Positions 1 through 64,000 of a stretch of 64,000 bases of DNA are shown one piece after another. Both the position numbers and the translations under genes were made by a program. Origin of the DNA: Eledone cirrhosa (Eukaryota); the NCBI GenBank assembly GCA_964016885.1, contig OZ024747.1:30504001-30568000 (forward strand). Direction: 5' to 3'. Numbering within the stretch: the first letter of the stretch is position 1; every line of letters begins with the position of its first letter. Below the pieces are notes generated by a model. It was not told where the DNA came from, did not search any database, and saw only the letters and a program-made list of their open reading frames with translations.

Positions 1-429
1 GTATTTTACTACTGAGAACTTCATAATTTTATTTCCCTTTTACAGCTATCTTTTCCTAAAATTAATACCTATAAGTATACATATAAACTATTTTAATTTC
101 CTGTTATGAATCTAAATTCCTTGTAGTCTATATAAGTTTGTTATTTCTCACTAATACATTTATCCTCCAAAAAATTGTTTTCCTTCGTTTTTAACAACAT
201 TCTTTAATAACATCTAACTCTTATTTATCACATCTATATGAATTAATATAAATTTATCCCTATAAATATACCTATCAATTAAATTAATTTAATTTCTTTT
301 TATAGATCTAAATTCCTTATGTTTTAAATAAGATTGGTATTTCTCACTAACACATTTATCCTAAAATTTTATTCTCCTTCGATTTTAACATTAGCATTAT
401 TCTTTAATAACATCAAATGTTCGTGTACC

Positions 430-640
430 TTTCACCGGCTTGACCTCTTTTCATCCCCAAAGTAATCTTTTCATTCAAAATATTCTTTCGATTCAAAACT
501 TAAGTCTGCATTCCTCTACCCCTAAATTAAATTTCTACTACTACTACTAATCTATCAACTTGACCACTTACTACTTTTCTATTGGTCAATTCAAAACCTG
601 TTGCCAAACAGACCTATTATATTAAATCTTTGTTGGTTTT
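430..640 (-). pseudogene. Possible highly degraded Penelope-like (Naiad-type) GIY-YIG C-terminal remnant
   Basis: Minus-strand translation fragments KWS..., FNLGVEECRL and LNRKNIL resemble the W-x-C-x-LC-x-LN end of Naiad ORFs. Many stops. Confidence 0.25.
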
Positions 641-665
641 TTTCAATAAACAAATATCATTATTT

Positions 666-785
666 CTGAAGACAGCATATATATGTGTAGGTATGTATAT
701 TCCCTCTGATAGTTTGTAAAATTTTTACATAGATCTATATGATATACATACCAACACACACATATATATCCTAGAAACGATCGTA
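666..785 (+). ncRNA. Hammerhead ribozyme motif (type I) with ~100-nt stem II
   Basis: CTGAAGA at 666-672. Stem II pairs ATATATATGTGT/ACACATATATAT and GGTATGTATAT/ATATACATACC. GAAAC-GATC-GT-A at 774-785 has the palindromic ACGATCGT. The 3' strand of stem I is replaced by (TA)n. Confidence 0.6.
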
Positions 786-800
786 TATATATATATATAC

Positions 801-994
801 GGGCGGTGGATTGGAAGTATCGGTATAGAGTCGGACACCATGCTTTGAAGCATAGAGTTACGTCCCTTTATGATCTGAGTTCAAATCCCTCCGAGGTTAA
901 CTTTGCCTTTCATCCTTACGGGGTGATAAAATAAAGTACCAGTAATATACTGGGTAATTGCTGGCCTTGTGCCAAAAGTAGAAACAATTATTAT
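801..994 (+). mobile_element. tRNA-derived SINE, family A
   Basis: GGCGGTGGATTGG..TCGGTA A-box-like head, GAGTTCAAATCC B-box, body GAGGTTAACTTTGCCTTTCATCC..GATAAAATAAAGTACCAG, (ATT)n tail. About 12 full or partial copies in the window. Confidence 0.85.
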
Positions 995-1387
995 TTATAC
1001 TTATATATAAACTATATATAGTTATAAACAGGAAAGGACAGTAGTTTTTATTTTTTACCACCTTATTACTAGTATGAAAATTAGCTCAATGTAAATACAT
1101 CAGATGTATTACAGAGCACGAATATAAAGTTCAAAACAATCAAAACTATGTTCAATACATTTTATTGCTGACAATCGTTTAAATATAATTATCTCGCTAC
1201 ATATACATATCTTAATACTACAAACATTTCTGTACTACACAGCAGCTTTATTTCTGCTTAGATTGTTCACTTAACTATTTATCTGATCCACACTCAACGC
1301 ATCCATCAACGAAACTTTGTTTATGTATATTACACAAGTTGCTTCACAATTTTCACCTTACATCCTACCCATGCATTCCTAACTGCT

Positions 1388-2267
1388 TAATACCCTATTA
1401 CACCTATATTTTGTAATATCTTTGCCATATTGTGCTATATATATATATACTTAATACCATTGCTTTCTTTCCATATTATTATGTATATGCCTAATACCTC
1501 TACATTCTTATTGTCTGTATGCCTATGTACCACTAATGTCCTCCTTTGCGAGTAACTTTCTTTTAAAATTCTTTTATAATCTTGCTATAATATCCGTTGC
1601 TACTGACCACAACATCTTCACTCTCTTTAAATATGACACTGTTGATAGCAACAATAATAGCAACATATATTTATGATTGTTCTGTAGAACAGGAGGTTAA
1701 TTATATGTTTAAATTTTGCCAATGCTCCGATGACTTCAAATGGCTGTTTGGAAGAAACGATTGTCAGCAATGAAATAAAATGTATCGAACATAGTTTTGA
1801 TTGTTTTGAACTTTATATATATATATATGTATATATATATAAAGTTCAAAACAATCAAAACTATGTTCGATACATTTTATTTCATTGCTGACAATCGTTT
1901 CTTCCAAACAGCCATTTGAAGTCATCGGAGCATTGGCAAAATTTAAACATATAATTAACCTCCTGTTCTACAGAACAATCATAAATATATGTTGCTATTA
2001 TTGTTGCTATCAACAGTGTCATATTTAAAGAGAGTGAAGATGTTGTGGTCAGTAGCAACGGATATTATAGCAAGATTATAAAAGAATTTTAAAAGAAAGT
2101 TACTCGCAAAGGAGGACATTAGTGGTACATAGGCATACAGACAATAAGAATGTAGAGGTATTAGGCATATACATAATAATATGGAAAGAAAGCAATGGTA
2201 TTAAGTATATATATATATAGCACAATATGGCAAAGATATTACAAAATATAGGTGTAATAGGGTATTA
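1388..2267. repeat. Near-perfect 880-bp palindrome centred on (TA)n
   Basis: 1388-1813 is the reverse complement of 1842-2267 in every segment checked. The centre 1814-1841 is (TA)n. A third inverted copy of the inner end lies at 1122-1180. Confidence 0.9.
1720..1772 (+). ncRNA. Minimal hammerhead ribozyme motif (U4C core), mirrored on the minus strand at ~1883-1935
   Basis: TGCT-CCGATGA-C-TTCAAAT(GGCT)GTTTGGA-A-GAAAC-GATT-GTC-AGCA, followed by AATAAA. Confidence 0.65.
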
Positions 2268-2874
2268 TGTCAGGTCACCAGTTGGTGCTACTGGTAACAT
2301 GTATCCCAGTACAACCTGTCCCATGGTCGGGTCGTTGGCGACTAAACTGGCAACCCCACCAAGGTTTCTTGGTGAGGAGGGTGACTTTGGACATCCTGCA
2401 GGACTAAAAACAAAACCTGTCAAAGGGCAAAGGAGCTCTTAAGAGTCAATGGCCATCCAAAATCACCGGGAGAGATGACCCCTTAGCCTTTGTCAAGGCA
2501 GAATTCTAGGAGAAGGAAAACTCTGATATAACACCTGCAACCCTGATGGTATCCAATGATGTTGACTTGTTCTTCTTTTTGGTAAATATCATCTTGGTTA
2601 AGAGAGTGGGACTGGCTTTGTGCAGTGCCTTTGCTCACTATAAAAGCTTCACGGCACAGGCATTGCTTTATATCTGGAGATCTCTCTGCACTTGTCGTCA
2701 CATGGTACCATGGGCCCAGCACTATGTGTCAGTAATTGTCACAAGTGTAGTGTTTGTACCAGAGTTTTCAAGTCGCTGGCTGGACTAAAAAGTCACACTC
2801 GTTCAGCGCATCGGTAGGGGTTCTCCTACATGGATATAAAGTAGTGGCCGTACTCGAAAACGAGTTGGCAGCCA

Positions 2875-2911
<37 letters not shown>

Positions 2912-2917
<6 letters not shown>

Positions 2918-5900
2918 CAATATATGGACTCAAAAGCTCACAGCCCGCAAATTCGCCTTTTGGAATCTCCTAACAAATAATGGCAAGGCAGACATATATG
3001 AAAAGTGGCTAAACTCTACCCCAATCATCCTCCCCCAAAAATTTCAAATAAAACCCATCCCGAATGAACCAGAAAACCAACAAAAACTTAGGGAAACGAT
3101 GGCGTTAGAAAAGTTTAAAATAGAAATAGAACTGTTGCGGTTAAGAGCCAACTCCAACGAAGAAACATTCAAGTCACTCGACCAACAGATGGAAACAGAA
3201 ATCTCAAGGCACTCTGAAGGCCTACTCTATGAAAAGACCTTAAAACTTTGGAAAGAAAATTGTGAGGATGAAGAACTAACATCCCTCCAGCGATGGGAAA
3301 AAACGCCACCTGGTTCAACAACTACGAAATGGATTTCAAAAATGAACAACATACAGGTAACCCATTTATAAAACAAGCTAAAACTCACACACCACACTCA
3401 CAACAAATAACAAAAAAAGTAACAAAACGTCCAACATACCCCCAGCAAAACTATGACGATAATCCCAGAACCCATAGACAAAACTATAACCCTACTAAAA
3501 AAAAAACGAATGTCCCCCAACACAAGACAGGACCCGATCCGCAGATCACAACCCACACAAAACCTATTCAAAACCGTAGACCCCAACCCACACAGAACCT
3601 ATTCCAAAATCGTAGATCCCAACCCACACAAAGGAACAAAATCTACACCCGGACCATCAACAAACCGAACCTCAATACGTCCGAAACTTCTATACACAGG
3701 GGAAATGTCATTAGATATAATAATACCCATGAAAAAACAATTCAGAAAAATCATTTTTTAGACCAAGGCTACAGGACCCACGACACCCGGTGGCACAAAC
3801 CGATTTTAAAAAACCGAAAATAATCAACCTTTCAAATACAAACTTCTCAGCTCAAATTAAAATTCTCTCCAAAGGACTGAAATTCACACTAACACCATAA
3901 TACTCTACTCTAACCTCAATGAGATAAATGACGATATCTCACACCTCTGTAGAAAATTACGTCTCACAGAGGAATCTTTTGACAAGGAGAATAACGACCA
4001 ATCAATTGTATGGAATAAAAGCAGCTACAACCCAACAAAAGGTAGAAACAGAGTTCTGGACAAATTTTGTGACCACATAGCAACTTTCCCATACCATGAA
4101 CTACCGCAACCTAAACCCAGACTCAACACGAGTCGAAGGGAATGGGAGATTATCCATGAACTAAAAAACAATATGAACATTATAATTAAGGAAGCGGACA
4201 AGGGAAGTACTGTCGTCATTATGGATGCTGAACAATATAAAAATTCTATGTTCTCTCTCTTATAAAATACTAACTACTATGAAAGAGTAAAAAACTACCA
4301 GCAATCAAAAACGATGACCAGATTAAACACACTAATTTGTCGATACCAGGAAGACTTAACTAAAAAGGAACGCGATTATTTAACACATTTTGAATACAAA
4401 ACCAGCAACCTTTACGGACTTCCGAAGATCCACAAGTGTAAAATAATTAACGATGCCTGTAAATAATCCACCTCAACCTGCGTGAACACGCAATACCCCA
4501 CATACTTTAGATTAAGACGAATTGTAGCGGACCCAGAATGTGAAACACACAGACTAAGCAACTTTATAGACATACTACTAAAACCAATTCTCAAACACAT
4601 ACCAAGCCTTGTAAGAGACGATCTGGACCTCTTAAACCACCTCCCCAAACATGTCAACAACGACACTACTATTGTGTCTTTCGATGTAGTGAATCTCTAC
4701 ACAACGATCCCACACCAATACGGACTATAAGCAATAGGATTCTGGCTAGAGAAATATCCCAATGAGATACCTGACAGAATATAAAAAAAGCTTCATCACC
4801 GAGGGATTAAAATTTATTTTACAGAACAACTTTTTTGATTTCGATGGCAGTACTTACAAGCAAATATCGGGGACTGCGATGGGTACAAAAGTCGCTCCAA
4901 CTTATGCCAACTTAGTCATGGCATACTTGGAAGTCCAGATATATGAATAGTCCAAATCAAAATACGGATTGAACTTCCACAAATATTTATCAGAGAATTG
5001 GAAACGCTACTTGGATGATTGTCTCATTCTTTGGTCTCACACACTCGACCAACTAAATGATTTCAACAATTTAATTAACGGCATCAATAACCACATCCAA
5101 TTTTGAATAAAATACAGCCAAGATCAACTACCATTTCTGGACATCTTAATCATAAAAAAAGACACAAATATTGAAACCGACATACATTACAAACCAACAT
5201 ATTCCAAACAATACCTGCTATTCACATCCAACCATCCAAAGCACACGAAGACGAACATCCCTTTTAACTTAGCAAGAAGAATTTGCACAATTGTCTCCAA
5301 TTATGAAACGCGAAATAAAAGACTTCAAGAATTAAAGGAAATTCAACTCGAAAGACAGTACCCACCATTACTAATAAATAATGGAATAGAAAGGGCTAAA
5401 GCAATAGGCATTGATGAATTACGAAAACAGAAACAAATTCAAGGTACGTCCAATATTCTATCATATATCTCAACACACAACCCAAGAAATGCGGAAGCTT
5501 ACAAAACTATTCACAAGAACATCCCACTATTGAAACAAGGCCTAAGAATGAAAAAAGCCCTTGAAACACACAAAATAATCAAAAGCAAAAGACAACCGAA
5601 ATCACTAAAATCATTACTCACCAATGCCAAATTACCTACCACAAACCCACAACCAACTGTCAAAAAATGTGGTCGCTCTAATTGTGGAACCTGCACTCAC
5701 CTCATTGAAGGCAACACGTATACATTTCAAACAAGACAAAATTTTGCTGTAAAAAATCACTTCACTTGCTCATCAAAAAAATCTACTTTATGCCATTAAA
5801 TGTAAAGGATGCAATGAAAATTATATAGGACAAACTAAACTCACACTCAGAAACAGAATGACAATTCATCGCCAACAATTACGAGATCCTACCACAAGAC

Positions 5901-6063
5901 AGATACTACTAAGTGCACATCTAGACATATGCGCAAGTAATAAGACACCAACATTCCAAGTCTTCCCATTTTATCTTTGCGCTGACAATACAACAGAACA
6001 AATACGAATAAATAAGGAAAATATGTTTATTTAAAAATATAGACCAGGATTAAATATAGTTTA
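2912..6063 (+). mobile_element. Penelope-like element 1 (Neptune-type), degenerate RT + GIY-YIG
   Basis: Frameshifted pieces: ADKGS, YGLPKIHK, SFDVVNLYT, GTAMGTKVAPTYANL, RYLDD, KCGRSNCGTC linker, CKGCNENYIGQT...RMTIHR. Begins at a (TA)n tract. Confidence 0.92.
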
Positions 6064-6498
6064 ATATACATTATGTCAACACCATAACATGCTAACCATC
6101 TAAGCAGACACATACATACACACACATAACACCTTCTATTTTAGAAAATAAAAACAGAACTAAATAAACCTTAACATACGTTAATACTCTTAACATGCTA
6201 ACCATGCACCCCCCACATACACATAACTCCCTCTCCCATTTCTACTAACGGAATCATTTTCCTACACACACACACACACACAAAATATATATATTCTCTC
6301 CATCTTAACATGTTAACCCTACTCCCACACACACATAACACCCATACACAAAACTCTTTCCCCCATTTCTACTAATAGAATCATCTTCCTACACACACAC
6401 ACACCAACACACAAATAAACATAGATATCTCTACTTTCTTTATTTCAATAAAAAGTCTGAATTTTTACACCCCAGCACACCAGCCATATTCACTGAAC

Positions 6499-6846
6499 CA
6501 GAACAATTCTCCCCATCCCGTTTTTCTTGACCATTATCTTTTGTTTGGCACAAAATTCTCTAAAAGACTACAAAACAAATTCCCAAATACAGGCGCGAAA
6601 TTTAATGTACTTGTTCACGTGACAGTCATAATTTCATTTATAACCAATCAAATTACATTTCAGCACATCAGTCATACTCAGAACAACTCTCTCCATCCCC
6701 TTTTCTTGACCATTATCTTTTGTTTGGCACCAAATTCTCTAAATGGCTACAAACAAAAAAAAAATTCCAAAATACGGGCGCGAAATTTAATGTACTTGTT
6801 CATGTGACAGTCATAATTTCATTTATAACCAATCAAATTACATTTA
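6499..6846 (+). repeat. Tandem duplication (~181-bp unit, 2 copies) downstream of PLE 1
   Basis: CAGAACAA.TCTC.CCATCCC...CAATCAAATTACATTT starts at 6499 and again at 6680. Confidence 0.85.
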
Positions 6847-6894
6847 TAAAAAAAAAGCCTTCGTGAGCCACCTTTTTTAAGTAAAAAGAAATTC

Positions 6895-7240
6895 AAACAC
6901 AAACGAACAACGGAGGACACGTTTCGCACCTTTCCGACAGACCCCCCCCCCCCCCCAGTTGATGGATGTGAATCCGAAATATATAGGGACAATTAAATCT
7001 CTCCCAAGGTAACTCTTTCTCGTGTTGTTATTTTAATTGTATCCTTTACGTTCTTTCCTTCATTCCTCTACACGATACAGTCTCAACGTATCTCAACGTA
7101 CACCCACTTACATCTCTCTCTCCACCACCGGATCTTGTTACCCGGAGATTTACCCATCTGCATTGTCGAGGCTGCCAAACGACTTAAAGAAATTTACCTT
7201 ATTATTCCACAATGCTTCAAGCAAACTTCAATACCGTCTT
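6895..7240 (+). mobile_element. PLE pseudo-LTR homologous to 23030-23405
   Basis: Shares CAGTTGATGGATGTGAATCCGAAATATATAGGG, AAG|GTAACT, GGATCTTGTTACCCGGAGATTTACCC and ATGCTTCAAGCAAACTTCAATAC with PLE 2. Confidence 0.85.
6953..6988 (+). ncRNA. Atypical minimal hammerhead motif (core CAGUUGA)
   Basis: CCC-CAGTTGA-T-GGAT(GTGA)ATCC-GAAA-TATA-TA-GGG, then ATTAAA. Identical at 23105-23140. Confidence 0.5.
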
Positions 7241-7428
7241 ATATATACAACCAACATAAACTCAATATATATATATATATATATATATATCCAGGGAGTT
7301 ACTGTAGGTTCACCCGAGTGAGCACTCGATGTTTAGGTTCACTTTAGTATATACTTTCCTTATGCATATTAACGGCTGATCACCCTAATTTGCATATCGA
7401 GTGAGATAGTCAGCCGGGCGTACCGAAT

Positions 7429-7471
7429 ACGATGCTGACGATAGCTAATAAGCTTGAAACTAGTTCATCGT
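7429..7471 (+). ncRNA. Minimal type-I hammerhead ribozyme, copy 1
   Basis: ACGATG-CTGACGA-T-AGCT(AATA)AGCT-T-GAAAC-TA-GT-T-CATCGT. Canonical CUGANGA/GAAA core, 6-bp stem I, palindromic ACTAGT stem III. Confidence 0.8.
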
Positions 7472-7852
7472 TCAGTTTGAACAAAAGGGCAACGATGGTT
7501 GCCGAACACTGTACAGCTTTATACGGGATGTTTGTTTACAAACAAACCGAACATTATAATAAATGTTCGGTAAACCCATACGTACATATATATATGTGCG
7601 CATGTATGTATATATATATATACATACTACTGTGCGTCTGTATACATATATGTATGTACGTATACATACTTATATTTAAGTAACAGCCGTACTAAGAGTG
7701 AGAAATGAAATTTCATTTCATTCTTTTCCATTTATCGTTTTCAGTACTCCGGCCGATTAACTCACTCGATATGCAAATTAGGCTGCTCAGCCGTTAATAT
7801 GCACAAGGAAAGTATATACTTTCAGACGTTCAATCATCTGACAGGAAGGTAT

Positions 7853-7895
7853 ACGATGCTGACGATAGCTAATAAGCTTGAAACTAGTTCATCGT
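7853..7895 (+). ncRNA. Minimal type-I hammerhead ribozyme, copy 2
   Basis: Identical to 7429-7471 and 424 nt downstream, inside a ~90-bp direct repeat. Confidence 0.8.
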
Positions 7896-8059
7896 TCCTT
7901 TGTCAGTGTTGAACAAAAGGGCAACGATGGTTGCCGAACACTGTATGGCTTAATTCGGGGTCCTTCCCACTCAATATAAACACATATGGATGTAAACAAA
8001 GGTATACATACAGACATATACAAACTAACTGATACACACATTCATATATAATATAAATG

Positions 8060-8113
<54 letters not shown>

Positions 8114-8301
8114 CGCGTGCGTGCGTGTGTGTGTGTGCTTTCCTCAGATAAAATACAGATTTGTTTTATAAATAAATATTGACAAACCCGGAAAAAAGAC
8201 AACCTCAACGGTTGAAATTCGCTGGATAAACTGTTGAGTGATTTATATCAGTTATAAAAAATGTTAAGCTTGTTGAATCCCAACAAATTAAATATAACCT
8301 C

Positions 8302-8338
<37 letters not shown>

Positions 8339-8398
8339 AACACTGGAAGGTAATATCCGTAGTGGTAGAGCACTCAGACCAAGGGACGAGTTAGGTTT

Positions 8399-8438
8399 CC
8401 AAGCTGAAGATCCGCTAAGGTGAAACAATTGTTCTCAG
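8399..8438 (+). ncRNA. Minimal hammerhead motif in a 135-bp (TA)n-flanked element
   Basis: CTGAAGA-T-CC(GCTAA)GG-T-GAAAC-AATT-GT-T with palindromic ACAATTGT. Stem I is weak. Confidence 0.55.
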
Positions 8439-9974
8439 TATGGTGAACTAACTGTTGTGTAACCACTTCTATATATATATATATATATATTAAAAAATAA
8501 AATAAAAAGATTAAAAATATATATATATGTATATAAACACATAGACATATATGTATATATACACATGTGTGTGTGCTTGTGTGTCTCAGTGTGTGATTGT
8601 AAAGACCTGACCATTTTGCAGCCACTTGCAGCATGTTAATACAGCCACTTAAAGAAAAACCTCTTGTCTTAGCATAGTTGAACCTTGAAAAGTAAGGAGT
8701 GCCTTCTTTTGTATCCCTCTGTATCACTCTGTATTTTTCTCTAAGTATATATTTTTCAAAGAACCCCCATTCTTTAAATCCATTGGCCAAGACCAATGAC
8801 CTCCACCCATCCCAGTCACCACCTTCTATATTTGGCACAAGGCCAGCAATTATCCTAGTACATTACTGATACTTTATTTATCGACCCCCATAAATATAAT
8901 ATACCACCATAAAACTAGCACTATATATTGTAAATTAGTGTTATAATGTTGAACAATTTTGAGGAATAAATTCACATTGAGCCTGTTCAGTCTCGTCCTA
9001 GACTTTGTAGTTTCTGGGATATTTGCATTTGAAATGATATCTAATTTTTTGAAACACCCTATATTTCTGTAGTGCTGTATCTTTGTCACAGCACAACACC
9101 TGTGTGTGAGTACAGTTTCAATGAGTACATGCAGTAATAGTAACAATCTTGAATTGGAGTGATTCTATCAAACTTCTTTCAATGACCAATGCTAAAAACA
9201 AACATTTGATTGATTATGCACTTTTAAATCTTCTACCATATTTCTAATAAAAAATACCACCTATGATCTTCAAATAGTTTTGAAAATAATAAAAAATTTG
9301 AATGGATTTAGTAATATAACTTTCTCATTATTCCATTGGTGTTTGGAGGATAACTTAACAAATGTTCTTACATAAAAAAATTATGAGGGAAGGCTTTTAG
9401 ATATTTGAAATAAAGAATTTTGTATTGTAGAACCAAGGGTGGTTTCAGGTGGTTAAATAAAAGACAATGAACACTGAAAGTATCAAGTATATTCCAAAAC
9501 ATTCTAGTTGGTCTAACAATGTATAAAGATGTAATGCTATAATCTTTGTAAGTTGATTCTAGCTAATGAAATCTTCTGTCATGTTAAGTGTACTGCCATC
9601 AAACAGATAGTTGGCACACTAAGTGACCTTTATGCCAATTTATTAATTATATCAGTAAGTCGTGTACAATAGCCAGCATTTTATGACCAATCAGATTTTG
9701 CATACCAGCAAGCTGTACCTAAGTTATTGTCTTAACTCAAATTGATTTTCAACCTTCATATAAGTTACTTTTAGTATAAAGACCCTTATGATAGCCAGAA
9801 TTTTGTGATCATTCAAATTTTGCAGATAACCATGCTGTATCTATGACAGATTTTCTATGTTTACATAGTTTAATAATTTTACATACAGAGTCACATATTT
9901 TCAGTATCTAGTAATGTTTTTGTGCATTCAACAAGACAAATGGAACCTAATAGTGAACAATTCTGAATCCAGAT

Positions 9975-10260
9975 ACAGTTTTGTGCAAGAGAGAAGACTC
10001 CATTGGTACAGGCATGTGATGTGCATGGATGATAGTCACTGGGTGAAGAAGTGCTAGGAAATCCCAGTGGAAGGAAGCAACTGTCGATGTAGACCAAGGA
10101 AGACCTTAGCAGAGGGGTGAGAGTTAATCTTAAATCAGTGGGACTCACAGAGGAGTTGATGAAGGAACATGGTGAGTGGAGAGATGTGTTGAAAAGGACC
10201 CATCCAACCCATGTGGGCATGGAAAAATGGATGTAAAAACAATGATGATGATGATGATAA
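9975..10260 (+). mobile_element. RTE LINE 3' remnant
   Basis: Degenerate ERRL.WY.HVM.MD...WVKKC...GRPRKT, followed by a (GAT)n tail. Confidence 0.7.
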
Positions 10261-10689
10261 CATTTTAGAACAGAAATCAATTGATGAGATTACGTAATTT
10301 TTACATGATATAGTCTTGTCTAGGGAAGACTGTAAAGAGTAGCATTTGAAAGACTGTTGGGCTTCCAAAATAACAAAAACAAACAAAAGTAGTTGCTGTT
10401 GTTGTTGATGTATAAACCTAGCTTAGCCTTAAAATACCAGACCTATTATCACAGACATTCCAGCCATAACTCTTGTGAGTTTTAGTTAAACATAGTGTAT
10501 CTGGTGCTACATTATCTCCAACAAGCTCTTACCTTTTTAAGGTGGTAAGGGGGTTTTAGAGGAAGATTCAGCTGTTATCCCTCGTTGGCTCAAAAAAAAA
10601 AAAAAAAAAAAATAGGTGTACTATAAGAATGTATGCTAACAGAAGCATCAACGTAACTATGACTATGCCCCCACCCCCGCCCTGCATAT

Positions 10690-10800
10690 GCGAACCCTGT
10701 GAGGTGGAGTGACTGTTTCAACATGTCTCCCTCACCATCCTCCAGGGCAATGCATTCTTCATCCTGTCGGCCAAAAGCCGAAGGATGGAGTGAGGGCAAA
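10690..10800 (+). mobile_element. CRE-type non-LTR C-terminal fragment (inverted partner at 11035-11107)
   Basis: Translates as LFQHVSLTILQGNAFFILS, homologous to 46660-46720. A reverse-complement copy lies at 11040-11107. Confidence 0.55.
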
Positions 10801-13483
10801 GTTAGTTGGTGATGGTGGACACTTGTTTGGACGTCACTTCCACACATGTATTGAATACATGCCATATATGTTTAGTTCTCTGACAATTATATATCTGTAC
10901 ATACATACATTCAAAGTATAATTTCTAAGTTTGTAAGAAACTCCTTTCTAGAAATAACTTCTGGAAAGAAGAGGAAATGTGTGATGACTAAACAAGTATC
11001 TTCCACCTTTAACTAACTTTCCCTCTGCCTCTGGGTCCTTGCTGACAGGATGGAGAATACATTGCCCTGGAGGTCGGTGAGGGAGATGAGCTGGACAGCC
11101 ATTCCACATTCAAAGTTGAACAGTAACAGGAAAACTAATTACAATTACAGATCTGCTGAAAATATGTCTACTATTAGGTATAAGGGTCGTTAGTTTGTTG
11201 TCCGTAATTATTAATGTCTTATACACTTTCCATTACAAACTGATTTGCTTATACAATGATGTCATCTGAGTGTAAACATATTACAACTGCTTTTTTTTGC
11301 AACTGTTGTCAGCTGTAGTAGACTTTGCAATTTTATAACTATAAATATTGTTGCAAATGTTTTTTTTATAGTTTATATTTTAAAATGCATGCATATTCCT
11401 ATTTGTGATAAATATTCCCTATCTCTATTTGTAGTAAACATTGAATATATTGTAAACAAAAGATAGAGGAAGTGAACAGGTTAAAGGTTTAGGTGTTGAA
11501 ATATGCTGAAGATTTACAGTATTCTTATGAATATACTGCAGCCAATACTCAAATTGTCAATATCAACTGTGAGAATTAATAACTTGTCAGTAAATATTGT
11601 ATATAGAATGAAGTTACATATAATGGTTAAAGAAGATGTCAGTGAAATTATATTAATTGCTAGTGTGGAAGAAAAGGAGTGACAAATACACTAACATAAA
11701 AAAGAAAAGTTGTGTCAATTATCAAATAATTTAGTTGCAATATTTGTAAGAAAACTAAATATATATAAAAGTAGTTTGTATCTCTCAACACCGTATTTTC
11801 TGAGGATTAATAACAAACTCTATACTTGTGAATTCTGTTCATCCTATTTCTCTTGTCAGTATTCTATAATTAGTATATTTATATTTTCCTATTTATCATT
11901 TAAACATGTAAGGGGGATTATTTAAAGCTTTCAGAAGGAAGCAAAGCGGTCACTAATAAAAATAGATAAACAAACAGAGACAAAAGAAGATAAATTTCCC
12001 CCACAAAACATATAAAGACTATCAGGAAATTTAATTCTGAAGATGTCGTAAAGGCTAGTATAATAATGCTTCATGTTTAACCTAATGAACCTGAATAACA
12101 TTTTAAAACCATTTTCTGTCAATTTAGATAATTTGTTTCAAATGTTATCTTCTCTGGAAATATTCTTGTCTGTTTTCTTAAGTACCTTATGGGCTCCAAT
12201 AAAACTTCTCAAGGTTCCTTAGTGTATTCAATTTTCCTGTTTTGTTTCCCTTAAAATATCATCATTCTAAACAGTTTGGCATCACATTATACAAATAGAA
12301 AATATTACAAAATATTATTTGTGTTCTTTTGTAGCTATAAATCACAACTGACTCAATCGATCATGTTGCAACAAAGATGTATGTGCAGCCAATGTCATAA
12401 CCAATATGCCTACATCAACGAGGTGTTGTATTACCATGTCAGACATAGGAAAATCAGTACCCTTACATTTGGGACAAACCTCATATTTGCAGACTATTTT
12501 TAAAGGTATTAGGGCATAAATTTAGTGAGTTTCATCAACAAAGACTTTGTTTTGATGTTGCATCATCTTTGGTTTTAGGTACACTTTTCCATGTTGGTTT
12601 GGGTTAGTTGGGACTTTTGAAGGCAATGTGTTACAACAAGATACCCTTCCTCATACTAACCATTTTAGTAACTTCTTATGGCATACAGGGATATGGTGTA
12701 CCTATTCTAAGCTAGATACATAGGTAAATCAGTCTGTTCGAGCCATTCCATTTCTAGAATATTTACTAGAAATAAGTATCCAATTCAGGGCCTTCTCATT
12801 CCTGCTGGAAGAACCACTCCCTAGTTGACCTCCATCACTTTCTGTTTGATTTTGACCATGTTAAGGGTATAGCCATACTCACCACGCTTGGCCAATTGCA
12901 GATTGGTGTGGCTATTTAATCCATAGTTGGGGTGGATGGCTGTTGACTTTGAGGAGTTCACCAGCCCTCTTTTTTAACAGCTTTTGTTTATTGTGTTGCT
13001 TTTGTTGGCAGTATTGCCTTAGAAATCTGATACAAGTTATAGTTGTCAAAGCAAAGAGTTTATTTTAAAGTGGATCTCACAATATAATAACACATTTTAT
13101 TGTATAGACTCCGAGGAGTTCATCTGCCCTTTTAAGTATCATGACTACAAGATGTGAGTGAAATGAAAATAGTTGAATTGAATTTTGAACTTATATCACT
13201 GACTTGGCTTACCAGAAGCTTCATACCACTACATATCTTTCTCACTTTCTTTCTATTATATAAAAACACACACATTCTTTTTTTTTTACTTGTTTCTGTC
13301 AGTAGACTGTAGCCATCCTAAGACACCACTTTAGTTTAATCAATTATATCGCCCCTAGTTCTAATTTTTTCAAACCTGTTAATAATTTCATCAATCTCTC
13401 ATTTGTCAATCCACTAGGTTATGGAACATAAATGCAGAGGGTCACAAATGTAAATATAGACACAGGCATACAATATATGTACA

Positions 13484-13517
<34 letters not shown>

Positions 13518-13541
13518 CATGCATATATATATATATATATA

Positions 13542-14749
13542 CAGGGAAAAATGCGGGCGCATGTAAAGAAATATTCTTAAATTAATAAACCTAGAAAAGT
13601 AAAGGACAAGTTATTACACCTGGAAAAGTAAAGGACAAGAAAACTTCTTAAAACTTCTTAAAATATTGCAGCTATAGTATAAATTTGAATAATAAAAAAT
13701 ATTTGATTTAAATATACATAGAAAGTGATAAATTCTAATAATACAGTTGACTCTCTAATTGATAATAATACTAATTTATGATCATTTATTTAATTTTGTG
13801 ATCCTAATTTACACCATAGTGGTTGGGTCATTAAATAAATATACTTTATTTTACTTTACTAAATGGGACTGAAAAAATGAGTGACAATTATAAACATCAA
13901 ATAAAACAAAATTTTGGCGTGTAAATGACACTAACAATTAATTAATAATTAATTAGGGAGCCAACTGTAATGATAAATAATAACAAATTATAATTGTTTA
14001 ATAATGAAATTTAAGACCTGTCAGAGATCAAAATAACCAATCTACATTTTTAGGTAGAGTAAAATTAGACTACAATTAAAAATTAAACATTGTCTAATTC
14101 AACAGTTCATCTAATGAATTGATGAATTCACTATAATTGATTGATTCACTATAAATGAATAATTGATGAATTGACTTTTACCTAATTTTGCCCCTTGAGA
14201 TGTTGAATTTTACTATATTATAAAAAAAATCTGTAATACTCATAAAAAGTGCAATTATATGATGCACTGTTTTTGATTTATTTTACTGCATTATTTTATA
14301 ACTAAATTTTTAAAAATATAATTTGATTAAGAGTGAAAATTTTTAAATATCTTATAACATAAATTAATAAATTGTACATATTAATTATTATTATTATTAT
14401 TATTAATTAATTATTGTACAAATTATTGTACAAATTTTATTTTAAAAAGATTAATTTGTATACACCAAGAAAAAAATTAAGTATACAGTAGTCAACTCTC
14501 CCTATAAGACAGTCATTTTTCCAGTCCTTTAAAGTGATATTTTTTTAACAATTAACTTATAATTATTTATTTTTAGTTTTATAATCTAAATATTTTTTTT
14601 CAAATTTAGACTTTAGCTGCAATATTTTAAGAAGTTTTAAGAAGAAGTTTTCTTGTCCTTTACTTTTCCAGGTGTAATAACTTGTCCTTTACTTTTCTAG
14701 GTTTATTAATTTAAGAATATTTCTTTACATGCGCCCGCATTTTTCCCTG
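13542..14749. mobile_element. TA-flanked fold-back/MITE-like element with ~150-bp terminal inverted repeats
   Basis: TA|CAGGGAAAAATGCGGGCGCATGTAAAG... and ...CTTTACATGCGCCCGCATTTTTCCCTG|TA. The interior is AT-rich and non-coding. Confidence 0.75.
13744..13967. mobile_element. Small nested Tc1/pogo-like MITE
   Basis: TA|CAGTTGACTCTCTAATT ... AATTAGGGAGCCAACTG|TA. Confidence 0.55.
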
Positions 14750-14862
14750 TAATCCACTTTTTTTCCAGGCAATGCAAGGATATTATATTAATATTAAAAA
14801 TATTTATCAACAAATAAGTTAAATAAATAATAATGAATAGGAAGAAGTGCAGATAGGAAAAG

Positions 14863-14935
14863 TAATCAGGGTGGGAATCGAACCCACGACCTTCGGATTG
14901 CCGATCCGCTGCTCTACCGACTGAGCTACCTGACC
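14863..14935 (-). pseudogene. tRNA-like cloverleaf (anticodon position GGC); probable pseudogene or element-borne tRNA mimic
   Basis: GGTCAGG-TA-GCTC-AGTCGGTA-GAGC-A-GCGGA-TCGGCAA-TCCGA-AGGTC-GTGGG-TTCGATT-CCCAC-CCTGATT-A. A and B boxes are intact, but position 33 is C instead of U and the acceptor stem has two terminal G-U pairs. Confidence 0.7.
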
Positions 14936-15239
14936 ACAATTCACTATTGTACAATCTATCACTATTTTAATGTATTAGAAATTAGAAACAAACTAAGCGT
15001 TACTTATGTATGTAGTTCCTTACACTCTTTTGGTCCTCACTTATTTTTATGTAATTTTTTTTCTACTGAACCAAATTTCAATATTTTTATGTCAAAAAGT
15101 AGCTTATCTGTGGTCCTATGAAGTGCAAAAATCTGCATCCAATTCTATCAAAAATTGAATTAGTGACAAAGCTTTGAAGGTGTCGCGAGTGACCGAAATG
15201 GGACCTTAAGAATATTATACATCTACTACTGTAGGTGTA

Positions 15240-15269
<30 letters not shown>

Positions 15270-15277
<8 letters not shown>

Positions 15278-15610
15278 ATACTTTGGGAGGGTCATGTTCC
15301 CAATAAGAAACACACGCACCAGTTGCTTTCACTTCAATTTATTATAATAAATTTATAAATTTAGGAATTTATAAATTTCTGGTTGGTTGGTTGGTTCCAC
15401 AACCAGATAGTTGTTTATATATTGAAGAGGTCACAGAATGTGTGACGAAAGAACTTTAACAATATATAAACAACTATCTGGTTGTGGAACCAACCAACCA
15501 GAAATTTATAAATTCCTAAATTTATAAATTTATTATAATAAATTGAAGTGAAAGCAACTGGTGCGTGTGTTTCTTATTGGCAACATGACTCTCCCAAAGT
15601 ATAACAATAT
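15270..15610. mobile_element. Fold-back element, ~155-bp arms, hammerhead-like core in the loop
   Basis: The arms are near-perfect reverse complements. The loop reads TTGAAGAG-GTCACA(GAATG)TGTGAC-GAAAG-AA-CT-T. Adjacent to (TA)n. Confidence 0.8.
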
Positions 15611-15664
15611 CGGTTTCAACACACAATTTCAGATAAAGAATCTTGCTAAACAAATTCAGAAATG

Positions 15665-15723
<59 letters not shown>

Positions 15724-15739
15724 TATAAATATATATATA

Positions 15740-15960
15740 ATGGTTTCTGATTTAGGCACAAGGCCAACAATTTTGGGGGAAAGTTAAAGTCAATTAAATT
15801 GACCCCAGTCCATGACTGGTACTTTATTTTATCGACCCCGTAAGGATAAAAGGCAAAGTTAACCTCAGCAGGATTTAAAATCAGATCATAAAGGGCCATA
15901 ACTCTATGCTGCAAAGCATAGTGTCCGACTCTCAACCGATACTGCCAATCCACCAGCCCC
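15740..15960 (-). mobile_element. SINE family A
   Basis: Reverse complement of the family A body and head. Confidence 0.75.
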
Positions 15961-16265
15961 TGCCAATCTACCAGCCCTAATAATAATAATAATAATAATA
16001 ATGAGCAGGACCAAAGTATCAATATACCATCATATGTTTATTCACACATGACACCCATTTCACAATTGATCAGCTCAAGGTACATTTGGTAGTGATCAGA
16101 CCCAACTTTGGAGTAGTTCATCAGTAACCAGACCCAAATATCTGAGTGCTCAAAGTGGTGAACCATCAGTAACTAAACATTAAACACCAAAACACTATAT
16201 ATGACCGCAACGGATGATGATGAAAAAAAAAGGAAAAAAGAGTGCTCTATGTATAGAACAGAGCT

Positions 16266-17469
16266 ATTTAATTAGAAAGTGAACAATACAATATATAACT
16301 ACTCCATTACCAAAGGTTTCTAGATCCCAGACAATATTAATATACGTCTGGATCGGTCATCAGACAGAGATGTTATAGATAAGAAATATGAAATGAGATT
16401 TAAAATCTATTAAAAATTGGAAGTGAGGCTGGAAAAATAACGGAAAATATACATAAGAAAAAATATATAAAAGAAGGGTAAGAAAAATAATATATAAAAA
16501 AATATAGCAATATATAAAAAAAGACACATATGTGTATACATATACACATACACATTCACACATATACACACATTCAGATATAAGTAAAATATATATACAT
16601 ACATGTATACATATATACATAAACATACATGTACACGGACATACACATATACACACACATAAATACATATACAGACATATACATACACACACATATACAT
16701 ATACACACAGACATATATTATAAATATATATATACATGTATATATATATATATATACATACAAATAAAAGGCAGAGTTAATAACTCATACATATATATAT
16801 ATATAAATATATACACTATGGCTACGAGCTCATTAGTAAAAAAAATAGTATAACAAATATGCATGCAAATACATATATATATACATGGCATAGACACAAG
16901 AGTATAAACACACTAGTCTGCAAACACATACATACGTAAATACATACGTATATATAAAGGTGGTCTATAGATATTTGACCGCCTTCTCAGTTTGTATGGC
17001 CTTTATAACCTATGTTTATTGCTCTGGTCTTTTTAGCCCATGGAGCGCTTGCCAGCATGACTTGCAATTTGCATTATGTTTCACTTTTTCTACCCGCCGA
17101 AATGCGATTCTCGCTGAATTTATATGTACATGTATGTTTGTATATATAAGTATACATGTATGTATATACACACATATATATATTTTACTTATATCTGAAT
17201 GTGTGTATATGTGTGAATATGTATACACATGTGTCTTTTTTTATATATTGCTATATTTTTTTATATATTATTTTTTCTTATGTATATTTCCCGTTATTTT
17301 TCCAGCCTCACTTCCAATTTTTAACAGATTTTAAATTTCATTTCATATTTCTTATCTATAACATAGATGACCGATAACCGATCCAGACGTATATTAATAT
17401 TGTCTGGGATCCAGAAACCTTTGGTAGTGGAGTAGTTATATATTGTGTTGTTCACCTTCTAATTAAATA
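16266..17469. repeat. Diverged long inverted repeat (~350-bp arms, ~490-bp spacer)
   Basis: 16266-16635 versus 17125-17469, e.g. GATCCCAGACAATATTAATATACGTCTGGATCGG / CCGATCCAGACGTATATTAATATTGTCTGGGATC. The right arm ends in (TA)n. Confidence 0.85.
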
Positions 17470-18296
17470 TATATATATATATATTATTTATTTATGTTGA
17501 AACATGGAACAAGGTGTTACCCAAGGTTTCAAGGTTTCAAGGTCCATATTTGATTATACCTCAAGAAAAGATGGTCTACAACAGCTCTGGGCAGATACGT
17601 TCTTTAGCAGCCCCCAAAAGGATGAAAGCTAAAGAGCAATTTTGCACGATTTGAACTCAAGTGCAGAGAGCTAGAACAAATATTCAATGCTATGGGGGCT
17701 CTACTGAAATCTCTGTTGCAGGCAATGAATCACAAAGAGAAATCAAAAAGACATACAGATGTAATAACTATAAACTAAAAGAAAAACTAAAAGTAAAAGC
17801 AGACTATTTCATGAACAATTTTCAAGTTTCTTTCAATTTATCTAAATAGAATATCAGCAGTAAAAGAATTACAGATAAGAATTATTGTTAACTCATCTTT
17901 TTCTCCATTAGAATAAAAAATACTTTTGTTGCACTCCAAAGATGATATTAACTTCACTTAAACCTAGTGAATAAATAATTGGAGGCTAGACTTCCCATTA
18001 AAGATTAAAAATAGAAATTAAGTACTGAGGACAATATTTCATTAGAAAAAATTTAATGTTTAATTACTATAATTTGATTTCCCACCCGACAGCTTATTTA
18101 AAAATTCATGTACTATAGATACATCATGCAATATAGATACATTTTACAAAAGGCTTCAATTTTAACTTCTAAAACAAATGTGTTCTCTGTCTTTTCCAAC
18201 ATATAACCATCAAATCAAATTTTTCTGTGAACATAAAACTAGCTTCCTTGTTGCTACCAGTTCTACATTGTCCAAGCATACATCATTATTTCTATT

Positions 18297-18415
18297 CTGA
18301 GTTCAAATCCCGCCGAGGTTAACTTTGCCTTTCATCCTTACGGGGTCGATAAAATAAAGTACCAGTAATGCACTGGGTAATTGCTGGCCTTGTGCCTAAC
18401 GTAGAAACAATTATT
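18297..18415 (+). mobile_element. SINE family A, 5'-truncated
   Basis: B-box through tail match 801-994. Confidence 0.8.
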
Positions 18416-18895
18416 TGCATCACTATCTGAATATTTGCCACATCATCATCATCATCACTTAACATACATTTCTCCACGCTAAGCATGGGTTAGACAAGTT
18501 TTACCATTGTAAATCAAGTCAGATCAGATGGCCATGTCTTGCTCATACAGAACTGTTTCTGGCTTGGTTTCTATGGCTGGATGCCCCTCCATAACACTGA
18601 CTACATTTACAGCATGGATTGGGTGCCTTTTATTGTGGCACCAAAATGATCACTTTACAGTGTGGACTGGGCATTTTTTGTCATGACATCTACACAACCA
18701 TTTTACAGTGTCGACAGGGCACTTCAATATATTTTGAATGAATACACATTATTTAGAACATTGTATTAAATTCAACTGTATATAGTTGTAGATAATTCTA
18801 TTTTTTTATTTTTTATTAATTAAATAAATCAGTTATGAAACACTACACACAATGTATCTACTAAACTTTGTTTTGGCTTGAAATATTAAATTAAA

Positions 18896-19070
18896 TAATT
18901 GTTTCTACTATTGGCACAAGGCCAGAAATTACCCAGTACATTACTGGTACTTTATTTTATCGACCCCGTAAGGATGAAAGGCAAAGTTAACCTCGGCGGG
19001 ATTTGAACTCAGAATAGCAAGGGCCGTAACTCTATGCATCAAAGCATGGCGTCCGACCCTCTACCGATTA
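18896..19070 (-). mobile_element. SINE family A
   Basis: Reverse complement match, inverted relative to the 18297 copy. Confidence 0.8.
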
Positions 19071-19389
19071 AATAAAATAATGAAGCCAAAATATTATAAA
19101 TACAATGGATGTAACCTATATCAAAGTATATATTGTAATCAAGTTTTAAATCTTTTAATCAAGTCTACTCCATTCCAGTTCAATTTCATGGTCATACACA
19201 ACCATCATGATCATCCTCATAATCATTGTTTAATGTATATTTTCCACACTAGCAGTGGGTTAGACAGCTTGTCCCATTTAAGGCAAGTCAGGTTAGATGA
19301 TCAAGTCATGCTCATACAGAACTGATTCTGGCTTGGTTTCTATGGCTGGATGCCTTTTCTAATGCCAACCACATTTACAGTGCCTTTTG

Positions 19390-19570
19390 TGGGTATTTAG
19401 GATGACATTGATTTTTAAGGGTATTTATGACCATATGTTTTGAGGGTATTTAGGACAACATCATCTTGTTTGGTATTTAGGACCACATCGTCTTTTGGAG
19501 GTATTTAGGATGACATTATCTTTTGCAGGTATTTAGGATGACCTTGTCTTTTGGAGATATTTAGGCCAAT
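19390..19570. repeat. Minisatellite, ~28-29-bp unit, ~7 copies
   Basis: Repeated GGTATTTAGGA(T/C)GACATT.TCTTTTG. Confidence 0.8.
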
Positions 19571-20980
19571 GCAACGTTTATCCAATACAACGTTTTCTTA
19601 TTATTTAACTCATAACTTCCTGTTGTGGTATAGTTGAAAATATCTAAAAATAGGTTTCTTAATTCAAATATGTATAGCCACTTTACTAGTCGTGAACACT
19701 TTACTAGCTGTGAACATTTGCACCAAACTAATGTAATGTCTTTAAATTTTGATGTGATGTAGTCTTGCTAATGTGGTTTTGTGTGGTTAAGGACATTAAG
19801 TGTTGACAGTAGGGAAATTTGGCTGATATTTAGAGCAAACTGAGTGACAATATAGAAACACCTTTATTAGCTTGTATAGCAAAATTATTATATATTTCTA
19901 TGTAAAGCACTGGAAAATGTTTAAGAAGTTGCTTCTAATATGAGAGGTGTAAAATGCTGGACTACCAATGTCTTTATTTCTCTGAGAAGTACACTTAATT
20001 TTAGGTCTCTCTGTCTCTGTGGCAGGATAAATCACCCCTCCCCGCTGTTTTAGAAAATCATGAACCATAGACAACAAGCTATTCAGAGGAAGATTTCTCT
20101 CTCATCTGCTTACCCTTCAAAATCTAGAGGTAAGCACTGTTCTTATGGGAATCTGACAATGTTAAAGAATTTCCTTTTAACTATTTCTAAAAGCAAAATT
20201 AATACGAAAGCCATGTTTTTCACAACAAGGTTGTTGTTCTATTGAATGGTGTCTCTAATATTAGTTTTTATATTTAGCAGGCTATTCTATATAGTTATGT
20301 TCTCTAATATTAATATCAGAATCTTTCTTACCAAAATTACATCCCCACTTTACCACAACCATTTACTGCCTCAGCTTTGATAGATATAATCAAAGCAGAC
20401 ACATTTCTTATGATATCAATCTCAATGAGTCATAGATGTTTCCTGAATATAGAGTAGATCAATGACAGTCCTATGAAAGATGACTAAAGACGATTTTTTT
20501 TTTATACTGAATAATTCTGAAGACATTTTATTTGATGTTCAAATACAAAACTGGCAGCATTTCGGTTAAGAAGTTGGAATGTTGATTAGAGAAATTCCAT
20601 TTCCCTTCATTTTATGGAAATATTTGATAGTGACCAGTTGAAAATACAAGATCAGAGGAAGTTCCTAAATTACAATTAAATATGCTTTTAGGAAATCAAA
20701 CAAAAGTTTTCTTTATTTTATTTAATCTACAGTAGTCATTATGTTTTAATTAACATAAGTGAAGATGGCTAAGACAGTACAACATAGATTTATTTATTTA
20801 ATTATTTATTTATTCAATATCACAATTTGTGAACAATACCATTGTCAATTACAGGCTTCTAATAGGCAAGTCATTGGTTGAATACGTTTCTGATGATGAT
20901 GAGAATGACAATGGAATGTCATTGGTTTCCTGGTTTCTCACTGATGTTTATATCATGTAGTGGTATAAACAAGGTGTGTG

Positions 20981-21011
<31 letters not shown>

Positions 21012-21053
21012 TAATTCTGGCAATATTACACAAATATGACCCTCCCCAAGTAT

Positions 21054-21088
<35 letters not shown>

Positions 21089-21276
21089 ACACCCTGGCTC
21101 TCCAAAACCTTGACGATGACAACCTCTACTCCAAGGTCACGGGAATCACTCCCGCGCAGATAGAAGAGCACATCAACGCCGCCTGGACCAACATCTGCGA
21201 CCGGTGAAAGCTCCCGAAGAAGCTGAGATACAACTTCCTCACGAGGAACAGCAGACTACCCGCCTTCTACCACCTC

Positions 21277-22701
21277 GTGAAAACACACAAACAGGGACCC
21301 GACCTGAAGATCAGGCCCATCGTATCGAGGGTGGAGGGACCACTCTACAAAATTTCATGGCTCCTAGCCAGAATACTCAAACCCATCTTAGACACCTTGC
21401 CGGGACACGTTAACAGCTCCGAGGAGGTGTTGAAGCGCCTGCATCAAATGGATCCCGACACCAGAAGGAATAACAGATATGCCTTCAGCCTTGATGTAGT
21501 CGCTCTCTACACCTCGGTCCCAGCACTCCCGGCTGTCAATATACTGATGGAACGCGTCCAATCCACCGACCTACACTGCTTCGGGCTCACCACCACTGAC
21601 ATCCACCAACTCCTATCCATCGTCGTCGACAACACCTACTTCGGATTCCTTGACCAAACATACCAACAAACCTCGGGATTTCCCATGGGATCAAGCCTAT
21701 CAGGTGCGCTAGCGATCTCTTACATGGACAACCTCGAACGCAAGGCTCTCAACGCCTGCCACCCCAACGCCGTAGCCTTTTTCTCAAGGTACGTGGACGA
21801 TATCCTCATCCTCACATCTTCCCAAGACACGGCGAACAGAATCTATGAGACGTTCAACAACACGGACGAGAACATTGACTTCAGTGTTGAACACCCCAAC
21901 AAAGACGGGTCACTTGCCCTCCTTGACTTCCGAATCAACATCACGGAACAGGGAAGGATCCACTGCAACTTCTACCGAAAGGCAGCCTGCAGGGACCTGT
22001 TCGTTCACTACAAGTCCGCCCTCCCTAACAGTGCCAAAAGAGGATACATCACGAACGAGATCACGCGAATCAAAAACAGATGCAGCGATCCTGCGAGTGG
22101 TGTCACTCATACCAACCGATTCCTCGAGGTGCTGGAGACGAACGGGTACCCTACCTCGATCACAGACAGAATAGGAGACACCAGACACAAGAGACAGAGA
22201 GGCACCCAAGGCAAGTGCTTCCTTAAAATGCCACACCTGGGCGAGAATACCACCAACGCTATCCGCAAGGCTATACGGAGGGAGGGCCTCGACATCCACC
22301 TGGCCCACTCGGGCCACTCCCTGCGAAGATGCCTCTCCAGGAAACCCAGGAAATCTACTGACGCATGCTCCCTCAGAGACTGCCCGATACGCCATGTGAA
22401 CTGTTGCCTACGCACATACGTCGTGTATAAGATAGAATGTGACAGGTGCAACCAATACTACATAGGTAGCACAATCCGACCTTTGCACATCTGGATCAAG
22501 GAACACACTAAAACCAGGGCCTCGTCTTTCCGGAAACACATAGACAAATGCGGAAACAAAGACAGAAGGCTCATTGTCACAATTCTAGCGACTGAAAGAA
22601 ACGTCGGCACGTTACGTATCAAGGAAGCGCTTTTTATCAAACGCCTGCAACCGCATATAAACAACCGATCAGAGAGAAGCGAAATGAGATGGCTGGTTTA
22701 A
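21277..22701 (+). CDS. Penelope-like element 2a: 5'-truncated RT + Zn-linker + GIY-YIG ORF (element ~21085-23405)
   Basis: KTHK..RPIVS, SLDVVALYT, GFPMGS, RYVDD, VVYKIECDRCNQYYIGST..L..KEH, EALFI..LQP.IN. The conserved Arg is W here and R in copy 2b. Confidence 0.93.
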   Translation: MKTHKQGPDLKIRPIVSRVEGPLYKISWLLARILKPILDTLPGHVNSSEEVLKRLHQMDPDTRRNNRYAFSLDVVALYTSVPALPAVNILMERVQSTDLHCFGLTTTDIHQLLSIVVDNTYFGFLDQTYQQTSGFPMGSSLSGALAISYMDNLERKALNACHPNAVAFFSRYVDDILILTSSQDTANRIYETFNNTDENIDFSVEHPNKDGSLALLDFRINITEQGRIHCNFYRKAACRDLFVHYKSALPNSAKRGYITNEITRIKNRCSDPASGVTHTNRFLEVLETNGYPTSITDRIGDTRHKRQRGTQGKCFLKMPHLGENTTNAIRKAIRREGLDIHLAHSGHSLRRCLSRKPRKSTDACSLRDCPIRHVNCCLRTYVVYKIECDRCNQYYIGSTIRPLHIWIKEHTKTRASSFRKHIDKCGNKDRRLIVTILATERNVGTLRIKEALFIKRLQPHINNRSERSEMRWLV

Positions 22702-23029
22702 GTTAACAAACGATGCAGCAACACACAACATACGCACACACACACACACACAAACGAGACAACTACACACACACACGCACACACACACAGTAGCATTCCA
22801 CCATACGTACATACTACACTGCCAATACTGAGGAACAAGGCAACAACACACACACACACACACTCAAGCGAGGCAACAACACACGCACACACACACACAG
22901 TAACATTTAACAAACAGGCAGAGAATGGACTGACAGCTAGCGCCACCCCACTCCCTCATTCGGCCGCTGACCTCTGCCCGACCGACCCCATTTCACGCGC
23001 ACGCGCGCTCTGCCGAATACCTCGGGTAT

Positions 23030-23405
23030 TCAAAACAACAAACGGCGGAGGATGCGTTTCGCACCTGTCCGACAGACAACCTTTTCCCCCACCCCAGAAA
23101 AAAACCCCAGTTGATGGATGTGAATCCGAAATATATAGGGACTATTAAATCTCTCCCAAGGTAACTCTCTCTTGTGTTCTTATTTTTATTTTTATTTCAT
23201 CCTTTATACTCTTCTCTTCATTCTTCTACACATCTTACACATCTTATACACACCACGCATCGCAACGTACACCCACTTACATCTCTCTCTCCGCCACCGG
23301 ATCTTGTTACCCGGAGATTTACCCATTTGCATTGTCGAGGCTTCCAAACGACTTAAAGATATTTACTTATTATTCCACAATGCTTCAAGCAAACTTCAAT
23401 ACTCT
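23030..23405 (+). repeat. Pseudo-LTR between tandem PLE copies, with atypical hammerhead (23105-23140), ATTAAA and a putative splice donor at 23161
   Basis: Lies between the end of ORF 2a and the ATG of 2b (~23380). Homologous to 6895-7240 and 25816-25870. Confidence 0.8.
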
Positions 23406-25868
23406 CTTAACCTTACACCTGAGCCAGGAATTGTTTGCATCAGTAAGGGAACTGTTTAGACTGTCGGAGAAATGGGACAACGCTGGCTGTCAAATTATTT
23501 TCATGAAACGCTGCCTAAAAAACGATGTAATCCCCAACACCATCAGGAACATCCGCTTACCAGTAAGCCTACGTACACCAGCTTTTCAAAACACCACTAA
23601 CCGCATACATCGCACGTGTATTAAACAGATCCTGAGACATCTCAACCGCCAATTACACTCTCAGAGCGGACATATCGACTGCCAATAGCACCCAGGGACT
23701 TGCTCCTGAAAATCACTAAAGCAATCGACCAGTGCTACCACTCCAGAGTCCAATACCAGAAAAAACGGCTCAAGCGAAAATATGAGTGGATCTTGTCGAA
23801 ACGCCACAACGAGAACATCGACACTAATGAACAGACGGACCAGAACGGTGTGGGAAACAACAACTTAACAACCACCACCACCGCATCCACCAACACCGAG
23901 CCATACCTCAACGATGCGACGCACCTGGTCTCCGACCTAACCGGCACTCTCATGAGCGACGAGCTGAAACTCCTACACCTCGGACCCAAGTTCATCGTCT
24001 CACAACGTCTCGACGACAGACTCAAACTCAACATCGAGGCCAACTTTTGTCGAGCCGCTTACCAAATTAAATGGGTGACCGCCATCAACAGCGCCACAGA
24101 AAATAACAGCGCCAACGCAACCCACCCCAAGTTCTCCACTTACCACCCCCCACCCACCAACCATGAACTGGACACTAAACTCATCAGGCTAAAACACACA
24201 GATATACTTCACAAACACACACACACACGCACAACACATAACCTCACCAAATCTCAACTCACCACTCTCTCCAACCTAAAATCGAAGAACCTCATCTATC
24301 TCCCCTCCGACAAGGGAAAAAAATTCTGCGTCATCAGCAGAGAGGCCTACAACACCCTGGCCCTCCAACACCTTGACGATGACAACCTCTACTCCAAGGT
24401 CACGGAAATCACTCCCACGCAGATAGAAGAGCACATCAAAGCCGCCTGGACCAACATCTGCAACCGGCGGAAGCTCCCGAAGAAGCTGAGATACAACCTC
24501 CTCACGAGGAATAGCAGACTACCCGCCTTCTACCACCTCGTGAAAACACACAAACAGGGACCCGACCTGAAGATCAGGCCCATCGTATCGAGCGTGGAGG
24601 GACCACTCTACAAAATTTCATGGTCTCCTAGCCAGAATACTCAAACCCATCTTAGACACCTTGCCGGGACACGTTAACAGCTCCGAGGAGGTGTTGAAGC
24701 GCCTGCAACAAATGGATCCTGACACCAGAAGGAATAACAGATATGCCTTCAGCCTTGATGTAGTCGCTCTCTACACCTCGGTCCCGGCACTCCCGGCCGT
24801 CAATATACTGATGGAACGCATCCAATCCACCGACCTACACTGCTTCGGGCTCACCACCACTGACATCCACCAACTCCTATCCATCGTCGTCGACAACACT
24901 TACTTCGGATTCCTTGACCAAACATACCAACAAACCTCGGGATTGCCCATGGGATCAAGCCTATCAGGTGCACTAGCGATCTCTTACATGGACAACCTCG
25001 AACGCAAGGCACTCAATGCCTGCCACCCCAACGCCGTAGCCTTTTTCTCAAGGTACGTGGACGATATCCTCATCCTCACATCTTCCCAAGACATGGCGAA
25101 CAGAATCTATGAGACGTTCAACAACACGGACGAGAACATTGACTTCAGTGTTGAACACCCCAACGAAGACGGGTCACTTGCCCTCCTCGAATTCCGAATC
25201 AACATCACGGAACAGGGAAGGATCCACTGCAACTTCTACCGAAAGGCAGCCTGCAGGGACCTGTTCGTTCACTACAAGTCCGCCCTCCCTAACAGTGCCA
25301 AAAGAGGATACATCGCGAACGAGATCGCGCGAATCAAAAACAGATGCAGCGATCCCGCGAGTGGTGTCACTCATACCAAGCGATTCCTCGAGGTGCTAGA
25401 GACGAACGGGTACCCTACCTCGATCACAGACAGAATAAGAGACACCAGATGCAAGAGACAGAGTAGCACCCAAGGCAAGTGCTTCCTTAAAATGCCACAC
25501 CTGGGCGAGAATACCACCAACGCTATCCGCAAGGCTATACGGAGGGAGGGCCTCGACATCCACCTGGCCCACTCGGGCCCCTCCCTGCGAAGATGCCTCT
25601 CCAGGAAACCCGGGAAATCTACTGACGCATGCTCCCTCAGAGACTGCCTGATATGCCATGCGAACTGTTGCCTATGCACATACGTCATGTATAAGATAGA
25701 ATGTGACAGGTGCAACCAATACTACATAGGTAGCACAATCCGACCTTTGCACATCCGGATCAAGGAACACACTAAAACCAGGGCCTCGTCTTTCCGGAAA
25801 CACATAGACAAATGCGGATCTTGTTACCCGGAGATTTACCCATTTGCATTGTCGAGGCTTCCAAACGA

Positions 25869-25870
<2 letters not shown>
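23380..25870 (+). mobile_element. Penelope-like element 2b, near full length, frameshifted, with 3' deletion
   Basis: N-terminal FMKRCLKNDVIP, then LGPKF, PSDKG, RT and GIY-YIG nearly identical to 2a. Ends in a pLTR fragment followed by (TA)n. Confidence 0.93.
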
Positions 25871-25912
<42 letters not shown>

Positions 25913-26027
25913 ATCTTTTCAATAATATCACTTTGATGAATCAAAGAAAGGATAAAAAAAGAAAAACAGACCATTAAATATATTTTCCGTGCTATTTCCA
26001 ACTTCACTTTCTCTCTCTCTCTCTCTC

Positions 26028-26086
<59 letters not shown>

Positions 26087-26133
26087 GGGAGAAAGACAGT
26101 CTCCCCCATATCAACCCAATAGAGGGACCAGCA

Positions 26134-27795
26134 GTGTTAGTCGAGGGGAGTATAATAAGTAAGGCAATCAAGGATATGAAGACGGGTAAGGCGGCTGGGC
26201 CTTCGGAAATAGTTGCTGAGATGCTGAAGGCATCTGGCACGGTGGGACACACCATGGTCACCCGCATAGTTAACCAAGTCGTACAGAATGGGGTTGTTCC
26301 GAAGGACTGGCATAGCAGCATCATCGTTAACTGTTATAAGGGTAAAGGAGACGCCCTAGATAGGAGTAACTATAGAGGCATTAAATTAATCGACCTGGTC
26401 ATGAAGGTCACGGAAAAAGTAATAGCGCAACTAATCAGAGAGAGAATTGACCTAGATGAAATGCAGTTCGGGTTTGTGTCAGGCAAAAGTACCACAGACG
26501 CTCTTTTCATAGTACGACAACTACAGGAGAAGTACCTAGCTAAAGGTAAACCCCTCTACTTAGCTTTTGTCGACTTGGAGAAAGCCTTCGACAGAGTCCC
26601 CCGCTCCATTATCTGGTGGGCTCTTAGAAAACTAGGCGTTGACGAATGGCTTGTGAGGGCTATACAAGCCATGTATAAAGAAACAGTCAGCAAGGTTAGA
26701 ATTAACAACGAATATAGTGAAGAGTTTAGCTTAAAAGTTGGCGTCCATCAGGGCTCTGTTCTCAGCCCCCTACTATTTATTATTGCCCTTCAGGCTATAA
26801 CAGAGGAGTTCAAGACAGGCTGCCCATGGGAACTCCTATACGCAGACGACCTGACACTCATAGCGGAATCAATGGCCGAGCTAGAGAAGAAATTCCAAAC
26901 ATGGAAGCACGGCCTAGAGTCAAAAGGACTTAAAATTAACCTGGCTAAGACCAAAGTTCTAGTTTGTAGGAAAGAAAACAAGGCGGCGGTCCCTTCTGGG
27001 AAATGGTCGTGCTCGGTGTGTAGGAAAGGCGTAGGTAGAAACTCCATTTTATGTCCTAAATGCAAAGTATGGGTGCATAAAAGATGTAGTGGGATCACAG
27101 GTAAGCTAACTAAGAACATAGATTTTACATGTGGCCGGTGTTCTGGTGCAATAAGTAGCAGCAAGTGCCCACAAAATACTAGCTCTTTCAATTGCGCAGA
27201 GGGTTCTATAGAAATAGTGGACAGCTTCCGTTACCTGGGCGATAAAATCAGCAGTGGGGGAGGGTGCTCTGAAAGTACTGTAGCTAGAGTCAGAACTGGT
27301 TGGAAAAAGTTCAGAGAGCTTATACCACTATTAGCTGCTAAAGGGTTCTCCCTAAAAATGAAAGGCAGGTTGTACGATGCCTGCATACGAACAGCAATGC
27401 TGCATGGCAGTGAGACCTGGGCATTGTGTGCAGAGGATATACGCAGACTAGAGAGGAACGAAGCTTGCATGCTCCGCTGGATGTGTAACAGTAATATACG
27501 TGAACGGCAAAGCATAAACGAACTAAGGAAAAAATTAGAGATAAGAGGGATCAGATGTTGTTTACTCGAGAGAAGGCTACGTTGGTATGGACACGTGATG
27601 CGCATGAAAGTCGATAGCTGTATAACAAAGTGCAGGGCAATAAAGATAGACGGTAGTCACGGAATAGGCAGACCTAGAAAAACCTGGGACGAGCTGATAA
27701 ACTCCGACATCACACACTTACACCTCTCCAAGACAATGTCACTGGACCGAGACCTTTGGCGGTACTCAGTAACAGAGAAGACCCGCCTTACCTAA
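26134..27795 (+). CDS. RTE-clade LINE reverse transcriptase with inserted PHD finger (5'-truncated element ~26086-28190)
   Basis: YKGKGD..NYRGI, QFGF, FVDLEKAFD, GVHQGSVLSP, YADD, then CSVC..CPKC..HKRC..CGRC, FRYLG, RRLRWYGHV, GRPRKTW. 3' UTR ends in a (GAT)n tail. Confidence 0.95.
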   Translation: MLVEGSIISKAIKDMKTGKAAGPSEIVAEMLKASGTVGHTMVTRIVNQVVQNGVVPKDWHSSIIVNCYKGKGDALDRSNYRGIKLIDLVMKVTEKVIAQLIRERIDLDEMQFGFVSGKSTTDALFIVRQLQEKYLAKGKPLYLAFVDLEKAFDRVPRSIIWWALRKLGVDEWLVRAIQAMYKETVSKVRINNEYSEEFSLKVGVHQGSVLSPLLFIIALQAITEEFKTGCPWELLYADDLTLIAESMAELEKKFQTWKHGLESKGLKINLAKTKVLVCRKENKAAVPSGKWSCSVCRKGVGRNSILCPKCKVWVHKRCSGITGKLTKNIDFTCGRCSGAISSSKCPQNTSSFNCAEGSIEIVDSFRYLGDKISSGGGCSESTVARVRTGWKKFRELIPLLAAKGFSLKMKGRLYDACIRTAMLHGSETWALCAEDIRRLERNEACMLRWMCNSNIRERQSINELRKKLEIRGIRCCLLERRLRWYGHVMRMKVDSCITKCRAIKIDGSHGIGRPRKTWDELINSDITHLHLSKTMSLDRDLWRYSVTEKTRLT

Positions 27796-28267
27796 ATATA
27801 TAGTAAAACCTACTCCAGCCAGTAGGCATCTCTAACAAAATACACCCCGTCCCACCACCACCCCCACCCCATCCACACCACCCCGTTCTATGTAAAGTTA
27901 TGTTGGTGCCGCGCCATCCAGGCCGAAACAAATGAGATCGTGTAGGTGTCACAACAAAAAAACACACAGTCCACGCTGTAATGTGGCCGTGTAGGCAACA
28001 CGGTAAAAACCTCCCAGACCCACACTGTAAATGTGGTTGGTGTTAGGAAGGGCATCCAACTGTAGAAAACCTGCCAGACAGTCCTATGCGAGCAAGACAA
28101 TCACTCTTGCCTCAAGTGGGACTACCCCCGTCCAAACCCATGCAAGCGTGGAACACGGACGTTAAACGTTGATGATGATGATGATGATGATATATATATA
28201 TATGTGTGTGTGTGTGTACAAATTCTGCCCATCTACTACCATTATTAACAATTAATAATGATGTATG

Positions 28268-28650
28268 CTATAGGCACAAGACCAGCAATTTTGGGGGAGG
28301 GGAAAGTCGATTAAATCAAGCCTAGTGCATTACTATTGCTTTATTTTATCGACTCAATAAGGATGAAAGGTAAAGCTAACTTCGGCGGGATTTGAACTTA
28401 GAACATAAAGAGCCATAACTATGCTGCAAAGCATGGTGTCTGACGCTCTACCAATACTGTTAATAATTGTTTCTACTTTTGGCACAAGGCCAGCAAGTAT
28501 ACCACTGCATTACTGGTACTTTATTTTATCGACTCCATAAGGATGAAAGGCAAAGTTAATGCCGGCGAGATTTGAACTCAGATCGTAAAGGGCCGTAACT
28601 ATGCTGGAAAGCATGGCTTCTGACCCTGTACTGATACTGCCAATCCATGT
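28268..28650 (-). mobile_element. Two tandem SINE family A copies
   Basis: Two consecutive reverse-complement copies, ~28268-28460 and ~28465-28650. Confidence 0.8.
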
Positions 28651-29306
28651 AAAGATGACCACAGCAATGCATCTTTGAATTGGCTCATTTAATATAACTA
28701 ATATTTTTCAGTTTTGAGTGAAAATTCTTTTATGGTCATTTTGGTAATTCATTCATCCTGAATCAATAAAATAGCTATATCTATATTCAACTAAATTTTA
28801 TTCAATCAATTTTACATCTACAAAAGAAGTAGCTTTGAGCAGATTTAAAAAAAGATAATATATAGATATTAAAAAAAAAGTTAAATGCACTATTTATCAA
28901 ATAATACTTTTCTTAGCCACTTCATTTGGACTTTCAGATAACCAAATTATCATTTACTGCTCTGTTTAATAATTAGATAAAAATATTTGCCAGAAGACAT
29001 GGTTTTGAGAATAATTAATTAATGTACAAATTACTGCTGTAAGATTTTATATCAATTTCTATTAAAAATAGCACTGAAATTTATTAAAGCAAAAAGGTAT
29101 TGAATTATATAAAAAGTGAAGTTAAATATAACTTATTTGAAGATTTATTTATACCAGAAAATGTATTAATCTATTTTCAGCAAGCTGAGTTTTTATTATG
29201 TAAAACTCAAACATAATGTTTGCAAAAGAGATTTTTCTTTATAAGAAAGTATATATTTCAATAATATATTTATATAACATGGTAAAACCCTAAGCTAGTA
29301 TTTGTG

Positions 29307-29363
<57 letters not shown>

Positions 29364-29864
29364 TCATCATCATCATCATAATTGATTAACGCATTTCTTC
29401 CACGCTATCATGGGTTAGACGGATTTGTCTCATTTAGGCAAGTTGTGTCGGGTGACCATTGTCTCACTCATATAGGAGTGTTACTGGCTGGTTTCTATGG
29501 CTAACCACATTGACAGTGTGTGCTGGGTGCTTTTTGCCATGTCTTTTACATGTCCACTTTACAGTGTGGGCTGGATGTTTTGTGGTACCAGCATAATATA
29601 CAAATATATATATATATACATGCACATATCATGATAATGATATACACATATATATATTTGCATGCATATACATATACCATATATGTAATATATACACACT
29701 TCATACATATACATACACACTTCATATATATACACACATAAATATATCATCAACTTCGTTGATTAGCGTCCATCATTCATGGGTAGGAAGGATTGACCCT
29801 TGTTTAGCTCACCTGGGGCAGATTTTGGCTTGGTTTCTACAGCTGGGTGCCCTTTTTACTGCCA

Positions 29865-30228
29865 ATCACATTTACAGTGTGTGCTGGGTGCGTTTTGTCA
29901 TGTCACCTACACAACCACTTTACAGTGTGGACTGGGCACCTTTGTCATGTCAGGTGACATGACCACATTACAGTGTGGACTGGGCACCTTTGTCATGTCA
30001 CCTACATGACCACATTACAGTGTGGACTGGGTACCTTTGTCATGTCACCTACATGACCACATTACAGTGTGGACTAGACACCTTTGTCATGTCACCGACA
30101 TGACCACATTACAGTGTAGACTGGACACCTTTGTCATGTCACCTATATGACCACATTACAGTGTGGACTGGACACCTTTGTCATGTCACCTACACGACCA
30201 CATTACAGTGTGGACTGGGCACCTTTGT
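29865..30228. repeat. 47-bp minisatellite (~7.5 copies) in an RTE 3' UTR
   Basis: CATGACCACATTACAGTGTGGACTGGGCACCTTTGTCATGTCACCTA starting at 29958, 30005, 30052, 30099, 30146 and 30193. Confidence 0.9.
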
Positions 30229-30379
30229 CTTGGGATTAGGGAGGGGGGAGGAAGCTTGAGGAAAATGTAGACAGGGTAGTAGGGGAGGTGCGGTTACTGC
30301 TAAGGGAGGTGAATGAGAGGGGAGAATGTTGAGGAAGGTGTTGCCTACTAGGTATAAACCTCATTCTGAGAATAATAGA

Positions 30380-30830
30380 GGGTGGGTCTTCTGTAAAACT
30401 GCATAGTGCCAGAGGTCAAGATGCTGTGTCATTGCCTTTCAGAGGTGTAATTGTGCAAGGTCAGCTTTTATTACCTCATCCCAAGTCTTCCCAGGCCTGC
30501 CCACACCATTGTTACCATCAACTTTGAACGCTCTGCATCTTATTATACAGCTGTCATCCTTTATACGCACCACATGTCCATACCAACACAATCTCCTCTC
30601 CTTCATGTAACAGCTGATCTCTCTTATGCCTAATTTCTCATGCAGTATATTTATATTTTGCTGTTCACATATATTGCTATTGCACATCCAGCGAAGCATG
30701 GAGGCTTCATTTCTTTCCTATCTTTGCAGGTCCTCAGCACACAGTGCCCAGGTCTTGCTGCTGTGCAACATTGTTGTTCATATACATGCATCATACAGTC
30801 TGCCTTTCATTTTGAGGTAGTAGCTCCCTG
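30380..30830 (-). mobile_element. RTE LINE 3' remnant
   Basis: MLRWMCNSNI...ERRLCWYGHV...GRPGKTW, homologous to 27400-27790. Confidence 0.85.
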
Positions 30831-31098
30831 GATTTTCTCCAGCCCGATCTCGCCACTACTGATTTGGTCACCCAGGAAACTATCTACCTCTCAGCATTGA
30901 ATGTGGTTATATCCTGAGAGATAAAACCACCTTCAAATGCTCATATATATATAAGATGTGATTAATGAGTGAATGAGTTGATTGGTTAAAGAAATATTTA
31001 TTATTTAATGTAGCAACTTGGTGTGTTTCTAGCAAAGACACTCAATTGGCTATTTCCTGTGGCTACAAATAAAGATTTCAGGGCTTGTGCTTATGTCA

Positions 31099-31141
<43 letters not shown>

Positions 31142-33639
31142 ATATATATTTATATAGGACCAGGTATGTGGATACAATGCCATCCAAATTCAGAGAACTC
31201 CTTGGACAAACTGAAGATATTGATACAGAGTAGAGACTGTTTAGCTCAGCAGTTTCTGCTTCAAATATTAAATCCTACAAGGAAAAGTGGCTCAGAATGA
31301 TGCAGGGTGGTAGGAGGACATTCTGGATAAATCAGGAGATGAAAGATGCCATCCAAGCAAAGAAGGAAGCTTACAAAACTTGACTTGGGAATAAGTTTTC
31401 CTTCTTGCACTCGCAGTTAAAGCAGGTGCAAAAAGTTGCAGCAGAGACAGTAAAGGTGTCCAAGGTTATGACATGAGAGGAATCAGAATATAGATCAGCA
31501 AAATATTATTCTCGTTGACAATCCACCAACTTCCAAATAAGATGTCCTCTACCATACCTGCATGTCTGTTTGTTTTTTTTCTTCTCTAAAGTGAGGTGTA
31601 GAATAGTTTGCAGATCTCCTAAATTCAGTTGCAAAAAGCTCTTCTAATGTACATGAGGTGCCTTTAGGGGAAAAACTAACATCGTGGCAGCCAAGAGAAC
31701 TGATGCAGTTAAAGCACTCAATGTGGCTAGGAATCTGGTTAGGATAAAATTCACCTTGAGATGTTAAAACCCTTTAATAGATAAGGTATGCTTTGTTTGA
31801 GTCATGTGTGCCATGTGGCCAGGGTATAAATTAGAATTTGAAAAACTCAATTCAAAATCTTAATATAAGAGGACTATCTCAAGTTATTAAAAGTAATGAG
31901 ATATTCAATCCATTTGTAATAAAGAATTAACATATACACGTCATTATTAGTGTGTTCTATTTGCAACTATATATTGAAATAATATTTCAGTGTAGAACTA
32001 AAGTGATAATTAATTAAAATTATAAGGATAATAACAATCATTTTCTAAATGACTATTTCTGGTATGGGGAGGGGGAGACAACCTTGAAGTAATCAAAATT
32101 AATTAAATAAGGAGTGTAATGGGTGTATGGGGAGTATGATATTTGGCATTACAGTGTCAAATTCGGCTAGTGAGCCACTAAACGTCAGATAAAAGAAGAC
32201 AATGGTGGAAGATTGTTTAATATATTTTCCAATTTCATCTCTTCGATTTCTAATCAGACAATTCTCATTTAACTTGCTTTTTGTTCTTAATGGTTTTAAC
32301 AGCAGGAAATGTGAATGTTTCTAATGACTGTAATGCTATAATGAAATACAGGAAGTTTTGAGTTGCAATAAGAATTTAATATTACAGTAAACCACAGATA
32401 TAATCATTTCAATATATTGATGTTGATGTTTAACAGAAAGTTAGTCTTGATTAATCAGACCTATAATAAAAGGTATTTAACACTTTTGATACCAAGTTCA
32501 TGATAGCCACCTCTAGTTCTATTATACAAATTAGTTTATATATTTGTCTATAAACCTTCAATCATGGTTTCATGTAATAATTCTTCGAACTCCAGTTTGA
32601 TAATGGCTTCTGATTCAGGTCAACAATTTTGGGGGGAGAGGAATGTCAACCCCAGTGCATTACTGCTACTTTATTTCATTGAACTCAGAATGTAAAGGGC
32701 CGTAACTGTATGCCACAAAGCATGTTGTCTGATGCTCTACCGATACTCTAGTTTAATAATGACAAAGCTTTACTGAATCTCTCCAAAATTAACTGAAACA
32801 TTTAACGAGAGCATTCCATTAAATATATAATGAAAGGGTTAATTATTAACTTCTATTTTGTCAGACAGATAGGTTTCAATCATCATCATCATCAATAACT
32901 TGTATATGTTTTGCATTGCTAAAAAGTATAAGTCATGAAATCAGATACTACAATTAGTAATTCCAGTAAATGGTAAAATCATCATCAATTAACATCTGTT
33001 TTCCATGCTAGCAAGTGTTGGATAGACCAAGTTAGTATTCAAGCAAGACTACTGATCTAACCTCTCAGATGGGCTGAGGGTGCGCATCTCATTTAAATAT
33101 AACTTACACTCTATCAAATACATTTTCGCATGACACCAGCACTAGGGAGGGAAGGGTCCTCACAAACATACATTTGGCAAGCTTTCTATGGCTGGACGTC
33201 CTTCCTATCATCAACTACTTTACAAAGTGTATTGAGTGCGTTTATTATATAGATCACCTGACTTGTCTAGCAACATAATGGAAAAACCATTTAACCTGTG
33301 TAAGCTTGGAAACCAGATGAATAATTTAAAATGAGTATGAAATATGTAAAATTATTCGAAAGTATACAAAAATTTATTTCAGATACCACTATTTCGAAAC
33401 TATATTCCAGACAAAGGGTTGGGTGGAATATAGTTTCAGCCATGTCAAGGACATGACAGCCTATCCAGTGTTGGTGATCTACAAGATAAACACACTCAGT
33501 ACACACTGTAAAGGATAGCAAGAGCACCAGCATATAAATCTTGACAAACAAAGGGGAGGGAAGACACTCAGTTGTGTCAAAGACACGACAACCTCTGTGT
33601 GCACTTGGTAGAATGAAAAACCATACATAAGTGAGACAC

Positions 33640-33960
33640 AAATCCCTGGCCTGTCAGGGAGATCAGGACCTCCGCTTCAGTCCTGACTTAATGTATGTAG
33701 ACCCATCCAACCTTTGGTAGCAGGGAAAGTGGATGTTAAAACAATGATGATAATAATGATGATACATATATATACATACATTTATGAAGCATCTCATTAT
33801 ATATGTGTGGTTGTATGTATATATATATACATATATGTATACAGATCCCTGACCTATCTGGAAGATCAGTAGCTCTATTTCAGTATTGACTTGGTATATA
33901 TAGACCCGTCCAACCCTTGCTAGTGGGGAAAGTGGATGTTAAAACGATGATGATGATGAT
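33640..33960 (+). repeat. Duplicated RTE-type 3' tail (~200-bp period)
   Basis: ATCCCTG.CCT.TC..G.AGATCAG...GGGAAAGTGGATGTTAAAAC.ATGATGAT occurs twice. Confidence 0.65.
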
Positions 33961-34258
33961 CTCGCATTTTATCAGAAACGGTTTTGAGATTTTTCTTCAC
34001 CAGAATATTCTCCGATTATTAAATTATCTATTGGCTTCAATCCATTCAGGAGATTTTTCAGATATTAATGAAGATTGAATTAATAGAAATTGCTTTGACA
34101 AATTAATTTCAAGGAAGTAGAGTAGGAAAATAAACCAATTAATAGTTTAGATCAAAACAAATCATATTTGATATCTACACCCTCTTTTTAAATATAAAGT
34201 ATGTAAGAATAAAGGCAACATTATGTAAATCTAATTTTAAAAGAATTGAAAAAATGAG

Positions 34259-34293
<35 letters not shown>

Positions 34294-34309
34294 TTTGATA
34301 TATATATAT

Positions 34310-36680
34310 ATAAGCCAGATTGACTTTGTGCTAGTTAGGCAGCGAGACAGACAGATGGTGTCATTTACTAAGGTATACCCCAAGGAAGAATGTACCCCAC
34401 AGCATAGGTTAGTTGTTAGTGACATCTCAGTAAGCAAGAGACAAAATGAGATATACAGGAAGGTGTGGAAAAGGAAGGTCTGGAAGCTAAAAGACCTTTC
34501 ACTAAAACTTACATTTAGGGAGGCTCTTTATGACGAAAAAGAAGACAATTTAGAATTATATGACATAGATGATAACTGGAATTTCTTTTCTTACGAGACA
34601 ACTTACTGCAGGCTACTGAAGAAACTTGTGCCTGGAGCAGAGCTCTGACCAGACAGAGAGTGACTTGGTGGTGGAATAGCATGGTAGATAGAGCCATTAG
34701 AGACAAAAGACTAGCATGAAATGCTTGGAAAAATGGTGGGAGTAGAGAAGGAAAGAGCCGCTAAGAGAGAAGTAGACATCAGGTGTACTTAGCACGCAGT
34801 GAGGCTGAGAGTAGGGGGTTTGCCAATGTTCTGCGACAGTGTTCCGCATTGCGAGGCAGTGTATTGAAATGATGCCGGTGTACTTAGTGTCACTAACGAT
34901 CAGAAAAAGGAGGCCTGGAAATGTCATTATGAGGGACTGATGAATGTGGAGAACGAATGGGAGAGAGAGAAATTATCTCCATTAGACCTGACAGAGGGAC
35001 CAGCTATTGAGATTGACGAATAGAGGGTTCATGAGGCAATTAAGGAAACGAAAAATGGTAAGGCTACTTGACCGTCGGGAATAGTTGCTGAGATGCTGAA
35101 GGCATCAGGAGAAGTAGACATTAAACTAGTTGCATGCATCATCATTCAAGCTATATATGGCAGAGTCATACCCAAAGACTGGTGCAGCAGTATTCTCATA
35201 AATTACTACAAAGGTAAAGGGGATGCTCTGGAGAGGAGCAATTATAGGGGCATAAAACTGATAGATCAGGTTATGAAAGTGGCAGAGAGAATATTAGCGC
35301 AATTAATTACAGAAAGGGTCAAATTAGATGCAGTTTGGTTTTATGCCTGGGAAAAGTACAACAGATGCCCTCTTCTTAGTGAGACAACTACAAGAGAGGT
35401 TCTTAGAGAAGAATAAGCCACTATACTTAACTTTTGTTGACCTAGTGAAGGCCTTTGATAGGGTACCCTGATCTGTCATCTGGTGGTCCCTAAGGAAACT
35501 AGGTGAAGAGGAATGGCTTGTGAGGACAGTGCAAGTTATGTACAGAGGTGCTGTTGGGTAAAGTGAGAGTAGGAATGGAGTTTAGTGAAGAATTCCAAAT
35601 ACAAGTAGGAGTACATCAGGGTTCGGTCCTCAGCCCATTCTTGTTCATTATAGTCCTCCAAGCCATTACAGAGGAGTTTAAGACTGGCTTCCCATGGGAA
35701 CTTCTCTATGCAGAATCAGTAGAGGAGCTAGAGAATAAATTCTGGCTATAGAACTTCTCTATGCTGATGATCTAGTTCTTATAGCAGAATCAGTACAGGA
35801 GCTAGAGAATAAATTCTGGCTATGGAAACAGCAGTTGGAATGAAGAGGACAGAGCGAACCTAGCTAAGACAAAAATGTTGATAAGTAGAAAATAGGAAAA
35901 AACTCTGATTCCTTCAGGGAAATGGCCATGTTCGATATGTAGAAAAGGAACTGGCATAAATTCTAGAAAATCTACACAAGATATGTAGTGAAATAGCAGG
36001 CAAACTAACAGGTAGGGAAAACTATGTATGCAGTAGATGTACAAGGAAATTTGACAGTAAAAGTCGCAGTGATAGACACATTTTTCAAATGCAGGTGGGT
36101 TCTATAGAAGTGGTTGATAGCTTCTGGTACCTAGGTGATCAGATTAGCATGGGAGCAGGGTGTTCCGAGGCCATAGTATCTAAAATAAGGACTGGTAGGA
36201 AGAAGTTTATGGAGCTGTTTCCTCTGTTGATATAGAAAGGTTTCTCCCTGCATATAAAAGGCCTGTTATATGATGCCTGTGTGAGATGCTTGATGCTGCA
36301 TGGTAGTGAGACATGGGCAGCAACTGCAGAGGATATGCGATGGCTGGAGAGAAATGAATCAATCATGCTCCATTGGATGTGCAATGTCAATGTGCGTGAA
36401 TGACTAAGAAGGATAAACTGTGGTGTATAGGAGAGAAGACTGCAATAGTATGGACATGTGATGCACATGGAGGATGATCACTGGGTAAAGAAGTGCCAAG
36501 AAATCCCAGTAGAAGGAAGACCACGAAAAACAGGGGCGAAGGTGGTGAGAGCAGACCTCAGATTGCTGAAACTAACAGAGGAGATGACGAAGGACTGTGA
36601 CAAGGTAAGAGATGCTGTGCTGAATAGGACCTGTCTCACTCTTGCAAGTAGGGAGAAGAGGACATAAAATGATGATGATG
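34310..36680 (+). mobile_element. Degenerate RTE LINE (end of APE domain through RT to tail)
   Basis: SQIDFVLV..QHRLVV, YKGKGD, GVHQGSVLSP, GRPRKT. Many stops and frameshifts. Confidence 0.9.
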
Positions 36681-36711
<31 letters not shown>

Positions 36712-37035
36712 TGGAGGCATATGGCTTAGTGGTTAGAGCATTGGTCGTGCAATCAGACCGGGTGATGTGTTGTTTCCTTGAGAAAGACACTTTATTTCAC
36801 ATTGCTCCAGTTTACTCAACTGTAGAAATGCGATGATAGGGACTGGGGTCCATATCATTCCACGTGAAGTGGTCGTGGAGGTGCCACGGCAAAAAAGAAC
36901 CCAGCACTCACTGTAAATGAGGTTGGTATTAGGAAGGGCATCCAGCTGTAGAAATCAAGTCAGAATCAGTTCCTGTCCCACCCTTGCAAGCAGGGAAAAA
37001 GCGGACGTAAAATGAAATGATGATGATGATGATGA
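36712..37035 (+). mobile_element. tRNA-derived SINE family B (CORE-like body, RTE-like tail)
   Basis: TGGCTTAGTGGTTAGAGCA head, TTCCTTGAG.AAGACACTTTATTTCAC body, GGAAGGGCATCCAGCTGTAGAAA tail shared with the RTE 3' UTR, (GAT)n. Confidence 0.8.
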
Positions 37036-40000
37036 CACACACACACATATATATATATTAGAAGGATCCGTTGGAGGGCCTACCACTACAACAACAGGAG
37101 GCCCCCGGGATCTAATGACAATTCCACCAACCACATGAAAAAACTATTCAAATCGACGAAAAACCCACTGCACAACCTAGAGGAGTTTGAGGATAGGATC
37201 ATTACCATGGTGTGGACTATTAAATTCAGAAAACCACTGCAAAACCCTGACAGAAGTGCATTCCTGTCTAGGCTCGCATCTACTGTAAAAAAGGTCAGGA
37301 ATAGTCCTGGCATCATCGTACCGACCAATAAAACAGGAAACATCTACAATTTGGAGTACAAAACCTACAAGAAATGTATTACAAACGAAATAGCTCAAAT
37401 ATACAAAACATCAACATGGGAAAACCTAGCACATAAACAAACAGGCGAAAACAATAATGACGGAACTGAGCATTGATGACAGGACTCAACCCTACAACCC
37501 TAGACACCGAGGCTATCTATTAAAGACCATAAACCGGACTTTCAGTCCAAACTACCGGTCAGACTCATAGCTCCCTCTAAATCAGACCTAGGTAGACTAA
37601 GCAAATCTATCATTGACCGGGTTATAACAGAACTTAAAAATTGAACTAAACTCAGCCTCTGGTCATGTACAAAAGAGGTAATCAACTGGTTTTGCGGCAT
37701 TGAAACTAAATCGAATGTTCGATTAGTCCAAATGGACATTGCAAACTACACTATTTCCCCAATCATCCTTAACAAGGCACTGATCTCAGCCATGAACAGA
37801 TCAAGCCTCACTAGAAAGGAGGTGGACATCATAATAGTAGCTAGGAAAACTTTACTAGAATTTGATGGTAAATTGTGGGAAGGACAGAATAGACCAGATA
37901 GTTTTGACATTACTATGGGATTGACTGACTCCGTGCAGGTTACCGACATAGTAGGCCTATACCTCCTAAATATATTAACAGATGAGATCCCCTCCTTGGG
38001 TGGTGGCTTATACCGTGGTGATGCCCTACTCATGACCCGAGGACTCAATAATAGCCAATTAGATAGACTACACAAACAACTTAGATATATCTTTAAGACC
38101 CAAGGATTAGCGGTAGAAATAGAACCTAACAGTGGGACAGTAAACTTTTTAGATGTCACTCTGGAATTGGACACAGGTATCTACCATCCATACCACAAAC
38201 CTAATGAAAACCTTAAATACGTCAACAGACATTCCAACCACCCTAGGAGCATAATTAACTCAATAGTTAAAAGCGTTTCCTATAGAGTGTCCACCCTGTC
38301 GGCAAATAGAACTATCTTCAACCAGCACGCGGAATACTATAACTCCGCACTTGAAATGGCTGGGTACAATGAGAAGATATCTTACAATGACCCAACTAGA
38401 ACCGTAATGCCGCTAAACCTAAAACAAATAATAACCTAAGACCCTCTTTAGCCGGCAGAGCAGGCAGTGTTACACACAACTGCCAAGGAGATAAAGCTAT
38501 ACTCTCCAACCCCAATAAGGACTCTGATTATAGCAGGCGTTTACGTAGTAATAGAGACAAGAGACATAACTCCAAAAGAATACTAGGTACCCCTATAACA
38601 AATACGCCTGACCAAAACACACCCACGCAACCATCAAACCACAACAACCACACTAAACACTGTAAAGCCTGAAGTAGATCTGTCACATGGTACATGTATT
38701 CTATACATGTTGCCATCAATATACTGGTAACCTTCTTCAGGGCTCTGAACAATCCTTTCCACACACACATAAATACCACAAGCTCTTCAATAGACACACT
38801 GTAAAATTCTCTTTCTCCACAGCACCAAATCTAGGCCACACGATAGCACACACTAATAGGACAAAGATATGCAAACACATAGTTGCCCCACAACAAACCA
38901 CTACCACAACGAAACCACATACACAACACAACACAACAACCCACATGCTAGCTCCACACAGCATACGACCAGCCGACAACGTGCTACCACACCAGTAACC
39001 CCCAACTGCAACTGCAAAAAACGGGTAGAATTCCCACCAAACGGGGAGTGCCTCGTTAAAAACATTATTTACTGGTGTGATGTTACAGTTGGCAATAAAG
39101 AGTACTCCTATATAGGTGCGACCTCCATTACGTTTAAGGAGCGCTGGTATAACCATAGAAGCTCCTTTAAACATAGGCTGAAACGATCCCAAACTAGACT
39201 GGCCGATTTGATCTGGGACCTCAGAGACAGGAACATCGTATTCCAGATCATATGGTCAGTCAAAAGACGCATGGCCCAACTCCCCAACGACAGAAACCAC
39301 TGCAGGTTATGCCTGGCTGAGGCGGCTGAGATAATTAAATTAAAATCTGCCATAAACTATAGGTCGGACATAATTATCAATTGTAAACACACCAGGTTGA
39401 ACACCTTCTCTGCACAAACATTCGGCCGAGGGCCACACACTAACCCTGACTCAACATAATAATAACCACCTTTGCCTTGCCTCACCGTCCCTCATCTCAG
39501 TGCATTTGTTTTATAACATGTAACTCTTTGTAAGTTCAAATTTTGTAATTATCATGTCGCATTCACCACCCCATCATCAGACACATCGCCATACAGCCCT
39601 CATCTTAGTACCATTGTGTTCTATCTGTCCTCTCTGTCAGGTTTTACCTTGTAAACCATAGTAGCATCCAATCCTGTAAATATAATATCAATCATATCAC
39701 CCCATCGCCACCACCGCCACTACCACCACACACATCGCTATATGTTTACCATCCCACACCCACAACCTTGTTTCCCCGTGTTCCCTCTGTCATTTTTTAA
39801 CCTACAATCCTTCGTAAAATTCGATCCTGTAAATATACTGTCACACACACCACCACCGCCACCACTAGATACATCTCCATACTTCAACAATCATTAACAT
39901 CATTAACATCACCCCCCCCCTAAACAACGCAAGTGTGTGTGTCTGTGTGTAAGTATATTTATATGTACAACGCCATCTCCATTGGCTCTCCCCCTCTCTC

Positions 40001-40084
40001 TATGTACTACGCCATCTCCACTGGCTCCCCCCTCTCTATATACATATATATATATATATGTATAACTCTCTTCATACTCACTTT

Positions 40085-40120
40085 TCTCCTGATGAAGGGC
40101 TTATGCCTGAAACGTCGTTC
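40085..40120 (+). ncRNA. Minimal hammerhead motif
   Basis: CTGATGA-AG-GGC(TTAT)GCC-T-GAAAC-GTC. Stem I is not evident. Confidence 0.45.
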
Positions 40121-40603
40121 CCCACCCCCCCACTCTCAAAAGTGTGAACCTAATAAACTCATATTTGTACTGCCTCTCTGTTTTTGTTCCTGTCTAAGAT
40201 TTAACTATATATATACACATGTGTATGCATACAACGTTTTTGTCAGACTAAGTGTGTCTATGTATGTATCTCATTATTGAATTGGACACCACCAACACAT
40301 CAACCACACCACCATAAACACCATTACCATAAACAACAACACCACATCCACACCACACACAAAAATCAGCCACAAATATATGCCAATCTGTCTACCGACA
40401 ATCCCCACCACAGACACACACCACCGCCCACCCCTGGCTGCGACCATCACCACCATCTTATCATCATATCCACCCCCACATGCACTACAGGCAAAAACAT
40501 GCCTATGATCTATTCCACCAATCAAAACAAACTTTATTGATCAATATATGAACTTCTGACTTTATCATATAGCATGTATTCATTTTCTACTAGCATTTTA
40601 AGG

Positions 40604-40688
40604 GGTCCGTCGAGCTGCAGATTACAGAGTCGGGTAAGATCGATACAGATCAAACCTTGAGCTGATCAGTGGCGAAACGCGCGTCACC
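40604..40688 (+). ncRNA. Atypical hammerhead motif (core CCGUCGA, long stem II)
   Basis: GGT-CCGTCGA-GCTGC...GTGGC-GAAAC-GCGC-GTC-ACC, then AATAAA at 40693. Confidence 0.55.
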
Positions 40689-40844
40689 AACCAATAAATG
40701 TAATGAAGGAGTAACCAATCGTCCTTGTTATATTTTCACTATATTACACTCTGTATAGCTCTACACGTCAACACAGAAGTGAACCTAAACATCGAGTGCT
40801 CACCCAGGTGAACCTACAGTAACTCCAAGTTACACCCCCTGGAT

Positions 40845-41185
40845 ATCATCATCATTTCATTTTACGTCCCCTTTTTCCCTGCTTGCAAGGGTGAGACGGG
40901 AACTGATTCTGGCTTGATTTCTACAGTTGAATGCCCTTCCTAACACCAACCTCATTTACAGTGAGTGCTGGGTGCTTTTTCTGCCGTGGCACCTCCACGA
41001 CCACTTTACAGTGGAATGATAGTGACCCCAGTCCCTATCATCTCATTTCTACAGCTGAGTAAACTGGAGCAATGTGAAATAAAATGTCTTGCTCAAGGAA
41101 ACAACACATCACCCAGTCTGAGAATTGAACTCACAACCTTTCGATTGCAAGGCCAATGCTTTAACCACTAAGCCATGTGCCTCCC
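40845..41185 (-). mobile_element. SINE family B
   Basis: Reverse complement of 36712-37035 with a complete tRNA-like head. Confidence 0.85.
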
Positions 41186-41196
41186 ATAAGAATAAG

Positions 41197-41595
41197 TATG
41201 ACCCCGACGGCAGAGCTCAAGCCGTTTCGACGGCTATTTCTGGTCCAGAAATAGCCGTCGAAACGGCTTGAGCTTTCTCACTCTACTACCCTAAGTATTG
41301 AGTACTCTGGTGCGTTATGGTTCATCTGGTTCCTTACCACAATTCCTTTGTTATATATATATATATATATAATGAAGGAGTTGTGGTAAGGAACCAGATG
41401 GACCATAACTCAATACTTAGGGTAGTAGAGTGGGTAATAGGAAAATGTATGACCCCGACAGCAGAGCTCAAGCCCTTTCGATGGCTATTTCTGGACTAAA
41501 TTACAATTTTTTTTAACACGCTAAAAATTGTAATTTAGTCCAGAAATAGCCGTTGAAACGGCTTGAGCACTGCCATCGGGGTCATACATTTTCCT
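41197..41595. repeat. Nested palindromes around (TA)n
   Basis: Hairpins at 41214-41274 and 41438-41595. An inverted repeat 41279-41352/41371-41432 surrounds (TA)n. Confidence 0.85.
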
Positions 41596-42436
41596 ATATA
41601 TATACATATATATAAATATACACACACACACATATATATATTCCCGTCCCACCCTTGCAAGCAGGGAAAAGCGGACGTAAAATGATGATGATGATGATGA
41701 TGATGCATACATTCATACACATGAATATATATATATGTGTGTGTGTGTGTGTGTCTGTTTGTTCAAACTTGCTAGCAGGGAAGAAAAATGTTAAATACAT
41801 ACACATATATTATAAGGAATATTTCCCAGTATCAGGAGAACAGGCTTGAGTATTTTGATTACATATGCAGTTATTGAATTAATGGTGGTGAGTAGGTACA
41901 GTTTTTAAAGTGTCACATAAAATACTTTGCTGTATTTGTTCCAGTTCTCTGCATTCTCACTTCAAATCTTGCTTAAGTTAACTTGTTCTCTCATCCTTTT
42001 AGAGTCAGTTATGGGATCTATTCTTCTCTCTCTTTCCCACTGGAAGAAATTGGCTATGATCAGTCATGAAGATGGATGGTCTCTACTGGGTTTTAAATGG
42101 CCAGGACATAACCCTGTATCAGAATGACATCCAAGAAGAGGGATGGCCTCCACTGGGTTTAAAATGTCCACAACATAGCCCTATATTAGAATTGAGGACC
42201 TAATGTAAAGCAAAGCAAGTTAAGAAATTAAAATTTAAAGCACTTTTAATTTATTTATTTACAAATTATTATTTTTTTTTTTGGGGGGGGGGGGGGGGTA
42301 TTTTAATATATCAATAATTTGAAGTTGTCAAGGGTTTAATGTAATCTTTTCCAACTTGATTTTTGAAAAAATATAGTACAGGATAAAATCATTAAAAAAT
42401 ATACTACAAGACTAAAATCTCCATGAGTACAAAATA

Positions 42437-42472
<36 letters not shown>

Positions 42473-42939
42473 CACAGTTGGAACAGTATAAATGGATTTG
42501 AAATGAAAATCCCAAGAGAAAAAAGAAACTAATGATACAGAAAAAATATTTTGCTTTAAGGTTAAACATTTGCTTAAAGAGCTAAAGATAGAAGTATTTT
42601 CGATTTATTAGCAAGATATACAGCAGGGATTCTGAAGCGTGCATGAAATATTCTGCAGAAAAAAAATCTTCTGTTATAAAATTTAACCTAGAATCAACAA
42701 ACTTTTCTTTCTCCAAATATTTAGGAAATTAAAATCAAGTCAGTCATCAGAGCCATGATGAACCAGCCATGTGACACACATAGCAAGCATCTATTAGAAA
42801 ACCTACATATTTAGTTGATGTCATGTTTCTTTGAATACTATTTTACACAGATATTATTTCAACAATTTCAAAGCACCAGAATTTATATTACAAAGTTAAC
42901 GGCTCTTAGATAAAGGATATTTTAACAAAATATCAAAAT

Positions 42940-42978
<39 letters not shown>

Positions 42979-43909
42979 TTCGTTTAACGTCCATTTTCCA
43001 CGCTAGCATGGGTTAGACGGAAATATATTTTTAAAATAAGTGGAATAACAATATACGCAGTGAATATTTAATATCTTGCTAAATGGAGTGATTTCATTCT
43101 AATTGTTAGTAATATATTTGGGAAGGGCATGAAAACCATCAATCTGCAGCTTGTTTTCTTATAAATCTTTGCAACACTATAAGAATTTATTTTGTTTTAC
43201 TTTTTCAAGTAATTACAACATAGATCTGGTTGGAACAAAACAGTTTTTGGTGCTTGTCAAATTAGTATATTATAGCAATACAGTTAGCTGAAACAAACTA
43301 GATAGGTGATTGTTGTAAAATATCAATACAGTTTTATAGAGATAGCAACATCTATTGAGTGTTTCTACAAGTTTTAATCATCAGCCCCATCATCATAATT
43401 ACCAAGCCCCAAACGACAACACCACAAATACTAACATCATTATCAACTTCATTCTCCTTTTTGTCATCGTCATGATTATCTATTACAAGAGATATAAATA
43501 AGATAACAGATTATGATTTCTGAAGTTTTATCAATAGAACAAATGTACACAAAAATTACAATTCCTCTAATACGAACAGTACATCATATAGATATGATAA
43601 TTTGATTATATCAAATCACTGTTGAGAATGATAGTTTCCATAGTCTGAGTAAAGATAACAGAATGACAGAGATAAATGACAGAAGTAATAAAAACCAAAT
43701 GCCTTAGTGGCTTCCAAAGATGTGAGTAAAGTGAAAATAGAAAGCATATGTTTTGTAATAAATACAGCAGTATGAACAGAAGAACAAAGTATTTTAGTCT
43801 ATAATGCACTTTTTTCATAGTTTTCCAGCTGATTGTTTAGATTTAAAAGGAATAAAAATAACAGAAAAATAAAAGATAAAAAAATGAAAATAATATTAAC
43901 CATACTCAC

Positions 43910-44032
43910 ATTGTGCAGCTTCTGTACTTTCGTCTGAGTTATCTTTTGTCCCACAATTTGGAAGATTATTACACTTTAACTGTGGTGCAATGCAGTACCC
44001 ATTATTAACACACTTGAAGCCATCACATTTTC
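43910..44032 (-). CDS. Host-gene internal exon encoding an LDL-receptor class A domain (CUB/LDLa, NETO-like architecture possible)
   Basis: KCDGFKCVNNGYCIAPQLKCNNLPNCGTKDNSDE. Acceptor TTTACAG, donor GTGAGT, 123 bp, phase 1-1. Confidence 0.85.
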
Positions 44033-44384
44033 CTGTAAAGACACAACACCAAAGATTTATATAGCAGGCAAATAAGAAATTAAACATACTTAGCAGGTAA
44101 GAAATAGTTTTGCTAAAAGTGTATTAACACACTTAAAGCCATCACGCTTTCATGTAAAGATTACCACACCAAAGATTTATATATCAGGTTATCATACTTA
44201 GCAACTAAGCAATAGTTTTGTTAAAATTGTATTCTGACAATGACATGCAGAAAAAAATGTTATCTGAAAACAATGAACTTATAAGAGTTAAATAGAGTAT
44301 ATATTTAAAAGAACAAATAACGTTGCATGACAGTCGTTGGAAGTTCCCACTAAATAAGTAAAAATAAGGAAAGTGTTGTGTACA

Positions 44385-45220
44385 AAGATGCTGAATATGG
44401 TTAGCACTGACTGCAGAGGACTTGCATAAGCTGGGGAGAAATGAAACTACCATGCTTCGTAGGAGAGAAAGGCACAGCCTGGATAAACTCAGGGAGAAAG
44501 TGGTTTTAAGAGTAAACCGAAGTGGGACACAGGAGAGAAGACTGATTTGGCTCGGACATGTGATGTGCATGGACAAAGATCGCAGGGTGAAGAAGTGCCA
44601 GAAAACCCCAGTGGTTGGAAGATGCTGTAGAGATAGACCAAGGAAGACCTGGGCAGAGATGGTGAGAGCAGATCTCCAATTGCTGAGACTCACAGAGGAG
44701 ATGATGAAGGAGCACGATGAGTGGAGAGATGATTTGCTGAAAAGGACCCACCCAACGCACGTGAGCATGGAGAAACAGATATAAAAACAATAAATAAAAT
44801 AAAATAAGGATCAGTTGATGAATGAGGAGAATGTGTTGGACAAAGAATGGTAAACTAACGTGAGGTCAGCAAAAGAACTGGCTGTTGAGGTTGACTGCTA
44901 AATAGTAAAAAGGAAATTTAAGGATATAAAAGCAGAGAATCATCAAGTCTTTGAAGTATAATTGCAGAGACATTAAAAATATCTAATGGAGTAAAACACA
45001 TGCTGGTTCCTTCCCCACATCCTCTATTACATAGCACTGTTATCCCTAATGACTGGAATAGCAATAGTATTTATTGTCAACTACTATAAATGTAAAGGAG
45101 ATGCTTTAGAAAGAGGTAACTCCAGGGGCATTGAACTGATGGGTCAAGTCATGAAAGTAACAAGGTAAGTTATAGCGAAGCTAATCAGGGAATGAAGTAG
45201 ATTAAATGAGATGCCATTTT
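44385..45220 (+). mobile_element. Two RTE LINE remnants
   Basis: ERRLIWLGHVM..RPRKTW (44385-44790) and a degenerate YK.KGDALER.N.RGI segment (44810-45220). Confidence 0.75.
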
Positions 45221-45924
45221 AAGTTTTATATATGTTTTGCAGCAGTAATTTCTTAGTGAGTAAACAAGAAGGTTACTCTTATTGAGAATATTACCCCTCT
45301 CTGAACAATGGTGACAGTTATCCAAAAAGAAGAACATGTCAACATCATTGGTTGCCATGAAGTCACAGGTTTTACATCAGAGTTTTCCTTCTCCCTGTGG
45401 ATACATACATACATACATACACACATATATACATACATGCATACATAGATACCCCCGCCCCATATACATACATGCATACAAGTACGCATACATATGTACA
45501 TACATATATACATACATGCATGCATACATACATGAAGGCTGCCCCCTCGATATCTAGTATGGCCATTGCATAATATAACATTATTAATAATTATCAATTA
45601 ATGCTATCGTGCAATACCTGTGTGTGAAGATTTTTTTAAATTGAGGAAAGACTGTGCACTGAGCCAATCCCACTCTCTGAGCGACAGTAGCTATAACCTG
45701 AAAAGAAGAAAAGATCAACATATCTAAGATGCCAGGAGTAAGACAACTTGTTAGTGAAAAACTAAAAAGAAAACATTTGCCCTCAGTTCATCAAAGAAAA
45801 TAATTTTACTTGTGAGGGATTTTAAGTGAATTAATGAAGATCAATACAGCACCTGCTTTAGAATTTTGTATCTGTTAAATATAATTCCACTCTTTATATT
45901 TCGTTGTTTATCTTATATTCTAAA

Positions 45925-46100
45925 TATTGTTTCTACTTTTGGCACAAGGCCAGCGATTACCCCAGTGCACCACTGGTACTTTATTTTATCGACCTCGTAA
46001 GGATGAAAGTCAAAGTTAACCTCGGCGGATTTGAACTCAGAATGCAAAGGGCCATAACTATGCTGCAAAACATGGTGTCTGACGCTCTACCGATACTGAC
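45925..46100 (-). mobile_element. SINE family A
   Basis: Reverse-complement match. Confidence 0.8.
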
Positions 46101-46499
46101 ATTACTTTAAAGGAGTTACATGTCTATGACATAAATACAAGATATATACTCTCCAATACCACATAATAGAGGGTAAGGTGGAATAAGCGGAGGGTGGAGG
46201 TGGAAAATCAGTAATTTTTCTAGGTTGTCTCCATTGATTTTTAAAAAATCAGAATTAATCGTTTAGTTTACATATTGAGACCCCTACCCACCCTATTCAT
46301 TTTATAACGTATGGGATTTCTAATAATGTTCTTTTTTTTGTCATGTTTAATGTTTTTTAATGTTTAAAGAAAATTAATTGTTGCAGGAATGCTACCACTT
46401 AAAAGAAAACTTTTCCAGAGATAGAAAAGCAAAATTTGATTAGCAAGGGAGGGGGTGGAGATAAGAGCAGGGGGTTGGAAAACATCTGAAAAATCAATA

Positions 46500-46750
46500 A
46501 GCAGAGAGTGGAGGACTATCCAAGACCTGAAAGTGCCGGGCTGAGGTGGGCAAACTCTCCAAGTACCGGTCGCTCTCTTCAGGTTTGCGGTCGTACCCTT
46601 GGCAGTGGAGACTTCTGGTGTCCGTGGCCCTAGGGCTATTTGCCTACTCACCAACATAGGCTCTTCCAGCACATCTCCCTTACCATCCTCCGGGGAAATG
46701 CCTACTCCATTCTGTCCGTTGGGGGCTGTGGGGAGGCCAGCATGTGGGAC
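46500..46750 (+). mobile_element. CRE-type non-LTR retrotransposon C-terminal (RLE) fragment
   Basis: PLAVETSGVRG..A and LFQHISLTILRGNAYSILS resemble the F.P.A.ET.G / QR.S..LQRGNA end of CRE elements. Confidence 0.6.
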
Positions 46751-48519
46751 CCCATTTGCTCACCATATAGAGAGATGGGGAGGGCAAGAGAAATGGAGGC
46801 GATGACAGTGGGAGTTCGGCTCTTCCATGTTAGGACCATATCCTTGTGGTTGTGTTTATTATCTATATAGAAAATTATTTTTTTCCCTTCTTATATTTAA
46901 AATTTGATACACTAGCTATTAAATATACCATAATTATCACAGCTGTCTAACTAGAAAGTCAGTTTATTACTGTTATGGTATATTGTTGTTCCGTTGTTGA
47001 AATTGGAAATGCTGTTCTCTTCTTATGACGATTATGAAACCAAAAATGTTGAATAATTAACATCTTTCCTCATTCTTTTATTTTACTGAACTGAAAGATG
47101 CAACTGGTTACAAACGAAAGAAAAGAAGAATATAAAACCAATAAAATCACCCAAAAAACTCTGTGTGTGTGAGAGATGTACTCTTGCTAAAGCTTAGGTT
47201 TTCAGCATTCATTTATTTAGTATTTCGCATAATAAAACAATATTCTTTAAATATGTGTACACACACATATGTATATAGCTAAATATACAAACACATGCAT
47301 ACATATGTATTGAGGCATGTACACATACACACATATATATATATGTAGGCATGTACACACACACGTATAGGCACACATACGTTAAACTGTAATGATGATG
47401 ATGATGATGATAGGCATGTACACATGTATAGGCATATATACATATATATAGGCACTACACACATTTGTACATATGTGTTTGTATATGTACCTATATACAT
47501 ATTTAAAGAAACAATATGTTGACTAATTTTCAAGATAACACCAAGTCTATTATTGTTTGCTATTGAAGACGTTTTCTAACACAATTCTGTTCCTGTTTTT
47601 CTGTTGTTTTAAATATTGAAATGCTACAAAGTACTACATAGTCTCCACCAGCAACTGTTATTTGGCTGGAAGCTATCTTAATTATCTTGCACATAGATAT
47701 AGAATGACGAAGATACGGAAAATGATTAATGAAAATTCAATTCCTTTAAAATGGTGAATTGAATTCAAAATCTCATTACAGATAATTAACATACATGCTA
47801 AGAGTTTTCAAAGACTTGTTAAGAACTTAATAAGTTACAAGGACAACATTTTACTTACTTAACCTATGCCCTTGAAGCACATATTGAGCCAATTAAATCT
47901 ATGAGACCTTTCATATATAAAGAAAAATGGAGTTTTCTCTTTAACATATAGCAAATTTGTTTTAAATGTTTTGATACCAATTTACTTGAAATCACCCCTG
48001 CTTCATCAATATAAAACTGTTGAAGTGTTTATATTTATCAAAATTCTATGTAAGAAAAACCTTTGTTAAGTTATGTTCCAAACACCAACTTATCAATGAG
48101 AAAACTAGCTATATTATTAAATGATTAAATCATATTTGTTTTGAAAATGGTTTAAAAATCACAGGTATATAATTCATCAAATTATCAAAACAAAAATATT
48201 AAAGGAAAGCTGAATTTTAACTCTAGAATATTGATGGTTGTCGTCATCATCATCATCTCTTTTCCCCGCTACCAATGATTGACTGTTATAATTGTCAAGC
48301 TGATAACAACAACAAAGGCACAAACTTCAAGTCAGCTTCCTATTATAATCTTCTACGAAGAGTTTTTAGACCTGTAATATTAGGACTGATAAATAAAATT
48401 ACAGGTAACATACCAACATTTTTGTTGGTTTTGATTTATTCCAAACTCTACTGTTCATTTTGCATTGTCATAGCCTTCAAATAACATACTGTTTTATTTT
48501 ATTTCCTTTTTTAAAGACC

Positions 48520-48830
48520 CCCTTCAATCACGAATGTCCATGTTTTTGCACCCAGAAAGTTACCCTTCAAGGCACAGGCCTGAGCAAAGTGTATTTGTAG
48601 AAGACCAAGTCTCCCTTCACTTTCACTATGCCACTGATGTTGTCCAAGGGAAAGGCAATGACCAATACAGCCTGGCACCAGTGATGTCACAACTCATTTC
48701 TACAGCTGAGTGAACTAGAACAACAAGAAATAAAGTGCCTTGCTCAAAAATACAATGCACCATCCAGTCTGGGATTTGAACTCACAGCCTGATGACTGTG
48801 AGTTTAACGATCTAACCACTAAACCACACA
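48520..48830 (-). mobile_element. SINE family B-related copy
   Basis: CATTTCTACAGCTGAGTGAACT..GAAATAAAGTG.CTTGCTCAA and a tRNA-like head in reverse. Confidence 0.7.
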
Positions 48831-49261
48831 CTACTAAGAGCCAATTGAATAAGTGGTTCTATCTTTGCTGAAAGAAATAACAGAACATTTTATATATATG
48901 CTAAATTACTGTTTTAGTCTTAAGTCATAACCTATTCTTTTTTCCATATGAAATTTTAGATACTGTGTCAGCAGACAGTTTCAAATTTGAATGTGGATGA
49001 AATTTTGTTCATTAGTGATTATATATAAATAATACAGAACATCTTATCCAACAGTTTACTGATTCTGTCATTCACTATCATTAACTATGAGAGTATCAAT
49101 AAAAACAACAGTTGCAACAACAACAATTTCATTCATTTTTTTTCACAAAGGGAGATAGATGAGATGACATTCCCAAAACAGTGAGTTTTCACAGAATTCA
49201 TAATATAATTACAAAAAGTTGACACCCTTCATGAAACCAAGTGCATCATTTGAAATAATTA

Positions 49262-49372
49262 TAATTATTTCTACTTTTGGCACAAGGCCAGCAATTACCC
49301 AGTGCATTACTGGTACTTTATTTTATCGACCCCGTAAGGAAGAAAGGCAAAGTTAACCTCGGCGGGATTTGA
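49262..49372 (-). mobile_element. SINE family A, 5'-truncated
   Basis: Reverse-complement match, flanked by a TTTGAAATAATTATAAT duplication. Confidence 0.8.
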
Positions 49373-50368
49373 AATAATTATAATAAAAGACAATTTGTTC
49401 TAACGACTGAGAAGAGGACAGCTGCTAAGTAACGATTGGTGATTCTATCATAAGTTTTGGTGTAGTACTTCAATAAGGTGGCAAATTGGCAGAGTTGTTA
49501 GAATGTCAGATAGAATGCTTTGTGTTATTCATTCTGGGTTTCTGCACTGAGTTCAAATCCTGCAGTGGTCAACATTGCCTTTCATCCATTCACGATCAAT
49601 ATAAAAAGTACCAGTCCAATACTGGAGTTGATTATTCATCCATATCTCTTTCTCGCTTCATTTTTCTCACTCTCTATCCCTCTTAAGAAGAAATAGGCTG
49701 TGTTCAGACCTGGAGAGGAAATGGGCCCTGCCAGATTTTAAAATGCCCCAGAAATACTGTATGTCAATATGGCGCCCCTATGACTCACTTGGGGTTTACG
49801 GGTTCATATATACTTAACAACAACTGGGTTATTTGTAACTGAAGTTCATATTTAACTGTAACTTATCAGTTTTACATGATCCAGTTAACACAGAGGGGAT
49901 ACAAAAGTCACCAGTATGTCTGGTGAGTAAAGATTGACATCCAATTAAAGGATTGCATGTTTCAAATAATGGAAACATCATAAAATGAAAAAAATATCCC
50001 AAATGCTTTGAGTTAATGATAATAATGAACAAAAAAAACAAAGTATAAAGGGCAGAACTTAAATTGTTTAATCTAAATGAAATAAAGATTAGATCACTTC
50101 AGGAAAATATATTTATATATATATATATTATATAAAACTTTGTTTTTGCAACACTGTGTTATTTCTTCAACTGGAGTTAAATGTCTTGTCTTTAATGCGT
50201 AGAAATATCCATGATCCCCAGCAGACAACTGACAAAGAACACCTTATCCAGCAACTACACAGCTCCTGTTTCTTCTTAATTTATATTTTTATATATATAT
50301 ATAAATATATATCATCATAATATAATCAACAATATATATGTAAAACATGACATAACACACAATATATA

Positions 50369-50690
50369 CAGTGTGGCACAGATAAATCTGGAATTTTTAC
50401 ATGGCAACAGTGCCATGATGTCACAGCATGGATTTCGCGAGTTGTTGCTAAGGCCTGCTTCAGCTTCCAGTCCTGCCTGGAGAAAGTGGTCGCTGTCAAT
50501 GGTGGTCACATCAAGTGATTTTTGTACCTTATATATATGCCTAACTGTGTTTCAGAAGATCCCATTAAGGGTGAAAGCAGTGATTCTTTGCCTAACTGTG
50601 TATAAAGTTTCATTGAAATATATTAATATGATATATAAAAACAGTTTTTATTATCCATTATTTTTTTCTGGATTTATCTGTGCCACATTG
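50369..50690. mobile_element. Tc1/mariner-type MITE
   Basis: TA|CAGTGTGGCACAGATAAATC ... GATTTATCTGTGCCACATTG|TA. Confidence 0.8.
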
Positions 50691-50702
50691 TATATTTATA
50701 TA

Positions 50703-50895
50703 CTCAGCTGTAGAAATGAGATGATAGGGACTGCAAAGTGGTCGTGGAGGTGCCACGGCAAAAAAGCACCCAGCACTCACTGTAAATGAGGTTGGTGTTA
50801 GGAAGGGCATCCAGCTGTAGAAATCAAGCCAGAATCAGTTCCCGTCCCACCCTTGCAAGCAGGGAAAAAGCGGACGTAAAAATGAAATGATGATA
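50703..50895 (+). mobile_element. SINE family B, 5'-truncated
   Basis: Matches 36812-37030. Confidence 0.8.
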
Positions 50896-52119
50896 TATAT
50901 ATATATCAGGATTAAACCAGTATTAAGCTAGTAAGACCATTATTTAAAAAAAGTACTCAATACTTTGGATAGTAGAGTGTGACAATATTAGAAAGAGTCG
51001 GGGCCAAATGGCTGAGCTCTTGCCATTTTCACTGCTAATTCCAGACTGTTGACAAAACTATTAGCAGTTGTCTAGCCATATTTTCAGGAGCATGGCTTAG
51101 GTGATTGATGTGTCGATAAAATGATAAGGTGTCCATATAAGGGTAAAAGTTCTCATAGATTCTTAAAGAAATGTTTTAGAATAAATTAACTTTTTAAATA
51201 TTTTTCAGGAGTGGTTGTGTGTGTGTGACTGTGCAAGTGTGTGTCTGTATGTTTCATTACTTATGTGGGGATGGGTGTAAACTGTGGTATTTTAGTGGTG
51301 AGGAAAAAATATGACTGAGTTGAAGAATTGTCATGGGAAATGGAATGTAATATGCTTATTAAGTGCCACATATACACATATGCACCCACAAAATAGTCGA
51401 TGGAAGCCTTGAAGTGGGGAGACCCAGGACGACTTGGATTGAGGTGATAAAAGCTGACCTTCCTCAATTGCACCTCTCAAAAATGAATTGATAGTTGTTT
51501 GTGTTTGTTTTTTCTTTTTCCCTCGCTTTGATCATATATATTTGTGCATTATATTTGTGAGCTTCCTAGCAATAAGTAATTGTATTTATTATTTGTGTTT
51601 ATATTTTCATTCTGTAAAAAATATAAACAATTTGTAATATTATTCATACAACTGTGAATAATAGAATAGAACTGAATATTGTAAAATAAAAATTCTAAAC
51701 CTTTTCAAAATTATTTGAAAATTACAGCCAATGGTTTTCATCAGAAATATGGTATAACTATGGTAACAATAGGGTTAAAAGAGACCAACCTTGTGTTGCC
51801 AATCTCAGATTACAGATTACAATTTGATGTAAGAAGGTTGTTACAGGAGAGTTGTTTTGAAAGTTTTCTGAAATTGCTGACAGAATTTAAAACTATAGCT
51901 GTTTCGTTAATTCAAAATTTGATTATGTTTTGGAACTATTCCAACCTGATGCTAGTTTTCTAATTTGCTATTTTTGTGTTCATCACTACAACAAAAGCAG
52001 AAAAGGCCTCCAGCCATTTCAAAACATTTCACTCAAGTGTTCATAAAATGATTTTCTTTTTAACCTGTATATAATCTTTTTTATTATCTATTAAACCTCA
52101 TATGTGTTTATATATAATC

Positions 52120-52745
52120 ATCATCATCACCGTTTTACATCCGTCCTTCCACGTTAGTATGGGATAGACAGGTTGTCCTGTTGTGGGCAGTGTCCAGTTG
52201 GCTGACCTTCTCTTGCTCATACGGGAACTGATTCTGGCTTGATTTCTACAGCTGGATGCCCTTTCTAACACCAACCTTATTTACAGTGAGTGTTGGGTGC
52301 TTTTTATCCATGGCGCCTACACATCCACTTTACAGTGTGGGCTGGGTGCTTTTTTGCCGTGGCACCTCCACGCCCACTTTGCAGTGGGAGGAGGTGGGGG
52401 CATATTTTCTATATGCTTCAGCTTCAGCTTGTACCTCCCACGGGAAGTCAGGTCTTCTGTATTTCTGTGTGACTCCAGAGGTCATGGTCGAGTGTCATTG
52501 CCTTTGAGATGTGCAATTGGGTAAGGTCAACTTTTATCAACTTATCCCAGGTCTTCTTGGGTCTCCCCACGCTGCAGCTTCCATCGACTTCTAGTGCTCT
52601 GTACCCTTTTTAAGCAGCTGTTATCCTTCATACGCATGACATGTCCATACCAAAACAACCTCCTCTCCTGCACACAGCATTTGATTCCTCTTATGTTCAG
52701 TCTCTCTTTCAATTCGTTAATGCTTTGCCGTTCACGTGTATTACT
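52120..52745 (-). mobile_element. RTE 3' end with tail
   Basis: ERQSINELKERL.IRGI.CC.QERRLFWYGHVMRM, then the RTE/SINE-B tail and (CAT)n. Confidence 0.75.
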
Positions 52746-52750
52746 ATTAC

Positions 52751-52792
<42 letters not shown>

Positions 52793-52939
52793 GGCATGCT
52801 TGCTGGGAACAGCAAGAACCCTCCGATACGTCCTGAATATCTGAGGCTGCAGGTAGTGGCTTGATATTCATTTCAAGAAACTTTCGAGTTAACTAACATC
52901 AATGACTGAGACTCAAAGAACAATAATAATAATAATAAT

Positions 52940-55900
52940 GATTTCTTTATTAACCACAAGGGTTTACATAAAGTAGACATTAAGGACAGTGCAGGACAAT
53001 ACAGGACGGTACAAATGGGCATTTCTGCATGTAAAAAACAAAAACAGAGGAGGTAACAAAAAATAACAATGAAAAATTCCCCAATAGGGGAGACTTCGGA
53101 GGGACATTTGTGGAGAAAGCCCAGTAAAAGACCACAATGACCCTGACCACCAAGGCAAGTGCCCTCTCCCAGTTTTCCACCTTTAATTTACAGATATATA
53201 CTCAGAGTAGGCCCATTCACTCGGGCCATTCTTGCTTCTCTCACCCATCTTTCAACAAAATGCTGGGAAGAGAGCACTTCCCTCTTGTTCGGATCCTTTC
53301 TCAGCAGTGCCACCGCTCCTCGGCTCACAGAACTGGGAATTCTCCTGTTCTGTTGCCAGTTGCAGTAGACGTCCGCCAAGAGGCCTCCAAACAAGTCTGG
53401 CATCTGTACGTAAAGTTCATAGGGCAGACCATCCAAACCAGGCGATTTACCCCTTGTGCAGCCAGTCATTGCCTCCCTTACTTCAGCGGCTGTTATTGGC
53501 TTTTCGCAACACCTCGCCTCAATGGCCGAGAGCCGCGGCAGTCCGTCGAGGTAGACACTAAAGTCCATCCCTCGACCCGGCTCACCGCTGCCCCCGAACA
53601 GCTGAGCGAAGTGTCGCTGAGAAGCTTCACACATTTGCCCCTCAGCAGGTTGGTGAGGCTCTTGCACCCTCCACCCCTATCCGCTAATCCCACACAGTCC
53701 CAGCGTGCATCTAAGATCCCGTTCCAGTCGCCCACTAACACTAAAGAGCGGGACGTTCCAAGAAAGGTCTCCAGACGCCGGAAGAAATCAGGCCGCCCTG
53801 CTCCTGTCGGGGCATAGACGGCCACTAGCCTGAAAGCTTGCCCGTCTCCGCTGGTCATGTCCAGCACCATCAGCTTACCCTCTGGGTCCAGGAAGATGGC
53901 CCGTATGGCGAGATCCAAACCTCTCCGAAAAAGCACAGCAACTCCTCCCCCCGATCCAGGACAGCTGGGAGATGCGTACACATCGTAGCCGCCGAAGATC
54001 GGTGCGAAGGCCCGTGCTTCGGAGATTCTGGTCTCGCTGATGGCCACTACATCTATGTTTAGTGACCTGAGGTCGTTGAGCAGGTGACCCTGCTTCCATG
54101 ACGACCCCAAGCCACGCGCATTTATGCTGCCTATTCTGAGTGAGGTCATGTTTAAAATAGAGTGGAAAAGATGGGAAAGACCACTTACCATACTTTTCGT
54201 AGAGGAGGGATGGTTTTTACATCCCTTTTCACTTGATCGTCTGGGGAAGGGACCGTTGAATCGTCCCTTCGGCTGGTCGTCGGCTCTTCTATGAGTATGT
54301 CCGAATATACTCTTCGATTGATAGTTCCTCCTAGGTCCCTGAAATCACCAACTGCGTTGGGGAATTTCGTTTTAATGTTTGTGTATTGTTTCTGTGCTAT
54401 TTTTAGCAGTCTTATGTTAGTTGGCGTTTTGATTGGTGCTGGTATTATGTAGTCGTGTTGTGAAATGTCTGTGTGTTCAATTATGTAAGTCATTAGTTTC
54501 TTGTTGTGTGTATTTATTGCCATGCATTTGTTTTTCTGGGGGTGGGGTGTGGTTCTGCTATTTTCTTGTCGTTGTTGCTGGGTCTGTGTGTTTTGTTGTT
54601 GTGTTTGGGATGTTGGTGCTTGTGGTGGTGGTGTTGAAGGTGTTGTTGGCGGTGGGGTTTTCGCCGGTGGTGATGGTGGTGCTAGTGTGGGTGGTGATGG
54701 TGTTGGTGGTGTTGCTGCTGTGAGTCTCTTTGCAGTAGACTTTACCCTTTTCTCATTTCTTTCCTCCCTTTTCAAAGGCGACGATGCGTTGCTTCTTCGT
54801 TTGTGCCTTCTTATGACCTTTTGCAATCCCTCTCCCACCTCACACTCCATGTCTGATTCTGTGAGGTCGGGGAGGGGTACCAGCTCCACTCTTTCACTTG
54901 TTGTTGTTGGTGATGTTTGCACTGGAGTCTCTGTTGCAGCTCCATTTGGTATTGCTGTTGTTGTTGTTAATATTTCCACTGCTGCTGCTGTTTTTGATTT
55001 CCGTGGCATGGGTATGGGTGCCACGGACCTATCGTTCCTGGTTGCCGCTTGTCCTGTTGCTGGTAGCCGTGGAGCCGGTTTCGGAAGGAGGGGGGTTTTC
55101 TCCTTTCTCAGGGTCTTCTCATTGCAGAAGGCCCTGAGGTGAGTCTTCGATCCACAGCGAAAGCATTTCGGGCGTTTGCCCTCAACACTTATGGGCAGTT
55201 GAGTGCCGTTATCGAAGTCTATCACATCCGGCATAGCTTCGATGCACTCCTGGTTGGTTTGGATTAACATCTCAATGGAGGTGCCGACCCAATCTTCTCT
55301 AATTTTTTCTGTACTTGCAGTACAGTTGTTTTGTCCTCGATTCCGACGAGGACAGACGCGGCCAGCCAAGAAGGGGCCATCCCGGGGGTGACGTGGGTCA
55401 GTTTGACCCTCACAATTTTTTGCCCGCAGTAGGAGGGCACCAACACCATTTCCTCGCTCCTTAGGGTCACTACGGATTGAGCCTTTGCCTCCTGGGGTGT
55501 GGAAAAAAGTACGTCTACGGTGGCATATTTTTTGCCTCGGGTGATGTGCGTTTTCCGCTGCCACAGAAACCCCAAGGCATTTTGTATTTGAGCCTCTGTG
55601 GCTCTTTCAACCCTACAGGATTTTGTACTTACTGTACGGTACGTGACCGTACAGTGCTATTGGGTTTCGAAAAATTTTTCCGCTGCCTTGCAGATTGCTC
55701 GGTGTCCATTCTTTGTCACCATCTTCTTTGCTTCCTCTAATTCCTCATTTGTTATGAGGATTGTTTCCAGGTTCTTCGCGATACCTGCAAACAAGATTGG
55801 TTTTTCTTTGCTGCTGTTGTTGTTGTTGTCGTCAGAGCTGCTGTTACTTTTGTTGTTGATGCAGGTACTACGACTACTGCCTCCGCTGCTGTTGCTGTGG

Positions 55901-56498
55901 TTGTTGTTGGTGTTGCTGCTGCTAATGCTGTTGTTGTTTATGCTGCTGGTGATGCTGTTGCGGCTGCTACTGTTGTTTTCATTGTCACTGTTGCTGTTGT
56001 TATTACGGCTGCTACTGCTATTATTCCTGACGTCAGACGAATGAAATGGGTTTTCGTATTTCCCGCACACCTGTTTCGTCGTTGTCGTCGTCGTGGAGAA
56101 ATCTTGCACGCTTTGCACGAGACTTTTCTTTTCTGTCGTCGCTTGCGAAAGAAAAGGGAGGGAGAGAGACACATTTAAAGAAGGGAGGGAGAGAGACAAT
56201 CTTCTCTCTGCTGTAGTGATGATTGAGGAAGAAGAAGACGGAATGAGTGGGAGTGACCTATGAAAATTCTTTTTCGTAGCCATGTTGTCTTTTTTGTTTA
56301 AAATAAATATTGGGCACAAAACCCCAATAAGCAGTTATTTAACCCCGAAGGGCCAAATAGCGGGCAGAAAGACCCCTCTCACGAGGAGGAGGGTGTTTTT
56401 GTCTACAAGTTCGTTAAAGTTTTAAACAATTTACAATTGTTATAGCGTTCAGAATTTACAATACCTTACAGAGCCAAGCCTCCGTCAACCATAGCATT
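52940..56498 (-). mobile_element. Tx1/L1-clade LINE copy 1: ORF1 (CCHC) + APE endonuclease, RT internally deleted
   Basis: ORF1 pieces 55657-56319 and 54185-55564 with CFRCGSKTHLRAFC. APE: SINARGL..SETR..VYAP..GDWN. KSPGLDGLP is fused to the C-terminus. AATAAA near the 3' end, (TAA)n on both flanks. Confidence 0.92.
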
Positions 56499-56519
56499 CA
56501 ATAATAATAATAATAATAA

Positions 56520-57012
56520 GTGATATGAGCATAAGCCAGAGTGGGTGATATAAAACGATCAGGTGAAGGTGCTATGGGATTTTAGGATACAGACGGACAA
56601 GAAACTGGAACACAATAGACCTGACCTGGTGGTTTTGGACAAGGAAAAAAGATCATGCCTGATTGTAGATGTAGCCTGCCCATTTGACACAAGAGTGCAA
56701 GAAAAGGAGAGGGAGAAAATTAACCGATACCAGGATTTAAAGTGGGAGTTAAAAAGGATTTGGAACTGCCATGAAATCGAGGTCGTCCCGATTGTCATAG
56801 GCACACTAGGTACTATCTCAAGGAGTTTCCAAGGATGGTTACAGAAGATTAGTCCAGCCCCGTTTTTTGGAACACTTCAAAAAGCATGCTTGTTGGGAAC
56901 AGCAAGAACCCTCTGATACATCCTGAATATCTGAGGCTGCAGGTAGCGGCTTGATATTCATTTCAACAAACCTTCCAGTTAAATAACATCAATGACAATA
57001 ACTCAAAGAACA
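56520..57012 (+). mobile_element. R4/Dong-type non-LTR 3' fragment (restriction-like endonuclease); shorter 3' copy at 52790-52925
   Basis: VLWDFRIQTD..HNRPDLVV..IVDVACP..KE.EK..RYQDL..PIVIGTLG..LQKACLLGTAR, with (TAA)n on both sides. Confidence 0.88.
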
Positions 57013-57049
57013 ATAAAAATAATAATAATTATTATTATTATTATTATTT

Positions 57050-57462
57050 ACCTCTTCGGTGATGCCCTGATTAACTTTTTCAAATTTCATTTAAAAAGGA
57101 AAATCAGGGTAGAAAGGGAAGTGCTCTCTTCCCAGCATTTTGTTGAAAGATGGGTGAGAGAGGCAAGAATGGCCTGAGTGAATGGGCCTACTCTGAGTAT
57201 GTGTCTGTAAATTAAAGGTGGAAAACTGGGAGAGGGCACTTGCCCTGGTGGTGAGGGTCACTGTGGCTTTTTAATGGGCTTTCTCCACGAATGTCCCTCG
57301 GAAGTCTCCCCCCTATTGGGGAATTTTTTCATTGTTCTATTATTACATCTTCTGTTTCTTGTTTTTTACATGCAGAAATGCCCATTTGTACCGCCCTGTA
57401 GTGTCCTGTACTGTCCTTAATGTCTACTTTATGTAAACCCTTGTGGTTAAGAAAGAAAGCAT
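57050..57462 (+). mobile_element. Tx1 3'-end fragment, inverted relative to copy 1
   Basis: LINFFKFHLKRKIRVEREVLSSQHFVERW plus a 3' UTR that is the reverse complement of 52940-53285. Confidence 0.88.
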
Positions 57463-57482
57463 TATTATTATTACTATTATTA

Positions 57483-57922
57483 GGGGCGGTGGATTTGCAG
57501 TATCGGTAGAGGGCTGGACGCCATGCTTTGCCGCAAAGAGTTACAGCCCTTTACGATCTGAGTTCAAATCCCGCCGAGGTTAACTTTGTCTTTCATCCTT
57601 ATGGGTCGATAAAATAAAGTACCAGTAATACACTGGGATAATTGCTGGCCTTGTGCCAAAAGTAGAAACAATTATTATTATTATTATTAATATTATTATT
57701 ATTGCATTTATCTTGCTGAGACTCAAAGAATAATAATAATTGTTTCTACTATTGGCACAAGGCCAGAAAATTACCCAGTACATTACTGGTACTTTATTTT
57801 ATCGACCCCGTAAGGATGAAAGGCAGAGTTAACCTCGGCGGGATTTGAACTCAGAATGGCAAGGGCCGTAACTCTATGCGTCAAAGCATGGCGTCCGAAC
57901 CTCTACGGATACTGCCAATCCA
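57483..57922. mobile_element. Tail-to-tail pair of SINE family A copies (+ 57483-57675, - 57738-57922)
   Basis: Two near-complete copies in inverted orientation ~60 bp apart. Confidence 0.85.
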
Positions 57923-57924
57923 CA

Positions 57925-60900
57925 ATGATTTCTTTATTGGCCACAAGGGCTGGCATCAAGAAAAAGATTTCAGACGGCACAGGACGGTACGATGTGGGTT
58001 TTGTGCATGTAAATATTTTTATTATTTATATAAGAAAAGAAAAAAGGACATAGAAACATATATATAAACAATACAAATGAAAATTGAAACAAAGAAAAAT
58101 TCCCCAATAGGGGGGAAACCTCCGAGGGTTACTCGTGGCCAAAACCACACAAAAGTCCACGGCCACCCTGACCACCAGGTCAAGCGCCCTCTCTCAATTT
58201 TTCCATCTCTCAAACTACAGATGTATATTCAGAGTGGTCCCGTTCACTCGGACCATTCTCGCTACATTCACCCACCTTTCAACAAACTTGCTAGAAGGCA
58301 GCACTTGCCTCTCCACCCTGATTTTCCTCTTCAAGTGAAACTTGAAAAAGTTAATTAGGGATTCGCAGAAGAGGAAAGTGTCTGTCTTTAACCCTTTTAA
58401 CCTTGTCCACCACACAATCTCTTTCGCCATGGCCACCAGGCAGATGAAAACTGCCTGCCTTTCCTCCTCGAAGGAAGACGGCGAAACCATCTGCACAATG
58501 GACTCAGTCGTACACGCGACAGCAACTGTTCGACATAGCTCCACAAGTCAGCAATGCTCGGGCACTGAACGAGTGCGTGCACGACTGTTTTGTCGCTCTG
58601 CGCGCATCTCGGACAGGCTCGGCTGACGGCACTTCCGTGCCTGTAGGCTTATTTCGAACCAGCCTCGCTCCCAGGCCAGGGATTTTTGAAACTTCTCCGG
58701 AAGAGAGCAACAGCTGATCTTCTTTGACGCCCAGGATCTCTCCGAGAATGTCGTCGCTCTTCCCCTCCACTAGTCCTCTATAGAACGCCGAGGTGGATGT
58801 TCCACTGATACTGGTGCCCTGCTGGCAGAGGGCAGTGAGCGCCTGGAGACATTCCAGTTTCCAAGCGCTATCCTTCGGTCTTTTTCTGACCCAGGAGTGC
58901 AGCTCCGTCAAGGAGACAAGCTGTGGGAAAACGTGCCTGGCGAACGGCAACCACACCTGTTCACCATCAAGGAAGCACCAGAGATGTGACAGCCTCAGCG
59001 CATGTTTGCGCATCATCAGCCATGGCATTCCCAGTCCTCCATGCAACGGGTGTTGACAGCAAATGGATCATCTGACCATGGGAGCGCGTCCCTTCCACAA
59101 AAAGCGGAAGAGGAGGCGCACCATTTTGGTGAGAGTTAGGCTGGAGCAAGGGACGACGGTGAGGCGGTAGCAGATGACGGATGCGATATACGCATTCGCC
59201 ACCTCCGCCCGGCCTTTCAGGGACAGCTTCCTCTCGGCCCATTTCTGGGTGAGGGAGGCCACCCTGCTCGTCACCTCGTTCCAGTTTTTCTCCATCTGGA
59301 GGTCCAGTCCGAACCAGACCCCGAGCAATTTAACCAGTCCGTCCGTCCAATGCCCCACGACGCTGTCGGACGGCATGGACTTGCCTCTCCAGGTGCCGAG
59401 CTGCAAGCCCACTGACTTTTCCTGGTTTATCTTTGCTCCTGTCACCGCTTCGTATTCCTTGAGAGCGGTGCCGAGCATCTGGACGTGTCTGGTGCTCGAC
59501 ACCACCACGGTGACGTCGTCAGCGTAAGCCGACTCGGATTTCCCGCATCCTAGTTTGCGTGGGACGTCCCTCATCGCCACCCGTTTGTGCAGTAATGGCT
59601 CGAGAGCCAATACGTACAAGAGGGATGAGAGGGGACAACCCTGGCGGACTGAGCACATGATGCTGAACGGCTGCGACAGGTGACTGCTCACCCTCACAAC
59701 TGAGCAGATGTTGCTGTACATTGCTGCGATCCAACCCCTGGAAACGGTCCTGAAACCGGCTGCCTTGAGGACTGCCACCAGGTACCGATGGTCGACCCTA
59801 TCGAATGCTTTGGATTGATCCAAGTTGATCAGGGCCCCACCCGTGCCAGGTTCCTTAACCACCCTCTCTATGATGTATCGCATGAAGTGGAGGTTGTCGT
59901 GTATGGATCTGTCCGGAATGGCGCATGTCTGCGCCTCTCCTACCAGACCCTTGACAACAAGCACCAACCTCGTTGCTAACACCTTGGCCAAAATCTTGAA
60001 CTCTGCATTTAGCAGGGTTATGGGCCTGAAATTCTCGATAAAATCCCCCTTGTTCGGGTCTTTTCTCAGCAGTGCCACTGCTCCCCGGCTCACAAAACTG
60101 TTCTGCTGCCAGTTGCAGTAGACGTCTGCCAAGAGGTCACCGAACAAGTCTGGCATAAATGCATAAAGCACGTAGGGCAGACCATCCAAACCTGGCAATT
60201 TACCCCTTGTGCAGTTAGCCCTTGCTTCCCGTATTTCACCGGCTGTTATTGGCTGTTATTGCCGGGAAAGACGCGTTCAGCTTCCAGTAACCAGGCCCTT
60301 GTCTATGAAGTCTGCCTATGTCAATCTTACAGATCACAAATTTGTGGTCTGTGTAGTCGACTATTTTAAATTGTGGCCATCTTATACTAGCCTTATCTAG
60401 TTCTCTGCAGAATACCCTACCAAGATATGATCTGGATGACCCGATGCATTTTGTCCATGTGCACATTGGCACATTCTGGTGATCCAGTCATTACCTGCCA
60501 GACAGTTCAAAACGTCTGAGCAGGTTGGTGAGGCTCTTGCACCCTCCTTCCCTAACCACTAGCCCCACACAATCCCAGCGTGCATCCAAGATACCGTTCC
60601 AGTCGCCCACTAACACTAAAGAGCGGGACGTTCCAAGAAAGGTCTCTAGACGTCTGAAGAAATCTAGCCATCCTGCCCCTGTTGGGGCGTTGACGGCTAC
60701 TAGCCTGAAAGCATTGCCTTCACTGCCGGTCATGTCCAGCACCACCGACTTACCTTCTGAGTCTAAGAAGATGGCCTGTATCGCGAGATCCAAGCCTCTC
60801 CTAAAAAGGATGGCAACCCCTCCCCCCGATCCTGGATGGCTGGGAGATGCGTATACATCGTAGCCACCGAAGATCGGTGCGAAGGCTTGTGCTCCGGAGA

Positions 60901-62004
60901 TTCTGGTTTCACTGATGGCCACCACGTCTATGTTTAGTGACCTGAGGTCATTGAGCAGGTGACCCTGCTTCCAAGATGACCCCAGGCCACGTGCATTTAT
61001 ACTGCCTATTCTGAGTACGGCCATGTTGGATGAGAAACGGGGCAAGTGAGAAAGGGTCACTTACCTTGATCGTGTGGTGAAGGGACAGTAGAACTGTCCC
61101 TTTCGCTGGTCATGGGTGTTTCCAAGAGGATGTCAGTGTATATCCTCTTGGTAACCGACCTTCTGAAGTCTTCAACTGCGTTGGGGTATTTTTGTTTTAA
61201 AGGTTTGTACTGTTCTATTGAGATTTCGATGATGCTTATGTTTGTCGGGAGAGTTCTTGGTGTTGGTGGGGTGTAGTAGTTTTTTTCTGTGATGTCTGTG
61301 CGCTGCTTTATATATTGTATGAGTTCTTTTTTTGCCATGTTTATGGCTGTGTACTTTTTGGGGGGAGGGGTGATTTTGTTGCTGTTTGGTGTGTGTGTCT
61401 TGTTGTGTTTGCGTTGTTGGTGTTTTTGGTGATGCTGGTGGTGGTGTGGTTGTTGTTGTCAGTGGTGATGGTGGTGGTATTGCTGTAAGTTTCCTTGCTG
61501 CCTTTACCCCTCTTTGTATGCCTTCGCTTTTGGAGGGTGAATCTAAGGGGTTTTTTGTTTTTTGTTTTTTGTGGCAGACCGATTGCCACTTCACTCCCGC
61601 CTCAAACTCCATGTCGGATTCTGTGGCGTCTGGGAGGGGTATGTGCTCCACGGCTGTTGGTGGTGGTAGTGGAGCCCTCTTTGGCAATTTGTTGCTGGTG
61701 TAGCTACTTCAAATGTAGCTATTGGTGTTGCCGCCACTGATGATGCTGCTTTAGTTGTCCGTGGCCTTGGTACGGGTGCTACGGATGTTGCCCTCCTTCT
61801 CACCGTGGAAGGGGCTTCTGCACTTTGTTGCCTGCCCTGCTCTTGGTAGCAGCGGACCAGGTATTGGAAGGAGAGGGGCCTTCTTCTTCGCTGTCTTCTG
61901 TGGGCAAAAGGCCCTGAGGTGACCCTTCGACCCACAGAGATAACATTTTGGCCGTCTTCCTTCTACACTTATAGGGAGTTGGAGTCCTTCCTCGATGTCT
62001 ATGA
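57925..62004 (-). mobile_element. Tx1/L1-clade LINE copy 2: partial ORF1, APE, RT, C-terminus; frameshifted
   Basis: APE at 60491-61060. RT at 59068-60198: NFRPITLLN, LDQSKAFDRV, VRQGCPLS, YADD. GGLGMP and HALVQCP follow. Confidence 0.93.
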
Positions 62005-63950
62005 TATCCTGCTCTCACTTTTCGCAATATGATGAACAGTGGTATCTGGGTAAGGACAAACAACAAAGGGAACAAACTATCTCCCTGCAAGATACCTCTC
62101 TTGATCTTCACTCCCCCCCCTCCTCCCAAGGATTCTCCACCTGATGTTAGCTCTGTTTCCCAGGACTTCATACTTTTACTTAATAGCTGTCTGATGTTGT
62201 CTGCCACCTTGAAGATCTCTAGGCTTTTGGTTATCCAAGAATGAGGTACCATGTCGAATGCCTTTTTGTAATCCCATGGCAAGACCAGTATGCCACCTCT
62301 TGCAATTCCTCATTATGATCTTATCAATAAGTAACTGGTCTTTTGTACCATGGGACTTCTTTCAGCATCCTTTCTGTTCATCCGGTAACAAATTGCTTTT
62401 GTGGAGGTGATAGTAAATTTCTTCAGACACAATGCTTGTTAACAGTTTCCACATTAGTGGTAACATCATTACCCTTGATTCGGTCTTTCATTACCAGACC
62501 TGTGGTACCTTTTGTCTACCACTCTGGTACTTCACTCAACACCAAGCAGTCATTAAACATGGTTGTCAGTTTCGGGTGGAGGGACGTTATATTTTTTATC
62601 CAATACCCTTGCACACCATCTAGGCCTGGTGATTTCCAGTTGGTTAGTTTTTTGGCCTGCCCTTTAAGAGTTTCAACTGTGATACTCAAATAAGGTTGTT
62701 GGTGTGCTTGTTCACTAATCTCCTTTTGAACTGTCTCAATCCACACTGCCTAACTATTATGTTCAACATCCTGCTCCCATATTCCTTTGCAGAATGTCTT
62801 AGTGTGATCAGTCGTCGGGATCACGTCGTTGCCTCTTTCTTTCCCTTCAAGCTGTTCAAACAACATCTTCTGGTTGTTGTCAAACATGTGGTTCTGTCTA
62901 TACTGACTAACTCTGTTCTCATGCCGCCTAATCTTTGCACTTTTTGTTACAATGCATTGCTTCAGTTCCTCTATGATAACATTTAGCTCTTTTCCCCTAG
63001 TTTTGTATTTTATTTTCAATCTATCTTTAGTGGCTATGTTTTGTAATGTCCCATTCTGTAAATACTCAAGCTTTCCAATGTCTTTTCTCATTTTAGTTGT
63101 TTCTCCCACCAAGGTTCTGATCTTTCTTGTTTCCTCTCGTTTTTATACCAAGTAATCTTTTTACCACATTTGCGGTTGCTTTGAGGATATTGTTGCATTG
63201 GTGAAGGTTCCTCGCCTCAAGGTATGGGATGACCTTGTTTACCTTAGCTGTTGTTTCTTTTAACTTTTTCCATCTTAGGTCCATAGGCTTTCCACTATCA
63301 TTGTTCATTTCATCTACCACTAAGTTCAGAATATCAACAAAATCTTGCCCTAGCCTGTCAGCATTCATTTCCTCAATGGCCGTATCTTTGTTCCAGATGT
63401 TATCTATGTCAGCATTCAGATCACTGTCTGCATCGGATGCTTCCTCAGGTCTCTCAACTTCTTCACCTTCATTTCCCACTGGCTCGTTTGCCTGGTATAC
63501 TCCACTCTCCATTTCCAACTCAATCTCCCTGCTCAGTTCCAACTTGCTTATCCATCCATTCGTTCTTATTACCCGAGCCTGCCTGGCCAATTTTTGCTCA
63601 CCTAATTTAAATAGACCAATCTCGTTCCAGATGTTATGCATCCGTTTCCTATAGCCTTTTTCAATGGAGTTACTCTTCAGGTAACATTTCATGACAGTTC
63701 TATTCAATTCTTTCGTCCAGTTGGTTCTTGTCCCATTCCTTCTTCTTCCTCCAACACCAGCAGTCTTTGGATGACAGCCAGGTCCCTGCTGCTGAGCCAG
63801 GGAGCACTTGATGGGTGAGAGTCTTTCACATGACGTTCCATTCTCCTTTTCACCGTTATTTGAACTGTTTAGGTTTGACATTTAAACACAAAGATTAGTG
63901 AATTTATGGTTACATCACCACCGGTGTTTTTAGCGTGACACCATCATGTT
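62005..63950 (-). mobile_element. R4/Dong-type non-LTR retrotransposon, 5' part, degenerate
   Basis: WTKELN..VM.CY...GYRKRM..IW..EQ.L..Q.R.I N-terminal domain, [41 protein letters not shown]. Confidence 0.9.
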
Positions 63951-64000
63951 CTAAACGAAAAATAAAATAAATAAAAAATAAGTTTCGGGGCAATTTATGT

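What the first reader, a model, noticed from the sequence alone, without database searches (positions are those of the whole stretch)
15270..15610. Hammerhead core forms the loop of a ~155-bp hairpin
Seen: the only non-palindromic part of this fold-back element is AAGAG-GTCACA(GAATG)TGTGAC-GAAAG-AA-CTT, which makes up stems II/III and the core. Stem I therefore extends into the entire inverted repeat. The right arm begins TAACAATAT while the left reads ATATTG|AAGA. This suggests loss of TTACTG from ATATTGTTA-CTGAAGA (inference), which would inactivate this copy. A related terminus (ATGACCCTCCCCAAGTATAACAATA) abuts (TA)n at ~21036-21060, next to PLE 2a. A MITE-like hairpin with a ribozyme at its apex is an unusual design.
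Basis: partly seen in the sequence, partly recalled or inferred. Interest (0 to 1): 0.75.

Follow-up and report, generated by a model that had tools for sequence, protein, structure and literature searches.

The report
Twin-ended stub of a Penelope retrotransposon
This hairpin is two cut-short copies of the ribozyme-bearing end of an abundant Penelope-like jumping gene joined head to head, not a ribozyme-capped mini-transposon, and RNA-editing-like scars shared by both halves of sister insertions suggest that such halves are likely copied from one RNA molecule.

Summary
The hairpin (about 151 bp, 35-nt loop) and the hammerhead remnant are real, but this is not a MITE family. It is a head-to-head pair of 5'-truncated pseudo-LTRs of a Penelope-like element (RT plus GIY-YIG) inserted in (TA)n. 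The hammerhead belongs to the pLTR: the canonical core pattern matches 15,926 places and has a 4-5 bp stem I. The window's joint pattern matches 2 places, and the intact 'ribozyme at apex' joint matches 5, from different subfamilies. Joints vary from -1973 to +184 and show no genome-wide excess at the cut site. This architecture is published. Family data bear on an open mechanism: 56 of 59 complete pairs have exactly one tailed end, and in 6 A-to-G-hyperedited insertions both arms share their edits. This favours two priming events on one uncut sense RNA; fold-back is not excluded for this copy. Arm ends cluster just upstream of a conserved AARATGGCG motif, a candidate RNA start. The scan noted twin priming and edit barcodes before, on other DNA of this genome.

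The parts
15242..15269 (.). (TA)n target, left side
   Evidence: (TA)n flanks both ends in 52 of 56 pairs
15270..15424 (-). Inverted, tail-less pLTR copy, from +161 back to +4 relative to the predicted ribozyme cut (5' UTR plus first 8 codons)
15423..15424 (.). Joint of the two arms, 2-nt TG overlap
   Evidence: joint pattern at 2 places genome-wide
15422..15460 (+). Hammerhead remnant: TTGAAGA (C3 replaced by T from the other arm), bulged G, stem II 15430-15435/15441-15446, GAAA 15447-15450, 2-bp stem III, predicted cut after 15456; 5' strand of the true stem I (GTCA) lost
15423..15610 (+). Forward pLTR copy, from -33 to +161; element start codon at 15585
15611..15668 (+). One-sided tail = ORF codons about 9-28 (with a private stop codon here); the ORF continues past it in L035/L113
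   Evidence: tail pattern at 12,100 places
15669..15715 (.). (TA)n target, right side
21008..21060 (+). Separate 57-nt 3' end of a sister PLE family between (TA)n runs; not part of this element

Best explanation
The hairpin is an insertion of two 5'-truncated pseudo-LTR copies of a Penelope-like retrotransposon joined head to head in a TA repeat, likely made when both cut target strands primed reverse transcription on one uncut element RNA. Shown: identity of the element, the tail as ORF start, variable joints, one tailed and one tail-less end, and shared edits between arms. Inferred: the GIY-YIG domain nicks both strands of (TA)n; one strand primes at +161 and the other at +219 (the two internal start sites that define the tail); both cDNAs run towards the RNA 5' end and stop at variable places; their 3' ends are joined at a short overlap (here TG). 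The hammerhead lies in the loop only because one cDNA stopped at -33 and the other at +4. It is predicted to be inactive here, since C3 is replaced and core letters are taken into the long helix.
For: Parent element: near full-length natural copy with RT and GIY-YIG whose ORF begins in the arm and runs through the tail. Of 89 tail-anchored loci, 64 have an adjacent inverted arm; 56 of these end at +158..+161 and 3 at +219. In 25 of 56 pairs the tailed arm is the shorter one, which fold-back from either end cannot make. Tailed arms that stop at +155..+170 are in excess (7 of 31, 2.6 expected, p=0.013), as in L1-type inversions. Arms agree at subfamily sites (22 of 22 at -18 and 23 of 23 at +5, about half expected). 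Six hyperedited insertions share A-to-G marks between arms (7/9, 29/29, 12/20, 23/34, 13/14, 23/26 shared/union; between insertions mean 0.21, maximum 0.54). Edits are sense-strand, so the template was sense RNA. Many arms run through the cut site, and there is no excess of ends there (23 matches, most of them small deletions, against 35 at a control position). In vitro, a Poseidon protein cuts and extends both strands, starts at two internal sites and uses unprocessed RNA (PMC11167929).
Against: For this copy the tailed arm is the longer one, and its geometry also fits a snap-back of one cDNA; no edit marks are present to decide. 17 of 56 pairs are near-symmetric (3 expected by permutation), some at local palindromes, which suggests fold-back in part of the family. 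Shared edits also follow from fold-back or later gene conversion. In the locus sample 5 of 83 ends fall at -1..+6 (1.9 expected, p=0.04), a weak hint of cut RNA that the genome-wide patterns did not confirm. PMC11167929 saw no strand difference in start site. The usual ADAR avoidance of a 5' G (recalled) was not seen. The sample is 92 loci from the first 100 pattern hits on one contig, biased to young, tailed copies.
Confidence: 0.65

Rival explanations
1. Same element, but the second arm was made by snap-back: one cDNA primed at +219 stopped at -33, folded back near the hammerhead stems and copied itself to +161.
For: In this copy the tailed arm is the longer. Flush stem-I joints exist at 5 loci. 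There is an excess of symmetric pairs (17 of 56). Self-priming was proposed for rotifer PLEs (PMC3846280, passages). Shared edits are predicted too.
Against: It cannot make the 25 of 56 pairs in which the tailed arm is shorter, including pairs with almost no overlap. Among 9 inspected joints near the ribozyme, 3 have the tail on the short arm. The antisense-template version predicts T-to-C marks, but 6 of 7 edited insertions show sense A-to-G.
Confidence: 0.27
2. A non-autonomous fold-back element (MITE-like or retrozyme-like) that spreads as a unit, with a hammerhead whose stem I is the long inverted repeat.
For: Five loci have an intact core flush with the long arm. L173 carries A-to-G on one arm and T-to-C on the other (19 of 29 and 26 of 43 changes), which suggests that a whole hairpin transcript can be reinserted.
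Against: The window's joint pattern matches 2 places, which belong to different subfamilies. The five flush joints come from several subfamilies, with the tail on either side. No transposase-type ends or tandem monomers were seen. Contigs from another sample continue into the canonical 3' UTR at 15423.
Confidence: 0.04
3. The short arm ends at +4 because it was copied from an RNA already cut by the hammerhead, so the loop is a footprint of cleavage.
For: The left arm ends 3 nt from the predicted cut. In the sample 5 of 83 ends lie at -1..+6 (p=0.04), three of them at or within 1 nt of +1.
Against: Genome-wide patterns show no excess at +1 (the patterns miss joints that share a letter with the native sequence). 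Most arms pass through the site. Minimal PLE hammerheads cut poorly in vitro (PMC4209133).
Confidence: 0.12

Closest known systems
Endonuclease-positive Penelope-like insertions with inverted 5'-truncated pLTR and one-sided tail (PMC3846280, PMC8557442; passages read)
   Same: Partial tandems, adjacent inverted pLTR, tail on one end that extends the ORF start, microsatellite target, joints by short overlap.
   Different: The tail is 58 nt rather than 30-40 nt. This copy is truncated so far that only the two pLTR ends remain.
Minimal type I hammerheads of metazoan PLEs (PMC4209133; results and discussion read)
   Same: Helix I 4-5 bp, helix II 6 bp with an unpaired base at its 5' end, tiny helix III; that paper also notes pairs of motifs 100-700 bp apart on opposite strands.
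   Different: In this copy the core is broken at C3 and the true helix I is lost.
Internal initiation in Poseidon of Anolis (PMC11167929; main text read)
   Same: Two start sites inside the ORF start define the tail; both strands are extended; unprocessed RNA is used.
   Different: That study saw no strand difference in start site and did not address inverted pairs; here the two ends are nearly always one of each.
L1 twin priming (PMC9148063, passage citing Ostertag and Kazazian 2001)
   Same: Two target strands prime on one RNA and give an inverted segment.
   Different: Here both primers start internally, 58 nt apart, and the copies usually overlap, giving a hairpin.
MITEs and non-LTR retrozymes (bioRxiv 10.64898/2026.07.22.740005, part 1 of 5 read; MITE features recalled)
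   Same: Short, non-coding, hairpin-like or hammerhead-bearing, PLE-derived (retrozymes).
   Different: No fixed internal structure, no amplification as a unit, no head-to-tail tandem of ribozyme monomers.

Membership tests
EN+ Penelope-like element | Single ORF with RT and C-terminal GIY-YIG | tested here: met
   L052 ORF: RVT_1 E=5e-4 and GIY-YIG E=2e-4, both below Pfam's curated cut-offs; YVDD and domain order in L113, whose ORF has one frameshift
EN+ Penelope-like element | pLTR from partial tandem that includes the ORF start | tested here: met
   L113
EN+ Penelope-like element | Adjacent inverted truncated copy and one-sided tail | tested here: met
   56 of 89 tail-anchored loci have a tail-less inverted partner
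Neptune or Nematis clade | CX2-5CxxC linker before GIY-YIG and CCHH motif | tested here: met
   CX4CxxC, then two C and conserved H in the nuclease of L113; features from PMC8557442. Hydra's CxCX5C and DKT are absent
Neptune or Nematis clade | Phylogenetic placement that separates the two clades | not tested
   No reference sequences fetched
Minimal type I hammerhead (family) | CUGAnGA, GAAA, UH, helices I and II | tested here: met
   105 of 124 arms with intact core; helix II 97.6% paired with 2 doubly changed pairs, helix I 82% paired, in 7 related rows
Minimal type I hammerhead (this copy) | Intact C3 and free core | tested here: not met
   TTGAAGA; the fold pairs TTG into the long stem
Hammerhead ribozyme | Self-cleavage | not testable with these tools
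   Needs an assay; no RNA run was listed
MITE | Many copies of uniform length and internal structure | tested here: not met
   Joint pattern at 2 places; arm ends spread over 2 kb
Non-LTR retrozyme | Head-to-tail tandem units, each with a hammerhead | tested here: not met
   Head-to-head arrangement, one broken ribozyme

The most novel reading that the evidence does not exclude
Penelope-like elements insert by paired internal priming: the two cut target strands start at two fixed sites on one uncut RNA, always one of each. ADAR edits written into the germline act as single-molecule barcodes that show this. Hairpin insertions like this one then supply the double-stranded RNA that gets edited and can be reinserted whole as passenger elements. 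The RNA starts about 70 nt upstream of the ribozyme, at a YY1-like motif.
Probability: 0.55. Interest if true: 0.7.

Novelty: new member of a known kind. Interest (0 to 1): 0.42.

Why it matters
The copy itself is ordinary debris of a known element class. The family matters because how PLEs make their inverted insertions is stated as open (PMC8557442, passage). Thousands of young copies, fixed start sites and molecule-specific edit marks give predictions that the published in vitro system could test directly. It also warns that ribozyme-in-a-hairpin calls in such genomes are usually truncation products.

Tried and rejected
Rfam scan of the window: no hammerhead hit. Ribozyme cut as the source of the loop: no excess at +1. 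Ongoing homogenisation of arms: 142 unshared against 11 shared rare variants (control 0.45 shared), so arms are not generally converted. L174 came from an edit pattern search but has 1 edit per arm and was dropped. Fold of the tail region in the window: no stable structure (z=0.52); a conserved hairpin behind the two ends was not tested further. Sequencing runs: no RNA holder listed, so expression, cleavage, start site and small RNAs were not tested. Contigs of 4 runs did not cover the joint, which proves nothing. Paper searches (listings only) showed no title or abstract start that applies twin priming to PLEs, reports ADAR marks in genomic PLE copies, or links YY1 to pLTRs. Subscription papers are missing from the library, and no supplements were read. 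Sequence look-up in earlier findings was blank. No genome-wide T-to-C control pattern was run; the control is the absence of T-to-C, G-to-A or C-to-T clusters among 278 alignments, against 4 A-to-G clusters.

Full report
Observation. The inverted repeat and loop are as described: about 151 bp of stem, one 4-nt bulge, two differing columns and a 35-nt loop holding stem II, GAAA and a 2-bp stem III. Rfam did not call it. Positions below are relative to the predicted cut after window 15456 (+1 = 15457).

What it belongs to. A search of the 3.0-Gb own genome gave 815 candidates, of which 40 were scored. Most copies continue upstream of the loop into a 3' UTR and an ORF with RT and GIY-YIG motifs. 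L113 holds an inverted tailed copy, a truncated tandem copy, a roughly 4.2-kb unit with one frameshift and a tail-less final pLTR. The arm is the element's 5' UTR with its start codon (window 15585). The 58 nt after the right arm (15611-15668) are codons 9-28 of the ORF, which continues in L035/L113. This is the published arrangement of pLTR, inverted truncated copy and one-sided tail (PMC3846280 and PMC8557442, passages). The CX4CxxC linker and CCHH residues point to Neptune or Nematis; no tree was made. Exact patterns match 12,100 places for the tail and 15,926 for the canonical ribozyme context.

The ribozyme. In the family the motif is GTCA, CTGAAGA, a bulged G, a 6-bp stem II, GAAA, a 2-bp stem III, TH, then TGAC. 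Of 124 aligned arms that span it, 105 keep the core (these include loci picked by likeness to the window). A sister family with about 72-78% identity in the ORF keeps the core and changes two stem II pairs on both sides (7 related rows, so few independent events). This matches the minimal PLE hammerheads, which did not cut as monomers in vitro (PMC4209133, results and discussion). In the window the 5' strand of stem I and C3 are gone, and the fold takes TTG into the long helix, so activity is unlikely (inference).

Not a MITE. The window's joint pattern matches 2 places, of different subfamilies. I examined 92 loci covering most of the first 100 tail matches on contig C1 and dropped 3 nested ones (L035, L036, L096). 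Of the remaining 89, 25 had no adjacent partner, 56 had a partner ending at +158..+161, 3 at +219, and 5 were cut off or interrupted. Arm 5' ends in the 56 pairs range from -1973 to +184; the window's are -33 and +4. These look like separate joints at the 4-nt stem I overlap. Contigs from another sample run on into the canonical 3' UTR at 15423.

No clear cleavage footprint. A pattern for arms that begin at +1 matched 23 places, most of them small deletions, against 35 for a control at -8. In the locus sample 5 of 83 ends lie at -1..+6 (1.9 expected, p=0.04), and 6 of 83 lie at -38..-31 (p=0.011, window chosen after seeing the data). The strong cluster is at -110..-90: 20 of 83, 4.9 expected, not reached in 5000 scan simulations. 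It lies at and just 5' of an AARATGGCG motif that the sister family also keeps. The likeness to a YY1 site is recalled; that YY1 positions L1 initiation is from PMC9148063 (passage). An RNA start is inferred; an RT pause in the AC-rich tract is the rival.

How the two arms arise. Nearly every complete pair has one tailed and one tail-less end (56 of 59; the sample was chosen for having a tail, so only the partner is informative). The tailed arm is longer in 14, shorter in 25 and within 15 nt in 17. The 25 cannot come from simple fold-back. Arms agree at subfamily sites almost always. Some copies carry dense sense-strand A-to-G changes: 4 of 278 alignments (2 insertions), with no cluster of another type. 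Three pattern searches found further cases. In six insertions the two arms share their edits far more than different insertions do (the L166 figure is lowered by unrelated sequence in one arm). Edited A's favour a 3' G (0.49 against 0.17-0.35), but no 5' G avoidance was seen, so ADAR is inferred. One further insertion, L173, has A-to-G on one arm and T-to-C on the other, as expected if one transcript across a whole hairpin was edited and reinserted; this is a single case. Together with the in vitro work on Poseidon (both strands cut and extended, two internal starts, predicted dimer, unprocessed RNA; PMC11167929, main text), the best model is twin priming on one sense RNA. Against it: 17 symmetric pairs (3 expected), and the window's own geometry, which fits snap-back as well.

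Novelty and verdict. The identity as a PLE stub is near certain (about 0.97); the mechanism is about 0.65. The architecture and the ribozyme type are in print. My six searches of the held library (listings only) showed no paper on twin priming in PLEs or on edit marks in their genomic copies, but subscription papers and supplements were not seen. Earlier notes of this scan report both ideas on other DNA; I had reached them before looking, and they are not independent support. Those notes call the genome an octopus, which I did not test. Class: new member of a known kind. Interest 0.42.

Noticed in passing
L016, L113, L166, L167, L168, L169: Insertions with 8-39 sense-strand A-to-G changes per arm, mostly between -280 and +78 and nearly absent from +80 to +219; the sharp right edge is unexplained (protein protection or an antisense RNA starting near +80).
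   Followed up: partly
L173:1221-1967: Hairpin insertion with A-to-G on one arm and T-to-C on the other, that is one edited strand across both arms; the edited stretches of the two arms overlap only in part.
   Followed up: partly
L175-L179: Five insertions with an intact hammerhead core whose stem I runs flush into the inverted arm; three are complete hairpins.
   Followed up: yes
family positions -110..-86 (e.g. L046:1215-1245): Cluster of arm ends at a conserved AARATGGCG motif, candidate transcription start.
   Followed up: partly
window 14862-14935 (-): tRNA-Ala with anticodon GGC, unusual for an animal (recalled); possibly a pseudogene or SINE head.
   Followed up: no
window 21088-25860 (+): Partial tandem of an unrelated PLE (RT plus GIY-YIG); near 23105-23142 is a hammerhead-like stretch with GAAA but an irregular first box.
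   Followed up: no
L074:5493-5547 (+): A third hammerhead type (CTGATGA, 7-bp stem I) with 10 hits among the fetched loci.
   Followed up: no
L113 minus strand about 4830-5200: Asparagine/threonine-rich repeat insert in the ORF's N-terminal part, holding the frameshift; recalls the N-rich inserts of rotifer PLEs (PMC3846280).
   Followed up: no
L115 minus strand 2377-3480: Internally deleted copy that fuses the ORF start in frame to the RT core.
   Followed up: no
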